This document shows positions 1 through 64,000 of a stretch of 64,000 nt of DNA, in pieces. Each line of letters opens with the position of its first letter. Position 1 is the first letter of the stretch. Origin of the DNA: an uncultured Candidatus Rokubacteria bacterium (GTDB lineage Bacteria > Methylomirabilota > Methylomirabilia > Rokubacteriales > CSP1-6); the NCBI GenBank assembly GCA_963789955.1, contig CAWBMV010000006.1, positions 224,001 to 288,000 of the forward strand. The letters are read 5' to 3'. A model generated the notes under the pieces. That model was not told where the DNA came from. It made no database searches and saw only the letters and a program-made list of their open reading frames with translations. Made by a program: the position numbers and the translations under genes.

Positions 1-2064
1 CCGAGTAAGCCTGAGCCCAAGATCGTTCCGTTCCGGCCACTCGAGCGTGGCGCTCCGGCGCCCCCGCCAAGGCGCCAGCCCGCGGGCCCGTTCGCGCCGC
101 CGAGAGTCACGGTCTCGCCGCCGCGTCCAGCAGCGCCGCCTCCGCCGCCTCGACCCGCGGCCCAGCCGCCGACCGTCATTCGCCCGGCAGCCGCCGGTCC
201 GGCGGCGCCACCGGCGCCCCCGATGCCCGCGCCTGCGCCGATCGCACCCGCTGCCGTCGCGCCCGCCGCGGCCGCAACGGTCCTCGTCGAGGAAGCGCCC
301 GCGCCGCCGGTCGAGGCCAGGCGCGAGCTCATCCGCGTCCCGGAATCGGTCACGGTCGGCGAGCTCGCCGAGAAAATGCGGCGGAAGTCGGGTGAGGTCA
401 TCAAGGCGTTGCTCGAGCTCGGCGTGATGGCCACGGTCAACGAGCTCCTCGATCCGACCGCGGCCAAGCTCGTCGCCGACAAGTTCAACGTGGACGTCGA
501 GATCCGCTCGGTCGAGGGCGACGTGGTCGACGAGGAAGACGTCGACCCAGCTCAGCTCTCGCTGCGCCCGCCGGTCGTCACGGTCATGGGACACGTCGAC
601 CACGGCAAGACGTCGTTGCTGGACGCCATTCGGAAGTCGAAAGTGGCCGAGAAGGAGTTCGGCGGCATCACCCAGCACATCGGCGCCTATCAGGTCACGA
701 CCTCGCACGGCAAGGTCACGTTCCTCGACACGCCGGGCCACGAGGCGTTCACGGCGATGCGAGCGCGCGGGGCGCAGGCGACCGACATCGTCATCCTGGT
801 CGTCGCGGCGGACGACGGCGTGATGCCGCAGACGCAGGAAGCGATCAACCACGCCCGCGCCGCGAACGTCCCGATCATCGTCGCGGTGAACAAGATCGAC
901 CGGCCCGAGGCCGACGCCGATCGCGTGAAGCGCGAGCTGTCCAATCTGAACCTCGTCCCGGAAGAGTGGGGCGGCCAGACGATCTTCGTCCCGACCTCGG
1001 CCAAGATGGGCACGGGGATCGACCAGCTCCTCGAGATGACGGCGCTCCAGTCCGAGATCCTCGAGCTCAAGGCCAATTCCAGTCGCGCGGCCAAGGGTGT
1101 CATCATCGAAGGCCGGCTCGACCGGGGCCGCGGGCCGGTGGCCACGGCGCTGATCCAGAACGGAACCCTGAAAGAAGGCGACGCGGTCGTCGTCGGCTCC
1201 TACTCCGGGCGGATTCGCTCGCTGCTCGACCCCGCCGGCAAGAAGGTCAAGAGCGCCGGGCCGTCGGATCCCGTCGAGATCCAGGGGCTGTCCGGGGTCC
1301 CGGCCGCGGGCGACGTGCTGGTGGCCGTCTCGGACGAGCGCAAGGCGCGGCAGATCGCGACGATGCGGCTCGACCGGGAGAAGGCCAAGGGCAAGGCGTC
1401 GACACGTATCACCCTCGAGGGGCTGCAGAAGCAGATCCAGACCGGCGAGGTCAAGGAGCTGCGGCTCATCCTCAAGGCCGACGTGCAGGGCTCGGTCGAG
1501 GCGCTGGGCGAATCGCTCGAGCGGCTTTCGACCGACGAGGTAAAGCTGAAGGTCATCCACAGCTCGGTCGGCATGATCACCGAAAGCGACGTGATGCTGG
1601 CCTCGGCGTCCAACGCGATCGTGCTGGGATTCAACGTGAAGGCCGAGCCCAAGGCGACGGCCCAGGCGCAGGCGAACGGCGTCGACATCCGGAACTACAA
1701 CGTCATCTACGAGGCGATCAACGATCTCAAAGCCGCACTGGCCGGCATGCTGGCGCCGGAGATCCGCGAGACGGCGCTCGGCAAGGCACAAGTTCGTCAG
1801 ATCTTCGTCATCTCCAAGCTCGGCCCGATTTGCGGCTCGTATGTGTCGGAAGGCAAGATCGTACGCAACGCGAAGGTGCGGGTGCGCCGCGGCGACGAGA
1901 TCTTCGGCCAGGGCACGGTCGGCTCGCTGAAGCGCTTCAAGGACGAAGTTCGCGAGGTGCTCGCCGGACTCGAGTGCGGCATCGGCGTCGACGGAGTCAA
2001 CGGCGTGCAACCCGGGGACATCCTCGAGGTCTACACGAGCGAGGAAGTGGCGCGCACACTGTAG
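1..2064 (+). CDS. infB: Translation initiation factor IF-2 (5'-truncated by window; Pro/Ala-rich N-terminal linker)
   Basis: Frame is open from base 1. GHVDHGKT, DTPGHEAF, NKID and IF-2 C-terminal domains (SLKRFKDEVREV..GLECGI). Confidence 0.98.
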   Translation, partial: PSKPEPKIVPFRPLERGAPAPPPRRQPAGPFAPPRVTVSPPRPAAPPPPPRPAAQPPTVIRPAAAGPAAPPAPPMPAPAPIAPAAVAPAAAATVLVEEAPAPPVEARRELIRVPESVTVGELAEKMRRKSGEVIKALLELGVMATVNELLDPTAAKLVADKFNVDVEIRSVEGDVVDEEDVDPAQLSLRPPVVTVMGHVDHGKTSLLDAIRKSKVAEKEFGGITQHIGAYQVTTSHGKVTFLDTPGHEAFTAMRARGAQATDIVILVVAADDGVMPQTQEAINHARAANVPIIVAVNKIDRPEADADRVKRELSNLNLVPEEWGGQTIFVPTSAKMGTGIDQLLEMTALQSEILELKANSSRAAKGVIIEGRLDRGRGPVATALIQNGTLKEGDAVVVGSYSGRIRSLLDPAGKKVKSAGPSDPVEIQGLSGVPAAGDVLVAVSDERKARQIATMRLDREKAKGKASTRITLEGLQKQIQTGEVKELRLILKADVQGSVEALGESLERLSTDEVKLKVIHSSVGMITESDVMLASASNAIVLGFNVKAEPKATAQAQANGVDIRNYNVIYEAINDLKAALAGMLAPEIRETALGKAQVRQIFVISKLGPICGSYVSEGKIVRNAKVRVRRGDEIFGQGTVGSLKRFKDEVREVLAGLECGIGVDGVNGVQPGDILEVYTSEEVARTL

Positions 2065-2088
2065 CGAAGGAGCGCGCCGGAGGGGCCG

Positions 2089-2379
2089 ATGTCGGCAGCG
2101 CGCGTCGCGCTTGGACTCGTCGAGCTGCACCTGCCGGACGTCGAATCCCTCAAGGACAAGCGGCACGTCCTGAAGGGTCTCAAGGAGAAGGTGCGGGCGC
2201 GGTTCGAGGTCTCGGTGGCCGAGGTCGACCACCAGGATCTCTGGCAGCGCGCCACACTCGCGATCGCCTACGTCTCCGCCAACGCGCGACACGCCAACGA
2301 GGTCGTCGCCAAGGCGCTGGACTACATCGAAGACAACGTCGCCGGGCGAGTGCTCGACACGTCAGTGGAGATTCTCTGA
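2089..2379 (+). CDS. DUF503 (YlxP-like) protein
   Basis: SLKDKR..LK..V..RFEVSVAEVDHQDLWQRA motif; typical position between infB and rbfA. Confidence 0.92.
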   Translation: MSAARVALGLVELHLPDVESLKDKRHVLKGLKEKVRARFEVSVAEVDHQDLWQRATLAIAYVSANARHANEVVAKALDYIEDNVAGRVLDTSVEIL

Positions 2380-2732
2380 TGCAACGCAAGCGACTGGATC
2401 GGGTCAATCAGCTTTTGAAGGAGGAGATCTCGACACTCCTCCAGCGTGAGCTCAAGGATCCGCGGCTCGGATTCGTGTCGGTCACCGAGGTCGAGGCCTC
2501 GCAGGACCTGCGCACCGCCAAGGTCTTCGTATCAGTCCTCGGTGACGAGGACCAGTGGACCGGATCGCTGGCGGCCCTCGCCAGCGCCCGGGGCTTCATC
2601 CGCAACTGGCTCCGCCAGCATCTCGAGCTACGCGTCACGCCCGAGCTCGACTTCCGGCCCGACCGGTCGATGGAGCACGCGGCGCACATCCAGGCCCTGC
2701 TCCGGCGGGTCGGCGGCGAAACCGGACCGTGA
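2379..2732 (+). CDS. rbfA: 30S ribosome-binding factor A
   Basis: MQRKRLDRVNQLLKEEIS..KDPRLGFVSVTEV..S.DLRTAKVFVS..LRVTPELDF.PD.S; ATG overlaps the upstream TGA. Confidence 0.96.
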   Translation: MQRKRLDRVNQLLKEEISTLLQRELKDPRLGFVSVTEVEASQDLRTAKVFVSVLGDEDQWTGSLAALASARGFIRNWLRQHLELRVTPELDFRPDRSMEHAAHIQALLRRVGGETGP

Positions 2733-3724
2733 GCGGCCCCATCGAGCACACGCGCCCGGTGCCGTCCGCCGCGGTGCTGGAGCCCTTCGGCCACCGCGGG
2801 CGCGCCCTCATGCTCGGTCACGTCCACCCGGACGCCGACGTCCTGGGCACCTTGCTGGCGCTCGGGCTGGCGCTCGAAGCAAGGGACTGGAGCGTCGTGT
2901 ACGGCGGTCCGCATCCATCGCCGGACCTGCTCGCCTTCCTGCCCGGTGTGGATCGCTATCGGACGCTCGACCGGCTCGACGGCCGCTTCGACGTGGTCGT
3001 GCTGACGGACTGTCCGAACCCTCAGCGCACCGAGGGACTCATCGACCAGGCTCGCGACGCCGCCCGGGTCGTCGTGAACATCGACCATCATCCCGACAAC
3101 CGCCGGTACGGTCACGTGAACTGGATCGACGTGACGGCCGCGGCCACTGGCGAGATGGTGTACGAGCTCCTCACGGCACTCCGGGTATCGCTGACGCCGG
3201 CGATCGCCACGAACCTGTACACGGCGATCCACACGGACACCGGCTCGTTCCGGTACTCCAACGTCACGGCCCGTACCTTCACGATCGCGGCGGCGCTCGT
3301 CGCCGCCGGCGCCCGTCCGGAGCTCGTGTCCGAATCGCTCTACGAGCGCCGGGCGCCCGACGCGCTGCACTGGCTCGGCGAGGCCCTCGCCCGGGTCGAG
3401 GTGAGCGAGGACGGGCGGGTGGGCTGGCTCGCGCTGTCGGCAGACTCCATCCCGGAACGGATCGTCGAGTCCGAAGAGCTCGTGAACTATCCGCGCTCCG
3501 TGGCCTCGGTGCGTGTCGCCTGTCTCCTCCGCGAGCTGAACGGCACGGTGAAGGTGAGCCTGCGGGGCAAAGGCGACGTCGACGTTCAGAAGATCGCCGC
3601 GCAGTTCGGCGGCGGAGGCCACGTGAACGCCGCCGGATGCACGGTCCCCGGGCCGCTCCCCGACGCCACGCGGCTCTTGCTCTCGGCGGTGCGGCGCGCG
3701 GTCGACGCGAACGGAACCTCGTGA
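2729..3724 (+). CDS. nrnA: DHH/DHHA1 phosphoesterase (NrnA-like nanoRNase/pAp phosphatase)
   Basis: H.HPD.D, NIDHH, TDTGSFRYSN, GGGGH.NAAG motifs; GTGA coupling to rbfA. Confidence 0.9.
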   Translation: MSGPIEHTRPVPSAAVLEPFGHRGRALMLGHVHPDADVLGTLLALGLALEARDWSVVYGGPHPSPDLLAFLPGVDRYRTLDRLDGRFDVVVLTDCPNPQRTEGLIDQARDAARVVVNIDHHPDNRRYGHVNWIDVTAAATGEMVYELLTALRVSLTPAIATNLYTAIHTDTGSFRYSNVTARTFTIAAALVAAGARPELVSESLYERRAPDALHWLGEALARVEVSEDGRVGWLALSADSIPERIVESEELVNYPRSVASVRVACLLRELNGTVKVSLRGKGDVDVQKIAAQFGGGGHVNAAGCTVPGPLPDATRLLLSAVRRAVDANGTS

Positions 3725-4650
3725 GCGACGAGTCGATTCGCTCCGGCGTCCTGGTCGTCGACAAGGGACGGGGTGCGACCTCGTTCGACGTCGTGGCCAT
3801 CGTGCGACGGCGTCTCGGGGTGCGGCGGATCGGTCACGCCGGTACGCTCGATCCCGACGCGACCGGTGTGCTGCCGATCCTCGTGGGCGAGGCGACGAAA
3901 ATCACGCCGTATCTCGTCGACCAGGACAAGGAGTACCTGGCCACCGTGCGCTTCGGCCTGACCACCGACACGCACGACGTGAGCGGGCGCGTGCTGTCGG
4001 AGACGCCGGTGGACGACCTCGTTCCCGCCCGGCTCGAGGACGTCTGCCGCGCGTTCGTCGGGCACATCAAGCAGGTGCCGCCGATGTACTCGGCGGTCCA
4101 CCATCAGGGCCGGCGGCTCTACGAGCTCGCGCGCGCCGGCATCGAGGTGGAGCGCGCGCCGCGCGAGGTCACCATCCGGTCGATCGCGATCGAGAAGATC
4201 GACGGACCGCGGGCGACGCTCCGTGTCGTCTGCGGCAAGGGAACGTACGTGCGCGTGCTCGCCGCGGACCTCGGCGCCGCGCTGGGCTGCGGCGGCGCCG
4301 TCGAGTCGCTGGTGCGCTGCCGGGTCGGCCCCTTCGATCTGCGAGACGCGGTATCGTGGCCCGACCTGATGGAAGGCGGACACGAGCTCTGGTCTCGAGT
4401 GCGCCCGGTCGAGGCGGCGCTGGCTGGATGGCCCGTCGTCCGCCTCGACGGTCCCGGCGCGGCGACGTTCGGCCACGGTCAGCCGGCCGACGTCATCCCC
4501 GCCGCGGCGGGGACCGAGGGCTTCGTGCGGGTCCACGACATCGCCGGTCCGATGATCGGCGTCGGCGAATTGATGGCGGGCGGGAGCAAGGTCAGGCCCG
4601 TCCGCATCCTGCATGCAGATCGTCCGCGGACTCGAATCCTCCCCGCCTGA
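3721..4650 (+). CDS. truB: tRNA pseudouridine(55) synthase
   Basis: VVDKG.G.TSFDVV, IGHAGTLDPDATGVL, QVPPMYSA, CGKGTYVR. Confidence 0.96.
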   Translation: MSDESIRSGVLVVDKGRGATSFDVVAIVRRRLGVRRIGHAGTLDPDATGVLPILVGEATKITPYLVDQDKEYLATVRFGLTTDTHDVSGRVLSETPVDDLVPARLEDVCRAFVGHIKQVPPMYSAVHHQGRRLYELARAGIEVERAPREVTIRSIAIEKIDGPRATLRVVCGKGTYVRVLAADLGAALGCGGAVESLVRCRVGPFDLRDAVSWPDLMEGGHELWSRVRPVEAALAGWPVVRLDGPGAATFGHGQPADVIPAAAGTEGFVRVHDIAGPMIGVGELMAGGSKVRPVRILHADRPRTRILPA

Positions 4651-5531
4651 CGCGGGCCCGAGTGCCGTCGCGCTCGGTGCCTTCGACGGCATTCATCTCG
4701 GCCATCGGGCCATCCTGGGCACGGCCGTGGCGCTGGCGCGACAGGGCAAGATCCGCGCGCTCGCGTGCACCTTCGACCGTCATCCGATGGAAGTGCTGCA
4801 GCCCGACCGGGCCCCGATGCCGATCACGACGCTCGAGGAACGGCTGGAGCTGATCGCCGGCACCGGGATCGACACGACGGTGGTCATCCCGTTCACGCCG
4901 GCCGTCGCGAGTGTCGAGGCCAAGGCCTTCGTCCAGGACGTCCTCATCGGCACGCTCGCAGGCTCGGGAAATCGTCGTGGGGTTCAATCACCGGTTCGGC
5001 CGCGGCGCTCGCGGCGACGCTCAGCTCCTCGAGAGCCTCGCCGTTCCGCTCGGGTTTCGCGCTCACATCGTGCCGGCGCTCATGGTCGACGGCGTCGCCG
5101 TCTCGTCATCGGAGATCCGCGCGGCACTCCAGCGCGGAGATCTCCCGAACGCCGAGCGGCTTCTCGGCCGCGCCTATTCGATCCGTGGCGAGGTCGTCCG
5201 TGGGGCGGGAAGGGGACGGACGCTCGGCTTCCCCACGGCGAACGTGAAGACCGAGCGGCCCCTGGGGCTGCCGGTCGGCGTCTACGTGTGCCGGCTCCTG
5301 GCCTGGGCGCGTCAGCATCAGGCCGTCGTCAACGTCGGCTACCGGCCCACGTTCGGGGAGACCGATCTCTCCGTGGAGGCTCATGTCCTCGATTTTGCCG
5401 GCGACCTCTACGATCAGACGGTGACGTTGACCTTTCTCCGTCGCCTCCGGGAGGAGCGAAAGTTCCCGAGCGTCGACGCGCTCAAGGAGCAGATCGCGCT
5501 CGATGTGGCCGCCGCACGGGCGGCTTCCTGA
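4613..5531 (+). CDS. ribF: Bifunctional riboflavin kinase/FAD synthetase (indel near 4960, likely sequencing error)
   Basis: GAFDGIHLGH in ORF 4613; VVGFNHRFG, VSSSEIR, GRTLGFPTAN, NVGYRPTF, EAHVLDF in ORF 4911. Confidence 0.93.
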
Positions 5532-5543
5532 CGGCCCCATAGC

Positions 5544-5572
5544 TTTACTTCAATTGCCGTGCGTGGTACCCT
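5544..5572 (+). promoter_or_regulatory. Putative sigma70 promoter for rpsO-pnp
   Basis: TTTACT-17 nt-TACCCT with extended -10 TG, in an AT-richer intergenic stretch. Confidence 0.55.
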
Positions 5573-5664
5573 GCCTCCGTATCTGCTGACAAAAAAAGGA
5601 CTTTTGGAACCCGCCCTGGCGTGGGAGCACGGCTCCCTGGGGTGTGGCGATTGGGGGGCCTTCG

Positions 5665-5934
5665 ATGCCGCTTGCCGTCGAACGGAAGAAGAGTCTAATT
5701 GAGCAGTTCCGAACTCATGAGGGCGATACAGGCTCGCCCGAAGTCCAGATCGCGCTCCTCACCGAGCGGATCAACAGCCTGACGGACCACTTCAAGCAGC
5801 ACAGCAAGGACCATCACTCTCGGCGCGGGCTGCTGATGCTCATCGGCAAGCGTCGTGGTCTTCTCGAGTACCTCCGGGCCCGAGCGCCGGAGCGGTACCG
5901 CGTCATCATCGACAAGCTCGGCATCCGCCGTTGA
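5665..5934 (+). CDS. rpsO: 30S ribosomal protein S15
   Basis: [21 protein letters not shown]...[20 protein letters not shown]; 89 aa from ATG 5665. Confidence 0.98.
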
Positions 5935-5959
5935 CGGCGGAACCACCAATCACTGATCG

Positions 5960-6054
5960 GTCCTCGGACGGAACGAATCCGGGGGCCCCTGAGCGAGCTG
6001 ACGCAGCGCCCGCTCCACACGGCGTTCGCCGGATTCCGGCCGATACGCGAGGAC
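5960..6054 (+). promoter_or_regulatory. Long stem-loop in the pnp leader (possible RNase III processing structure)
   Basis: GTCCTCG (5960-66) pairs with CGAGGAC (6048-54); GAATCCGG (5975-82) pairs with CCGGATTC (6029-36). Confidence 0.5.
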
Positions 6055-6064
6055 AATTTTTCGT

Positions 6065-8203
<2,139 letters not shown>

Positions 8204-8214
8204 GAGGTGAGGGC

Positions 8215-9480
8215 GTGACAGAAGGCTACCGGAAGGGATTCCTGCCCAACGGCATTCGAGTCGTCACCGAGCGCATGGAGCACGTCCGCTCGGTCGCCGT
8301 CGGGGTGTGGGTCGAGACCGGGTCACGTCACGAAGCCGAGAACCGCGGTGGGATGTCTCACCTGATCGAGCACCTCGTGTTCAAGGGGACCGCCACGCGC
8401 AGCGCCGAGGCGATCGCCCGCACGATGGACTCGGTCGGGGGCCAGATGGACGCCTTCACGACCAAGGAGCACACCTGCTTCTACGTCCAGGTGCTCGACG
8501 AGCACCTGCCGCTGGCCGTCGATCTCCTGACCGACATCCTGCTCCACCCGCTCTTCAATGCCGACGAGCTGGAGCGCGAGAAGTCGGTGGTCCTCCAGGA
8601 AATCAAGATGGTCGAGGACACCCCGGACGATATCGTCCACGATCTGTTCGCGGGCCAGATCTGGGGCGGACATCCCCTCGGCCGGCCGATCCTCGGCACC
8701 CGCGAGGCGGTGACCGCGTACGACCGGACGGAGGCCCTCGGCTACTTCACCGACGAGTACGTGCCGCCGCGGGTCATCATCGCCGTCGCGGGCAACGTCA
8801 CGCACGAGCGAGTGATGGAGCTGTTCAGCGCGGGCTTCGAGGGCTTCGACCGTACGCCGACGTCGCGCTCGGCGACGCCCCCCGTCCTCAAGCCGGGCGT
8901 GAACATCGTCAACAAGACCCTGGAGCAGGTCCACGTCATCATGGGGTTCCCCGGGCTCCATCATTCGGCGCCCGAGCGGTACGCCCTGTTCCTGCTCAAC
9001 GACATCATCGGCGGCAGCATGTCCTCGCGCCTCTTCCAGGAAGTGCGCGAGCGCGAGGGGCTCGTATACGCGATCCACTCGGGCGTGCAGGCCTACACCG
9101 ACACCGGCGTGGTCTACGTGTACGCGGCGACCGACGAGAAGAACTTCTCCAAGGTCCTGAAATCGACCCTGAAGGTGCTCCGCGAGCTGAAGAAGACCGG
9201 CGTGACCGAAGAAGAGCTGAAGCGCGCCAAGGATCACCTCAAGGGCAGCCTGATGCTCTCGCTCGAGTCGACGTCGAGTCGCATGAATCGTCTGGCCAAG
9301 CACGAGATGCATCACGGGACATTCCTCTCGATGGACGCCATGCTGGCCGCGATCGACACCGTTCGTCACGAGGAGGTGCAGGCACTGGTCACCGACCTCC
9401 TCGACGAGGATCGTCTCGCGCTGACCACGTTGGGCCCGCTCGACCGCCGCAATCTGCCCCGCGAGCTTTTGCACCACTGA
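8215..9480 (+). CDS. M16 (pitrilysin) family zinc peptidase
   Basis: Inverted zinc motif HLIEH; GGSMSSRLFQEVRE.EGL.Y; usual neighbour of pnp. Confidence 0.93.
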   Translation: MTEGYRKGFLPNGIRVVTERMEHVRSVAVGVWVETGSRHEAENRGGMSHLIEHLVFKGTATRSAEAIARTMDSVGGQMDAFTTKEHTCFYVQVLDEHLPLAVDLLTDILLHPLFNADELEREKSVVLQEIKMVEDTPDDIVHDLFAGQIWGGHPLGRPILGTREAVTAYDRTEALGYFTDEYVPPRVIIAVAGNVTHERVMELFSAGFEGFDRTPTSRSATPPVLKPGVNIVNKTLEQVHVIMGFPGLHHSAPERYALFLLNDIIGGSMSSRLFQEVREREGLVYAIHSGVQAYTDTGVVYVYAATDEKNFSKVLKSTLKVLRELKKTGVTEEELKRAKDHLKGSLMLSLESTSSRMNRLAKHEMHHGTFLSMDAMLAAIDTVRHEEVQALVTDLLDEDRLALTTLGPLDRRNLPRELLHH

Positions 9481-9530
9481 GCCAGGCGGCCGCCACGCGG
9501 CCGCGCTCTGATCACGAAGGAGATGTAGGC

Positions 9531-9911
9531 ATGTCGTTGCGCTATCACATCGATTCCGATGCCGGGATGCTTCTGGTCGTCGGTGAGGGCACCATCAGCC
9601 AGTCGGAGCGCCTCGCCGCCATGCGCGGGTGGCTCGGCGATCCAGGGTTCCGCCCGGGCCTGAACACGCTCTGTGACTTCTCGGCGGCGACCTCGACGCC
9701 AACGCTGGCCGAGCTGCACGAGATCGTCTCGATCGTCGACCGGCACTCCGCGGCGATCGGAAAGAAGAAGCTCGCGATGGTCGCGCCGCGCCCCGTCACG
9801 TTCGGTGTGGCCCGCCAGTTCCAGACCCTGGCCGACACCGGCCCGCTCGACGTGGGTGTCTTCAAGGATCGACGCGCGGCGCTCGGCTGGCTCCGCCACG
9901 AAGGGGCCTAG
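9531..9911 (+). CDS. Small SpoIIAA/STAS-SEC14-like hypothetical protein (126 aa)
   Basis: AAGGAG SD before ATG 9531; pattern L.DFS......ELHEI....K.AMVA.....FGVARQF....VF.D...AL.WL. Confidence 0.65.
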   Translation: MSLRYHIDSDAGMLLVVGEGTISQSERLAAMRGWLGDPGFRPGLNTLCDFSAATSTPTLAELHEIVSIVDRHSAAIGKKKLAMVAPRPVTFGVARQFQTLADTGPLDVGVFKDRRAALGWLRHEGA

Positions 9912-9919
9912 CCACTCGC

Positions 9920-10075
9920 AACGGCGACTACTGGCTCGACCTCAGCACCGGGATCTGGGGCTACGCCGGCAACCCGACTCCGCAAGGGCCCATCTCGGAC
10001 GGCTGTCGCCAGGCGCGCCCGCCCAGCCTGTCGGAGCGCGGCATGCTCTACAGCCCCTACGACTGGGTCCGGTGA
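9920..10075 (+). pseudogene. 5'-truncated remnant of a small hypothetical gene
   Basis: Protein-like frame NGDYWLDLSTGIWGYAGNPTPQGPISDGCRQARPPSLSERGMLYSPYDWVR* with coding-type GC3 but no own start or SD. Confidence 0.55.
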
Positions 10076-10105
10076 CGCGATATCGCTTCGTGCTACGCTC
10101 CGGGC

Positions 10106-10966
10106 ATGACGACCCGGCTGGAGCCCGCGAGTCAGGCGATCGACGTCAACGGACTGCGCGTGCACTATCTCGACTGGGGCAATCCCGGCGCGCCGCCGGT
10201 CGTGTGCGTCCACGGCTACACGTCGAGCGCGCAGGCCTTCAACGCGCTCGCGCGGCGCCTCCACGATCGCTACCACTTCGTCGCGATGGACGTGCGCGGT
10301 CACGGAGAGAGCGCGTGGTCGCCCGCCGGCGCGTATCAGTACCGTGACCAGGTCGGCGATCTCGCCGCGGTCGTCGACAAGCTCGGCCTCTCGCGATTCA
10401 CGCTGATCGGCACCTCGATGGGCGGCATCATCGCCATGGCCTACGCGGGGGCTCATCCGGATCGCCTCACGCATCTCGTGATCAACGACATCGGACCCGA
10501 CGTCGAAGCGGGCAGCCAGCGCATCACGCAGATGGTCGGCAGCCGGCCCGACGAGTTCGGAACCCTGGACGACGCGATGGCCTATCGGCGCCAGATGTCT
10601 CCGATCGTGGCCGGGCGAGCCCTGGACGATCAGCGCGAGCTGGCGCTCGGCGTGCTGCGGCAGCGACCGGACGGGCGCTGGATCTGGAAGATGGATCCGG
10701 CGTACATCGAGCAGCGCGTGAAGATCGGGCCGCCCGAGCGACCCGCGCTCTGGCCCGCTCTGCAGCGCGTGACGTGTCCGACCCTCGTCGTGTGGGGAAG
10801 CGACAGCGACGTCCTCTCCGAGGCGCAGGCCCGGCGTATGGTCGACACCTTGGCGGACGGTGAGCTCGTCACGGTCCCCGGCGTCGGTCACGCCCCGACG
10901 CTCGTGGAGCCGGCGGTGGTCACCGCACTCGAGCGGTTTCTCGGCCGGCCGACGCGGCAGGCCTGA
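10106..10966 (+). CDS. Alpha/beta fold hydrolase
   Basis: VHG, D.RGHGES, nucleophile elbow GTSMGG, C-terminal GVGH. Confidence 0.93.
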   Translation: MTTRLEPASQAIDVNGLRVHYLDWGNPGAPPVVCVHGYTSSAQAFNALARRLHDRYHFVAMDVRGHGESAWSPAGAYQYRDQVGDLAAVVDKLGLSRFTLIGTSMGGIIAMAYAGAHPDRLTHLVINDIGPDVEAGSQRITQMVGSRPDEFGTLDDAMAYRRQMSPIVAGRALDDQRELALGVLRQRPDGRWIWKMDPAYIEQRVKIGPPERPALWPALQRVTCPTLVVWGSDSDVLSEAQARRMVDTLADGELVTVPGVGHAPTLVEPAVVTALERFLGRPTRQA

Positions 10967-11059
10967 AAAGATCTCTGCTTTAAGCGGCTCAGCCGCTACC
11001 CGTAGTAGCCGCCACAACTCCCACTTCCATCGTTTGCGGTTTTGCTCTATGGTGTGGGC

Positions 11060-12359
11060 GTGATCGACCGCTACACCCGCCCGGAGATGGGTCGGATCTG
11101 GAGCGAGGAGTCCAAATACCAGGCGTGGCTCAGGGTGGAGCTGGCGGTGTGCGAGGCCTACGCGCGCCGGGGCCGCATCCCCGCCGACGCCATGGCGCGG
11201 ATCCGGCAGAAGGCCCGCGTGGACATCGGCCGGATTCTCGCGATCCAGGAGCGCGTGAAGCACGAGATGATCGCGCTCCTGACGAGTCTCGAGGAGCAGG
11301 TGGGTGAGGACTCGCGCTTCATCCACATCGGCCTGACCACCAGCGACGTCTGGGACACCGCCACCGCCCTTCAGCTCCGTGACGCGATCGATCTCCTGAT
11401 CGCCGGACAGGAGCGGCTCGAGAAGTCGCTCGGCGTCCTCGCCGTCCGCCACAAGGACACCTTGACGATCGGCCGCACCCACGGCGTCCACGCCGAGCCG
11501 ACGAGCTTCGGCCTCAAGGTCGCGGTCTGGTACACCGAAGCCGGCCGCAACGTCGAGCGGCTGCGGCGCGCGCGCGCGACGATCTCGGTCGGCAAGCTCT
11601 CGGGCGCCGTCGGGAACTTCGCCCACGTCGAGCCCGACGTCGAGGCCGAAGTGTGCCGCGAGCTCGGTCTCGAGGCCGCGCCCGTCTCGACGCAGATCGT
11701 CCAGCGCGACCGCCACGCCGAGTTCTCGGCGATGCTCGCGGTCGCCGCCGCCTCGCTCGAGAAGATCGCGCTCGAGGTACGCGGGCCTGCAACGAACCGA
11801 GATCCTCGAGGCGCAGGAGCCCTTCGGCGACGGCCAGAAGGGCTCGAGCTCGATGCCGCACAAGCGCAATCCGGAGCTGGCCGAGCGCATCTGCGGCCTG
11901 GCGCGCCTGGTCCGGACCAACGCGCTGGCGGCACTCGAGAACGTCGCGCTGTGGCACGAGCGCGACATCAGCCATTCGTCGGTCGAGCGCGTCATCCTGC
12001 CGGACTCGACGATCATGCTCGACTATCTGCTGCACCTGGCGACGTTCATCGTGGAGGGGCTCGACGTCGACACGGCCCGGATGGCCGAGAACCTCGAGCT
12101 GAGCCACGGCGTGATCTACTCGCAGCGCGTGCTGCTGAAGCTCACCGACGCCGGCCTTCCGCGCCAGACCGCGTACGAGATCGTGCAGAAGAACGCGATG
12201 CGCGCCTGGAAAGAGCGGCGCTCGTTCTCGGAGCTGCTCGCCGCCGACCCGAAGGTGACGGATCATCTGTCGGCGGACGAGCTCAAGAGCTGTTTCGACC
12301 CGGCGTTCTTCTTGAAGAACGTCGACGCCATCTTCAAACGCCTGGGGCTCAGCCGATGA
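11060..12359 (+). CDS. purB: Adenylosuccinate lyase (indel near 11790)
   Basis: IDRYTRPEM..IW, H.GLTTSDV.DTA, GRTHGVHAEP, then after the shift GSSSMPHKRNP and WHERDISHSSVER. Confidence 0.96.
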
Positions 12360-13093
12360 GCGCGAGGATGCCGATGAGCATCGAGACCCGCGAGAAGCTC
12401 TACGAAGGCAAGGCCAAGATCGTCTACGAGACCAACCGGCCCGGCGTGATCATCCAGTACTTCAAGGACGACGCGACCGCCTTCAACGCCCTGAAGAAGG
12501 GCACCATCGTCGGCAAGGGCGTCGTCAACAACCGGATGTCGGCGGCGCTGTTCCAGCGGCTGGGACGCGCCGGCATCCCGACGCACTACCTCGAGACTCT
12601 CTCGGATCGCGAGATGCTCTGCCATCGCCTCGACATCATCAAGATCGAGACGATCGTGCGGAACATCGTCGCCGGCAGCCTCGCCAAGCGCACCGGTCTC
12701 GAGGAGGGCACGCCGATCAAGCAGCCGATCGTCGAGCTCTACTACAAATCGGATCCCCTGGGCGATCCGATGCTCAACGAGGACCACGTGCGGATGTTGA
12801 AGCTCGCCTCGCCCACGGAAGTCGCGTGGATGAAGCGCACGGCGCTCAAGATCAATGCCATCCTGAGACCGTACCTGTTGAAGCAACGGCTCCTGCTGGT
12901 CGACTTCAAGCTCGAGTTCGGGCGCCACGGCAAGAAGCTCATGCTGGGTGACGAGATCTCGCCCGACACGTGCCGCCTCTGGGACAGCGGGAGCAAGGAG
13001 AAGCTGGACAAGGATCGCTTCCGTCGCGACCTCGGCGGTGTGGAGGAAGCGTACCAGGAGGTCTACCGGCGGCTCGTGACGAAGGACGCATGA
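12356..13093 (+). CDS. purC: SAICAR synthetase
   Basis: LYEGKAK, FKDDATAFN..KK, VRNIVAGSL, LVDFKLEFG, DEISPDTCRLWD, LDKDRFR. Confidence 0.97.
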   Translation: MSARMPMSIETREKLYEGKAKIVYETNRPGVIIQYFKDDATAFNALKKGTIVGKGVVNNRMSAALFQRLGRAGIPTHYLETLSDREMLCHRLDIIKIETIVRNIVAGSLAKRTGLEEGTPIKQPIVELYYKSDPLGDPMLNEDHVRMLKLASPTEVAWMKRTALKINAILRPYLLKQRLLLVDFKLEFGRHGKKLMLGDEISPDTCRLWDSGSKEKLDKDRFRRDLGGVEEAYQEVYRRLVTKDA

Positions 13094-13359
13094 GAGCGCG
13101 CGTTCTCGTACGGCTCAAGCCCGGCATCATGGACGTGCAAGGCGCGGCGGTGAAGCGCGCGCTCGCCGGCCTCGGATTCTCCGAGCTCAACGACCTGCGC
13201 GTCGGCAAGGTCATCGACATCGACCTGAACGAGCCGACGCCGGAAGGCGCGCGCGCGCGCGTGGGCGAGATGTGCCGCCAGCTGCTCGCGAACCCGATTC
13301 TGGAGGACTATACGATCGAAACCGTGGACGACCTTGCCCCGCGCGGAGCCGCACGCTAA
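13090..13359 (+). CDS. purS: FGAM synthase subunit PurS
   Basis: V.LKPGIMDVQG.AV..AL..LGF, RVGK, LLANPILEDY. Confidence 0.95.
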   Translation: MRARVLVRLKPGIMDVQGAAVKRALAGLGFSELNDLRVGKVIDIDLNEPTPEGARARVGEMCRQLLANPILEDYTIETVDDLAPRGAAR

Positions 13360-13371
13360 GATGAGTGCGCT

Positions 13372-14085
13372 ATGAGATTCGGCGTCGTGGTGTTCCCAGG
13401 CACGTGGAGCGACTGTGATTTTCACTACGTCGTCTCCGAGGTCCTGCATCAGCCCGTGCGGTACGTCTGGCATCGCGAGCGCGAGCTTCGCGAGCTCGAC
13501 TGCGTGATCCTGCCGGGCGGCTTCTCCTACGGCGACTATCTGCGCGCCGGCGCGGTGGCCGGCCGTTCGCCGGTCGTCGCAGCACTCGGCGATTTCATCG
13601 CCGGTGGCGGGCTCGTGCTCGGCTCCTGCAACGGCTTCCAGATTCTCTGCGAGGCGGGATTGCTCCCGGGCGTCCTGACGCGCAACGAGTGCCTGCAGTA
13701 CCGCTGTCAGTCGAGCCATCTGGTCGTCGAGAACGTCGACACGCCGTTCACGCGCGGTTTGCGGCCGGGCCAGGTGCTGACGATGCCGATCTCGCACGGC
13801 GAGGGCAAGTACTACGCCGATCCCGAGACACTCGCGCGGCTCAAGCAGCAGAACCTGATCGTCTTCCGGTATGCGGAAGCCGACGGCCGCGTCACCAAGA
13901 AGAGCAACCCGAACGGCTCGCTCGACAACATCGCGGGAATCGTGAATCCCGAGGGCACGGTGCTGGGCATGATGCCCCACCCGGAGCGGGCCTCCGAAGC
14001 GGCGATGGGCGGCACCGACGGGCTCCTGATGTTCCAGTCCCTCCTCGGAAGCCTCGTCGAGGATGGCAGCTTCCTCAAGCGGTAA
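13372..14085 (+). CDS. purQ: FGAM synthase glutaminase subunit
   Basis: FPG, LPGGFSYGDYLRAG, CNGFQIL, NPNGS, GMMPHPER. Confidence 0.97.
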   Translation: MRFGVVVFPGTWSDCDFHYVVSEVLHQPVRYVWHRERELRELDCVILPGGFSYGDYLRAGAVAGRSPVVAALGDFIAGGGLVLGSCNGFQILCEAGLLPGVLTRNECLQYRCQSSHLVVENVDTPFTRGLRPGQVLTMPISHGEGKYYADPETLARLKQQNLIVFRYAEADGRVTKKSNPNGSLDNIAGIVNPEGTVLGMMPHPERASEAAMGGTDGLLMFQSLLGSLVEDGSFLKR

Positions 14086-14091
14086 CCAGGG

Positions 14092-16315
14092 TTGACGGGG
14101 GCCGAGCCCAAGGTCACGCTCGGCCTGGCGCTGGAAGCAGGCCTCACGGCCGAAGAGTACGATCGCATCCTCTCACGCCTCCGGCGCGAGCCGACCTACG
14201 CCGAGCTCGGTCTCTTCTCGGCGCTCTGGTCGGAGCACTGCGCCTACAAGCACTCGCGCGTCTTCCTCTCGCGCTTGCCGCAAACGGGCTCGCACGTCCT
14301 GCAGGGGCCCGGGCGAGAACGCGGGCGCGATCGATATCGGCGACGGCTGGGCGGTCGTCTTCAAGATCGAGAGCCACAATCATCCGTCGTTCATCGAGCC
14401 GTTCCAGGGCGCGGCGACGGGCGTCGGCGGCATTCTGCGCGACATCTTCACGATGGGCGCGCGCCCGATCGCGATCCTCGACTCGCTCCGCTTCGGCGAG
14501 CTCGACGAGCCCAGGGTGCAAGAGCTCGTGAACGGCGTCGTCTCGGGCATCAGCTGGTACGGCAACTGCTTCGGCTGCCCGACGGTGGGCGGCGAGATCG
14601 CGTTCGCGCCGGAATACGCGGGCAATCCGCTCGTCAACGTGATGTGCGTCGGCCTGGTCCGCGCCGATCAGATCTTTCGCGCGCGGGCCGAAGGGCCGGG
14701 CAATCCGGTGTTCTACGTCGGCAACAAGACGGGCCGCGACGGCATCCACGGCGCGACGATGGCGTCCGCGACGTTCGACGAGCACGCCGAGGCGCGCCGC
14801 CCGACCGTCCAGGTCGGGGATCCGTTCACCGAGAAGCTCCTGCTCGAGGCGTGTCTCGAGGTGATGCGCACCGGTGCGGTCGTCGGCATCCAGGACATGG
14901 GCGCCGCGGGCCTCGCCTGCTGCACCTCCGAGATGCCCGCGCGCAGCGGGACCGGCATGGACGTCGAGCTCTCGCGCGTCCCGCAGCGCGAGACCGGGAT
15001 GACGCCGTACGAAATCCTCTTGTCCGAGTCGCAGGAGCGCATGCTGCTCGTCGCCGCGCGCGGCCGCGAGGAGGAAGTGCGGCGCGTGTTCTCGAAATGG
15101 GAGCTCGACGCGGTCGAGATCGGCACGGTGACCGAGGGCGCCGAGCTGACCGCGCGGCTCAAGGGCGAGGTCGTGGCGCGGGTGCCGGTCGATCTGCTGG
15201 CCGAAGCACCCAAATACCGCAAGCCCACGGCCGAGCCTTCGTGGCTCGCCGAGCGCCGCGCCTTCGATCCGCTGTCCTTGCCGGAGCCGGCCGACTATGG
15301 CGCGGCTCTGGCCGAGCTGCTCGCGTCGCCGACGATCGCGTCCAAGGAATGGGCGTTCCGCCAGTACGATCAGCAGGTCGGGATCAACACCCTGGTCCTG
15401 CCCGGCTCCGACGCCGCCGTCCTTCGCGTCAAAGGCACGCGGCGGGCGCTCGCGGTGTCCACCGACGGCAACGGCCGCCACGTGTTCCTCGATCCCCGGC
15501 AGGGCGCGGCGATGGCCGTATGCGAGGCGGCCCGCAACGTGTCCTGCTCGGGCGGCGAGCCGCGCGGCGTCACCGACTGCCTGAACTTCGGCTCGCCGGA
15601 ACGGCCCGAGATTCTCTGGCAATTCGCCGAAGCGATCGAGGGCATCGCGGCCGCGTGCCGGGCGCTCGACCTCCCCGTGGTCGGGGGTAACGTTTCCTTC
15701 TACAATGAGACCAGTGGCCGGGCCATTCTGCCGACCCCGGTCATCGGCGTGGTCGGGGTCCTCGATGACGCGGGCCGGCGAGCGACCCAGTGGTTCAAGG
15801 GCGCCGGCCACCGGGTCGCGCTCCTGGGGCCCGACACGGTGAGCCTCGGCGGCAGCGAGTACCTCTGGGCGCGCGAGCAGCGGCTCGCCGGCGCGCTGGC
15901 GCCGCTCGATCTCGAGACGGAGCGCCGGGTGCAGGCGGCCGTGAGGGCCGCGGTGAGCGCGGGGCTGGTCACGGCGGCGCACGACTGCTCCGAGGGCGGC
16001 GTGGCGGTCGCGCTGGCCGAAGGATGCATCACGGGCCGCGAGCTCGTCGGGTGCGAGGCGGCGCTGCCGGCGGGCGCCCGGGCCGATCTGACCTTGTTCG
16101 GCGAGGGGCCGTCGCGGGTCGTCGTCACGGTGGAGGCCGCGCGCGCCCGGGAGTTCGAGGCGCTGATGGCCGAATCGGCGATCCCCTGGCGGTGGATCGG
16201 GACGACCGGCGGCGAGCGTCTGGTAATTCGCATCGGGACCGAGACTCTGGTCGACGTCGCTACGAGACAACTCGAGCAGGCTTGGAGGACTGGATTTGAA
16301 CGTCACGTGGCGTGA
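14092..16315 (+). CDS. purL: FGAM synthase synthetase subunit (indel near 14310)
   Basis: [58 protein letters not shown]. Confidence 0.96.
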
Positions 16316-17708
16316 CGACAGATTCCACGACGAGTGCGGGCTCTTCGGCATCTGGAACCATCCGGAGGCCGCGAACGTCACGTACCTCGGTCTCTACGCC
16401 CTGCAGCATCGCGGGCAGGAGTCCGCGGGCATCGCGGCGACCGACGGCACGTCGTTCCACACCGAGAAGCACATGGGGTGGGTGGCGGACGTCTTCAGCC
16501 CGGAGCGCCTGCGGCGGCTGCCGGGTCATCGCGCCATCGGGCACGTCCGCTACTCGACCGCCGGGAGCTCGAACCTCCGGAACGCGCAGCCGATCACCGC
16601 GACCACCGCGCGCGGGCCGATCGCGATCGCCCACAACGGCAACCTGACGAACGCCGACACGCTCCGCCGCGACATGGAGCGCGACGGCGCCATCTTCCAG
16701 TCGAACTCCGACACCGAGGTGATCCTGCACCTCCTCGCGCGCGCGCCGGCCGGCCCGCTCGAGGATCAGATCGCCCACGCGCTCTCGCAGGTGAAGGGCG
16801 CGTACTCGCTCCTGATCCTGACGCTCGACGCGCTGTACGCGATCCGCGACCCGTACGGCTTTCGCCCGCTCAGTCTCGGTCGCCTCGGCGACGCCCACGT
16901 CGTCGCCTCGGAGACGTGCGCGCTCGACCTCATGGAAGCCTCGTTCCAGCGCGACGTCGAGCCGGGCGAGATCCTGATCATCTCGGACGCCGGCACCCGG
17001 TCGATCCGGCCGTTCCCGCCGGGCGAGCGGCTGCACTGCGTATTCGAGTACGTGTACTTCGCGCGGCCCGACTCGATTCTGTGGGGCCGCAACGTCCACA
17101 CCGTGCGCAAGGCGATGGGCCGCCAGCTCGCGCGCGAATACCCGGTCCAGGCCGACATCGTCATTCCCGTGCCGGATTCGGGGACCAGCGCCGCGCTCGG
17201 CTACTCCGAAGAGGCCGCGACGCCGTACGAGATGGGGCTGATCCGCAATCACTACGTCGGCCGGACGTTCATCGAGCCCAAGCAGGGCATTCGCCACTTC
17301 GGGGTCAAGGTGAAGCTCAACCCGATGCGCGAGATGCTCGAGGGCCGGCGCGTGGTGGTGGTCGACGACTCGATCGTGCGCGGCACCACGAGCCGCAAGA
17401 TCGTGCGGATGATCCGGAGCTCGGGCGCCAAGGAAGTGCACGTGCGCATCTCGTCGCCGCCGATCCAGTGGCCGTGCTTCTACGGCATCGATACGCCGAC
17501 GCGGAAAGAGCTGATCGGCTCGAGCCACAGCCCCGAGGAGATCCGTCGCTACCTCGGCGCCGACTCGCTGGGCTATCTCTCGCTCGACGGCATGCTCAAG
17601 GCCACCGGCACCGAGCCTGGGCAATTCTGCCACGCGTGCTTCACCGGCAACTATCGCGTGGGGATCGAGCCCGAGCCGACGCCGCAGCTCAGCCTCTTCG
17701 AGGGCTGA
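16296..17708 (+). CDS. purF: Amidophosphoribosyltransferase
   Basis: [51 protein letters not shown]. Start uncertain. Confidence 0.97.
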
Positions 17709-17709
17709 C

Positions 17710-18741
17710 GTGAAGCCGCTCACCTATCGCCAAGCCGGCGTCGACATCGACGCGGGCGACGATGCGGTCCGCCGCATCACGCCGCTCGCCCGCGCGACGA
17801 ACCGCGCCGAGGTGATCGGCGGCGTCGGCGGCTTCGCGAGCCTGGTCGGCCTGCCCTCGAAATACCGCGAGCCCGTCATGGTCTCGTCGACGGACGGAGT
17901 GGGTTCGAAGCTGAAGATCGCGTGCCTCGCCGGCCGGCACGACACGGTGGGCATCGACCTGGTCGCGATGGGCGTGAACGACATCCTCGTGCCGGGCGCC
18001 GAGCCCCTCTATTTCCTCGACTACATCTCGGTCGGCCGGCTCGATCCCGGGCAGATCGAAGCGATCGTCGGCGGCGTCGCCGAGGGCTGCCGGCAGGCCG
18101 GTTGCGCGCTGGTCGGCGGCGAGATGGCCGAGCACCCCGACTCGCTCCCGCCCGGAGAGTACGATCTCGCCGGCTTCGCGGTCGGCATCGCCGAGCGGCA
18201 GCGGTTGATCGACGGCTCGAAGATCCGTCCCGGCGACGTCGTCCTGGGCCTGGCCTCGTCGGGTCTGCACTCCAACGGCTACAGCCTGGTACGGCGCATC
18301 GTGTTCGACGTGATGAAGCTCCGCGTGACCGATACCCTGCCGGGAACCGGACAACTCGTGGCGGACGAGCTGCTCACTCCGACGCGCATTTACGTGCGAT
18401 CGATTCAGACCCTACTGGAGACGGTCGAGGTGAGGGGCATGGCGCACGTGACCGGGGGCGGCGTCACCGGCAACATCCCCCGCGTGCTCCCTCACGGTTG
18501 CCGAGCCCGGCTGATCCGCAGCTCCTGGTCGCCACCCGCGGTATTCGAGACTCTCCGCCAGGCCGGCCGAGTGGAGGATGCCGAGATGTTCAGGACCTTC
18601 AACATGGGGATCGGCTACGTGGTCATCGTGCCCTCGGGCGACGCGGACACGGCAGCGCGTGTTCTCCGAGGCGCCGGCGAGAAGGTGACGAGAATCGGCG
18701 AGATCGTCGCCGGGGAGCGCGGCGTGGAGCTCGTCGCGTGA
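17710..18741 (+). CDS. purM: AIR synthetase
   Basis: Y..AGVDIDAG, TDGVGSK, GIDLVAM.VND, GGE.AEHP, SSGLHSNGYSL, TFNMGIG. Confidence 0.97.
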   Translation: MKPLTYRQAGVDIDAGDDAVRRITPLARATNRAEVIGGVGGFASLVGLPSKYREPVMVSSTDGVGSKLKIACLAGRHDTVGIDLVAMGVNDILVPGAEPLYFLDYISVGRLDPGQIEAIVGGVAEGCRQAGCALVGGEMAEHPDSLPPGEYDLAGFAVGIAERQRLIDGSKIRPGDVVLGLASSGLHSNGYSLVRRIVFDVMKLRVTDTLPGTGQLVADELLTPTRIYVRSIQTLLETVEVRGMAHVTGGGVTGNIPRVLPHGCRARLIRSSWSPPAVFETLRQAGRVEDAEMFRTFNMGIGYVVIVPSGDADTAARVLRGAGEKVTRIGEIVAGERGVELVA

Positions 18742-19370
18742 CGGCCGCGCGCGCTCGGCTGCGCGTGGGCGTCCTGGTCTCGGGGCGGGGCTCCAATCTC
18801 CAGGCCCTGCTGGACGCCTCGGCGAGACCGGACTACCCGGCCGAGGTCGTCGTCGTGATCTCCGACCGGGAGCGAGCGGCCGCCCTCGATCGTGCGCGGG
18901 CGGCGGGCATCGAAGCGCTCTACGTGAACCCGAAAGACTTCGCCGACCGGGAGGCCTTCGACCTGGCGCTCGTCCGCGAGCTCTCGGCGCGCCGGGTCGG
19001 TCTCGTGTGCACCGCCGGGTTCATGCGGATCCTGTCGCCGGCATTCACGCGCGCGTTCGCGGGGCGCGCGATGAACATTCACCCCTCGCTCCTGCCCTCG
19101 TTTCCGGGACTTCACGCTCAGCGGCAAGCCCTGGACCAGGGCGTGAAGGTGGCCGGCGCGACGGTGCACTTCCTCGACGACGGGGCGGTCGACACCGGCC
19201 CGATCATTCTCCAATCGACCGTGCCGGTGCAGGCCGACGACACCGAGGACACGCTCGCGGCGCGGATCCTGGCCGAAGAGCATCGTCTCTATCCCGAAGC
19301 GGTGCGCCTGTTTGCCGAGGGACGCCTCGCCATCGACGGTCGGAGGGTCACGGTGCGAGGTAAGCCATGA
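18738..19370 (+). CDS. purN: GAR transformylase
   Basis: VLVSGRGSNLQAL, AGFMRILS, NIHPSLLP.FPG, GATVHF, DTGPII.Q. Confidence 0.97.
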   Translation: MTAARARLRVGVLVSGRGSNLQALLDASARPDYPAEVVVVISDRERAAALDRARAAGIEALYVNPKDFADREAFDLALVRELSARRVGLVCTAGFMRILSPAFTRAFAGRAMNIHPSLLPSFPGLHAQRQALDQGVKVAGATVHFLDDGAVDTGPIILQSTVPVQADDTEDTLAARILAEEHRLYPEAVRLFAEGRLAIDGRRVTVRGKP

Positions 19371-20947
19371 AGGTCCGCCGAGCACTCATCAGCGTGCACG
19401 ACAAGACCGGGATCGTCGAGTTCGCGCGGGCTCTGGCCGGTCTCGGCGTCGAGATCCTGTCGACCGGCGGCACGGCGAAGCTGATCCGCGAGTCGGGGGT
19501 CCGCGTGATCGACGTGGCGGAGGCGACCGGTTTCCCCGAGATGCTCGACGGGCGCGTCAAGACGCTCCATCCGAAGATCCACGGCGGCATCCTGGCCCGC
19601 CGTGATGTCCCCGAGCATCTCGCCGCGCTCGGCAAGCACGGGATCACGCCGATCGATCTGGTCGTCGTCGCCCTCTATCCCTTCGAGCAGACGGTGGCGC
19701 GGCCCGGCGTGACGCAGGTCGAAGCGATCGAGCAGATCGACGTCGGCGGCCCCACGATGATCCGGGCGGCCGCCAAGAACCACGGGAGCGTCGCGGTCGT
19801 GACCGCGCAGTCGCAGTACGCGGCGGTCCTCGACGAGCTGCGCGCCAGCGGCGGATCGCTCAGCGACGCGACGCGTTTCCGCCTCGCGCAAGACGCGTTC
19901 CGCCGCACCGCGGAGTACGACGCGGCCATCTCGGCCTATCTGTCCTCGAGCGCGCCCGTGCCGGGCGAGGGTGTCCGCAGCGAGCTGTTCCCGGCGCAGC
20001 TCAGGTTCGAGGCCGAGCGCGTACTCCCGCTGCGCTACGGGGAGAACCCGCACCAGGAAGCCGCGTTCTATCGTCAGGTCGGCGCGCCGTCCGTGGGCCT
20101 CGCCACCATGAAGCAGCTCCACGGTCCGGAGCTCGGCTACAACAACCTGCTCGACTTCTCGGCGGCACTCTCGCTGCTGCTCGAGTTCGAGGAGCCGGCG
20201 GCCGTCGTCATCAAGCACACGAACCCGTGCGGGGTCAGTCGCGCGGCGACGGTGGGCGCCGCCATCGTCCTGGCCAAGGCGTCGGACCCGGTCTCGATCT
20301 ACGGCGGTATCGTCGGGGTCAACCGCACCCTGGACGCCGCCGTCGTCGAGGCGCTGGCGGGTGTCTTCGTCGAGATCCTCTTCGCCCCGGCGTTCACGCC
20401 GGACGCGCTCGAAGAGATCAAACGCACCAAGAAGAAGTGCCGCGTCTTCGAGGTCGCCTGCGACCGGACCTTGCCCGCGCGGCTCCCCGAATACCGCGGT
20501 GTCCTGGGCGGCCTGCTCGTGCAGACGACCGATCTCGCCGACCTCGAGCCCGCCAATCTCAAGACCGTGTCGAAGCGGGCACCGACCGCCGCCGAGCTCG
20601 ACGCGCTCCGCTTCGCCTGGCGCGTGGGCAAGCACGCCAAGTCCAACGCGATCGTGCTGACGACGCGCGACCAGGTGGTCGGCGTCGGCGCCGGCCAGAT
20701 GAACCGGGTCGACTCGGCGCGCCTGGCGGTGATGCGCGCCCGCGAGATCGGCCTTCCGACGAAGGGCACCGTGTGCGCCTCCGACGCGTTCTTTCCGTTC
20801 CGCGACGGACTCGACGTGGTCGCCGGCGCCGGCGCCACGGCGGTGATCCAGCCGGGAGGCTCCTTGCGCGACGAAGAGGTCATCGCCGCGGCCGACGAGC
20901 AGGGGCTCGCGATGGTCTTCACAGGCGTCCGTCATTTCCGTCACTAG
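19367..20947 (+). CDS. purH: Bifunctional AICAR transformylase/IMP cyclohydrolase
   Basis: RALISV.DKTG, GRVKTLHP, IDVGGPTM.RAAAKN, LRYGENPHQ, KSNAI, ASDAFFPF, TGVRHFRH. Confidence 0.98.
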   Translation: MKVRRALISVHDKTGIVEFARALAGLGVEILSTGGTAKLIRESGVRVIDVAEATGFPEMLDGRVKTLHPKIHGGILARRDVPEHLAALGKHGITPIDLVVVALYPFEQTVARPGVTQVEAIEQIDVGGPTMIRAAAKNHGSVAVVTAQSQYAAVLDELRASGGSLSDATRFRLAQDAFRRTAEYDAAISAYLSSSAPVPGEGVRSELFPAQLRFEAERVLPLRYGENPHQEAAFYRQVGAPSVGLATMKQLHGPELGYNNLLDFSAALSLLLEFEEPAAVVIKHTNPCGVSRAATVGAAIVLAKASDPVSIYGGIVGVNRTLDAAVVEALAGVFVEILFAPAFTPDALEEIKRTKKKCRVFEVACDRTLPARLPEYRGVLGGLLVQTTDLADLEPANLKTVSKRAPTAAELDALRFAWRVGKHAKSNAIVLTTRDQVVGVGAGQMNRVDSARLAVMRAREIGLPTKGTVCASDAFFPFRDGLDVVAGAGATAVIQPGGSLRDEEVIAAADEQGLAMVFTGVRHFRH

Positions 20948-20961
20948 TCGAGAGCGCTCCG

Positions 20962-21861
20962 ATGAGCCCGTCCCAGCCCGAGCGCATCTACGGCGTGCGG
21001 GAGCTCACCCGGATCTTGACACTCACGCCGAAGCGAGCCGGACAGCTCCGCCGGCTGGAGCTTCTGCGCGGCGATTCCGGCTACACGTTCCGCGACTTGC
21101 TGGCGCTGCGCGCGGCCAGCGCGCTCCTCGACGCCGGGGCCTCGGTGCGGCAGATCCGCGAGGCGCTCACGGCCCTGCGTCGTCAGGATCCGGACCTCCA
21201 GCAGCCGCTGGCCGAGGTACGGCTGGTGCTCGAAGGTGACCGGCTCGTCGCCCAGTCCGATCGCGTTCGCTTCGATCCGCGCACGGGCCAGATGGTGCTG
21301 GCCCTCGACTCGGGCGGGCTCGAGGCCGCCGCCACCGCCACGCTCGGCACCGGCCTGGTGCGGCCGCTGGCGCCGCCCGCCGATCAGGCCGAAACCTGGT
21401 TCGAGCGCGCCAGCGAGTGGGACAGCGATCCGGCGCAGTGGGAAGACGCGATCGACGCCTACCGGCGTGTCGTCTCGATCGATCCGACCTACGCCGCGGC
21501 GTGGAACAACCTGGGGCTGCTCCTGCACCGCATGGGCCGTTACGACGAGGCCAGCGAGGCATACCTGGCGGCGCTCGGTCAGGATCCGCAGTGCTGCGAG
21601 GCCGCCTACAACCTCGGATCGTTGCACGAGGACCGCGGCGCGATCGAGGAAGCGATCGGCGACTACCGTCGGGCACTCATGCTCTCGCCCGATTACGCGG
21701 ACGCCCACTTCAATCTCGCGGGCGCGCTCGCGCGCAACGGCCGTGACGGCGAGGCGATCAAGCACTGGCAGCGCTACCTCGAGCTCGACTCCGGCAGTCC
21801 CTGGGCCCGCATCGCGCGAGCCCACCTCGAAGTCGTCGAGCCCCCCGACCGAACCGAATGA
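20962..21861 (+). CDS. TPR protein with N-terminal MerR-like HTH
   Basis: N-terminal Y.VRELTRIL.L...YTFRDLLALR.A..LLDAGASVRQIR; C-terminal TPRs (AWNNLG, AAYNLG, ADAHFNLA). Confidence 0.75.
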   Translation: MSPSQPERIYGVRELTRILTLTPKRAGQLRRLELLRGDSGYTFRDLLALRAASALLDAGASVRQIREALTALRRQDPDLQQPLAEVRLVLEGDRLVAQSDRVRFDPRTGQMVLALDSGGLEAAATATLGTGLVRPLAPPADQAETWFERASEWDSDPAQWEDAIDAYRRVVSIDPTYAAAWNNLGLLLHRMGRYDEASEAYLAALGQDPQCCEAAYNLGSLHEDRGAIEEAIGDYRRALMLSPDYADAHFNLAGALARNGRDGEAIKHWQRYLELDSGSPWARIARAHLEVVEPPDRTE

Positions 21862-21982
21862 AACCGGCCCGAACCACGAACCAGGGCCCAACGACGCGCT
21901 CGGCGAGATCGGGCATGCGGAGCTTCGCCGCACCTGTCTCAGGCCACCCTCGGTCCAAGCCGGCCTCGAGGACCCCGCTACA

Positions 21983-23255
21983 ATGACCCTCAAGATTCTC
22001 ATCGTCGGCGGCGGCGGCCGGGAGCACGCGCTGGCCTGGAAGATCGCGCAGAGCCCGCTGGTCGACACGCTTGTTCGCGGCACCCGGCAATCCGGGCATC
22101 GCGCGCCACGCGCGCTGCGTCGACATCGGCGTCGACGCGCACGACGATCTCGTCGCGTTCGCCCGGCGCGAGCGCATCGATCTGACGGTGATCGGGCCAG
22201 AGGCGCCGCTCGTCGCCGGCCTCGCCGATCGGTTCGCCGCGGCGGGACTGGCCGTCTTCGGGCCGAGCGCGCGCGCGGCGGCGATCGAAGGTTCCAAGGC
22301 GTTCTCCAAGGACCTGATGCGGCGCCACGGGATCCCGACCGCGCGGTTCGCGACCTTCGACGACATTGACGGCGCGCGTCGCTTCTGCCGCGAGATGGGC
22401 GCCCCGCTCGTGGTGAAGGCCGACGGTCTCGCGGCCGGCAAGGGCGCGATCGTGTGCGCCACGCTCGAGGAGGCCGACGCCGCGATCGCCGAGTGCATGG
22501 AGCGGCGAGCGTTCGGCGCCGCCGGCGCGCGCGTGGTCGTCGAGGAGTTCATGATCGGCCAGGAAATCTCGTGGTTCGTGCTGTCGAACGGCGGCGACGT
22601 CATGACGCTCGCCGCCGCCGAGGATCACAAGGCGGTCTTCGACGGCGACCGCGGCCCGAACACCGGCGGCATGGGCTGCTACTCGCCGGTGGCGGTGTTC
22701 GACGAGGCGCTCGAGAAGCGTGTCATGGAGACGATCGTGCGCCCGACGCTCGCCGCGCTCGCCGGCGAGGGTGCCCCGTATCACGGCGTCCTCTATGTGG
22801 GCCTCATGCTGACGGCGCAGGGCCCGAAAGTCGTCGAGTTCAATTGCCGCTTCGGCGATCCCGAGTGTCAGGCGCTCATGGTGCGGGCGCCGGGTGATCT
22901 GGTGCCGCTGCTCCGCGCGGCCGCCGACGGAGACGCGTGGCCACCGGCGCATCCATGGCCTGGCACGGCTTCGGTCTGCGTGAACATCGCCTCCGGGGGC
23001 TATCCGGGAAAGTATCGGACCGGGTTGCCGATCCGCGGCGTGGAAGCGGCGGACGCCAGGCCAGGTGTCCAGGTGTTTCATGCGGGAACCGCGACGAAGA
23101 ATGGGGCCCTCGTGACCGCGGGCGGGCGAGTGCTCGGCGTGACCGCGGTTGCCGCGAGCATGGACGCGGCGATCGCGGCGGCGTATGCGGCGGTCCACGA
23201 GATCTCGTTCGAGGGCATGCACTACCGGACCGACATCGGGAGGCGCAGAGCGTGA
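21983..23255 (+). CDS. purD: Phosphoribosylamine-glycine ligase (indel near 22070)
   Basis: KILIVGGGGREHALAWK, APGNPG, GPEAPL, EGSKAFSK, KADGLAAGKG, GPNTGGMG, EFNCRFGDPE. Confidence 0.97.
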
Positions 23256-23785
23256 CAGGACCTGTACGCGTAGGCATCGTGCTCGGCAGCGACAGCGATC
23301 TCGAGGTGATGCTCGAAGCCGTGAAGGTACTCGACGCGCTCGAGGTCGGGAGCGAGGTCGTCGTCACTTCGGCGCATCGAACGCCGGAGCGGACTCACGA
23401 ATACGCCACGACGGCGCACGCCCGCGGGCTCGGCGTGCTCATCGCCGGCGCCGGCGGCGCCGCCGCGCTTCCCGGCGTGCTCGCGGCCTCGTCGCCCTTG
23501 CCGGTCATCGGCGTGCCGGTCGCGTCGACGCCGCTCGGCGGAATCGATGCGTTGCTCTCGATCGTGCAGATGCCGAAGGGCGTCCCGGTCGCGACCGTCG
23601 CGATCGGCAAATGGGGCGCGGCGAATGCCGGTCTGCTGGCCGCTCAGATCCTGGCGGTCGGAGATCCAGCGCTGGCCGCGCGGATCGCGGCGTATCGCAA
23701 GCGGTTGGCCGACGAGGTGGACGAGCGCGCGCGCAAGGTCGCCGCGCAGATGAAGTCGGGCGGGCCGCCGAAGTCGGGGACGTGA
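23252..23785 (+). CDS. purE: N5-CAIR mutase / AIR carboxylase PurE
   Basis: GSDSD, SAHRTP, PVIGVP, DALLSIVQMP.GVPVATV.I, NAGLLA. Confidence 0.95.
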   Translation: MTGPVRVGIVLGSDSDLEVMLEAVKVLDALEVGSEVVVTSAHRTPERTHEYATTAHARGLGVLIAGAGGAAALPGVLAASSPLPVIGVPVASTPLGGIDALLSIVQMPKGVPVATVAIGKWGAANAGLLAAQILAVGDPALAARIAAYRKRLADEVDERARKVAAQMKSGGPPKSGT

Positions 23786-24458
23786 CGGGCCCCGACCGGT
23801 CGCGCGTCCTCGCCGTCGACCCCGTTGCGCCCACTCGAGCCGCGCTACGCACCGCCGCCGACACGCTCCGCGCCGGTGGCGTGGTGGCGCTTCCGACCGA
23901 GACCTTCTACGGGCTCGCCGTCGCCGCGCTCGACGCCGGATCGGTCAGGCGCATCTTCGAGCTGAAGGGACGGCCCGACTCCAAGCCGCTGCTCGTCCTC
24001 GTCGACTCGGTCGCGATGACGGAGACCGTCGCGCACGTGACCCCATCGGCGCGCGATCTCATGACGCGCTACTGGCCCGGCGCGCTGACCCTGGTCATGC
24101 CGGCGCGCGCCACGGTGCCGTCCGTCGTGACGGCGGGAACGGGCACGCTCGGCGTTCGTCTCTCGTCCCATCCGGTCGCGCGCGGCCTGGTCGAGCTGCT
24201 CGGCGAGCCGGTGACGGCGCCGAGCGCGAACCCGAACGGGCTGGCGCCGCCCACGACCGCGGCCGGCGTGCTCGACGCATTTCCCCGAGGGCGTCGATCT
24301 CATCCTCGACGGCGGCCCCACTCGCGGCGGTGAGCCGTCGACGGTGCTCGATCTCACCGTGGACCCGCCGCGCGTGTTGCGGCAGGGCGCGGTCGTCGTG
24401 CGGGACATCGCGGGGCAGCCCGGGGAGCATCCAGCCGTCGCGGACGAGGCCGTCGTGA
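23782..24458 (+). CDS. tsaC: L-threonylcarbamoyladenylate synthase (YrdC/Sua5; indel near 24280; 3' end uncertain)
   Basis: ALPTETFYGL, IFELKGRP..KPL, WPGALTLV, APSAN, then DGG......STVLDL....RVLRQGA. Confidence 0.9.
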
Positions 24459-25051
24459 AGGTCAGCGGCGTCATCCAGGCCGGGGGCCGGAGCGCGCGCA
24501 TGGGCGGACGGCCCAAGGCCTTGATCGAGCTCGGCGGCCGGCCGATCATCGAGCGCGTGCTCGCGGCACTGGCGCCGGCGGTCGACGACGTGCTCGTCGT
24601 GACCAACACCCCCGAGCTCTACGCGTTCCTCGAGCTGCCGATGGTCGGCGACGTCTACCCGGATCACGGCTCGCTCGGCGGGATCTACTCCGGTCTCGAG
24701 GCCGCGGACGGCGCGGCGGCGCTCACGGTCGCCTGCGATATGCCGTTCCTCCATCCCGACGTGGTCAAGCTCGTCGCCGCGCGGGCCGGTGAGGGGGACG
24801 TCGTGATCCCGCGAGTCGGGAGCCGGCTCGAGACCATGCACGCCGTCTACGACAAGGCCTGCCTGCCGTACATCGCCGAACGGCTCGTCGCCGGACGGCT
24901 CAAGATCGTCGACTTCTTCGAGCGCGTGCGCGTGATCGAGATCGCCGAGGATGAGGTCGCGCGGTTTCGCGACCCGCGGATCGTCTTCATGAACGTGAAC
25001 ACACCGGACGATCTCGAGCGGGCGCGCGCGCTCGCGGCGGAGCTCGGCTGA
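24455..25051 (+). CDS. mobA: Molybdenum cofactor guanylyltransferase
   Basis: AGGRSARMGG.PKAL, GSLGGIYSGL, VACDMPF, FMNVNTPDDL. Confidence 0.9.
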   Translation: MKVSGVIQAGGRSARMGGRPKALIELGGRPIIERVLAALAPAVDDVLVVTNTPELYAFLELPMVGDVYPDHGSLGGIYSGLEAADGAAALTVACDMPFLHPDVVKLVAARAGEGDVVIPRVGSRLETMHAVYDKACLPYIAERLVAGRLKIVDFFERVRVIEIAEDEVARFRDPRIVFMNVNTPDDLERARALAAELG

Positions 25052-25053
25052 GC

Positions 25054-26230
25054 ATGGCCAGGCTGCGCCACGTGGTGCTCGTGCACTATCACGAGCTCGG
25101 TCTCAAGCGGGGCAACCGGCCGCTGTTCCTCCGCCACCTCGCGCGGAATCTCCGCCGCGCGACCTCCGATCTCGGCCCGGTGAACCTGCGCCAGGTGTCC
25201 GGCCGCCTCTTGCTGGAGCTGGACGAGCATCCCGACCCGGCGGCGGTCCGCGACCGCGTGCGTCGCGTGTGCGGCGTCGCGAGCGCGGCGCTCGCGTACC
25301 GCGTCGTGTCGACGGTGGAGGCGATGAAGGCGGTCGTCGCCGAGCTCGTCGAGGGCCGAACCTTCGCGTCGTTCAGGATCTCGGCGCGCCGAGCGTTCAA
25401 GACCTATCCGCTCACGAGCGTGGAGCTCAATCGCCAGCTCGGCGCGTTCGTGCTCGAGCGCGTCGCCACCAAGGTCGACCTGCGCCAGCCGGAGCTCGAG
25501 ATCCACGTGGAGGTGATGCCCGCCGAGACGTTCGTCTACGTCGATCCGGAGCCCGGTCCCGGCGGACTTCCGGTCGGCGCGAGCGGCACCGTCGCCGCGC
25601 TCCTGTCGGGAGGAATCGACTCGCCCGTCGCCGCCTGGCGCATGATGAAGCGCGGCTGTCGCGTCGTCTTCGTCCACTTCCACAGCGTGCCGTACCTGCC
25701 GCCCACCTCGCAGGCCAAGGCGCGCGCGCTGGTCGAGCGGCTGACCGCAGTGGCAGTACGACTCGACGCTCGTGCTGGTACCGTTCGGCGAGATCCAGCG
25801 CGAGGTGGTCCTGACGGTCCCGCCGCCGGCGCGCGTCGTGATCTACCGCCGCCTGATGGTGCGGATCGCCGAGGCGCTGGCGCGCAAGCACGGCGCCGTC
25901 GCGCTGACCACCGGCGAAAGCCTCGGTCAGGTCGCGTCGCAGACGCTCCCGAACATCGCACGCATCGACGAGGCCGCGACGATGCCGATCCTGAGGCCGC
26001 TCATCGGCATGGACAAGCTCGAGATCACCGAGCAAGCGCGCCGGCTCGGCACGTTCGAGATCTCGATCGAGCCGGATGCCGATTGCTGCACCTTGTTCGT
26101 TCCAAAGCATCCCGCGACGCACATGTCAGAGCACGAGGTCGGAGCGGTCGAGGCTCGTCTGGACATTCCGCGGCTGGTCGCCGCCGGCTCGGACGGCGCT
26201 TCGGTTGACGCGTTCGCGTTCCCGGCCTGA
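25054..26230 (+). CDS. thiI: tRNA 4-thiouridine(8) synthase, THUMP plus PP-loop, no rhodanese domain (indel near 25750)
   Basis: HYHELGLK.GNR, GGLPVG.SG, LLSGGIDSPVA, TGESLGQVASQT, RPLIGMDK, DCC. Confidence 0.94.
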
Positions 26231-26251
26231 AAAGCCCCCTCTGTTGTTACC

Positions 26252-26281
26252 TTGACACGCTGGAGCCACTACCGATATGGT
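26252..26281 (+). promoter_or_regulatory. Sigma70 promoter, probably giving a leaderless rpiB transcript
   Basis: TTGACA-18 nt-TATGGT-6 nt-ATG (26288). Confidence 0.7.
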
Positions 26282-26287
26282 GCCCGT

Positions 26288-26764
26288 ATGACTGTCGTCG
26301 CCCTGGGCGCGGACCACGCGGGCTTTCCGTTGAAAGAAGACCTCAAGACCTGGCTGATCACTCACGGATACGACGTGGTCGATCTGGGAACCCAGTCGGC
26401 CGAGTCCGTGGACTACCCGGACTTCGCGGTCGGGGTCGGCAGCGCGATCACCGCCGGCAAGGCCGATCGCGGCGTGCTCGTCTGCGGGACCGGTATCGGC
26501 ATGGCCATGGCCGCCAACAAGGTGCCGGGGGTCCGTGCCGCCGCGTGTACCGACGCGTTCGGCGCGCGGATGAGCCGCGAGCACAACGACGCCAACGTCC
26601 TGGCTCTCGGAGCGAGGATCACCGCGCGCGACGCCGCCATCGAGATTCTCGAGATCTGGCTCGGGGCCGAGTTCGCCGGCGGCCGTCACGCCCGGCGAGT
26701 GGAGAAGATCGCCGCCCTCGACCACGCGCGGGAACTGGAGTCCCCCGATGCACAGGCTCGCTGA
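26288..26764 (+). CDS. rpiB: Ribose-5-phosphate isomerase B
   Basis: [41 protein letters not shown]. Confidence 0.97.
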
Positions 26765-27995
26765 CACCGATCCCGAGGTCGCCAAGGTGCTGCGCGCGGA
26801 GGCGCAGCGGCAGAACCGGAACCTCGAGCTGATCGCCTCCGAGAACTTCGTGTCCGAGGCGGTGCTCGAGGCGGTCGGCTCGGTGCTGACGAACAAGTAT
26901 GCCGAGGGCTATCCGGGACGCCGCTACTACGGCGGCTGCGAGGTCGTCGACGTGGTCGAGGACCTGGCGATCGCGCGCGCCAAGGAGCTCTTCGGCGCCG
27001 AGCACGTCAACGTCCAGCCCCACTCGGGCGCCCAGGCCAACATGGCCGTCTACTTCACCTTGCTCAAGCCCGGCGACACCGTGCTCGGCCCGAATCTCTC
27101 TCACGGGGGCCATTTGACGGCCGGAAGCCCCGTGAACTACTCCGGCAAGTTCTATTCGATCGTCGCCTACGGAGTACGCAAGGACACCGAGCGCATCGAC
27201 CTGGACCAGGTCCGCGATCTGGCGCGCCAGCATCGGCCCAAGATGATCATCGCCGGAGGATCCGCCTTTCCGCGGGCGATCGACTTCGCGCCGTTCGGCG
27301 AGATCGCGCGCGAGGTCGGCGCTATGCTCATGGCGGACATCGCGCATCCGGCCGGGCTCGTCGCCGCCAAGCTTCACCCGTCCCCCGTCGGCATCGCCGA
27401 CTTCGTCACGACCACCACGCACAAGACGCTTCGCGGCCCGCGCGGCGGGATGGTCATGTGCCGTGCGGCGCACGCGCAGGCGCTCGACAAGACCGTGATG
27501 CCCGGCGTGCAGGGCGGCCCGCTGATGCACGTGATCGCCGGCAAGGCCGTGGCGTTCCGGGAAGCCCTCACGCCGGCGTGGCGAGGCTACCAGCAGCAGA
27601 TCGTGAAGAACGCGGCGGCGCTCGCCGCGGCGCTGCTTGGGTACGGCTACCGGCTCGTGACCGGAGGCACCGACACGCATCTCATGCTGCTCGACCTGAC
27701 CACCCGGAACATCACCGGAAAGGACGCCCAGGAGGCACTCGACCGCGCCTGGATCACCGTCAACAAGAACACGGTGCCGTTCGAGACCAAGAGCCCGATG
27801 GTGACCAGCGGCGTCCGCATCGGCACGCCCGCGGTCACGACACGCGGCATGCGCGAGGCCGAGATGGCCGAGATCGCCCGCCTCATCGACCAGGTACTGG
27901 CCAATCTTGGATCCTCGTCGGTCGAAGCGAAGGTGCGGGGAGAGGTGCAGGAGCTGACGAATCGGTTCCCGCTTTATCCGGAGCGAACCCGATGA
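26748..27995 (+). CDS. glyA: Serine hydroxymethyltransferase
   Basis: [37 protein letters not shown]. Confidence 0.99.
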
Positions 27996-28026
27996 CCCAA
28001 CCGGCATCGGGAAAGGGGGGAGCCCG

Positions 28027-28530
28027 ATGAAGTGCCCGTTTTGCGGTCACACGGAGGATCGGGTTGTCGACTCGCGGGTGGGCCGGGACGGGGAGTTCAT
28101 CCGGCGCCGCCGTGAGTGTCTCAAGTGCCACCGCCGGTACACGACCTACGAATACATCGAGGACGTGCTGCCGCACGTGGTCAAGCGCGACGGGCGCCGC
28201 GAGCCCTTCGACCGCCAGAAGCTTCGCGGCTCCATCTTGAAGTCGTGCGAGAAGCGGTCGGTCGGCGTGCAGGCCGTCGACGACGTCGTCGTCGAGATCG
28301 AGGCCCAGCTGCACGAGCGGGCCGAGAAGGAGATCAGCAGCGAGGAGCTCGGCCGGGTGGTGATGGACCACCTCCAGCGCCTGGACCCGGTCGCCTACGT
28401 GCGGTTCGCGTCGGTCTACCGTCAATTCAAGGACATCGGCCAGTTCGTCGAAGAGGTGAAGGGGCTCCAGCGGGACGACAAGACCAAGCCCGCCCCGGCG
28501 AAGCCACGCCCCCTTGCCAAGACCAAGTGA
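28027..28530 (+). CDS. nrdR: Transcriptional repressor NrdR
   Basis: MKCPFC, V.DSR, IRRRREC..C..RYTTYE, ATP cone, VAYVRFASVY. Confidence 0.98.
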   Translation: MKCPFCGHTEDRVVDSRVGRDGEFIRRRRECLKCHRRYTTYEYIEDVLPHVVKRDGRREPFDRQKLRGSILKSCEKRSVGVQAVDDVVVEIEAQLHERAEKEISSEELGRVVMDHLQRLDPVAYVRFASVYRQFKDIGQFVEEVKGLQRDDKTKPAPAKPRPLAKTK

Positions 28531-28551
28531 CCGGGTCGGTTGAAATAGCGC

Positions 28552-28583
28552 GGCCCTGCCGATGGAGTCGGATCGACAGGGCC
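28552..28583 (-). terminator. Hairpin terminator for the minus-strand micropeptide transcript (possibly bidirectional with nrdR)
   Basis: GGCCCTGCCGAT / ATCGACAGGGCC 12-bp stem; the single mismatch is G-U only on the minus strand; followed by ..TATTTC on the minus strand. Confidence 0.65.
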
Positions 28584-28599
28584 GAGCGCCGCGTGGGCC

Positions 28600-28638
28600 C
28601 TACTTCTTCTTCTTTTTGGTCGCCTTCTTCTTCGCCAA
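28600..28638 (-). CDS. Putative 12-aa lysine-rich micropeptide MAKKKATKKKKK
   Basis: TTG GCG AAG AAG AAG GCG ACC AAA AAG AAG AAG AAG TAG, preceded by AAGGGAGGTGAGGCG (strong SD), with promoter upstream and terminator downstream. Confidence 0.72.
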   Translation of the reverse strand: MAKKKATKKKKK

Positions 28639-28685
28639 CGCCTCACCTCCCTTCGCCGAACGACGAATCGCGTATCTAGCTCGGC

Positions 28686-28714
28686 ATGCTAGTGAGGTGG
28701 CAAAAATCTGTCAA
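28686..28714 (-). promoter_or_regulatory. Sigma70 promoter of the micropeptide gene
   Basis: TTGACA (28714-09)-17 nt-TAGCAT (28691-86). Confidence 0.75.
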
Positions 28715-28721
28715 GACCAAA

Positions 28722-28769
28722 AGTCAATACCTGGGGGTCGTCGAGCATTTCGCGCCCCATATATAGGGT
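28722..28769. promoter_or_regulatory. Two tandem NrdR-box-like sites, 32 bp apart
   Basis: agtCAATACCTGGggg (28722-37, 9/16) and gccCCATATATAGggt (28754-69, 12/16) versus consensus acaCwAtATaTwGtgt; adjacent to nrdR. Confidence 0.55.
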
Positions 28770-28779
28770 CGTCCGTAAA

Positions 28780-28808
28780 TTGACTTCCCGGGGGCCGCGA
28801 TGTAGCGT
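28780..28808 (+). promoter_or_regulatory. Sigma70 promoter of the radical SAM gene
   Basis: TTGACT-17 nt-TAGCGT. Confidence 0.65.
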
Positions 28809-28871
28809 GAGCGCACGGTCGGGGCACGGCCCATCACCCATAACTTTCCGCTCTTGAGGAGATCTCCCTCG

Positions 28872-30689
28872 ATGAGACGCGCGCTTAAGAAGCTTGTGTT
28901 CGTAGAACCGAAATCGACGCATCTGCACATCTATAGCCGGGTCTGTATTCCGCGCATCGGCTCGGTCCTGCTCGGCACCATCATGCGGGCCAAGGGCTAC
29001 GACGTCCGGGTCTACATCGAGGACATCCAGCCCCCCGACATGCAGGAAGTGCTCTCGGCCGACCTCGTCGCGATCTCGGCCATTACCTCGACGGCGCCGC
29101 AGTCCTACCGGCTGGCGGACCAGGTCCGCGCGGCGGGCGGAATTGCCGTCCTCGGCGGGACCCACGTGAGCTTCCTGCCGGAGGAAGGGCTCGAGCACGC
29201 GGACTTCGTCGTCCGCGGTGAGGGCGAGTTCGCGTTCCAGGAGCTCGTCGACGCCATCCAGGCCGGTCACGGGTTCGAGCAGATCAAGAACCTCTCGCAC
29301 ATCGTGGACGGGAAGGTGGTCAACCACCCGGAGCGCCCGAAGATCCCGAATCTCGACGTGAACCCGATTCCGGACTACAAGCTGATCACGGGCTGGAAGC
29401 CCGGCGGGGTCATCTCGGTCGCGACGTCGCGCGGCTGCCCGTTTTCGTGCACCTTCTGCTCGGTGCCGGGCATGTACGGCCACGCGTTCCGCACCCACTC
29501 GGTCGACCGCGTGCTGCAGGAGCTCGAGAGCCACCGGGGCAACGCCTATACGTTCTTCGCGGATGACATCTTCACGGCGAACAAGAAGCGCGTGAAGGAG
29601 CTCCTGCGCGGGATGATCGAGCGCAACCTCATTCCCGATTGGGGCGCCCAGGTCCGGACAGAAACCGTCGACGATCCCGAGCTCCTCGAGCTCATGCAGG
29701 CGGCGAACTGCTTCAACGTCTACGTCGGCTTCGAGTCCATCAATCCCCGGACGCTCAAGCTCTTCCAGAAGAAGCAGGACCTCGCGAAGATCGAGCGCTC
29801 GATCGAGCGCTTCCACGCCCACAAGATCCGGATCCACGGCATGTTCGTGGTCGGGTCCGATGAGGACGACGTCGAGACGATCGACGCCACCGCCGAGTTC
29901 GCGCTCAAGAACGACATCGACTCGATCCAGTTCATGATCCTGACGCCGATTCCGGGCTCGCCCGACTGGGAGCAGCTCTACGACCGCGGCGACAAGTACG
30001 TGATCAGCAAGAACTGGCAGTTTTACGACGGCCACCACGTCGTGCACCAGCCGCGGCGCATGAGCCCGTACGAGCTGCAGACGGGCGCGCTCGACGCCAT
30101 GGCGAAGTTCTACTCCTGGCGCGGTATCGCGAAGAAGCTCCTGAAGGGCGACCACTACTACGCGGCGATCCGGTACTTCGGCAAGCGAATGGTCCGCGAC
30201 TGGTGGAAGGACGACGAGAACCGCCAGCACGTCGAGTGGCTCAAGGCTCAGCTCTACTCGGATGCGAAGGAGCTCGGGCACCATGCGCTTCAGCGGGTGG
30301 GGCTTCCGGCCATCCTGCTGCAAGATTCCGTGGGACGCCTGCTCCAGCGCTTCCTGGGCGAGCTCGGCGTGACCGTCGTGCCGCTCGCGGAAGCCGCGGC
30401 CGAAGGCGCGGCGCGCGCCAAGGAAACCGTCGACTGCCTGATCACGCCGATCGTGAAGCGCGCGGTGAAGGAGCGCGAGGAGTTCTACGCGAATCTCGCC
30501 ACCGTGAACACCTTGCTGCAGAGCCAGTGGGAGAAGCTGCCACGCGTGAGCTTCCCGCTGCTCGACGGCCAGGGACCGGTGTTCGAGCCGTTCGCCAAGA
30601 TCGGTCTGCTCTTCACCAAGAACCTCGACCGCATCCGCGACGCCTACAAAACCGCCGGGGTCGCTGAAGGTCTCTGGGAAGCTGCGTAG
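28872..30689 (+). CDS. B12-binding-domain radical SAM protein with C-terminal DUF2229-like extension
   Basis: Cobalamin-binding Rossmann segment (DLVAISA.T, VLGGTHVS.LPEE, VVRGEGE), SRGCPFSCTFC, FADDIF, VGFES, TPIPGS. Confidence 0.9.
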   Translation: MRRALKKLVFVEPKSTHLHIYSRVCIPRIGSVLLGTIMRAKGYDVRVYIEDIQPPDMQEVLSADLVAISAITSTAPQSYRLADQVRAAGGIAVLGGTHVSFLPEEGLEHADFVVRGEGEFAFQELVDAIQAGHGFEQIKNLSHIVDGKVVNHPERPKIPNLDVNPIPDYKLITGWKPGGVISVATSRGCPFSCTFCSVPGMYGHAFRTHSVDRVLQELESHRGNAYTFFADDIFTANKKRVKELLRGMIERNLIPDWGAQVRTETVDDPELLELMQAANCFNVYVGFESINPRTLKLFQKKQDLAKIERSIERFHAHKIRIHGMFVVGSDEDDVETIDATAEFALKNDIDSIQFMILTPIPGSPDWEQLYDRGDKYVISKNWQFYDGHHVVHQPRRMSPYELQTGALDAMAKFYSWRGIAKKLLKGDHYYAAIRYFGKRMVRDWWKDDENRQHVEWLKAQLYSDAKELGHHALQRVGLPAILLQDSVGRLLQRFLGELGVTVVPLAEAAAEGAARAKETVDCLITPIVKRAVKEREEFYANLATVNTLLQSQWEKLPRVSFPLLDGQGPVFEPFAKIGLLFTKNLDRIRDAYKTAGVAEGLWEAA

Positions 30690-30690
30690 C

Positions 30691-30840
30691 GTCGGCCGGG
30701 TCGAGGCGGGGCTGGGATGTGCCTGCCTCGACCTGGTAGCAACCCGCCCTGCTGGGAATTCCTCCGGACTCTGCGTCGGGACAACCCTGACTACACAGGT
30801 CGAGGCAGACACATCCCAGCCCCACCTCGACCCGGCCGAC
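30691..30840. repeat. Large inverted repeat 1 (45-bp arms, 60-nt spacer), REPIN/MITE-like
   Basis: 30691-30735 matches the reverse complement of 30796-30840 at 43/45; each arm is itself palindromic (GGTCGAGGC..GCCTCGACC). Confidence 0.9.
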
Positions 30841-30904
30841 TCCGCGCTTCCGGCCGTTCTCGCGACTCGGCGCTTCGGTCTTGCTTCGAACCTAAGGCCT
30901 CGCC

Positions 30905-31068
30905 GCGGCGGACGGTCAGGGGTGGTGGGAGCGGGGTCGCGCGACCCGTTCCCTTCGAAGCGGTATCGAACGCCGCGCGCCCGGATGGAGCCCAGCCGCC
31001 GCGGAGCAGCGCACGCGTGCCGCGTGGTCGCGCGACCCCGCTCCCACCACACCCTGACCGTCTGCCGC
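30905..31068. repeat. Large inverted repeat 2 (about 42-bp arms, 79-nt spacer), REPIN/MITE-like
   Basis: 30905-30946 matches the reverse complement of 31026-31068 with one G-T and one bulge; each arm ends in the perfect palindrome GGTCGCGCGACC. Confidence 0.9.
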
Positions 31069-31751
31069 TATGCTTCTTTGGGTTCTTGGACGGAGGAGGG
31101 TTTGCGGGCGTGGCGGCGTCGCACGAACTCTTCGTTGAGGGGGACGCCGCGCTTGCAGAACGGACACTTGTCGGCGTCGTAGGTCGGGAAGTCGCGGCTC
31201 ACCAGGCTGAAGACCGGGCGGTTCTCGAGCTCCACGGACGTACGACGCCACAAGCAGCCGATGCCGACCACGAGCCCGCCGAGCTGCTCCACCAGGTTGA
31301 TCAGAAGGCTCAGGGTCGAGCCGGTGCTGACGAGATCTTCGATCAACAGGATTTTCACGCTGGGTCGGATGAGCCGCTGGAACTCGACGGGCAGGGAGAC
31401 GCGCCGCTTGCCGCCGGAGAGTCCCTTCGTGCCGTAGACCACGATCGGGCGCGACGGATGCGCGCGCGCCACGCAGTGGGAGAGGATCAGCGCGCCCGGG
31501 CCGGTCGAGAGGACCATGTCGACCGGCCACTGCGCGAAGTGCTTGGCGATCACCGCGCCGAGACCCTCCGTGAACGAGGGCTCCGTGGTCACCAGGGTCT
31601 TCTCGATGTACTCGGTCGTGTGCTGGCCCGACGGAAGCAGAATGTGATCGTTGGCGTGATAAGCGCCGGTCCGTTTGAGGATTTCGAGGTGGATCTTCTC
31701 CCGGACCTCGGTCTCGACGGCGGCGGGGTCTTTCCTGGCGGCAGCGCTCAT
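31068..31751 (-). CDS. pyrE: Orotate phosphoribosyltransferase-like PRTase
   Basis: H.LLPSGQH...YIEK, PRPP loop ILLIEDLVSTGST, C-terminal CPFC..GVP. Confidence 0.8.
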   Translation of the reverse strand: MSAAARKDPAAVETEVREKIHLEILKRTGAYHANDHILLPSGQHTTEYIEKTLVTTEPSFTEGLGAVIAKHFAQWPVDMVLSTGPGALILSHCVARAHPSRPIVVYGTKGLSGGKRRVSLPVEFQRLIRPSVKILLIEDLVSTGSTLSLLINLVEQLGGLVVGIGCLWRRTSVELENRPVFSLVSRDFPTYDADKCPFCKRGVPLNEEFVRRRHARKPSSVQEPKEA

Positions 31752-31830
31752 CGCGGCCCTCCTCGGGGCATTATCGCACGCGCCGGATCGGCGACGAGTC
31801 GCGCTTTGGGCGCATGCTAGACTCCCTTCC

Positions 31831-32505
31831 ATGCGCGTGCTCGCCGTCGAAACCTCGACGCTGTCCGGCGGCGCTGCACTCCTCGACGGCGAGCGGATCG
31901 TCGGCGAGTACACGCTCGACGTGCGCATGACCCACTCGGAGCGCTTGATGGCCGCGATCGATCAGCTCTTGACCGACGCCGGCTGGACCGCGCGCGACCT
32001 CGAAGGGCTCGCGGTGAGCGTCGGCCCCGGCTCGTTCACCGGCCTGCGCGTCGGTCTCAGCACGGTGAAGGGGCTCGCGCTGGCCCTCTCGATCCCGGTC
32101 GCGGCGGTTCCCACGCTCGACGCGATGGCGGCGATGCTGCCGTTCGCCTCGCTGCCGGTGTGTCCCGTGCTCGACGCGCGCAAGCGCGAGGTCTACGCCT
32201 CGCTCTATCGCTGGGACGGCCTCACGATGCGCCGGGAGTGGGAGTATCTCGCGATCGCGCCCGACGATCTCGCTCGGCGCCTGGACGAGCCGGTGATCGT
32301 CGTCGGCGATGGCGCGGACGCGATCAGCTCGCCGTTCGCGCGTCGCGTGCAGCCGCCGCGCCGGGGACCGGCTCCCGCGGTCGTCGGCGCGCTGGGGCAC
32401 GCCCGGCTCGCGATCGGCGACACGGTCGCCGCCGCCGATCTCCTTCCCATCTATCTCCGGCCGTCCGAGGCCGAGCTGAAGCGACGCGGTGCCGCCGTCA
32501 GTTGA
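31831..32505 (+). CDS. tsaB: t6A biosynthesis protein TsaB
   Basis: LAVETST, HSERL, GPGSFTGLRVG, DARKREVY, PIYLRPSEAE. Confidence 0.96.
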   Translation: MRVLAVETSTLSGGAALLDGERIVGEYTLDVRMTHSERLMAAIDQLLTDAGWTARDLEGLAVSVGPGSFTGLRVGLSTVKGLALALSIPVAAVPTLDAMAAMLPFASLPVCPVLDARKREVYASLYRWDGLTMRREWEYLAIAPDDLARRLDEPVIVVGDGADAISSPFARRVQPPRRGPAPAVVGALGHARLAIGDTVAAADLLPIYLRPSEAELKRRGAAVS

Positions 32506-32959
32506 CCGCATGCGGCCCGATGACCTCGACGAGGTCCTCGGAATCGAGCGGGCGTCCTTCACGATGCCCTGGTCACGGGGCGCCTTCCTCTACGAGATCC
32601 AGCAGAATCGTGTGGCGCGCTGCTGGGTCATGCGCGAAGAGGGCCAGGTGGTGGGCTACCTCTGCCTCTGGGAGGTCGCCGACGAGATCCACATCACCAA
32701 CATCGCCGTTCGGCCGGAGTGCCGCCGCCGGGGACTCGCCCGGACTCTCCTCGGAGGCATCCTGGAAGAGTCGCGGCAGCGCCGGATCAAGCTCGTCGTC
32801 CTCGAGGTGCGGCCGAGCAACACCGAGGCGCGAACGCTCTATGAATCCTTCGGCTTCCGCGTCGTCGGGCGGCGGCGGGGCTACTACTACGATACGGGTG
32901 AGGACGCGCTCGTCATGGAGGCCGACCTGCAGACCGCCAACCCGGGAACCCGTGCCTAG
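32489..32959 (+). CDS. rimI: Ribosomal protein S18 N-acetyltransferase
   Basis: IE..SF..PWS, HITNIAV, RRRG.A, LEVR.SN..A..LY..FGF, RRGYY....EDALVM. Confidence 0.94.
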   Translation: MPPSVDRMRPDDLDEVLGIERASFTMPWSRGAFLYEIQQNRVARCWVMREEGQVVGYLCLWEVADEIHITNIAVRPECRRRGLARTLLGGILEESRQRRIKLVVLEVRPSNTEARTLYESFGFRVVGRRRGYYYDTGEDALVMEADLQTANPGTRA

Positions 32960-33026
32960 GCTCACCCGTTCGTGGTATTAAGGCGGGGTCCCACCGCCAC
33001 CGGTTTCTCGGATAGGGAGACTCAGA

Positions 33027-33671
33027 GTGCCCGGACTGGCTACATTTGCGAGCGCCGCGCTGGTCATCGTCCTGGCCGCGAGCCAGGCCCACGCCGACGC
33101 GATGTCGTTCAAGCTCTTGCCGAACTACTCGCGCGCCACGTTCAAGAGTGATGCGCCGCTCGAGACCTTCGTGGGCAACACCGCCGCCGAAGGCGTCGAC
33201 GGGACCCTGACCCTCGACCCGGCCAAGCCCCAGACCGCCACCGGATCGGTGAAGGTCGACATGAATCTCGTCAAGACCGGCATCGAGAAGCGCGACGCCG
33301 ACATGCGCAGCAAGAACTATCTCGACACCGAGGTGGCCGCCAATCGCTGGGTCACCTTCGAGCTGAAAAGCGTCGAGATCGCCGGACCGCTCGAGCCCGG
33401 CAAGACGGTCCCCGCGAAAGTGAAGGGCATCCTCACCGTGAAGCAGAAGCCGGTGGAGCGCGTCGCCGACGCGACCGTGACGTGGATCAAGCTGACGCCG
33501 GAGCAGGTCGAAGCCCAGAAGCGCTTCGGCTTCACCGCCGACAACATCAAGGTGCGGGCCAAGTTCGCGACGACCTTCACGGACCACGGCCTGCAGATCC
33601 CGCAGATCCTCTTCTACAAGGTCGCGAACGACATCCAGCTGGAGACCGACTTGACGTTCGCTCGCCAATAG
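33027..33671 (+). CDS. Secreted YceI-family lipid/polyisoprenoid-binding protein
   Basis: Signal peptide (AHA); F.SDAPLE.FVG, KTGIEKRDADM, G.LTV. Confidence 0.85.
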   Translation: MPGLATFASAALVIVLAASQAHADAMSFKLLPNYSRATFKSDAPLETFVGNTAAEGVDGTLTLDPAKPQTATGSVKVDMNLVKTGIEKRDADMRSKNYLDTEVAANRWVTFELKSVEIAGPLEPGKTVPAKVKGILTVKQKPVERVADATVTWIKLTPEQVEAQKRFGFTADNIKVRAKFATTFTDHGLQIPQILFYKVANDIQLETDLTFARQ

Positions 33672-33679
33672 TGGGTGTC

Positions 33680-34571
33680 TTGACACGACGAGTCTGGCGT
33701 TTCGCCCTTCCGCTCCTGCTGTCGATCGCTTCGCTTCCCGCGCTCGCGTCCGCGCAGGCTCCCTCGGCGGCCGACCTCGCCCGGGGCAAGTACATCTTCG
33801 GCGCGACCGGCGGGTGCGGATGCCACACGGTGCCCAAGCAGGCGGCGAACGCCGGCGGACGGCGATACGACGGAGCGTTCGGCACGGTGTACTCGAGCAA
33901 CATCACGCCCGATCGCGAGACGGGCATCGGCGGCTGGACGGATGAGCAGATCATCACGGCGACTCGGCTCGGCCGGCGCCCCAACGGCGAGCGGCTCATC
34001 CCGGTGCATCCGTACACGGTCTTCAACGGCATGTCGGCCGACGACCTCAAGGCGCTGGTCGCGTTCCTGCGCTCGGTGCCGCCGGTGAAGCGGGCGAATC
34101 AGCCGAAGAAGATCTCCGTGCCCATGTTCGAGAGCGTGTTCCTGCCGGCATGGCTGGCGGCCTTCGCGCCGCGCGAGAATCCGCCGACGTCGGTGCCGAC
34201 CTGCGGGCGTCGCCCGCGGAGAGTATCTCGTCCGCGCGGTCGGCCACTGCGGCGAATGCCACACGCCTCGCACGATGACGATGGCGACCGACAACACGCG
34301 CTTCCTGGCGGGTAACCCCAAGGGCCCCGAGGACTCCGAGGTTCCCAACATCACGCCCGACAAGACGACGGGCCTGCAGTGGTCAGAAGAAGAAATCGCG
34401 GACTACCTCGCCACGGGCAACAAGCCCGACGGCGACGTGGCCGGCGGGCTCATGGGCGAGGTCATCGAAGGGACCTTGGCCGGATACAAGGACCTGACCA
34501 AGGCCGACCGGCTCGCGATCGCGCAGTATCTCAAGACCATTCCTCCGATCAAGAACAAGATCGGGAAGTGA
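33680..34571 (+). CDS. Periplasmic diheme cytochrome c (indel near 34200)
   Basis: Signal peptide; RGKY...GCGCHT; NITPD.ETGIG.W; RGEYL...HCGECHTPR; PNITPD. Confidence 0.88.
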
Positions 34572-34636
34572 GCGCAGTGCCTTTCAAGCCGGATCGACCA
34601 ACGATCCGCTGGAACGAAACTCAAGGAGGAGGGGAC

Positions 34637-35138
34637 ATGAAGCTCCGACTCGCGAGGACCGGTGTGATCCTCGGTAGCCTCGTCGCGCTGGCCGTGGGCG
34701 GCTGCGCGAGCTCCAGCAAGTCCGCCACGATGGGGACGGGTGATCTGGTGGCGGAGCGCCAGCGGCTCATGAAGAACGTCGGCGCCAACTGGGCCGACAT
34801 CCAGGCCAAGGTCAAGGCGGGCGCGCCGGACACCGTGGCCGTGAACGCCGAGTCGCTGTCGCTGCACGCGCAGCGCATCCCCGGCCTGTTTCCGCCGAGG
34901 CTCGCTGACCGACAAGTCGAAGGCGAAGCCGGACATCTGGCAAAAGTGGCCCGAGTTCGAGGCCGCCGCGAAGAATCTCGAGAACCGCTCCGCCACATTG
35001 CGTGACCAGGCGATGGCGAAGGACGGCGCCGCGGTGACGGCGACCGTCGCGACGTTCGGCCGCGACGCCTGCGGCGCGTGCCACACGCCGTTCCGCGTCC
35101 CGCCGCCCCAGCAGCAGCCGGCGCAGCCGCGGTCCTGA
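34637..35138 (+). CDS. Cytochrome c'/c556 (class II) lipoprotein (indel near 34895)
   Basis: GGAGG SD; lipobox LAVGGC; RQ.LMK, LFP.GS, AKP.IW, C-terminal CGACH..FR. Confidence 0.88.
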
Positions 35139-35177
35139 AGCCAACGCGCCGATCCGCAGCAGACGCGTGAAGTCCGG

Positions 35178-35208
35178 CCGAGGAGGGTGCCATCGGCGCC
35201 CTCCTCGG
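35178..35208 (+). terminator. Hairpin after the cytochrome operon
   Basis: CCGAGGAGGGTGCC-ATC-GGCGCCCTCCTCGG, 14-bp stem with one U-G; no U tract. Confidence 0.5.
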
Positions 35209-35240
35209 TGCTCGGCCCCTGTGCTAAGGTTAGGTCGCTC

Positions 35241-37229
35241 ATGACCTCGTCCGTTCCCTTCCGTGACACCTTCTGGAACGTCCCCGGCTGGGCCCAGGTG
35301 GCGCTCTACGTCGGCGGCGCGCTCGCGATCGCCATCTTCGCGTACGGGATGTGGCAGCGGGTGAGTCTGTGGCGGCGCGGGCTCCCCGAAGATCGGCTGG
35401 ATCGCATCCCCGAGCGCGTCGGCCGAGTTCTGACTCACGCGCTCGGCCAGGTCCGCACGCTCTCGCAGGCGTATCCCGGTGTCATGCACGCGATCATGTT
35501 CTGGGGCTTCCTCGCCCTGTTCATGGGCACGGCGCTGGCCACGCTCGACTGGGACATCACGTTGCCGCTGTTCGGCTACAAGCTCCTGAAGGGCCCGTTC
35601 TATCTGTTCTACGAGACCGTGCTCGACCTGTTCGGGCTCTTCTTCGTGATCGGCCTGGGCATGGCGGTGTGGCGGCGCTTCGTCCAGCGGCCGGCGCGCA
35701 TCGACGCGACGGCGCGCTTCGCGTGGGTGCTGACACTGCTGTTCGTGATCAACGTGAGTGGCTTCGTCATGGAGGCGTGCCGCCTCGCGGTGGTCGCGCC
35801 CTGGTGGGCGCCGTGGTCGCCGGTCGGCTGGGCCCTCGGACGCGGCTTCGTGGGGCTCGGCATGACGCCGGACGCGTTGCGCGGGCTGCACGTCGCGACC
35901 TGGGTCTTCCACGCGGTGCTGGCGCTCGCCTTCATCGCGGTCATCCCGTTCTCGTACTTCGTCCACCTGCTGACGACGCCGCTGAACATCTTCTTCTCGA
36001 AGCTCGGGCCGCGCGGCGCGATCGCGCCGATCAAGAACATCGAGGAGGCCGAGTCGCTCGGCATCTCGAAGCTCGAGGAGTTCTCGTGGAAGCGGCGGCT
36101 CGACTTCGACGCCTGCGTCGAGTGCGGGCGCTGCCAGGCGGCGTGCCCCGCCTACATGTCGGGCACGGCGCTCTCGCCCAAGCAGATCATCGTGAAGCTC
36201 AAGCGTCACATGCACGGCGAGCTGCCCGGCCCGATCCACGGCGAGCTGATCAAGGCCGACGAGCTCTGGGCGTGCACGACCTGCATGGCGTGCGTGCAGG
36301 AGTGCCCGGCCTTCATCGACATCGTCGACACGATCATCGACCTCCGGCGCTATCTGACCCTGTCCGAGGGCGCGTTGCCCTCGACGGCGCCCCAGTCGCT
36401 GCAGAACATCCAGCGAGCCGGGAACCCGTGGGGACTACCCGCCGGCGAGCGCCTGGCGTGGGCGCAGGGCCTCGACGTCCCGCTGATGGAGCCCGGTCGC
36501 GAGGTCGAATATCTCTACTGGGTCGGCTGCTCGGCCTCGTACGACCGGCGCAACCAGGCGATCGCGCGGTCGGTGGTGAAGATCCTCAAGACCGCCGGCG
36601 TGAGCTTCGGCGTCATGCAGGAAGAGCGCTGCCACGCCGAGGTCGGCCGGCGTCTGGGTGAGGAATATCTCTACCAGACCGTCGCCCAGGAGAACGTCGA
36701 AGCGGTCAACCAGTACAAGTTCCGCAAGGTGATCACGCACTGCCCGCACTGCTTCAACACCATCAAGAACGAGTTCCCGCAGTTCGGCGGCACCTACGAG
36801 GTGCTCCATCACTCGCAGGTCATCGAGCAGCTGATCGCCGACGGGCGGATCAAGCCGACGAAGTCGCTCGACGCGACTCTGGCGTTCCACGACTCGTGCT
36901 ACCTCGGACGTTACAACGGCATCACCGAGGCGCCGCGCAACGTCGCGAAGTCGGTTCCGGGTCTGCGAGTGATCGAGCTGCCGCGCAATCGCGAGCGCGG
37001 CCTGTGCTGCGGCGGGGGCGGCGGTCACATGTGGATGGAGGTCAAGGCCGAGAAGCGGGTGAACCTGATCCGCGTCGAAGAGGCGCTCGAGGCCAAGGTC
37101 GACCTGGTCGGCACGGGCTGTCCGTTCTGCCTGGCGATGATCGACCTCGGCCGCAAGGTGAAAGGCGCCGAAGACACGCTCGGCGTCAAGGACGTCAGCG
37201 AGCTGGTCGCGGAGAGCCTCGAGCCGTGA
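35241..37229 (+). CDS. Membrane-anchored Fe-S oxidoreductase (HdrD/FadF/GlpC-like)
   Basis: N-terminal TM helices; CVECGRC..ACP and CTTCMAC..ECP ferredoxin motifs; CCG domains (WVGC, CPHC, HDSCYLGR, CCGGGGG, CPFC). Confidence 0.92.
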   Translation: MTSSVPFRDTFWNVPGWAQVALYVGGALAIAIFAYGMWQRVSLWRRGLPEDRLDRIPERVGRVLTHALGQVRTLSQAYPGVMHAIMFWGFLALFMGTALATLDWDITLPLFGYKLLKGPFYLFYETVLDLFGLFFVIGLGMAVWRRFVQRPARIDATARFAWVLTLLFVINVSGFVMEACRLAVVAPWWAPWSPVGWALGRGFVGLGMTPDALRGLHVATWVFHAVLALAFIAVIPFSYFVHLLTTPLNIFFSKLGPRGAIAPIKNIEEAESLGISKLEEFSWKRRLDFDACVECGRCQAACPAYMSGTALSPKQIIVKLKRHMHGELPGPIHGELIKADELWACTTCMACVQECPAFIDIVDTIIDLRRYLTLSEGALPSTAPQSLQNIQRAGNPWGLPAGERLAWAQGLDVPLMEPGREVEYLYWVGCSASYDRRNQAIARSVVKILKTAGVSFGVMQEERCHAEVGRRLGEEYLYQTVAQENVEAVNQYKFRKVITHCPHCFNTIKNEFPQFGGTYEVLHHSQVIEQLIADGRIKPTKSLDATLAFHDSCYLGRYNGITEAPRNVAKSVPGLRVIELPRNRERGLCCGGGGGHMWMEVKAEKRVNLIRVEEALEAKVDLVGTGCPFCLAMIDLGRKVKGAEDTLGVKDVSELVAESLEP

Positions 37230-37573
37230 GGGCGATCTTGCGCGCCCTGCCGGACATCATCCGCACCATCGGCGGTCTGGCCCTCGACCCGGTGCTCCCG
37301 AAGGCGGCCAAGGTCGCGCTGGCCGCCGCCATTCTCTATCTCGTCTCGCCCATCGACCTGATTCCCGACTTCATCCCGGGCCTGGGCTACCTCGACGACG
37401 TCTTCGTCGCCGCGATCCTGGTCGACGGGATGCTGAATTTCGTGAACCGAGGCCTCGTGCTCAAGTACTGGCCCGGGAGCCCGGAGTCGCTCGAGCGCAT
37501 CGCGCGCTCGGCGCGCGTCCTGGCCGCCTGGGTGCCCCGCCGGCTGAAGCTGCGGATCTTCTCGAGCCTCTAG
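37226..37573 (+). CDS. DUF1232 (YkvA-like) membrane protein
   Basis: YLVSPIDLIPDFIPGLGYLDD. Confidence 0.92.
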   Translation: MRAILRALPDIIRTIGGLALDPVLPKAAKVALAAAILYLVSPIDLIPDFIPGLGYLDDVFVAAILVDGMLNFVNRGLVLKYWPGSPESLERIARSARVLAAWVPRRLKLRIFSSL

Positions 37574-37585
37574 AACGCCGCCGGC

Positions 37586-38366
37586 TCACGCGGCGTCGCG
37601 CGGACCCGCTCGCCGGTCCGCGAGCAATCGCCGATAGTAGGCGCGGCCTCGGTCGTAGCCGCGGCGGAACGCCGGCTCCCGGTAGGTCGCCGGGTATCGA
37701 CGCTTCAGCTCAGCGTCGGGATCGCGCTCGACCCGATCGCGCAGTCGACAGCGCCGCCTCGAACCCTTCGCGGTAGACCGCCTCGTCGCGCTGAAAGTCG
37801 TGCCCATCGGCGCGATACTCGAACGCCTCGGTCTCGCGAAGACCGATCCACCACCGCTCACGCGCCGCGTCCACGCTCTCGGCGCCCGAGCCCTCCATCA
37901 CCGCCACGGCCCGCTCGCGCTCGTCGACGTCGGCCGGGGTGACGACGACGATCGCGTAGCCACGCCTGAGCGCGTCCTCGTAGACGAACAGCTCGTCCTT
38001 GGGCAGCCCGCTGACCAGCGCGTTCTCGAGCGCGCCGCCGACGACCGCGCCGCCCAGGCTCAGGAGCACGGCGCCGACGATACCGATCGCGATGGCCGGG
38101 CCGGCCACCGGGAGTACCGCACTCGCGGCCGCCGCCGCGCCCAGCTCGGCGCCGCTGGCCGCTCCGACGGCGCCGCCGAGGACCCCGCCGATCGCCTTGC
38201 CCATGCCCGGTTGTTCCGCCTCGCTCGTGGCGACCTTCGCGACCAGCGGCTCCGAGCCCGGAACCAGAACGTGAATACTCTTCGGCGACAGGCCGACGGC
38301 CCGCAGGTTGTTGACGGCACGCTCGGCCGATGCGCGATCGAAGAATATGCCAACTGTCGGAGTCAT
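37586..38366 (-). CDS. General-stress-protein-like hypothetical protein with glycine-zipper TM (indel near 37750)
   Basis: VGIF....AERAV..L..G, G/A-rich TM stretch, GLPKDELFVYEDALRRG; frame continues into ..FRRGYDRGR. Confidence 0.7.
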
Positions 38367-38500
38367 TCTCGCTTCTCCTCTCCCGTGAATCGCTGCCGGC
38401 GCCGACGGTGGATCGCGCGCTCGCGCGACACGCAGGCCGCCGCGATCAAGACGCCCGAGGTCACCGCCAGAGCCAGCCAGGCGGCATCGCTCATCGTCAT
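38363..38500 (-). CDS. Small single-TM hypothetical protein (about 45 aa)
   Basis: MTMSDAAWLALAVTSGVLIAAACVSRERAIHRRRRQRF..; ATGA overlap with the next gene. Confidence 0.45.
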   Translation of the reverse strand: MTMSDAAWLALAVTSGVLIAAACVSRERAIHRRRRQRFTGEEKRE

Positions 38501-38613
38501 GAACACCAGGCCGCACCGCGCACACGCACCTCGCATGAGGTAATGACCTGAGGCCGCGTCTCGGGGCGCGACGCGATGCAGATCATCCTGTTCGATCTCT
38601 GGCGATTCCAAGC

Positions 38614-38628
38614 GCAAGAGACATGCCA
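38614..38628 (-). promoter_or_regulatory. Sigma54 (-24/-12) promoter
   Basis: Minus strand TGGCAT-GTCTC-TTGC matches TGGCAC-N5-TTGC. Confidence 0.7.
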
Positions 38629-38746
38629 CACCAGCACCGTGCTCGTGTCGTCGCGCACCTACGTCGCGATGATCGAGAGCACGCGGCGAAAGAGTGTCGC
38701 GATCGGGTAATTCTTATCGAGTAAGAACGTGCTCGACCCGCGTGTG

Positions 38747-38775
38747 TTGACTGTTCGGGAGGTGGAGACTACCGT
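38747..38775 (+). promoter_or_regulatory. Sigma70 promoter
   Basis: TTGACT-17 nt-TACCGT, upstream of GGAGG SD and ATG 38796. Confidence 0.6.
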
Positions 38776-38795
38776 TGCGGGCCAGGGAGGAGACG

Positions 38796-39686
38796 ATGGC
38801 TGGAGCCGTTGGATTCATCGGACTGGGCAACATGGGTCGACCGATGGCGTTGAATCTCGCGAAGCAGGGCTTTCCGCTCGTCGTTCACGACATCGATCCG
38901 GCGAAGGTCGAGCCCCTGCGCGCGCGCGGCGCACAGGTCGCTGACTCGCCCGAGGCGGTATCCGCCGCGACCGACCGTACGATCTCGATGGTGGAGACGA
39001 CGGCGCAGGCCGAAGCCGTGATCACGGGCGAGCACGGCATCATCCGCACCGCGAGAGCCGGCCACATCGTGATCAGCATGAGCACGATCGATCCGCTCGT
39101 CGCGCGGCGCATCGGCGACGCGCTGGCGGCGCGCGGCGTGGCGATGCTCGACGCGCCGGTGAGCGGCGGCACCGAGCGGGCGAACTCGGGCGAGCTCTCG
39201 GTCATCGTCGGCGGCCCGGCGGAGACCTTCGAGGCCTGTCGCGATCTGTTCAAGGCCATGGGCACGAAGATCTTCCACGTCGGCGGGCTCGGGCAGGGAC
39301 TGGCGATGAAGCTCGTCAACAACATGCTGGTCCAGGTCAACATGGTGGCGGTGGCCGAGGCGCTCGTGCTGGGCGTGAAGGCCGGACTCGACCCGAAGAC
39401 GATCTACGAGGTCGTGCGCGTCAGCACCGGCACGAGCTCGGCATTCGAGCGCGGCGCCGCGCGCATGCTGGCGCGCGACTTCTCACCGGCGGGGACCGTG
39501 GACATCTCGTTCAAGGACCAGGAGCTCGAGACCGCGTTCGCGAAGCAGCTCGGCGCGCCGCTGTTGCTGGCGAACGTGAGCCAGCAGGTCTATCAGATGG
39601 CGCGCGCGGCCGGCCTCGGCAAACAGGACGGCACGGCCATCATCCAGGTGCTCGAGCGCCTGGCGGGTGTGAAGGTGGGCGGCTAG
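38796..39686 (+). CDS. Beta-hydroxyacid dehydrogenase (3-hydroxyisobutyrate/tartronate semialdehyde reductase family)
   Basis: GFIGLGNMG.PMA.NL, DAPVSGG, KLVNN, KD. Confidence 0.93.
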   Translation: MAGAVGFIGLGNMGRPMALNLAKQGFPLVVHDIDPAKVEPLRARGAQVADSPEAVSAATDRTISMVETTAQAEAVITGEHGIIRTARAGHIVISMSTIDPLVARRIGDALAARGVAMLDAPVSGGTERANSGELSVIVGGPAETFEACRDLFKAMGTKIFHVGGLGQGLAMKLVNNMLVQVNMVAVAEALVLGVKAGLDPKTIYEVVRVSTGTSSAFERGAARMLARDFSPAGTVDISFKDQELETAFAKQLGAPLLLANVSQQVYQMARAAGLGKQDGTAIIQVLERLAGVKVGG

Positions 39687-40445
39687 AGCACGACCTCTCG
39701 AGCGACGCCGCGCAGGTCCATCTCGTACTCGAGCCCGATCACCGGCGGGCGGCTGGGAAACCAGCGCACGCCGTGGATCGCGGCGGCGCCGGCGGGCCCC
39801 AGGACGGTCTCGGCGAGGAGCGCCTCGATGGGCTGCGCGGTGTAGATGTCGATCGCGGTCACATCGGGCCAGGCCACGCCGAGCCCCTGCAGACGCGCCT
39901 GCATGATCCCCATGACGTGCGCCGCCTTCTCCCGCATCGCCGCCGCGGAGGTCTCGCCGTGGCGCACGATCCCCTCCGTGCCGACGCCGCGTTCGCGCAT
40001 CTCGCCCGCGCCCGCCACGATGAAGGTCGGCCGAGGCGTCGCGCCGGGGACCGTATAGCTGAAGGCGTAGAGCGAGGGTTCGCGCGGCGCGCCCGTCACC
40101 GGGGCCACGTTCGTCCGGGCGATCGGGTTGTCGCCGTCCACGTGCAGCTTCCACTCGGCCAGGAGCGCCTGATAGCCGGCGTTGAACGAGTCGAAGCCGT
40201 CGAAGCTGAACGGCGCCGGGCTCCGCAGCTCGATGGCGCACAAGCGCCGCGCGCGGTCGGTTCTCGGCGCGGAGATGGCGATCGATGAGACCGAAGCCGT
40301 CACGCCACGGGATCGGCGCGCGAAGCGTGGCGTGTACCACCTGGTAGCCGGCGATCGCCACGACACCCGACGAGAACGGCGCGATCCCGGGCAGGAAGCG
40401 ATAGTGACCGGCGTGGACGTCGCGGACGGGCGGGGTAGGGCTCAT
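39683..40445 (-). CDS. CnbZ-like (2-amino-5-chloromuconate deaminase family) protein (indel near 40245)
   Basis: YRFLPGIAPFSSGV, LCAIELRSPAPFSF.GF..FN..Y, NPIARTNVAP, SRPPV.GLEYEMD.RGV. Confidence 0.8.
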
Positions 40446-40485
40446 GGTCCCGAACGGTACCATTTCTCGCCGTCCCCGGCGGGCC

Positions 40486-40514
40486 TTGACATTGTCGGAC
40501 GACCAACTTCTAAT
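40486..40514 (+). promoter_or_regulatory. Sigma70 promoter containing a GntR/FadR-type operator
   Basis: TTGACA-17 nt-TCTAAT; the spacer contains TTGTCGGACGACCAA. Confidence 0.55.
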
Positions 40515-40559
40515 GCCCGCGCAGAGCGGTAGCCGATCTACGCTCCCTGGGAGGCTCTC

Positions 40560-41884
40560 ATGTTTCGGAATAGACCGATGCGCGTCGTGTGTGGGCTGCT
40601 CGCGCTCGTGGTGGGCCTGGGTCTCGGAGTCGGCGTCCGACGCGCCCGCGCAGGGCAAGAAGCTCAAGATCGGCGTCATCTACGACTACACCGGCCCGCT
40701 CGCGGGCGGCGGCTCCGAGCTGCACGCGCTCGGCGCCAAGATCATGATCGACTACTTCATCAAGAAGGGCGGCGTCGAGGGCTACCAGACTCGAGGCCGT
40801 GTACGCCGACGCGCAGAGCAAGCCGGACGTCGCCATCAACGAGGCGGTGCGGCTGATCGAGCAGGAGAAGGTCGACATGCTGCTCGGCTTCTACTCGTCG
40901 GCGCAGTGCGTGCCGGCGGCCGCGCGGGTCGAGCAGCTCAAGAAGTTCATGTGGATCACCACGTGCATCTCCTCGGCGGTGCTCGAGAATCGCCACCTGA
41001 AATACGTCTTCCGGACTCAGCCGAGCGGCAAGCAGTTCGGGCTGATGTCGACGGACTTCCTCGCGCAGAACGCGAAGAGCAAGCTGGGCAAGGAGCCGAA
41101 GGATCTCCGCGTCGCGATCATCCACGAGGACGGCGCCTACGGCGTCGACGTCTCGCGAGGCAACGAGGAAGGCGCCAAGAAGGCCGGCTTCAACTGTCGT
41201 GCTGAAGGAAGGCTACTCCGCGACCGCGCCCGACCTGTCGGCGCTGGTGACCAAGCTCAAGCGCGGCCGCCCGGACGTCATCTTCCACACCGGCTACAAC
41301 CCGGACATCACGCTGTTTCTCCGTCAGGCCCGCGAGCAGGGTCTTCGCTTCAGCGCGCTGATCGGTCACGGCGCCGGGTACGGCGTCTACGACAAGCTGA
41401 AGGAGGCGCTCGGCCGGGACGTGAACTACTTCTTCAACGTCGACCCGATCTCGATCTGGCTGACCAACGAGAAGTCGCTGCGCGCCCCGCTGCCGGCCAT
41501 GATCAAGATGGTCGGCGAGGAGTACGAGAAGGCGCGGCCCGGCACGCAGGTTCGCGTCCGCGCACGTGGGCATGTCGGCGAGCAACACGTACGTGTTCAT
41601 GACCGAGGTGTTGCCGCGCGCCATCAAGAAGTACGGCGGGCATCGACGCCGAGGCGCTGCGCAAGGCGGCGCTCGAGGTCGATCTGCCGGAGGGCGGCAC
41701 GATGCTCGGGTTCGGTGTGAAGTTCGAGGGCGAGGCCGAGCCCATGGCGGGACAGAACGATCGCGCGTTCCCGGTCATCCTCCAGTACGTCGACGACAAG
41801 CCGTATATCGTGTGGCCCAAGAGCCAGCAGCAGCGTGAGCCCGTCCTGGCGCTGCCGGGCTCGTCGCCGTACGCGGCGCAGTAG
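40560..41884 (+). CDS. Liv/HAAT-type ABC substrate-binding protein (several indels)
   Basis: Signal peptide; KIGVIYDYTGPLA.GG, ADAQSKPD.A, HEDGAYG, PDVIFHTGY; pieces in several frames. Confidence 0.85.
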
Positions 41885-41899
41885 CCCCGACAGAGCTAC

Positions 41900-42655
41900 T
41901 TGCTAGCCGTCCAGGGTCTCACGAAGCGCTTCGGCGGCTTCACCGCCGTCAACAGCGTGTCGTTCGGGGTCGAGAAGGGCGAGATCCTCGGCCTGATCGG
42001 CCCGAACGGCTCCGGCAAGAGCACGATCTTCAACATGCTCTCCGGCACCCTCGCGCCGAACGCGGGGTCGATCCGGTTCGAGGACCGTGAGATCGCCGGC
42101 CAGCCGCCGTACCGGATCATCAATCTCGGCATCGGCCGCACGTTCCAGATCCCACGGCCGTTCCGCCGGCTCTCGCTCCTCGAGAACGTGGTGCTCGCGG
42201 GATTCTTCGGCCAGGGTCGGCACTCGCGCGCCAAGGCCTTCGAGGCCGCGGAGCGGGCGCTCGGCCTCGTCGGGTTGCCGACCGATCGTGCGGCCACGGT
42301 GGACGGGCTGGGGGCCGCGGCCCTGAAGAAGCTGGAGCTCGCCAAGGCGCTGGCCACCCAGCCGAAGCTCCTGCTCGCCGACGAGAGCCTCAGCGGCCTG
42401 GACGAGCACGAGATGGATCAGGCGGCCGAGCTCCTGCGGCGGATCTGCCGGGAGCTCGGCATCACGATCATCTGGGTCGAGCACATCATGGGCGTCCTGA
42501 TGCGGGTGGTGGACCGCGTGATGGTGCTCGATCACGGCGAGAAGATCGCCGAGGGTCTGCCGGCCAAGGTCGCGAGCGACCCGCGCGTGATCGAGGTCTA
42601 TCTCGGCACCCGCGCCGCGGCGGTGTCGGCGGCCGCGGCGGCCGGCCGCGCCTGA
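41900..42655 (+). CDS. ABC ATPase, LivG-like
   Basis: GPNGSGKST, RTFQIPRPF, EH.M, DPRVIEVYLG. Confidence 0.92.
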   Translation: MLAVQGLTKRFGGFTAVNSVSFGVEKGEILGLIGPNGSGKSTIFNMLSGTLAPNAGSIRFEDREIAGQPPYRIINLGIGRTFQIPRPFRRLSLLENVVLAGFFGQGRHSRAKAFEAAERALGLVGLPTDRAATVDGLGAAALKKLELAKALATQPKLLLADESLSGLDEHEMDQAAELLRRICRELGITIIWVEHIMGVLMRVVDRVMVLDHGEKIAEGLPAKVASDPRVIEVYLGTRAAAVSAAAAAGRA

Positions 42656-42672
42656 CCCGAGCGGGCGCCTCC

Positions 42673-43401
42673 GTGCCGACCCAGTCGACCGCGCCCATGC
42701 TCGAGCTGAAGTCCGTCCGCGCCGGGTACGGGACCTTCCAGGCACTGTTCGACGTGTCGCTCGAGGTGCGTCGCGGCGAAGCGGTCGGCGTCATCGGCCC
42801 GAACGGCGCCGGCAAGACGACCCTGATGCGCGTCGTCTCCGGACTGATCCGGCCGACCTCCGGCTCGCTCGTGATGGAAGGCGTCGACCTGGCGAGCACG
42901 CCGGCGCACCGGATCGTGGAGCTCGGCGTCGCCCACGTGCCGGAAAGCCGGCGCCTCTTCCCGCGCATGACCGTCGAGGACAATCTGAAGATGGGCGGCT
43001 TCGTGCCGGCCGCGCGCCCGAAGTTCCGCCGACAGCTCGAGGTCGTCTACGAGCTGTTCCCGCGGATGCGCGAGCGACGCCATCAGCTCGCCGGCAGCAT
43101 GTCGGGTGGCGAGCAGCAGATGTGCGCGATCGGCCGCGCGTTGATGTCCGAGCCGAAGCTGCTCCTGCTCGACGAGCCGTCCGCCGGGCTGGCGCCGGTT
43201 CTCGTCGAGCAGGTCTTCGAGCTGGTCAATCGCATCCGGGCCGGCGGCCTGACCGTGCTGATCGTCGAGCAGAACGTGCAGCAGGTGCTCCGGGTGGTCG
43301 ATCGCGCGTACTTGCTCAAGACGGGCCGTATCCACACCGCCGGCGGCGCCGCCGAGCTCCTGGCGAGCGACAGCATTCGCCAGGCGTATCTCGGAGTCTG
43401 A
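42673..43401 (+). CDS. ABC ATPase, LivF-like
   Basis: GPNGAGKTT, MSGGEQQM, LLDEPSAGLAP, VEQN, AYLG. Confidence 0.93.
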   Translation: MPTQSTAPMLELKSVRAGYGTFQALFDVSLEVRRGEAVGVIGPNGAGKTTLMRVVSGLIRPTSGSLVMEGVDLASTPAHRIVELGVAHVPESRRLFPRMTVEDNLKMGGFVPAARPKFRRQLEVVYELFPRMRERRHQLAGSMSGGEQQMCAIGRALMSEPKLLLLDEPSAGLAPVLVEQVFELVNRIRAGGLTVLIVEQNVQQVLRVVDRAYLLKTGRIHTAGGAAELLASDSIRQAYLGV

Positions 43402-43416
43402 GCGAGGAGCACGCCC

Positions 43417-44286
43417 GTGGGTATCTTCGACATCTTCTTGCTCGAGGCGGTGATCAACGGGCTCCTGCTCGGCGGGGTGCTCGCACTACTGTCGCTCGGA
43501 CTCAACCTGGTCTTCGGGGTCATCGACGTCGTCTGGATCTGCTACGCCGAGCTCGTCATGCTCGGCATGTACGGGATGTACTTTCTCTACACGGTCTACC
43601 ACGCGCCGATCGTGCTGGCGGCGGCGGTCTGCATCGTCTGCGTCGGCATCCTCGGCCTGCTGCTCCATACGCTCGTGATCGCCCCGCTCCTCGGCGCGGC
43701 GCCGATCAATCAGCTCCTGGCCACCGGCGGCGTCCTCTTCTTCCTGCAGTCCGCGGCGACCGTGCTGTTCGGCGTCGAGTTCAAGAACCTCGGGCTGCGC
43801 CTGCCGGTGCTGAAAGTCGCCGGCATGTTCGTCAGCTACTCGCGCCTGCTGGCCTTCGGCGCCGCGCTGATCGCCATGGTGCTGGTCTACCTGCTGCTGA
43901 CCCGGACCTACACGGGCACGGCGATCCGCGCGATCGCGCAGGACCGCCAGATCATGCCGCTGATGGGCGTCAACAGCCGCCGGATCTACCTGATCACCTC
44001 GGGGCTCGGCGGCGCGCTGGCCGGCCTCGCCGCGTGCCTGCTGGTCTTGCAGTACGACGTGCATCCCTTCGTGGGGCTCACGTTCGGGCCGATCACGTTC
44101 CTGATCTGCGTGCTCGGAAGCCTCGGCAACTTCGGCGGCGGCTTCTTCGCCGCCTTCGTGTTCGCCGAGATCATCTCGGTCGGCGGCCTCTATCTCGACC
44201 TGGAGTGGGGCTACGTCTTCGCCTTCGCCTTCTTCATCGTGATGATGTTCGTGCGGCCCGAGGGCCTGATGGTCCGGCGCTCGTGA
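43417..44286 (+). CDS. ABC permease, LivH-like
   Basis: NGLLLGG..AL.SLGL.LVFGV, G.AIRAIAQD, VLG.LG, RPEGL. Confidence 0.92.
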   Translation: MGIFDIFLLEAVINGLLLGGVLALLSLGLNLVFGVIDVVWICYAELVMLGMYGMYFLYTVYHAPIVLAAAVCIVCVGILGLLLHTLVIAPLLGAAPINQLLATGGVLFFLQSAATVLFGVEFKNLGLRLPVLKVAGMFVSYSRLLAFGAALIAMVLVYLLLTRTYTGTAIRAIAQDRQIMPLMGVNSRRIYLITSGLGGALAGLAACLLVLQYDVHPFVGLTFGPITFLICVLGSLGNFGGGFFAAFVFAEIISVGGLYLDLEWGYVFAFAFFIVMMFVRPEGLMVRRS

Positions 44287-45251
44287 CCCGCTATCTCTGG
44301 TGGCTCGCCGGCGCGGCACTGGTGGCGCTGCCGTTCGTCTACCGCTCGCCGTATCCGCTCCACATCCTGGTCATCATCCTGATCTGGTCGTTCGCGTACA
44401 CCTCGTGGTCGGTGATGGGGCGCTTCGGCCTGGTCTCGCTCGGCCACGGCGGCTTCATGGGCGTCGGCGCCTACGTCACGGCGCTCACGTGGAACTACGG
44501 GCACGTCAGCCCGTGGATCGGCGTGCCGCTGGCGGTGGTCGCGAGCGCGGCGCTGGCGGCGCTGGTCGCGTATCCCTGCTTCCGCTTCCGGATCACCGGC
44601 CACTACTTCGCGCTCGTCACCCTGGCGCTCTCGGGCATCGTGCTCCAGGTGATCACGGCGACACGCGACTACACCGGCGGCTCGCTCGGCTACACGCCGG
44701 AGCGCTATCAGGGCGGCAGCTCGATCTGGGCGCTGCAGTTCCACGACAAGACGACGTGGTACCTGATCGCGCTCGCGGTCTGGGCGGGCGGGCTCTACGT
44801 GTGGAATCGCGTCGACCGCAGCATGCTCCGCTACGCGCTCGAGGCGATCTCGGAGGACGAGGACGCCGCGGCCGCCGCCGGAGTTCACGTGACCGCGGAG
44901 AAGCTCAAGATCACCGTGCTCAGCGCCACCATGACCGCGCTCGCCGGCGCGCTCTACTGCCAGTACCAGATGTTCATCTCGCCCGACACGGTCAGCGGCA
45001 TCTCGGTCTCGCTGCAGATGGTCTTCGCCGTCGTGGTCGGCGGCATCTACGTCTCGCTCGGGCCGACGATCGGCGCGGTGATCACGATCCTGTTGGCCGA
45101 AGTGCTGCGCATCGGGTTCGGCACCCGGGCGGTCGGCTGGGACAATCTCGTCTACGGCGTGCTGCTGGTCCTGTTCATCATCTTCCTGCCCAAGGGCATC
45201 GTCGGAAGCCTGCTGGACCTTGGCCGGAGAGCGCGATGGACCTCGAGCTGA
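44283..45251 (+). CDS. ABC permease, LivM-like
   Basis: GLVSLGH..F.GVGAY, YFALVTL, AISEDEDAA...GV, PKGI.G. Confidence 0.92.
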   Translation: MTRYLWWLAGAALVALPFVYRSPYPLHILVIILIWSFAYTSWSVMGRFGLVSLGHGGFMGVGAYVTALTWNYGHVSPWIGVPLAVVASAALAALVAYPCFRFRITGHYFALVTLALSGIVLQVITATRDYTGGSLGYTPERYQGGSSIWALQFHDKTTWYLIALAVWAGGLYVWNRVDRSMLRYALEAISEDEDAAAAAGVHVTAEKLKITVLSATMTALAGALYCQYQMFISPDTVSGISVSLQMVFAVVVGGIYVSLGPTIGAVITILLAEVLRIGFGTRAVGWDNLVYGVLLVLFIIFLPKGIVGSLLDLGRRARWTSS

Positions 45252-45989
45252 GCGGCAAGGTCGCCGTCGTCACGGGGACCAGCGTCGGGCTCGGACGCGA
45301 GATCGCCAAGGTGCTGGCGGCGGAGGGCGCCCGGACGGTCGATCGTCGCCCGGCGCGCGAATCTCCTCGCGACGCTCCAGGACGAGATCGAGCGGGCGGG
45401 CGGCGCGCGACCGCTGGCGCTGCCGCTCGACCTCTACACGCCGGACGCGCCGGCGCGGATTCGCGACGCGGCGCTCTCGGCCTACGGGCGGGTCGACATC
45501 TTGATCAACAACGCGGGCGGCTCGCGCCCGATCCCGTGGGACTCGCCCGACGCCGCCTGGGACGAATCGTTCTCGATCAACTTCACCGCGGTGCGCCGGA
45601 CGACCCATGCGCTCCTGCCCGGAATGATCGAGCGGCGCTGGGGCCGCGTGCTCTGCGTGACCGGCACCGCCGAGCCGTCCGGCGTCAACGCCGCGGTGGC
45701 GGCGAAGGCCGGTGTCCACGCCTGGGCGAAGGGACTCTCGCGCGAGATGGGGCGGCACGGGATCACGATCAACTGCCTGTCGCCCGGGCGGGTCCACAGC
45801 GAGCAGATCGACCAGCGCCTGCACCCGACGCCCGAGAGCCAGGCCGAGTTCGCCCGCAACATCCCGCTCGGCTATTTCGGCGACCCGTCCGACGTGGCGT
45901 TCCTGGCCGCGTTCCTGTGCTCGCCCAAGGCGCGCTACATCACGGGCGAGCGCATCCACGTCGACGGCGGGCTGCACCGCGCGGTCTGA
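45236..45989 (+). CDS. SDR oxidoreductase (indel near 45340)
   Basis: KVAVVTGTSVGLG, LINNAGG, N...KAG, ITIN..SPG, YITGE.I.VDGG. Confidence 0.88.
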
Positions 45990-45993
45990 GCCG

Positions 45994-46659
45994 ATGGCGC
46001 GCATCGCCCGCGAGCTCTTCGCCTTTCTCGCCGAGCTCCGCCGGCACAACAACCGCGAGTGGTTCAACGAGAACAAGGACCGGTATCTGGCGGAGGTGCG
46101 CGATCCGGCGCTCGCGTTCGTCGCCTCGCTCGCGCCCGGCCTCAACCGGATCAGCCGGCACATCTCGGTGGATCCGCGGCCGTCCGGCGGCTCGATGATG
46201 CGGATCTATCGGGACACGCGATTCAGTCGCGACAAGACGCCCTACAAGACCAACGTCGGCATCCACTTCGGTCTGAAGGCGCCGAGAGACTTCGAGGCCC
46301 CCGGCTACTATCTGCACCTGGAGCCGGGGCACGTGTTCATGGGCGCCGGGATCTGGCATCCGGGCGCCGACGCGCTCCGCGTCATCCGCGCGGCCATCGT
46401 GAAGGATCCGCGCGGGTGGAAGGCGGCCAGTCGCGTGGGCCTCTCCGACCACGAGGCCACCTTGAAGCGGCCGCCGCGCGGCTTCGATCCCGAGCACCCG
46501 CTGATCGACGACCTCAAGCGCCTCTCGTTCACGACCGGTGCGGAGTTCACCCAGCAGCAGGCCTGCGCTCCGGATTTTGCGGCGCGCTACGTGGCCGCGT
46601 GCCGACGCGCGGCGCCGCTGATGCGTTTCCTCGCCAAGGCGATGGGGCTCGGGTTCTGA
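45994..46659 (+). CDS. DUF2461 (TIGR02453) family protein
   Basis: FL.EL..HNNREWF.ENK.RY, RIYRDTRFS.DK.PYK. Confidence 0.92.
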   Translation: MARIARELFAFLAELRRHNNREWFNENKDRYLAEVRDPALAFVASLAPGLNRISRHISVDPRPSGGSMMRIYRDTRFSRDKTPYKTNVGIHFGLKAPRDFEAPGYYLHLEPGHVFMGAGIWHPGADALRVIRAAIVKDPRGWKAASRVGLSDHEATLKRPPRGFDPEHPLIDDLKRLSFTTGAEFTQQQACAPDFAARYVAACRRAAPLMRFLAKAMGLGF

Positions 46660-46717
46660 TCTCAGCCCCGCGATCCGCGCTCGCCCTGACGAGGCGTCCG
46701 GCGTAGCATTGGGGGCC

Positions 46718-47896
46718 GTGACCCCAGGAAAGTCCGCTGCCTCCGGGATCGCCGTATCGTCCGTGAGCCGCGAAGAGCTCCTGCGCCGAGCGGCCGTGCT
46801 CGTCCCGGTCTTCAAGGAGCGCGCCGTGCGTACGGAGGAGCTCCGTCAGGTGCTCCCGGAAAGCGTGCGCGATCTGCTGGCATCCGAGCTCATCCGGATC
46901 GGCAACCCGCGCCGCTACGGCGGCCACGACGTCGAGGTGGATACCGCGTTCGAGGTCGGCTTCGAGCTCGGCCGCGGCTGCGGCTCGACCGCCTGGTGCT
47001 ATTCGCTGTGGACGGCGCACAACTGGTGGCTCGGCCACTTTCCCGAGCGGTGCCAGGAGGAGTTCTTCGCGACCGGCCCCGACACGCTCTTCTCGAGCGG
47101 CCTGAACCCGGCCGGCGGCAAGGTCGAGCCCGCGAGCGGCGGATTCAGAGTCTCCGGACGCTGGGGCTTCTCGAGCGGCTGCGACGCGGCCACGTGGGTC
47201 ATGGTGGCCGTTCCGGGCGCGCGCCCGGGCGCACTCCAGTGGCTTCTGCTCCCGCGGGCGGACTACCAGATCGTCGACACGTGGTTCGTGTCGGGCATGC
47301 GCGGGACGGGCAGCAAGGACATCGTGATCACCGACGCCTTCGTGCCCGCGCACCGCGCGGTAGATCCCGAGCGATCCGGAGCCGAGGACATGACCGGCTG
47401 GGAGCTCCACGGCCGACTCAGCTACCGCGCGCCGCTCCGGTGTCTGGCCGGCTGGGACCTGGCGGCGCCGCTGATCGGCATCGCGCAGGGCGCCGTCGAC
47501 GAGTTCGTGGCGCGGGCACAGCGCATGTCGGGTCCGGGCCGATCCGCCGACTCCGTCGCGCTGCAGCTCCGGCTGGCGGAGTCCGCCGCCGAAGTGGACG
47601 CGGCGCGCGCGCTCCACCGGCAGGACATCCGCGAGATCCTCGACCGCGCGGCGCGGGGCGAAGGATTCTCCGAGCTCGATCGCATCCGCTACCGGCGCGA
47701 CAAGGCGTTCATCGCGCGGCTCTGCGTGCGCGCGGTCGACCGCCTGTTCGAGGGCAGCGGCGCGCGCGCCGTCCTCGACGCGGAGCCGATCCAGCGCTGT
47801 CATCGCGACGCGCACGGCGCCTCGCACCACGCGGCGCTGAGCTGGGACCTCGTCGCCGAACAATTCGGCCGGCAAGCCATGGGGGTCGGACCCTAG
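46718..47896 (+). CDS. Group D flavin-dependent monooxygenase (HsaA/acyl-CoA dehydrogenase fold)
   Basis: P.RYGG, GCGSTAW, SGRWGFSSGCD.A.W, DTW.VSGMRGTGS, IQR..RD.H. Start inferred from TAGCAT -10. Confidence 0.88.
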   Translation: MTPGKSAASGIAVSSVSREELLRRAAVLVPVFKERAVRTEELRQVLPESVRDLLASELIRIGNPRRYGGHDVEVDTAFEVGFELGRGCGSTAWCYSLWTAHNWWLGHFPERCQEEFFATGPDTLFSSGLNPAGGKVEPASGGFRVSGRWGFSSGCDAATWVMVAVPGARPGALQWLLLPRADYQIVDTWFVSGMRGTGSKDIVITDAFVPAHRAVDPERSGAEDMTGWELHGRLSYRAPLRCLAGWDLAAPLIGIAQGAVDEFVARAQRMSGPGRSADSVALQLRLAESAAEVDAARALHRQDIREILDRAARGEGFSELDRIRYRRDKAFIARLCVRAVDRLFEGSGARAVLDAEPIQRCHRDAHGASHHAALSWDLVAEQFGRQAMGVGP

Positions 47897-47955
47897 TCAC
47901 CAACGACCAACGGTAACAGCGGGAGCGCACGCGCCCGCGCGTTCGCAGGGGAGTC

Positions 47956-47980
47956 GAGAGGGGGGCGGAGCCCCCCTCTC
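47956..47980. repeat. REP-like perfect palindrome
   Basis: GAGAGGGGGGC-GGA-GCCCCCCTCTC: 11-bp stem with GNA triloop. Confidence 0.7.
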
Positions 47981-47997
47981 CCAAGGGAGACAAGCAG

Positions 47998-49654
47998 ATG
48001 AAAGTGGTCGACGCGATCGCCGAGATCATGAAGCGCGAAGGCGTCGAGTTCCTCAGCACGTATCCCGACGCACGCCGATCATCGACGCCGCGGCGGCCGC
48101 CGGGATCCGGCCCGTGCTCTGCCGGCAGGAGCGCGTCGGCGTCGGCATCGCCGACGGCTTCAGCCGGACCACCAACGGGCGGCGTCTCGGCGTGTTCGCG
48201 ATGCAGTACGGCCCCGGTGCCGAGAACGCGTTCCCCGGCGTCGCCACGGCGTACTCGGACTCGGTGCCGATCCTGGTCTTGCCGCTCGGCCACCAGCGCG
48301 ACCGGGCCCAGGTGTTTCCGCTCTTCAGCTCGGCGCGCACCTACGCGTCGGTCACGAAGTGGGTCGAGACCCTGAACCAGCCCGAGCAGGTCGGCGAGGT
48401 CATGCGGCGCGCGTTCAATCTCCTGAAGATGGGACGCCCCGGCCCGGTCATGGTCGAGATCCCGGCCGACGTGGCGGTCGCCGACGTCGCGGAGCAGATC
48501 GCGCTCCAGTACAAGCCGGTGAAGGCCACGAGCCCCGCGGGCAACGCGCGCGACATCGAGGCGGCCGCCCGCGCGCTGCTCGAGGCGCAGACAGCCGGTG
48601 ATTCACGCCGGGCAGGGCGTGCTGTACGCCGAGGCCAGTGCCCGAGCTCCTCGAGCTCGCCGAGCTTCTGCAGATTCCGGTCATGACCACGCTCGAGGGC
48701 AAGAGCGCCTTCCCGGAGGATCATCCGCTGTCGCTCGGCACCGGCGGCGGCGGCGTCATGTCCGGCGCCGTCGCATCACTTCCTGTCTCAGGCGGATCTC
48801 GTGCTCGGGATCGGCTGCAGCTTCACCAAGCACGGGATGGCGTCCAACATCCCGGCGGGCAAGACCATCATTCACGCCACCAACGACGAGCGCGACCTCA
48901 ACAAGAACTACACCGCCGATCATCCGATCCTGGGCGACGCCAAGCTGGTGCTTCGCCAGTTCATCGACGCCGCCAAGGACCTTCTGCGCGGCCGCGTCGC
49001 GCGACGGCGGCGTGGCGGCGGAGATCCAGCAGGCCAGGGAGGCCTGGCTGAAGGAGTGGATGCCCAAGCTCACCTCGAACGAGGTGCCGATCACGCCGTA
49101 CCGGGTGATCTGCGGACTTCATGCAGGCGGTCGATCCGCGCGACGCGATCGTCACGCACGACTCGGGCAGCCCGCGCAATCAGATGGTCCCGTTCTATCG
49201 CGCGACGGCGCCGCGCAGCTACATGGGCTGGGGCAAGTCCCACGCGCTCGGCACCGGCCTGGGCCTCGATCATGGGCGCCAAGCTCGCCGCGCCCGACAA
49301 GTTCTGCGTGAACTTCATGGGCGACGCCGCGTTCGGCATGACCGGGCTCGACTTCGAGACCGCCGTGCGCTGCGGCATCCCGATCACCACGGTCGTCCTC
49401 AACAACTCCGCCATGGCGATCGAGCGCCACGCGCTGGTCGTGTCGCACGACCGCTACCGGACGCGGGACATCGGCGGCCACTACGCCGACCTGGGGCGGG
49501 CGATGGGCGGCCAGGCCGAGCGGGTCGACGAAGCCCGCCGACATCGTGCCGGCGTTCCAGCGGGCCCGGAAGGCGAACGCAGGACGGCCAGGCCGTGCTG
49601 CTCGAGTTCATCACGAGCGAAGAGATCGCCTTTTCGCACCGGCGCGCGCTCTAG
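47998..49654 (+). CDS. ThDP-dependent enzyme, acetolactate synthase-like (many indels)
   Basis: [42 protein letters not shown]; split over several frames. Confidence 0.85.
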
Positions 49655-49675
49655 GTGGAAGGCCGGCGCGGACCG

Positions 49676-50741
49676 ATGCAATTCGGCTGGCTGACGCTCG
49701 CTCACTCCAGCTCGCCGGACGCCGACTACGGCGCGATCCAGGACCTGGTCGCCCAGGCGTGCTTCGCCGAGACCGCCGGCTTCGACGGGATCTGGCTCAC
49801 CGAGCACAACTTCACGGGCGAGAGCGTCTACTGCGATCCGATCCCGTTCGCCAGCGCGGTGGCCGCGCGCACGTCACGGATCCGCATCGGCTTCGCCGTG
49901 CTCCAGCTCGCGCTGCGCCACCCGATCCGGCTGGCGACCGAGCTGGCGCTGCTCGACAATCTCTCGGGCGGCCGGCTCGACGTCGGAGTCGGCCACGGCA
50001 CCAACTTCAACGAGTACGAGTTCATGGGCTTCGGCCTGCGCAGCGACGACAGCCGCGAGCGCATGGACGAGACGCTCGATATCATGGTGCGCGCGTGGAC
50101 GGAGTCGCCGCTCGTCCACGACGGGAAGTTCTACCGGCTTCGCTTGCCGGAGCTACGTCCGCGGCCGCTCCAGCGCCCGCACCCGCCGGTCTGGCGGGCG
50201 GTGTCCTCGGGCGGCGCGCTGCGTGAGTGCGGCCGGCTCGGGCGCGCCGATCATGATGGCCAGGATCCCGCTCGCCCGGGTGCCCGAGCGCCTGGCGCTC
50301 TACGAGACCGGCCTCGCCGAGAGCGGCCTCGACACCGAACGGCTGCGCCGGCTCCGTGAGCAAGCCGCCCTGTGGCGCTTCGTCCACGTCGCCGAGAGTC
50401 AGGCTCAGGCCGAGGACGAGCTGACCCGGGCGCTGCTCCAGACCCGGCGGCACATGGTCCACGCGCGCGAGACCAACAACCCGGCCGACTTCCACGTCGA
50501 GGCATCGCGGGTGAATCCGTGGAACGATCCGCACGTGTCCGACGAAGACGGCGTGCGTTACTCGCTCGAGACCTCGACGCTCTGCGGGACGCCCAAGCAC
50601 GTCGCCGAGCAAATCGCCGAGATCCGCGATGCCGGTGTGCACCACGTGCTGTGCCAGATGAGCTACGGCTACCTGGCGCACAAGTCGATCATGGAGTCGA
50701 TGCGCCGGTTCGGCGAGGACGTGATCCCGAAGTTTCGCTGA
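49676..50741 (+). CDS. LLM-class flavin-dependent oxidoreductase (indel near 50245)
   Basis: GFD.IWLTEHNF, HPIRLA.E.A.LD.LS.GRLDVGVG.G, PRPLQRPHPP.W. Confidence 0.9.
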
Positions 50742-50773
50742 CTCCCGCGCTCCGGCTGGCTCCCGCAGGCACG

Positions 50774-50802
50774 CCCTTCATCCCGAATTCGAGCCGTTCG
50801 TC
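50774..50802 (+). promoter_or_regulatory. LytTR (AlgR-like) direct-repeat binding site
   Basis: CCCTTCATC (50774-82) and CCGTTCGTC (50794-802), 20 bp apart, upstream of the gene preceding the LytS/LytTR pair. Confidence 0.65.
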
Positions 50803-50861
50803 CGATTGGCGAGGCCGATAGCCCGGCGTCCGTCGATCCTGGGTCTCGAGGAGGAACCACC

Positions 50862-51575
50862 ATGATCAGACCCAGGCGCAGTGCCACCGTGCTCGCGGTC
50901 CTGCTCGTTTCGGGGATCGTGCTCTTGGCCGGCTCCCCGCGAGCCCAGAACACGCCCGACCCATCGCCGCGCTTCGACGAGATCGTCCGCGCCGACTTCT
51001 TTGCCGGATTCCGGGGCGACGCCGCCCGGCTCGAGAGGGGCATGAAGCGCTGCGAGGAGAAGCTGGCGACCAATCCAACCAACGCCGACGCGCTGGTCTG
51101 GCACGGCGCCGGGCTCATGTTCATGGCGGGCCAGGCCGGGCAGCGGCAGGATTTCGCGACCGCGACCGAGCGCGCGCGGCGCGGCCGCGCGGAGATGGAT
51201 CGCGCCGACCAGATCGCCCCCGACTCGCTGAGCGTGATGCTCGTACGCGCGGTGACCCTGAGCGCGTCGGCGCCCAACGTGCGCGATCGCGCGCAGGGGC
51301 GGATCATGCAGGAATCGGCGGTCGCCGGCTTCGAACGGGCGCTCGCGATCCAGACGCCCACGCTCGACCGCCTCTCCGAGCACTCGCGCGGCGAGCTCCT
51401 GGCCGGTCTGGCCGAAGGCTGGGCGAGGCTCGGCGACACCGAGCGCTCGCGCGGCTATCTCGAGCGGATCGTGAAGGAGATGCCGGACACACGCTACCAG
51501 GCCCGCGCGCGGGCGTGGCTCGAAGACGGACCGCAGGCGGGGCCGATGACGTGTCTCACGTGCCATCGCCAGTGA
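50862..51575 (+). CDS. Secreted TPR-like helical protein ending in a CxxCH heme motif
   Basis: GAGGAGG SD; signal peptide; helical repeats; C-terminus MTCLTCHRQ*. Confidence 0.75.
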   Translation: MIRPRRSATVLAVLLVSGIVLLAGSPRAQNTPDPSPRFDEIVRADFFAGFRGDAARLERGMKRCEEKLATNPTNADALVWHGAGLMFMAGQAGQRQDFATATERARRGRAEMDRADQIAPDSLSVMLVRAVTLSASAPNVRDRAQGRIMQESAVAGFERALAIQTPTLDRLSEHSRGELLAGLAEGWARLGDTERSRGYLERIVKEMPDTRYQARARAWLEDGPQAGPMTCLTCHRQ

Positions 51576-51603
51576 CCCGAGGGCGGCCCTGACTCGGGCC
51601 GTC

Positions 51604-52686
51604 ATGCTACGATCGACACGACCGGTGGGACGGATACTCCGAATCCTCGCGACCAACACCTTTGCCGCGGCGGTGTACGCGCTCCTGCTCGGCTCGCTGG
51701 TCGGCTGGCGCTCGATGCTGACGTACTTCCTGATCTCGTTCCTCTACGCCAGCGTGATCGGTACCGCGGCCAACTTGATCATGCCGCTGGTCGGTGCGCG
51801 CCTCTCCGCGGGCGCGCCCGTCCTCTACTGGCTCGGGCTCGCCGGCACCTTGCTCGGGCTCACTCTGGTCGGCTCGATCGTGGCCGGCCTTCTCGCGGCG
51901 GCGTTGGGACTCTTCGGCCCGGGCTCCACGTGGGCCGCTCAGCGCGCCGGCATCGGCATCGCGCTGGTCCTCGCCATGACCGTCGGCATGGGCGTGGCGG
52001 TGTACGAAAGCATGCGGCATCGCCTGGACGCGGCCCGCGAGAGCCTGCGCGCCCGTGAGCTGGAGATCGAGCGTGCCCATCGCCTGGCGAGCGACGCGCG
52101 CCTGGCGTCGCTCGAGTCGCGCTTGCATCCGCACTTCCTGTTCAACGCGCTCGCGGCCATCGCAGGCCAGGTGCGAGAGTCGCCGGAGCGGGCCGAGCGG
52201 CTCCTGATCGAGTTCGCGGATCTGCTTCGCGCCTCGCTCGACGCGACCAAGCGCCACACGGTGCCGCTCGGAGACGAGATCACCGTGGTCCAGTCCTATC
52301 TGGAGATCGAGCACGCGCGCCTGGGCGAGCGCCTGCGCGCGAAGCTCGACGTGCCCGAAGATCTCAAAGCATGGCCGGTCCCGCCGCTGAGCCTTCACAC
52401 CCTCGTACAGAACAGCGTCAAGCACGTGGCCGCCGCGCGGCCGGAGGGCGCCGAGATTCGCGTCGAGGCACGGCGCGCCGGCGATCGTCTGGCGCTGAGC
52501 GTGTGGGACGACGGCTCAGGGTTCGAGATCGGCGAGGCGCCGGCCGGGCACGGGATCGAGACACTCCGTGCGCGTCTCGGCGTGCTCTACGGCCCGGCCG
52601 CGAGTCTCGAGGCCGCGCGTGCCGACGGCGGCGCCAGGGTCACCATGTCGGTGCCGGCCCACGCCGTGATCGCCGAGCGCTCATGA
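51604..52686 (+). CDS. LytS/FimS-type sensor histidine kinase
   Basis: TM helices; ARLASLESRLHPHFLFNAL; YL.IE..RLG.RL; N.VKH; DDG.G. Confidence 0.92.
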   Translation: MLRSTRPVGRILRILATNTFAAAVYALLLGSLVGWRSMLTYFLISFLYASVIGTAANLIMPLVGARLSAGAPVLYWLGLAGTLLGLTLVGSIVAGLLAAALGLFGPGSTWAAQRAGIGIALVLAMTVGMGVAVYESMRHRLDAARESLRARELEIERAHRLASDARLASLESRLHPHFLFNALAAIAGQVRESPERAERLLIEFADLLRASLDATKRHTVPLGDEITVVQSYLEIEHARLGERLRAKLDVPEDLKAWPVPPLSLHTLVQNSVKHVAAARPEGAEIRVEARRAGDRLALSVWDDGSGFEIGEAPAGHGIETLRARLGVLYGPAASLEAARADGGARVTMSVPAHAVIAERS

Positions 52687-53459
52687 TCGGCCGGCTCCGC
52701 GCGTACGTCGTCGACGACGAGCCGGGCGCCTTGAAGCAGGTCGTGCAGAGCCTGAAGTCGACGGGGCGGGTCGACGTGGTCGGAACGGCGACGGCGGCGG
52801 AGACGGCGCTCATCGAGATTCCCGCGCTCGACGTCGAGACGCTCTTCCTCGACATCCACATGCCCGGGATGACCGGGTTCGAGCTGCTCCAGCGGCTGAC
52901 GGTGAGCCCGCTCGTGGTGTTCGTCACCGCCTTCGACGAGTATGCGTTGCAGGCGTTCGAGGCCGCCGCGGTCGACTATCTCCTGAAGCCCGTCAAGCGC
53001 GAGCGTGTCGAGCGCACGCTCGAACGCCTCGAGAGTCGGCGCGCCGATTCCAGCGCCGCCGGCGTGCAGGCCGTCCTGGAGCGCCTCGCGCGCCACTACC
53101 GCGACGCTCGCGTGCCGGCCTACGCCGACCGCATCAGCGTCGACCTCGGCCAACAGCGCACCCAGCTCGTGGAGACCGCCAAGATCACGCACTTCGTGGC
53201 GCAGGGAAAGGGCACCTTGGCCATGACGGCGACGGGCAGCCATCTCGTGGATCGCGCGCTCGGCGAGCTCGAGGAGCGGCTGGACCCGCGGCAGTTCGTT
53301 CGCATCCACCGGAGCGCCCTCGTCAACCTGGCCTGGGTCGGCGAGGTTCGTCCCGAGCTCGGCGGGCGGCTCGTGGTGCGGCTCAAGGACGCGGCCCAGA
53401 CGGAGCTTCAGGTGGCGCGCGACCGGGCTCGGGCGTTCAAAGAACGCCTGGTGCTGTAG
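52683..53459 (+). CDS. LytTR-family response regulator
   Basis: VVDDE, FLDI.MPG, FVTAFDEYA..AFE..AVDYLLKP, F.RIHRS.LVN. Confidence 0.95.
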   Translation: MIGRLRAYVVDDEPGALKQVVQSLKSTGRVDVVGTATAAETALIEIPALDVETLFLDIHMPGMTGFELLQRLTVSPLVVFVTAFDEYALQAFEAAAVDYLLKPVKRERVERTLERLESRRADSSAAGVQAVLERLARHYRDARVPAYADRISVDLGQQRTQLVETAKITHFVAQGKGTLAMTATGSHLVDRALGELEERLDPRQFVRIHRSALVNLAWVGEVRPELGGRLVVRLKDAAQTELQVARDRARAFKERLVL

Positions 53460-53566
53460 TATCGCGGCCCTCGCTGGACCCTAGTCGAGTATCCCCAGTA
53501 CGACGCGACATGGGACGTTGACCAGGACGCCGTGCCATCCTAGGATGCCGGCTGCCGCCGGCCTAT

Positions 53567-53692
53567 TGGGAGGTCTTCGAGGGGAAGGTCCTCAAGGCGC
53601 TGGAGCTCATCAAGCCGGGCGACGAGCTGCGCGTGACCGTCTTCCGCAACGACAGGGTTGTGGAGCTCACGACGAAATTTACCGGCTTCTAG
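53567..53692 (+). pseudogene. Orphan 3' fragment of a PDZ/HtrA-like gene
   Basis: WEVFEGKVLKALELIKPGDELRVTVFRNDRVVELTTKFTGF*; no in-frame ATG/GTG/TTG between TGA 53519 and the fragment. Confidence 0.55.
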
Positions 53693-53718
53693 CGTATCGC
53701 CGGCCGAGCTGGCGCCCG

Positions 53719-54762
53719 CTACTGGCTCGTGCCCGTGAGCTCGATGACCTTGCCGGCCCGAAGCACGCTCATCTTGATCGTGGAGCCCGGCGCCCCACCG
53801 GCCAACTTGTTGCGGATCTTCTCGATGCTCTCCTCGGACACCACGGGGATGTCGTCGACGGAGAGGATGATGTCGCCGCCGACGGGAATCTCCTTCCCTC
53901 CGATTGTCAGGACCCCGTCGGCTCCCTGCAGGCCCATGTTCCACGCCGTCGAGCCCTGAGCGACCGTCTTGACGAGAAACCCGGCGGGCGCGGGGACGTT
54001 GAAGACGCTCGCGAGACGGCCGGTGAGCAGCATGCCCTGGAGGGCGCCCCAGAACATCTTTCCAGGCACCAGGAGGCTTCGCGCGCTCTTGACCGTCACG
54101 ACGAAGCCCAGGCCTTCGCTGCCGCCCGACTTCGAGATGTTCTGGCTGACGATCGCGATGACCTCGCCCGCCATGTTGAACACGGGGCCGCCGGAGTTCC
54201 CCGTGTTGATCGTGGCCGTGGTCTGAAGGAACTCCGCCAGGGGCATATCGGGAAAGATCGTCTTGGGCGGCCAGCGTGCGCTGATCCAGCCCACGCTCAT
54301 CGAATAGGCGAGCCCGTAGGGCGCGCCGACGATCATGACCTGTTGGCCCACGCGCATCGCGTCGGAGTCGCCCATGCGCGCCACCCGCATGGCCTTGGTC
54401 ACGCGCTCGAGCTGTAAGAGCGCGACGTCGGCCGCCGAATCGGCCGCAAGGCGCGTCGCGCGTACGACCTCACCGGCGACGCCCTCCACAGTGATCTCGT
54501 CCATGCCGTTGACGACGTGTGCGGCCGTCATCACCCTGCCGTCGTTCGAGATCAGCACACCTGAGCCCGTCTCGTTGAAGCGGGTGATCCCCGCGGCGCC
54601 GACGTCGCGCCCCTTGGCGCGCACAACGACAACCGTCGGGCTGACCCGATTGAAGAGGTCATCCAGGCTCTGGCTCTGGGCAAAGGCCAAGGCGGCGGTG
54701 AAGGCCGGCAACGTGGCGACAACGAGCCACGCCGCGAGAAGCTTCCGCATCGGGCAACGCAT
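53719..54762 (-). CDS. HtrA/DegP-like trypsin-PDZ serine protease
   Basis: Signal peptide; GSGV, TAAHVV, DVALL, INTGNSGGP; PDZ GGDIILSVD. Confidence 0.93.
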   Translation of the reverse strand: MRCPMRKLLAAWLVVATLPAFTAALAFAQSQSLDDLFNRVSPTVVVVRAKGRDVGAAGITRFNETGSGVLISNDGRVMTAAHVVNGMDEITVEGVAGEVVRATRLAADSAADVALLQLERVTKAMRVARMGDSDAMRVGQQVMIVGAPYGLAYSMSVGWISARWPPKTIFPDMPLAEFLQTTATINTGNSGGPVFNMAGEVIAIVSQNISKSGGSEGLGFVVTVKSARSLLVPGKMFWGALQGMLLTGRLASVFNVPAPAGFLVKTVAQGSTAWNMGLQGADGVLTIGGKEIPVGGDIILSVDDIPVVSEESIEKIRNKLAGGAPGSTIKMSVLRAGKVIELTGTSQ

Positions 54763-54809
54763 CGCTGGAATATACCGCGGTCCCGTTCGTCGCGGCGTAT
54801 CGAGCTCGT

Positions 54810-55226
54810 TCAGAGTGGCGGAGGCCCTGACTTCCTGGCCGCTCGCCACTCGGCGACGATCGTGTCGGCCTCGAGCGGGGCCAGGCGAGTTGGGGGGCCT
54901 TCGCCTGCGCGCGCGTTCACCCGGGCGATCTCGGCGTTGAGCGCGCGGATTCGCTCGCGGACGGCGGCTTCGTCGGAAAGCTTCCAGATCCGCTCGATTT
55001 CGGCCTCGACCTTGCGCAAGAGCTCGAGGGACAGCGGCAGCATCGAAATCTTCTCACGCTGCACGAGCTTCTTCACCCACCAGTCCGGATCGTAGCTCTC
55101 GCCCAGGTCAGGCAGCGGCTTGCCCGCGCCGGGAAGGTTGTCGAACGCGCCTTCTTCGCGGGCGAGCCGGATCAGCTCCTCGCGCCACGAGTCCCAGCTC
55201 TTGCCGGCAGGTTTGCGCTCGGTCAC
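54810..55226 (-). CDS. DUF1992 domain protein
   Basis: MTERKP....W...I..A.EEGAFDNLPGAGKPL......DPDWW.K..RE; TTGACA-17-TTTGAT-6-GTG leaderless promoter. Confidence 0.88.
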   Translation of the reverse strand: MTERKPAGKSWDSWREELIRLAREEGAFDNLPGAGKPLPDLGESYDPDWWVKKLVQREKISMLPLSLELLRKVEAEIERIWKLSDEAAVRERIRALNAEIARVNARAGEGPPTRLAPLEADTIVAEWRAARKSGPPPL

Positions 55227-55310
55227 ACCGCTATCAAACGAACGCGCCGGACCAATGTCAAGAAGCAGCCTCGTACGAGTGGTATTCTTGCCGCCCGAAG
55301 GAGACAACCC

Positions 55311-56246
55311 ATGGCCACCAATCTCGCCGTCGTCGTCGATCCGGATGCGCCGGGTCGGCTCGTCATCCGTCCCGTGCCCGAGCCCACGGCCGATCGGGAC
55401 GAAGCGGTCGTGCGCGTCCACGCGATCTCGCTCAACCGCGGTGAGGTTCGCCGCTCGGGCATGGCCGCCGCCGGCTGGCGACCCGGCTGGGACCTCGCCG
55501 GTGTCGTCGAGCGCGCCGCGGCGGACGGGCAAGGCCCGGCGGTCGGGACGCGCGTGGTCGGATTCCTCAGCGAAGGCGCATGGGCCCAGCGAGTGGTCGT
55601 GCCTCGAAACGCGCTGGCCGAGCTGCCCGACAAGGTGACCTTCCCGCAGGCCGCCACGTTCCCGGTGGCGGGGCTCACGGCGCTCCAGGCGCTCGGCAAG
55701 GGCGGGCCGCTCCTCGGCAAGCGCGTGCTGGTGACCGGCGCGACGGGCGGCGTCGGCGACTTCGCGGTCCAGCTGGCGAGGCTGGCCGGTGCGCACGTGA
55801 CGGCCGGCGTGCGGCGGGCCGACCAGGTGCCGACGGTGCGCGAGCTCGGCGCCCACGACGTGGTCGTCGGTGACACGATCGCTGCCTCGCCGAAGTACGA
55901 CGTGATCATCGAATCGGTCGGCGGAAAGACCCTCGGCACCGCACTGGCCGCGCTCCAGCGCGGCGGCGTGTGCGTGACGCTCGGCGTGTCCGCCTCGTCC
56001 GAGGTCACGTTCGACGCGCGGGACTTCTTCGTCACCGGGCGGTCGACGCTCTACGGCTTCTACCTCTTCACCGAATTCGTGGGCGAGCCGGCCTCCGTCG
56101 GCCTGCGCCGGCTGGCCGACCTCGTCGCCGCCGGGCAGCTCTCGCCGCACATCAGCCTGGAACGGCCGTGGAAGGAGATCGCGCAGGTGGCGCAGGACCT
56201 GATGGCCCGCAGGTTTCCCGGCAAGGCCGTGCTCATCGTGGACTGA
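55311..56246 (+). CDS. MDR-family (quinone oxidoreductase-like) dehydrogenase
   Basis: V.AISLNRGE, PGWD.AG.V, AA.FPVAGLTA, VLVTGATGGVG, GKAVL. Confidence 0.9.
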   Translation: MATNLAVVVDPDAPGRLVIRPVPEPTADRDEAVVRVHAISLNRGEVRRSGMAAAGWRPGWDLAGVVERAAADGQGPAVGTRVVGFLSEGAWAQRVVVPRNALAELPDKVTFPQAATFPVAGLTALQALGKGGPLLGKRVLVTGATGGVGDFAVQLARLAGAHVTAGVRRADQVPTVRELGAHDVVVGDTIAASPKYDVIIESVGGKTLGTALAALQRGGVCVTLGVSASSEVTFDARDFFVTGRSTLYGFYLFTEFVGEPASVGLRRLADLVAAGQLSPHISLERPWKEIAQVAQDLMARRFPGKAVLIVD

Positions 56247-56255
56247 GAGGATCTC

Positions 56256-57041
56256 ATGTTCGACTTCAAGGGCCACTCGGTCCTCGTCACGGGTGCGGGC
56301 GCGGGCATCGGTCTCGGCATCGCGCAGGCGTTTCACCAGGCCGGCGCACGCGTCGCGCTCGGCGATCTGCGCGAGGCCGGGCTGAAGCGAGCCGCCGAGG
56401 TCATCGGGCGCTCGGATCGCGTGTTCTCGAAGACGGTCGACGTTCGCGATGGCAAATCGGTCGCCGACTTCGTGCAGGCGGCGGAGCGCGAGATCGGGCC
56501 GTTGACCGTCGGCGTCGCCAACGCCGGGGTCTATCCGAACAGCCCGGTCCTCGACATGACGGTCGAGGAGTGGGACCGCGTGATCGAGACGAACATGCGC
56601 GGCGTGTTCCATACCTGCCAGGCGGTGGCCCGGCGCATGGTCGCCCAGGGAACGCCGGGCAAGCTGATCACGATCTCGTCGGGCGCCTACAACAGCGGCC
56701 GCAAGGGCGCCGCGCACTACTGCGCCTCGAAGGCCGGCGTCGTGATGTTCACCAAGGTGCTGGCGATGGAGCTCGGACCGCATCAGATCAACGTCAACTG
56801 CATCGCGCCGGGCCTGATCACCGTCGACCGGAATCTGAACGAGGTGTCGGACGAGTACGTGAAGACCCTGGTCGGCACGATCCCGTGGGGCCGGCCCGGA
56901 TCGCCCGAGGACATCGCCCGCGCGGCGTTGTTCCTGGCCTCGCCGTTCGCGGAGTTCATCACCGGTGAAGTGCTAAGTGTGGACGGCGGCAGCGGAACCG
57001 GCCGGACGTACCTGCCGTACAGCGGGACGACCAAGCGCTGA
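56256..57041 (+). CDS. Classical SDR oxidoreductase
   Basis: TGAGAGIG, NAG, YCASK, VN.IAPG, ITG..L.VDGG. Confidence 0.93.
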   Translation: MFDFKGHSVLVTGAGAGIGLGIAQAFHQAGARVALGDLREAGLKRAAEVIGRSDRVFSKTVDVRDGKSVADFVQAAEREIGPLTVGVANAGVYPNSPVLDMTVEEWDRVIETNMRGVFHTCQAVARRMVAQGTPGKLITISSGAYNSGRKGAAHYCASKAGVVMFTKVLAMELGPHQINVNCIAPGLITVDRNLNEVSDEYVKTLVGTIPWGRPGSPEDIARAALFLASPFAEFITGEVLSVDGGSGTGRTYLPYSGTTKR

Positions 57042-57045
57042 GGGG

Positions 57046-57914
57046 TCAGACCTTCAGGCGCGGGATCGAGCACGTCGCGAAGCCCGTCGCCGAGCAGGTT
57101 CATCGCGAGCACCGTCAGCATGATGCCGAGGCCGGGTACCGTCGAGATCCACCAGGCCTCGCGCAGGTAGTCGCGCCCCTCGCTCAGCATCCGCCCCCAC
57201 TCCGGCTGCGGCGGCTGGCTGCCGAGCCCGAGAAAGCTGAGCGCCGCGGCCGAGAGGATCGCGGTGCCCAGACCGAGCGTGCCCGTGACGATGAGCGGCG
57301 CGACGACATTCGGCAGGATGTAGCGGGAGACGATCGACAGATCGCGGCTGCCGAGCGCCCGCGCGGCTTCCACGTAGAGCTGCTCCCGGGCCGAGAGCAC
57401 GCTGGCCCGGACGAGCCGGGCGTAGTTCGGCACCGCCGACAGGCCCACCGCGATCATGACGTTGTTCAGACCGGGGCTCAGCACGCTCACGATCGCCAGA
57501 GCGAGCAGGATGCCCGGGAACGCGAGCAGGACGTCCACGACGCGCATCACGAACCCGTCGACCCGCCCGCCGTAGTAGCCCGACATCAGCCCGACGGGCG
57601 TCCCGAGCCCGACCGCGATCGAGACCGAGATGAGACCGACCGTCAGCGACGAGCCGGGCGCCGTGCAGCGCGCGGCTCGCGACGTCGCGGCCGTACTGGT
57701 CGCTTCCGAGCAGAAACCGCGGTCCCGGCGCCTGAAGCGCCTCGCGCGGGGACGTCTTGATCGGATCGCGCGGGCTGAGCCACGGGGCCGCCAGGGCCAT
57801 CAGCGCGAGCGCCGCCAGGATGGCGAGGCCGAGCACGGCGCCCCGCTGGCGCAGCAGGCGCCGGAGCGCGCCGCGGCGGCTACCCGAAGCGGATTCGGGG
57901 GTCGACGAAGGCAT
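57046..57914 (-). CDS. Dpp/Opp-type ABC permease C (indels near 57650 and 57065)
   Basis: LGSDQYGRD, EAARALG, ILPNV..P, LSFLGLG.QPP.PEWG.ML, NLLGDGLRD.LDP. Confidence 0.9.
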
Positions 57915-58803
57915 AGGTGATGTCGACGAGGACGTTGATCAGCACGTAGGCCGTCGCGACGAACAGCACGGTGCCCTGCACGAGCGGAAAGTCCTTGGAG
58001 AGAATTCCGCCGACGATGAGCCGGCCGAGGCCCGGCCGGCTGAAGACGGTCTCGACGATCACGGCACCGGCCAGTAGATTGCCGAACTGCAGGCCGAAGA
58101 TCGTGATCACCGGGATCAGCGCGTTCTTCAGCGCGTGCCGCACCACGACCCCCCACCACGCCAGTCCCTTGGCCCGCGCGGTGCGCACGTAGTCCTGGCC
58201 GAGGACCTCGAGCATGCTCGAGCGCGTGAGGCGCGCGATGATGGCCGAGGCGATCATCCCGAGCGTGACGGCCGGCAGCACGAGGTGCCAGAGATCGCCG
58301 CCGCCCGTGGCGGGGAACCAGCCCAGGTGCAGCGAGAACGTGACGATCATCAGAAGGCCGAGCCAGAAGCTCGGCATCGACACGCCGAGCAGGGCCACGA
58401 TCATCGAGCCCGCGTCGAACCAGGAGCTGCGGAACAGCGCCGCCATGAGCCCGAGCGGCACGCCGATCGCCACGGCCACCGCCATGCTCGCCACGGCGAG
58501 CTGCGCGGTGCTCCCGACGTTCTCGCCGATCTCGGTCGAGACGGCGCGGCGGCTCCGGATCGAGGTGCCGAGATCGCCGCGCGCGGCGTTGGCCACGAAG
58601 CGTCCGTACTGCTTCAGGATCGGCTCGTCGAGGTGGAGCTGCGCCCGCATCTGGGCGACCTGATCCGGCGTGGTGACGAACTCGGCGAGCATGATCTTGA
58701 CCGGGTCGCCCGGGACCAGGAACAGCATGCTGAAGACGGCGAGGGTCACCCCGAATAGCACGGGGACCACGGCCAGCAGCCGCCGGGCGAGGTACGTCAG
58801 CAC
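57880..58803 (-). CDS. Dpp/Opp-type ABC permease B
   Basis: PGDP, GDLG.S, SMPSFWLG, RSSMLEVL.QDYVRTARAKG, DPRI. Confidence 0.94.
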   Translation of the reverse strand: MLTYLARRLLAVVPVLFGVTLAVFSMLFLVPGDPVKIMLAEFVTTPDQVAQMRAQLHLDEPILKQYGRFVANAARGDLGTSIRSRRAVSTEIGENVGSTAQLAVASMAVAVAIGVPLGLMAALFRSSWFDAGSMIVALLGVSMPSFWLGLLMIVTFSLHLGWFPATGGGDLWHLVLPAVTLGMIASAIIARLTRSSMLEVLGQDYVRTARAKGLAWWGVVVRHALKNALIPVITIFGLQFGNLLAGAVIVETVFSRPGLGRLIVGGILSKDFPLVQGTVLFVATAYVLINVLVDITYAFVDPRIRFG

Positions 58804-58823
58804 GCCGGGGCGGAGCTCACGCG

Positions 58824-60425
58824 CTACCGGCGGATCGTGACGTCGCTCAGGACCGGATAGGCGTTGAAGTTATACTTCGCGCCCTGCACGTTCGCGCGGT
58901 ACGCCCACACCGAGAGATCGTCGAGGAGCGGCACCGTCAGGGCTTCGTCGACCGCGAGCTTCTCGATCGCCAGGTAGAGCGCCCGCCGCTTCGCCGGATC
59001 GAACTCGCGCCGCCCCTGCTCGAGCATCTGGTCGAGCTTGGCGTTCTTCACGCACGACCAGTTGAAGTTGCCGCCGACCATCGAGGAGTGGAACAGCGCG
59101 AACAGCCCGTCGGGGTCGATCGACCGCAGGAACATGACGGGGCCGTGGGTCGCGCAGCGATAGTTGTCCTCGTACCAGGGCGGCCGCGCCTGGGTCTTGA
59201 GCTTCACCTCGATGCCGACCTCGTGGAGCGAGGACTGGATGAGCTGCACGGCCGGCTCGGGGCCGCCGCCGTAGTCGATCGCGTTCAGGATGATCTCGAG
59301 CCGCTGGCCGCCCTTCGTCCTGATGCCGTCGCTGCCCGGCTGCCATCCCGCCTCGGCGAGCAGCGCGCCGGCCTTCGCCGCATCGAACGGATAGGCCTGG
59401 CGAAGCGCCGGGTCGTCGAGCATCACGGCCGTGAGCGGCGCGAACGCCTTGAGCGCGATGCCCTTGGCGACCGTCGCCAGCAGCGCGTCCTTGTCGACCG
59501 CGTAGTTGATCGCTCGCCGCACCCGCACGTCGTCGAGCGGCGGCTTGGTCGTGTTCAGGAGCCAGATGCGCGGCGCGCCGGGCCACGGAATCTTCTCGAC
59601 GCGGAGACCGCTGTTCTTTTCGAGTCGGGGCAGGGACTGCGCCGGGATCGCATAGATCGCCTGGGTCTCGCCGCTCTCGAGCGTCGTCACGCGAGTGCCC
59701 GCCTCCGGCACGAACTTCCAGACGATGCTGTCGAGGTACGCCGGCCCGCTCCGGTCGCTCCACGGCGCCTTCCGCGAGTAGGCGGGGTTGCGGACGATCG
59801 TCGTGTGGTCCTTCGCGACGTATTCAGTGACCATGAACGGCCCGGTGCCGACCGGACGCGTGTGCACCTGATCGCCGGTCTCGCGCACGGCCTTGGGCGA
59901 CACGATCGAGAGCGGGCCGGACGCCACCAGATTCAGAAACGGCGCGAAGGGCGCCTCGAAGTTCACCTGCAGGGTGTACTCGTCGAGCACCTTCGAGCCC
60001 GCGTAGGTCGTGAGCGCGGCGCGGGCGCCGCCGGCCTTGAACTTCGGATCGACGATCCGGTCGAAGTTGAACTTGACCGCCTCGGCGTTGAACGGCGTGC
60101 CGTCGTGGAACTTGACGTCGCGGCGGAGCTTGAACGTGACGCTGCGCCCGTCGCGGGCGCTCTGCCAGGACTCGGCGAGCCAGGGCACGAGCTTGCCGTC
60201 CGGTCCCCGGTAAAGCAGGTTCTCGGTGACCGAGCCGATGATCTGGTAGGTCACCGCCGACGGCGAGGCGTGCGGATCGAGCGTCGGCGGCTCCTGATCG
60301 AGGCCGATCACGAGCGTGCCGCCGCTCTGGGCCAGGGCAATCGGAGCGATGGCGCCGATGACGGCGAACGTCAGCAGCGCGGTGACGGCGATCCCGAGGG
60401 GGCGGAGCGAACGGTCTGTGCGCAT
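58824..60425 (-). CDS. Family 5 ABC substrate-binding protein
   Basis: EP.TLDP, PWLAESW, FKLR.DVKFHDG.PF.AEAVK, PVGTGPF, D.RVRRAI..A.D. Confidence 0.93.
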   Translation of the reverse strand: MRTDRSLRPLGIAVTALLTFAVIGAIAPIALAQSGGTLVIGLDQEPPTLDPHASPSAVTYQIIGSVTENLLYRGPDGKLVPWLAESWQSARDGRSVTFKLRRDVKFHDGTPFNAEAVKFNFDRIVDPKFKAGGARAALTTYAGSKVLDEYTLQVNFEAPFAPFLNLVASGPLSIVSPKAVRETGDQVHTRPVGTGPFMVTEYVAKDHTTIVRNPAYSRKAPWSDRSGPAYLDSIVWKFVPEAGTRVTTLESGETQAIYAIPAQSLPRLEKNSGLRVEKIPWPGAPRIWLLNTTKPPLDDVRVRRAINYAVDKDALLATVAKGIALKAFAPLTAVMLDDPALRQAYPFDAAKAGALLAEAGWQPGSDGIRTKGGQRLEIILNAIDYGGGPEPAVQLIQSSLHEVGIEVKLKTQARPPWYEDNYRCATHGPVMFLRSIDPDGLFALFHSSMVGGNFNWSCVKNAKLDQMLEQGRREFDPAKRRALYLAIEKLAVDEALTVPLLDDLSVWAYRANVQGAKYNFNAYPVLSDVTIRR

Positions 60426-60525
60426 GGTGGCCAATCCTGTCTTGCGACCCCCGCCGGCGTCAAGCCCTGGTTACTCCTTGACGGCGGCTCCGTCGGCCGG
60501 GCAGCATTCGCCCGAGGGTGATGAG

Positions 60526-62320
60526 ATGACAGACGAGCGAGAGCTGACCGAGCGGCTCGAGCGTGTGCGGCGCGGCTCCCTCGGCCGCCGAGAATTCGCC
60601 CGCGGCCTTCTGGCGCTCGGGCTCGCGCCTCCGCTGATCGCCGAGCTGCTTCGCTCGCGCGGCATCGCGCAGGCCCAGGCCAAGCGAGCGACCTTCAGCC
60701 CGACGCAAGCGCGGCGGCGGGGGTGACCTCAAGCTGCTCTGGTGGCAGGCGCCGACCATTCTCAACCCGCACCTGGCGGTCGGCGTGAAGGACGGCGACG
60801 GCTCGCGCCTCTTCTACGAGCCGCTCGTGTCGTTCGATCCCGACGGCAACTTCGTGCCGGTGCTGGCCGTCGAGGTGCCGACCGTGCAGAACGGCATGGT
60901 CGCGCGCGACGGCCTCTCGGTGACCGTCAGGCTGAAGAAGGGCGTGCACTGGCACGACGGCAAGCCGTTCACGGCCGACGACGTCGTCTTCACCTGGGAG
61001 TACGCGGCGGACCCGGCCACCCTGGCGGTGTCGGCCGGCTCGTTCCAGAGCATCGCCCGGGTCGACAAGCTCGACACGCACACGGTCAAGATCGTCTACA
61101 AGACGCCGACTCCCTTCTGGGCGAGCGCCTTTCGTGGCGTCATCGCCCAGGCACGTCTTCGAGCGCTTCAAGGGGGGAAAATCGCGCGAGGCCCCGGCCA
61201 ACCTCAAGCCCGTCGGCACCGGACCCTACCGCATCGTCGACTTCAAGCCCGGCGACGTCGTGCGCGCGGAGATCTTCCCGGGCGTATCACGAGCCGAACT
61301 GGCCCTTCTTCGACCGTCTCGAGATGAAGGGCGGGGGCGACGCCGTCTCGGCCGCGCGCGCCGTCCTGCAGACGGGCGAATACGATTTCGCCTGGAACAT
61401 GCAGGTCGAAGACGAGCTGCTGCAGCGGATGGAGCGGGGCGGCAAGGGCAAGATCGAGATCGCCTGGGGCGGCGGCATCGAGCACATCGTCTGCAACTTC
61501 TCCGATCCGTGGCGTGAGGTCGACGGCGAGCGATCGAGCCTCAAAGCCCCGCATCCGTTCCTCACCGATCCGAGCGTCCGTTCGGCGCTCAGCCTCCTGG
61601 TCGACCGCGCGGCGATCCAGGAGCAGATCTACGGTCGTTTCGGCGCGGACCACCGCGAACTATCTGAACGCGCCGGAGATGTTCCGCTCCAAAAACACGC
61701 GCTGGGAGTTCAGCCTCGAGAAGGCGTCCAAGGTCCTCGACGACGCCGGGTGGCGGCGAGGGCCCGACGGGATCAGGACCAAGGACGGTAAGCGCCTGCG
61801 CATGCTCTTCCAGTCCTCGATCAACGCGTCGCGCCAGCGGACCCAGGCCATCGTCAAGCAGGCGTCCGCGAAAGTCGGGATCGAGATGGAGCTGAAGTCG
61901 ATCGTGCCCGCCGTCTATTTCTCGGCGGACCCCGGGAACCCGGACACGGTGGCGCACTTCTCGGCCGATCTGCAGATGTACAGCTTCAACGCCAACTCGC
62001 CCGACCCGCAGCGATTCATGGACCCGTTCGTGTCGTGGGAAATCGCGCAAAAGGCCAACAAGTGGGCGGGGCTCAACTCCACGCGCTGGCACGACGACGA
62101 ATACGACCGGCTCGCGCGGGCGGCGCGGTCCGAGATGGATGCGGTCAAGCGCGCGGCGGCGTACATCCAGATGAACGATCTGATCGCGCGGCACGTCGTG
62201 GTCATCCCGTTTCTGTGGCGCGGAAGCGCCGTCGCCGTCTCGAATCGCCTGCGCGGCACGGACATCAGCGGCTGGGACTCCGATTGCTGGAACATCGCGC
62301 ACTGGTACCGGGAGACGTAA
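60526..62320 (+). CDS. Family 5 ABC substrate-binding protein with Tat-like signal (several indels)
   Basis: LGRREF..GL twin-arginine; LLWWQAPT.LNPH, WHDGKPFTADDV, PVGTGPY; split over several frames. Confidence 0.88.
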
Positions 62321-62378
62321 GTAGTGCGCGCTGCAAGCCGTCGCGGGGCTGGGGCCCCGCCGGCTGAGGCGCGCCTAC
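62321..62378. repeat. Imperfect GTAG..CTAC-bounded hairpin (terminator or REP-like)
   Basis: GTAG-GCGCGC..AGCCG..GCGGGG pairs with CCCCGC-CGGCT..GCGCGC-CTAC, immediately after the stop codon. Confidence 0.5.
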
Positions 62379-62418
62379 AAACGAGGTATCTTAGGGCCCA
62401 CTCGGGAGGGACCTGACC

Positions 62419-63482
62419 GTGGACTTCGGCATCATGACCGCGAAGGTCGACGAGATCGGCTACATCACGCGCGCCGAGAACCTCGGCTACACGCACGCCT
62501 GGGTCACCGACAGCCCGATGATCCGCTCGAACTGTTGGGCCGTCCTCGCGCTGGCGGCGCACCAGACTCGTACGATCCGCCTGGGCACCGGCGTGAACGT
62601 TCCAGGGCTCCGCCTCGCTCCGGTGGCCGCCAACGGCATCGCGACGATCAATCGTCTGGCGCCGGGCCGCTGCTTCATGAGCCTCGGCACCGGCCACACC
62701 GGCATGCGCTTGCTCGGTCAGCGCCCGATGCGTCTGGGACCGTTTCGCGAGTACGTCCAGGCCGTACGCGGGCTCCTCAGCGGCGAGGACGTCGAGTACA
62801 GCCTGAACGGCGAGACTCACCGCATCCGCTTCCAGATGCGCGAGCATCGATTCATCGATCTCGAGCACCCCGTGCCGCTCTACGTCGCCGGCTTCGGCCC
62901 GAAAGCTCAAGCCCTGGCGGGAGAGATCGGCGACGGGCTCGTCTCCGGCCTGCCGCGCGGCGGGACGATGCACGAGATGGTGGCGAACGCGCGCCGCGGC
63001 GCAGCGAAGGCCGGACGCGCCTTGCCCGCCGACTTTCACGTCGCGGCGATGGTGACCTTGGCCCTGCGGCAGCCCGGCGAAGCGCCCGACTCCGAACGGA
63101 TCGTCGCCGAGTGCGGCGCCGCCGTGCTCTCCGGCCTTCACTATCTCGTGGCGCGGCATCTCGAGACCGGCGAGGACCCGCCGGAGTACGCGCGGCCGGT
63201 CTGGAAGTCGTATCTGGACTGGCTGTCGGAAGCGCCGCCGGCCGTCCGCCACCAGCGTCTGCACGGCAGCCACTACAGCTTCGTCGATCCTGACGAGGCG
63301 CGCTTCGTGACGGCGGACCTGATCGCGGCGACGTGCTTGAGCGGGACGCCGCCGGAGCTGGTCGAGCGGATCAAGACGCTCGAGCGAGAGGGGCTCCGCC
63401 AGATCATGCTCTATCCGCCGCTGAACCGTCAGTACCGCGTGATCGAAGACTTCGCCGACAAGGTCATGGCTCGACTCTCTAG
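62419..63482 (+). CDS. LLM-class flavin-dependent oxidoreductase (stop out of frame, probably from an extra CT at 63477-80)
   Basis: GGGAGG SD; AE.LGY..AW..DS.M, T..IRLGTGV, LAPGR....GTG, P.YVA.FGP...LAG..GDG. Absent from the ORF track because the frame runs off the window. Confidence 0.88.
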
Positions 63483-63493
63483 GAGAGACACCC

Positions 63494-64000
63494 ATGAAGC
63501 TCAGCACCGACCGCATCCTGACCACGCACACCGGCAGCCTTCCGCGGGCCCAGGACCTGACGACCACGCTCGAGGCGCTCGACTCGGGCCGCATGCCGGA
63601 TCCGGCGGCGTTCGAGACGCGCGTGCGCCGCGCGGTCGGCGACATCGTCCGCCAGCAGCTCGAAGCCGGCGTGGACATCGTCAACGACGGCGAGCAGGGC
63701 AAGGTCGGCTATTCGACCTACGTCCGGCATCGGCTGACGGGCTTCGACGGTCAGGCCGCCGTCCCGGTGAGGGCGGACTGGGCCGACTTTCCCGAGGCGG
63801 CCTCACGCGGCGAGCGGCGCTCGACGATCATGCGGCCGGCGTGCAACGGCCCGATCGACTGGAAGGACCGGAACGCGGTCGAGAAGGACGTCGCGAACTT
63901 CAAGGCGGCGCTCGCCTCGGCCAAGCCGGCCGATGCGTTCATGACGGCGGCGTCGCCGGGTGTCATCGCGCACTTTCTGAAGAACGAGCACTATCCGACT
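63494..64000 (+). CDS. Cobalamin-independent methionine synthase II family protein (3'-truncated)
   Basis: MKLSTDRILTTHTGSLPR, Q..AGVDIVNDGEQGK, RLTGF, AFMTAASPGVI. Confidence 0.9.
   Translation, partial: MKLSTDRILTTHTGSLPRAQDLTTTLEALDSGRMPDPAAFETRVRRAVGDIVRQQLEAGVDIVNDGEQGKVGYSTYVRHRLTGFDGQAAVPVRADWADFPEAASRGERRSTIMRPACNGPIDWKDRNAVEKDVANFKAALASAKPADAFMTAASPGVIAHFLKNEHYPT

What the first reader, a model, noticed from the sequence alone, without database searches (positions are those of the whole stretch)
28546..28714. Unannotated transcription unit encoding a 12-aa lysine-rich micropeptide (MAKKKATKKKKK)
Seen on the minus strand, in order: TTGACA-17-TAGCAT promoter, a short leader with the strong SD AAGGGAGGTGAG, a TTG start, codons for AKKKATKKKKK (8 Lys, 7 of them AAG), TAG, and a 12-bp hairpin that pairs fully (G-U) only on this strand, with a short T tail. 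Four independent signals in the right order are unlikely by chance, and the ORF is far below gene-caller cutoffs. Inference: a highly expressed basic peptide. It could be a minimal nucleic-acid-binding (protamine/histone H1 tail-like) factor, a tiny ribosome-associated protein analogous to eL41/bS22/bTHX, or a substrate of the divergent radical SAM enzyme.
Basis: partly seen in the sequence, partly recalled or inferred. Interest (0 to 1): 0.85.

Follow-up and report, generated by a model that had tools for sequence, protein, structure and literature searches.

The report
Tiny lysine gene behind NrdR-type boxes
A 12-codon gene for an almost pure lysine peptide is real and kept across a whole order of soil bacteria, and its promoter carries what look like binding sites for the repressor of DNA-building-block synthesis, which suggests a tiny DNA-coating peptide made in step with DNA replication.

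Summary
The micro-gene is real. Promoter, Shine-Dalgarno, MAKKKATKKKKK and hairpin are where stated. In 38 synteny-selected orthologues all 297 AAN codons are AAG/AAA, start (GTG/ATG/TTG) and stop (TAG/TAA) swap, and lengths change by whole codons. 91 of 98 genomes of the order (Rokubacteriales, inferred) match; this genome has three copies. Look-alikes occur in other bacterial phyla and archaea, in a length series up to histone-H1-like repeats and the tails of HU, SWIB and histone-fold proteins. Such pairs score 10 or more in 34 of 38 cassettes against 1 of 492 promoter-like sites, follow the peptide rather than the radical SAM gene, and recur at an unrelated locus in a second phylum. Best reading: a nucleic-acid-binding polycation whose expression is tied to dNTP status; binding, translation and regulation are inferred, not shown. 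The radical-SAM-substrate idea is weakened.

The parts
28754..28769 (.). NrdR-type box 1 (16-bp partial palindrome), 6 of 6 published conserved positions
28722..28737 (.). NrdR-type box 2, 5 of 6 positions, 16-bp linker to box 1, ends 7 bp upstream of the -35
28709..28714 (-). -35 hexamer TTGACA
   Evidence: TTGAC invariant in 38 cassettes
28686..28691 (-). -10 hexamer TAGCAT, 17-nt spacer
28643..28653 (-). Shine-Dalgarno, GGAGGTGA core 4 nt before the start codon
   Evidence: (4-nt spacing in 34 of 38)
28600..28638 (-). micro-ORF, TTG start, MAKKKATKKKKK, TAG stop
28551..28584 (-). 13-bp hairpin with one U-G pair, probable 3' end or terminator; weak TATTT tail at 28547-28543
   Evidence: not called by the terminator scan
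28780..28808 (+). probable promoter of the divergent radical SAM gene (TTGACT-17-TAGCGT); not part of the cassette, kept when the cassette is lost
   Evidence: seen by eye in cassette-less loci
28027..28530 (+). nrdR, convergent neighbour (Zn ribbon and ATP cone); the predicted regulator
28854..30689 (+). B12-binding radical SAM gene, divergent neighbour; not required for the cassette

Best explanation
The unit is a stand-alone micro-gene. A sigma-70 promoter makes an RNA of about 135 nt; a near-perfect SD loads ribosomes on a 12-codon ORF; after removal of Met (inferred from the Ala at position 2) the product is an 11-residue peptide with 8 lysines. It most likely works as a free polycation, like one detached repeat of a histone H1 tail or a genetically encoded polyamine, that binds DNA (and probably other polyanions) without sequence specificity, neutralising charge and helping compaction. 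This copy lies behind a tandem NrdR-type site, so it is probably controlled by the dATP/ATP-sensing repressor NrdR: made when dNTP demand is high, shut down when dATP builds up. Two paralogues elsewhere lack such boxes. Shown by sequence comparison: gene, selection on the peptide, conserved box pair. Inferred: translation (about 0.93), NrdR binding and control (about 0.65), DNA as main ligand (about 0.5).
For: Coding selection in 38 cassettes picked by the neighbouring gene, not by the motif: 297 of 297 AAN codons are AAG/AAA; 7 of 10 variable columns are third positions; starts GTG 32, ATG 4, TTG 2; stops TAG 24, TAA 14; lengths 10-13 codons; CDS identity 0.91 against leader 0.33. 91 of 98 genomes of the order match. 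Short relatives are 75% Lys, 20% Ala, 0.8% Arg and form a length series from 8 to over 100 residues; the same start motif heads an HU protein, two SWIB proteins and histone-fold proteins; Lys-rich parts of Hc1 and Hc2 bind DNA (PMC2848022, passages). Box pair: 11 of 12 published positions (PMC13584703), one of 7 such pairs in the genome, another being the RNR promoter; anchored score 10 or more in 34 of 38 cassettes against 1 of 492 promoter-like sites, that one being this locus; present with the cassette (27 of 38) and rarely without it (3 of 25) at 31/32 bp; kept where the upstream neighbour is not a radical SAM gene (L025, L065, L090, L106 score 10; L046 8); 11 or more in 8 of 12 loci between an SLH gene and an HD gene in a second phylum, at most 9 at its other loci.
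Against: No binding, translation or regulation was measured. The boxes lie upstream of the -35, not over the promoter as at RNR operons, and sit between two divergent promoters. A matrix trained on this order's RNR boxes did not list the pair among its 6 hits. The published regular expression misses the window's own pair (and also the three RNR promoters tested). The genome-wide count of 7 is no higher than at other spacings (0-6 per spacing not divisible by three). In family f4 box 2 is degenerate (7-9 of 12). Most family members have no boxes: 0 of 21 rpmB-side loci, 2 of 29 CPR-type loci by the published expression; 8 of 86 metagenome loci score 10 or more. MAKKK starts are common on unrelated proteins (EF-Tu, gyrase-like and others), so the fusions are weak evidence. 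An 11-mer binds polyanions only weakly at cellular salt (own knowledge), and the genome already has five HU/IHF genes and two spermidine-synthase-family matches.
Confidence: 0.5

Rival explanations
1. The peptide is a tiny ribosome-bound protein that fills a pocket between rRNA helices, like bS22/mS38/eL41, bL37 or bTHX.
For: Small, basic, near-universal in the order (91 of 98); two paralogues lie next to rpmB/bL28, though convergently; no PF08213 (bS22) match in the own genome, so that pocket may be free (genome 87% complete); bS22 and bL37 were found only in ribosome structures (10.1101/2023.03.31.535098, passages).
Against: bS22 and bL37 are 33 and 24 residues and the bS22 domain is rich in Arg as well as Lys; here Arg is 0.8%. 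Length varies freely from 8 to over 40 residues and genomes carry one to several copies, which fits a dose-dependent polycation better than a one-per-ribosome part. An NrdR-type site points to DNA metabolism.
Confidence: 0.18
2. The peptide is a general counter-ion or scaffold for other polyanions (polyphosphate granules, RNA, acidic proteins such as ribonucleotide reductase) rather than for the chromosome.
For: Pure charge, no fold; the H1-like protein AlgP associates with polyphosphate granules (PMC9239181, abstract); Hc2 prefers RNA (PMC2848022, passages); co-regulation with RNR would also fit a partner of RNR.
Confidence: 0.15
3. Translation, not the product, is the function: a lysine-sensing leader for a downstream gene, or a minigene that stabilises the RNA or ties up tRNA-Lys; or the RNA itself acts through (ARN)n repeats.
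For: An EamA transporter gene follows on the same strand in 4 of 38 cassettes and in family f4, and in some lineages keeps the promoter after the micro-gene is lost (L242). The hairpin stem is conserved in sequence with no two-sided change (0 of 10 pairs).
Against: In the window the next gene is convergent; neighbours differ among phyla. The purine-rich ORF has no stable alternative pairing with the hairpin. An ARN motif would allow AAC/AAT, seen in 0 of 297 codons. The Ala/Thr/Gly spacer and the peptide length are conserved.
Confidence: 0.1
4. The peptide is the substrate of the divergent B12-dependent radical SAM enzyme (a RiPP-like pair).
Against: 25 of 63 enzyme loci lack the cassette; genera g22, g26, g33 and g45 have the peptide (5/5, 8/9, 4/4, 3/3) but no orthologue at E 1e-40 (0/6, 0/12, 0/6, 0/3); no PqqD/RRE domain in the Pfam scan; no leader; no such neighbour in other phyla. 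Action in trans on the paralogues is not excluded.
Confidence: 0.05

Closest known systems
Bacterial histone-H1-like lysine-rich proteins (chlamydial Hc1 and Hc2/HctB, Bordetella BpH1, Pseudomonas AlgP)
   Same: Lys with Ala/Thr spacers, no acidic residues, length varies by repeats; longer relatives found here are built of similar repeats.
   Different: Hc2 is 165-237 residues of pentamers with two basic residues each; this is one 12-residue unit, two thirds lysine, without any folded or dimerising domain.
Basic N-terminal tails of bacterial histone-fold, HU and SWIB proteins
   Same: L061, L331, L291 and L125 begin with the same MAKKK-A/T-KKK motif; tails of bacterial histones are mostly positively charged (PMC11390915, passages).
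   Different: Here the tail is a gene of its own; no histone-fold match was found in this genome with one query.
Tiny ribosomal proteins bS22/mS38/eL41 (PF08213), bL37, bTHX
   Same: Very small, very basic, missed by annotation.
   Different: 24-33 residues and Arg-containing; single fixed length; no PF08213 match here.
NrdR regulon (ribonucleotide reductase operons)
   Same: Two 16-bp partial palindromes, 16-bp linker, C4/A6/T11/G13 kept, linker sequence free.
   Different: Known two-box targets are RNR operons with boxes over the polymerase site; here the gene is a 12-codon peptide and the boxes end 7 bp upstream of the -35.

Membership tests
NrdR-regulated promoter | two 16-bp boxes separated by 15-16 bp | tested here: met
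   16-bp linker in the window; 15-17 bp across the cassettes
NrdR-regulated promoter | C4 and G13, and A6 and T11, in both boxes | tested here: met
   all four in both boxes; only A8 of box 2 departs (criteria from PMC13584703)
NrdR-regulated promoter | at least 63% AT between C4 and G13 | tested here: met
   box 1 has 7 of 8, box 2 has 5 of 8 (at the limit); read from the sequence, threshold
NrdR-regulated promoter | matches the published search expression | tested here: not met
   window pair missed; 16 of 38 orthologous cassettes match; the three RNR promoters tested are missed too
NrdR-regulated promoter | site overlaps the RNA polymerase binding site | tested here: inconclusive
   boxes end 6-8 bp upstream of the -35, not over -35/-10 as at the genome's RNR promoter
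NrdR-regulated promoter | nrdR present in the genome | tested here: met
   adjacent gene; also in the genomes of L035 and L074
NrdR-regulated promoter | dATP/ATP-dependent binding and repression | not testable with these tools
   needs MST/EMSA or a reporter
Hc2 / histone-H1-like nucleoprotein (PF07382) | many Lys-rich pentamer repeats, 165-237 residues | tested here: not met
   12 residues; definition
Hc2 / histone-H1-like nucleoprotein (PF07382) | Pfam HC2 score above cut-off | tested here: inconclusive
   the 12-mer is too short to scan; three long relatives gave no family, one HU tail gave E 0.0058, below cut-off
Hc2 / histone-H1-like nucleoprotein (PF07382) | binds and condenses DNA | not testable with these tools
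   no assay
bS22/mS38/eL41 (PF08213) | DUF1713 domain, about 33 residues, rich in Lys and Arg | tested here: not met
   12 residues, no Arg; no PF08213 match in the genome
bS22/mS38/eL41 (PF08213) | bound between 16S helices 27, 44 and 45 | not testable with these tools
   needs a ribosome structure
Leader-peptide attenuator | regulated gene downstream on the same strand | tested here: not met
   nrdR is convergent in the window; EamA follows in only 4 of 38 (within 1000 nt)
Leader-peptide attenuator | alternative pairing between ORF and terminator | tested here: not met
   only a scattered duplex; ORF mostly unpaired in the ensemble
RiPP precursor of the radical SAM enzyme | consistent co-occurrence with the enzyme | tested here: not met
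RiPP precursor of the radical SAM enzyme | leader peptide and RRE domain | tested here: not met
   no PqqD/RRE family at E 0.001; a divergent RRE could be missed

The most novel reading that the evidence does not exclude
Bacteria of at least two phyla make a histone-tail-like polycation of about 11 residues from a gene placed under NrdR, so that its supply follows dNTP demand: a bacterial counterpart of replication-coupled histone synthesis, a two-box NrdR target outside the ribonucleotide reductase operons, and the smallest member of an overlooked class of chromatin peptides that reaches into CPR bacteria and DPANN archaea.
Probability: 0.3. Interest if true: 0.87.

Novelty: new variant of a known kind. 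Interest (0 to 1): 0.7.

Why it matters
If true, many uncultured bacteria and archaea carry an abundant chromatin or polyanion-binding peptide that is invisible to gene callers and to tryptic proteomics, and in two phyla it is wired to the nucleotide-sensing repressor NrdR, whose known two-box targets are ribonucleotide reductase operons. The box pair makes the idea testable at once without culturing: NrdR proteins bind heterologous sites (PMC13584703), so a 57-bp duplex and an 11-residue synthetic peptide suffice for the first experiments.

Tried and rejected
Rfam: no match in the window at gathering scores. RNA runs (4 of 21 listed runs laid, contigs only): the bin between the two promoters (28755-28891) has almost no cover in all four, but lack of cover is no evidence, and depth cannot rank genes. 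DnaA boxes at CPR-type promoters (lead from notes e1-1058158, e1-786828): 0 of 25 perfect, 9 of 25 with one mismatch against 10.4 expected; not supported for these loci, which may be of another lineage than those notes. NrdR boxes before the rpmB-side paralogues or their upstream gene: none above 9 of 12 in 21 loci. RNR-trained matrix did not rank the window pair. RNR promoter boxes were found for 2 of 4 genomes of other phyla (G400 11, G430 10; none at 10 or more in the stretches fetched for G415 and G456). Strict pattern in other groups: 1 of 81 (class of L087), 1 of 41 (phylum of L074), 7 of 61 (order of L093), so the single Goldbacteria box pair (L074, AT-rich) could not be replicated. Viral contigs: 1 of 27 matches is a peptide of 16 residues or fewer. 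ESM Atlas with a 33-residue relative: only unnamed clusters. No fold or complex was predicted: the peptide is below the size limits. Covariation in the hairpin: none. One script ended in an error after printing all but the last locus.

Full report
Observation. Every element is in the sequence on the minus strand: TTGACA (28714-28709), 17 nt, TAGCAT (28691-28686), an SD complementary to the genome's own 16S tail, TTG at 28638, eleven codons for AKKKATKKKKK (7 AAG, 1 AAA), TAG, and a 13-bp hairpin with one U-G pair. The T tail is short and the terminator scan did not call it; the whole unit folds no better than shuffles. Neighbours are nrdR (convergent) and a B12-binding radical SAM gene (divergent). 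Rfam gives nothing. Titles of records with the same element name Rokubacteria, so I infer that the window is from the order Rokubacteriales.

It is a conserved coding gene. All 41 of 41 related genomes have a match over the SD and ORF. To avoid selecting on the motif I took the DNA upstream of the radical SAM orthologue: 23 loci and 40 more from the 66 matches (left out: two unpublished genomes and five others). 38 of these 63 hold a Lys-rich micro-ORF; in the other 25 the enzyme gene remains and often the gap to nrdR has shrunk (its output was cut in the middle, later calls list the loci). In the 38, all 297 AAN codons are AAG or AAA, the start is GTG 32, ATG 4, TTG 2, the stop TAG 24, TAA 14, lengths are 10-13 codons, and in the 20 in-register 12-mers 7 of 10 variable columns are third positions, with identity 0.91 in the ORF against 0.33 in the leader. 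The filter asked for at least 40% Lys, which would still have let AAC/AAT through. A looser pattern finds 91 of 98 genomes of the order (at least two listed matches lack a start codon and one genome rests on such a match; the reversed control also rang in some genomes). A strict pattern finds 105 of 251 in the phylum, only 2 of 68 outside the order, with no control hit. These tallies and that include unpublished G115 and/or G232; no conclusion depends on them. The own genome has two more copies in tandem between an AbiEi-like regulator gene and the convergent rpmB.

Range. Many have their own TTGACA promoter and a hairpin with a T run, among unrelated neighbours. A metagenome scan gave 87 short ORFs in 124 matches. 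Prevalence outside the order is patchy with my patterns (19 of 61, 7 of 61, 1 of 81, 1 of 41). Whether these are homologues or convergent cannot be told from 10 residues of low complexity. The short ones are 75% Lys, 20% Ala, 0.8% Arg (the pattern fixes the first residues). Longer forms of 16 to 107 residues made of the same repeats exist, and the motif also heads an HU protein, two SWIB proteins and proteins matching solved histone-fold structures (that 8fvx and 8cmp are the Bdellovibrio histone is recalled). It also heads unrelated proteins.

The new element: an NrdR-type site. Upstream of the -35 lie two 16-bp partial palindromes, 28754-28769 and 28722-28737. The published NrdR site is two such boxes 15-16 bp apart with C4, A6, A8, T9, T11 and G13 conserved, C4/G13 critical and A8/T9 dispensable (PMC13584703; parts 1-3 of 4 of the text read). 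The window pair matches 11 of 12 with a 16-bp linker, as does the genome's ribonucleotide reductase promoter; 7 such pairs exist in 6.77 Mb, which is no more than other spacings give, so the weight lies in position and conservation. Aligned on the -35 alone, the 38 cassettes show both boxes at fixed places with a free linker; 34 of 38 score 10 or more (spacing 31-33), against 1 of 492 promoter-like sites of the genome, this one. Pairs are rare upstream of the enzyme gene when the cassette is absent (3 of 25 against 27 of 38) and stay with the cassette where the neighbour is another gene. In the class of L052 and L035 (Sysuimicrobiota, name recalled) one locus, between an SLH gene and an HD-domain gene, has pairs of 11-12 in 8 of 12 loci, 8-9 in the rest, while the other peptide loci reach at most 9 (loci assigned by eye from neighbours); two RNR promoters there have pairs of 10-11. 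With the published expression: 16 of 38, 7 of 12, against 0 of 12 and 0 of 21 for paralogous loci and a background of 24 per Mb. Kin are not independent, so these counts stand for two or three evolutionary events. Against: that expression misses the window pair and the three RNR promoters tested; a matrix from this order's RNR boxes missed it; box 2 decays in family f4; the site lies upstream of, not over, the promoter; another regulator with a similar palindrome is possible; most family members have no boxes.

Expression. Contigs of soil metatranscriptomes cover the ORF (X2 28434-28656, X14 28499-28659, X10 28341-28628), and in three runs other contigs match only the ORF and turn unlike at its start and stop, which fits other family members. 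Contigs show neither strand nor level and may come from DNA or nrdR RNA.

Mechanism. The simplest account of an Arg-poor, foldless, length-tolerant, multi-copy Lys peptide is a polycation acting by charge. Lys-rich regions of Hc1 and Hc2 bind DNA (PMC2848022, passages), AlgP binds DNA and polyphosphate granules (PMC9239181, abstract), and bacterial histone tails are mostly basic (PMC11390915, passages). NrdR binds DNA when dATP rises and releases when ATP dominates, so a gene behind its site would follow dNTP demand; that favours DNA as ligand and recalls replication-coupled histone genes (inference). I give 0.5 to this whole reading, 0.18 to a ribosomal role, 0.15 to other polyanions, 0.1 to translation or RNA as the function, 0.05 to an enzyme substrate.

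Novelty. Searches of the paper library for MAKKK, small ORF with lysine-rich or Rokubacteria, H1-like terms, polylysine micropeptide terms, NrdR with nucleoid terms and NrdR box with small-protein terms listed no paper on this family or on the link; I saw listings and abstract starts only, the last search showed 30 of 977 papers, and most subscription journals are absent. PMC12051234 (passages) doubts the one non-RNR target it discusses (topA, single box); PMC5343134 (passages) treats the regulon as deoxyribonucleotide biosynthesis; the original regulon survey lists a few other replication genes (recalled, not read). The GMSC catalogue calls ORFs from 30 nt (PMC11364881, passages), so the sequence may sit there unnamed; its data and all supplements were not examined. 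This scan has noted poly-lysine micro-genes in several other lineages (unchecked notes), including tandem pairs after a winged-helix gene; none of the notes shown mentions NrdR. Verdict: a real gene, a minimal variant of the H1-like polycations and not a member of Hc2 or bS22, with a probable regulatory link that I did not find described.

Noticed in passing
own genome C34:854673-854800 (outside the window): Tandem paralogues MAKKKATKKKKK and MKKKAKKKKK follow an AbiEi-like regulator gene and face rpmB; the arrangement, with one to three copies, recurs across the order.
   Followed up: partly
own genome C17:76674 and C34:750778: Further NrdR-type pairs: one upstream of a GuaB-like gene (label from the sequence, recalled), one before a PHP-like ORF; possible regulon members.
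   Followed up: no
own genome C17, about 134920-134960, upstream of the RNR promoter: Three or four conserved GTGGA repeats upstream of the -35, resembling DnaA boxes.
   Followed up: no
own genome C22:524912 and C34:268219: Two more unannotated-looking basic micro-ORFs with good SD: a 19-mer ending KKPKKKKK and a 32-residue Arg/Lys peptide that could be a ribosomal-type small protein.
   Followed up: no
L041, L060, L077, L093, L094, L103 and others: In Patescibacteria MAK(7-9) lies between serS and secA (labels from the sequences, recalled) and is followed by a conserved TTGGTAAG...TTACCAA hairpin before the terminator.
   Followed up: partly
L053: In a Brocadiales record the peptide gene follows nrdD- and nrdG-like ORFs on the same strand (labels recalled).
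   Followed up: no
L407-L433 (second locus of the class of L052): Peptide gene with a long, structured-looking conserved leader between a GNAT gene and a nicotinate phosphoribosyltransferase gene, sometimes in tandem.
   Followed up: no
L061, L098: Planctomycete histone-fold proteins with a MAKKKAAKKKVAKKK tail.
   Followed up: partly
window 25054-26230: The thiI ORF appears frameshifted: the ThiI domain match stops after 58 profile positions and the C-terminal part lies in another frame; gene damage or assembly error.
   Followed up: no
L179: One viral contig carries MAKKKKPVKKK with SD and terminator.
   Followed up: no

Follow-up and report, generated by a model that had tools for sequence, protein, structure and literature searches.

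NrdR is generally treated as a dedicated repressor of ribonucleotide reductase (RNR) genes. According to the literature, the dATP/ATP-loaded tetramer needs two boxes lying 15-16 bp apart and bends the DNA; within each box, the available part of PMC13584703 gives C4 and G13 as critical and A6 and T11 as important, with a tolerant center and a linker between the boxes that is fixed in length only. At the nrdHEF operon of S. pneumoniae, the -35 and -10 elements lie downstream of the boxes (available part of PMC12051234), and in E. coli and P. aeruginosa paired boxes are found only at RNR operons, most other boxes being suspected false positives (2025 preprint 10.1101/2025.03.28.645925, in its available part). 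The locus described here departs from this pattern: in our reading of the sequence, an unannotated oligolysine micro-gene has a real, conserved operator of the NrdR type and would belong to a predicted regulon wider than the established one. Paired operators at this gene as well as at guaB3, imuA and smc would widen the prevailing picture of NrdR. Our literature search returned nothing on NrdR together with such a peptide, guaB or imuA, although regulon databases or supplements may already list some of these genes.

The locus lies in a window of 64,000 nucleotides (positions 224,001 to 288,000 of contig CAWBMV010000006.1, assembly GCA_963789955.1) from an uncultured Candidatus Rokubacteria bacterium, in which the order is rpiB, glyA, nrdR, a GC-rich hairpin, the lysine micropeptide ORF, its promoter, the two boxes, a rightward promoter and a B12-radical SAM gene. 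The product of nrdR (28027-28530, plus strand) combines a zinc ribbon with an ATP cone, passes the TIGR00244 cut-off and has Asp15 and Arg17, a pair present in 50/50 NrdR proteins among the matches listed. The hairpin (28548-28589, no strand assigned) lies where the nrdR and micropeptide genes converge; in relatives its stem is kept and its loops vary, and it is likely a terminator shared by the two genes. Several members of the genus (L005, L007, L012) have repeated palindromic elements between the nrdR stop and this hairpin. The unannotated micropeptide ORF (28600-28638, minus strand) comprises 12 codons with a TTG start, reads MAKKKATKKKKK and includes eight lysines; it follows a strong ribosome site, the Shine-Dalgarno sequence GGAGGTGA (28643-28650, minus strand), and a predicted sigma-70 promoter (28686-28714, minus strand; TTGACA, 17 bp, TAGCAT) that was found by the promoter scan and is conserved in relatives. 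A T-rich gap of 7 bp (28715-28721, minus strand) separates its -35 element from the proximal NrdR-type box, box 1 (28722-28737), which is followed by a linker of 16 bp (28738-28753) and the distal box 2 (28754-28769), all three without assigned strand. Ten base pairs beyond box 2 begins the predicted promoter of the radical SAM gene (28780-28808, plus strand; TTGACT, 17 bp, TAGCGT), which was read from the sequence by eye and is absent from the promoter-scan listing; the B12-binding radical SAM gene itself (28872-30689, plus strand) scores over the cut-off of no curated family. This layout bears out the preliminary description in its main points: the tandem 16-mers start 32 bp apart, they lie between the divergent -35 elements (28714-28709 on the minus strand and 28780-28785 on the plus strand) and 192 bp past the nrdR stop (28530), and no nrd gene adjoins them. 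The sole RNR found in this genome (G000) is nrdJ, which is on another contig and whose promoter is covered by two boxes of its own, 32 bp apart; searches for NrdD and for the class I small subunit had no match in this genome, which is 87% complete.

The ORF behaves as a coding sequence should, with a ribosome site, a start and a stop that are kept, and mostly synonymous changes. Among the 15 copies from the genus, there is a single amino-acid change, seven of the ten variable columns are third codon positions, and start and stop codons interchange. More widely, the pattern of a ribosome site plus peptide recurs in 50 of 61 relatives, against 0 for the backwards-pattern control. Metatranscriptome contigs, which do not give strand, start or level, cover the ORF in 4/21 runs among those listed, and since many of them have differing flanks, they come from several organisms. 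Three of these four runs lack cover of the boxes and one contig bridges them; none of these contigs is counted as evidence. The predicted transcript as a whole folds no better than shuffles (z -0.18), and Rfam returned no match for the hairpin and transcript region.

Taken alone in one genome, the box pair stands only modestly above background, which is at most suggestive. Box 2 keeps all six positions (6/6) that are highly conserved according to the available part of PMC13584703. Box 1 had been called a weak match (9/16) and is indeed weak against the old consensus, but it keeps five of those six positions (C4, A6, A8, T11 and G13, with T9 replaced by C). In base composition, five of its eight core bases are A/T (62.5%), which is at the lower limit of 63% given in the same source, as compared to 87.5% for box 2; A6 and T11 are present in both. 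Scoring with a matrix from the lineage's own nrdJ boxes, a check proposed with the preliminary description, upholds box 2 more than box 1: with the matrix trained on boxes from the nrdJ upstream regions of 24/30 loci, box 2 reaches 12.1 bits, 117 sites in the genome scoring as well, and box 1 reaches 3.6 bits, as do 12,196 sites. As a pair, they rank ninth of the 52 pairs above 10 bits in this genome. Pairs with 11 of the 12 key positions number seven at spacings of 31/32 bp versus 1-12 at every other spacing from 26 to 38; thus, such pairs are no commoner than those at other spacings, and the single-genome spacing test alone is not significant. For the 200-bp stretch before the micropeptide gene, 2000 dinucleotide shuffles give p = 0.0035, and among 66 promoter-like sites of the TTGAC(A/T) type in the genome only the micropeptide promoter has boxes at this geometry (15.7 bits; the next -3.6; mean -21.8). 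The regular expression published in PMC13584703, as given in its available part, has 12 matches in this genome and misses both the micropeptide pair and the nrdJ pair.

The strong evidence for the box pair is its conservation in relatives. Of 61 genomes, 54 have an nrdR match and seven have none, and 53 loci were examined (G056 being left out); the micropeptide gene with its promoter was recognized at 43 of these by pattern and at two more (G045 and G047) by inspection. The preliminary description had asked which gene follows nrdR in relatives: a lysine micropeptide gene does so in 45/53 loci, with the box pair in all 45/45. Footprinting, which it had likewise proposed, shows C4 and G13 kept in both boxes at 42/43 loci scored in register as the linker drifts, in a sample where related genomes are not independent of each other. 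With three values each permitted for gap and for spacing in this register, the start-to-start distance is 32 bp in 36 of the 43 loci, 31 in two, 33 in four and 36 in G011, a genome in which the reading frames of nrdR and of the radical SAM gene are disrupted as well; the gap from the proximal box to the micropeptide -35 element is 7 bp in 39/43 and 6-8 bp in all. Without any per-locus fitting, and with a matrix trained on nrdJ upstream boxes only, 840 geometries were compared, and a gap of 7 with a spacing of 32 came out first in the 27 loci of the family and separately in the 16 loci of other families. When each genus of the family is represented by a single genome, both boxes keep C4, T9 and G13 in 13/13, as against 4-9/13 for the linker columns. 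T11 is found in 41/43 loci for each box, and A6 in 41/43 distal boxes but in a minority of the proximal ones. In the 16 other-family loci, the proximal box has 3/6 key positions and 13-50% A/T, below the limit given in the available part of PMC13584703, and NrdR binding there may thus be weak. One genus (g26) has a GC-centered variant of the box both at the micropeptide and at guaB3, with nrdJ keeping the A/T center, and this parallel change at two genes is what is expected if one protein reads all boxes. Directly upstream of nrdR itself, no pair of >=8 bits was found (0/29 loci). In sum, the site combines a 16-bp linker, C4 and G13 in both boxes, an nrdJ-like motif and an intact NrdR; it departs from the classical position before an RNR operon and overlapping the polymerase site, as the boxes are upstream of both -35 elements with no adjacent nrd gene.

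A reverse search was made by scanning metagenomes for the exact layout of box, 16 bp, box, 7 bp and TTGACA, a scan that admits one gap (7 bp) only and whose matches are rich in near-identical reductase promoters. It returned at least 119 matches, with 106 distinct cores among the matches listed. Of these 106 listed cores, 53 (in 26 clusters at an identity of 70%) precede a gene for RNR or for its activase, nine the lysine micropeptide, seven smc, two veg and two other genes, with no assignable family downstream in 33; in 34 of the 53 listed RNR cases a -10 match is present and there is no further box downstream. This predominance of RNR among the listed matches indicates that canonical NrdR targets, too, have their boxes in this upstream layout. 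The nine listed micropeptide matches all adjoin the same radical SAM gene, and are thus from the same lineage and not independent. The two contigs in which the box geometry precedes veg are L360 and L372.

Several other readings of the site have to be weighed against these patterns. The preliminary description had envisaged control of the micropeptide, of the radical SAM gene, or of both; the first part is supported by conservation, fixed geometry and co-occurrence, whereas the second is not supported as a conserved purpose. An operator whose sole or main target is the B12-radical SAM gene, perhaps encoding a peptide-modifying partner enzyme, would fit the placement of box 2, which ends 10 bp before the -35 element of the enzyme in 14/15 genomes of the genus, and the fact that some B12-radical SAM gene faces the micropeptide in 43/45 loci, 16 boxed loci having in the same place a paralog of 25-28% identity. 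Yet this distance becomes 13-65 bp elsewhere, the 12-residue peptide has no leader region, and no such enzyme occurs in the examined flanks of boxed micropeptide loci of other phyla. The box pair is also absent from all loci with the radical SAM gene but without the micropeptide (0/5, best -4.9 to -8.5 bits, in a count that leaves out G022, G024 and G040, where neither gene is in the examined stretch), and persists at two micropeptide loci (G019 and G031) that lack any radical SAM gene. As the box pair outlasts the loss of the radical SAM gene and is absent at the five loci that have this gene without the micropeptide, the target is most likely the micropeptide; the enzyme as sole or main target is quite unlikely, with its control as a side effect in this genus being possible. 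The replacing paralogs (L108:2204-4354 and 15 other loci) are B12-radical SAM proteins with DUF4070 and the same unassigned C-terminal domain as the radical SAM gene. Three further ideas were rejected: a RiPP precursor with its radical SAM maturase, as each gene occurs without the other and 12 residues hold no leader; antisense feedback on nrdR, as up to 3 kb of other genes lie between the two in many relatives; and attenuation, as no same-direction gene follows the micropeptide. The suggestion that a relocated nrdJ left these boxes behind, or their dismissal as chance matches, might appeal to the weak single-genome statistics and to Streptomyces, in which nrdR and nrdJ form one operon (nrdRJ, in the available part of PMC13584703), but is scarcely credible in the face of key bases kept across an order with a fully diverged linker, of boxes that track the micropeptide promoter even with 1-3 kb of other genes between it and nrdR, and of an nrdJ that has its own pair in 24/30 loci and 10/10 further loci.

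Two remaining alternatives concern the binding protein and the sign of its effect. Palindromes bound by another protein, or promoter-upstream elements merely resembling NrdR boxes, might account for the proximal box being GC-centered in other families and at smc, outside the binding rules of the E. coli and Streptomyces NrdR; this is very improbable given that the conserved columns are those important for NrdR, that the spacing is 31-33 bp, that the motif is absent at other promoters, and that the same pattern retrieves RNR promoters from metagenomes. As for the sign, NrdR could activate the micropeptide promoter via a phase-dependent contact with RNA polymerase, so that the peptide would be made at high dATP. 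A strictly kept gap to the -35 element, such as is seen here, is typical of activators, and the boxes overlap neither the -35 nor the -10 element. RNR promoters, however, at which the same geometry is common among the listed metagenome matches, are the textbook NrdR-repressed targets, and the micropeptide genes of L158 and L163 have boxes that lie over their promoters. The reported activation of topA in P. aeruginosa through one box (available part of PMC4409342) was followed by RNA-seq in which topA did not change (10.1101/2025.03.28.645925, available part). On this evidence, activation is unlikely.

The reading we prefer is that the two boxes probably function as an NrdR operator at the leftward promoter, that of the gene for the 12-residue lysine micropeptide, and most plausibly lower its transcription; repression is favored by the layout common to reductase promoters and by the overlap at L158 and L163. 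In its dATP-loaded form, NrdR would occupy both boxes, shortly before the -35 element and about 43-90 bp ahead of the micropeptide start. From there it would, as seems fairly likely, repress by keeping the polymerase alpha subunit off the T-rich stretch that precedes the -35. The peptide would accordingly be produced when the supply of DNA precursors falls, like the reductase. What it might then do can be put forward only tentatively: it could be a small polycation which, like a histone H1 tail or a polyamine, neutralizes and packs nucleic acid during replication, a nucleoid role suggested by its charge and by the promoter layout in common with smc. The peptide may alternatively have a ribosome-bound role rather than one in chromosome packing. 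If the operator works as proposed, these soil bacteria would likely adjust to their supply of DNA precursors a small peptide for DNA packing in addition to nucleotide synthesis. As NrdR proteins bind boxes of other species in published work, reagents that already exist, together with short oligonucleotides, would serve to test the operator claim.

The same paired arrangement appears at other genes of the lineage. A GuaB3-like IMP dehydrogenase gene has a pair of >=12 bits directly after the -10 element in 30/30 loci (the best 30 of those matched) and in 10/10 of another family; in the present genome, it is at G000:C17:76674-76721 (L250), directly 3' of the -10. An imuA-like gene has such a pair directly before the -35 element in 23/29 loci (from the best 30 of those matched), which in this genome is at G000:C22:141151-141198 (L251). 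A second conserved palindrome, perhaps a LexA site, is seen in the -35/-10 spacer of the imuA-like promoter. A PHP-domain gene, present in only three of the 61 genomes, has a pair of >=12 bits in 3/3 loci (G000:C34:750778-750824, L249); the pair has GTGGA repeats on its flanks, similar to the ones found upstream of nrdJ, and these resemble DnaA boxes. This pair had been considered as the front of a cell-division operon, an idea that was dropped as the next gene is that for the PHP-domain protein. At smc (G000:C30:34218-34264, L455), a strong distal box and a GC-centered proximal box are followed by a T tract, in the same layout as at the micropeptide promoter; C4 and G13 are present in both boxes of the best pair in 27/30 loci (the best 30 of those matched), and only five reach >=12 bits. 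A broad view built on these predicted sites would have NrdR of Rokubacteriales, and partly of other little-studied phyla, as a chromosome-cycle regulator and not a repressor of reductases only, with true paired operators coupling the dATP/ATP ratio to SMC, the ImuA mutagenesis cassette, GuaB3 and the oligolysine peptide, the last, made on the ribosome, acting as an encoded polyamine that packs new DNA; this we offer as speculation, with about one chance in three of proving correct.

The micropeptide family itself extends well beyond this lineage, a scan of GTDB finding at least 116 stretches and the matches listed including Armatimonadetes, Binatia, Goldbacteria, Nitrospirae, Patescibacteria and DPANN archaea. 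At the 47 scorable loci outside Methylomirabilota among the matches listed, a box pair at p <= 0.007 is present in nine, representing about three or four lineages. The other 38/47 are without boxes, and 31/38 of those genomes have nrdR; the presence of nrdR thus does not separate the boxed (7/9) from the unboxed (31/38) loci among the matches listed. Patescibacteria and DPANN (L139, L154, L165, L177, L200 and similar loci) have oligolysine micro-genes of 9-12 residues with strong ribosome sites and without NrdR boxes. A second micropeptide locus of the present genome (G000:C34:854673-854800, L252) has a tandem pair of lysine micro-genes that follow an AbiEi_2-domain gene and run toward a convergent short basic gene resembling rpmB, and relatives have arrays of two or more copies there; none of its 15 copies (0/15) has a box pair within 250 bp. 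Another short lysine-rich ORF (G000:C22:524912, 19 residues) has a ribosome site and no boxes upstream. For a widespread family of lysine peptides of 9-13 residues that gene callers have missed, the box pair would be the first regulatory handle.

A parallel may be struck between the product and the histone-H1-tail-like Lys/Ala proteins (AlgP, Hc2 and the HupB tail) as well as very short basic ribosomal proteins such as eL41 and bS22. The micropeptide resembles this class in being short, Lys/Ala-rich and strongly basic, with no folded domain expected, and differs from it in that the whole product is of 12 residues, a length that precludes homology comparison. The putative operator is closest to those of the RNR operons (E. 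coli nrdAB, nrdEF and nrdDG, and S. coelicolor nrdAB and nrdRJ; available part of PMC13584703), sharing with them two 16-bp partial palindromes, a 16-bp linker of free sequence and C4/G13 in both boxes; box 2 differs from box 1 of E. coli nrdAB (Table 1 of the same source) at 4/16 positions, none of them key. Unlike these operators, it precedes a 12-codon ORF and has both boxes upstream of the -35 element. In having boxes wholly upstream of -35 and -10 it is similar to S. pneumoniae nrdHEF, which for its part has three boxes with spacers of 24 and 26 bp before an RNR operon (available part of PMC12051234). In standing before a non-RNR gene, it can be likened to the NrdR-type sites of P. aeruginosa topA and Shewanella dnaA, both genes of DNA metabolism (PMC4409342 and 10.1101/2025.03.28.645925, in their available parts). 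Those sites are single boxes, and RNA-seq did not confirm the effect on topA, whereas the micropeptide has a conserved pair at helical spacing.
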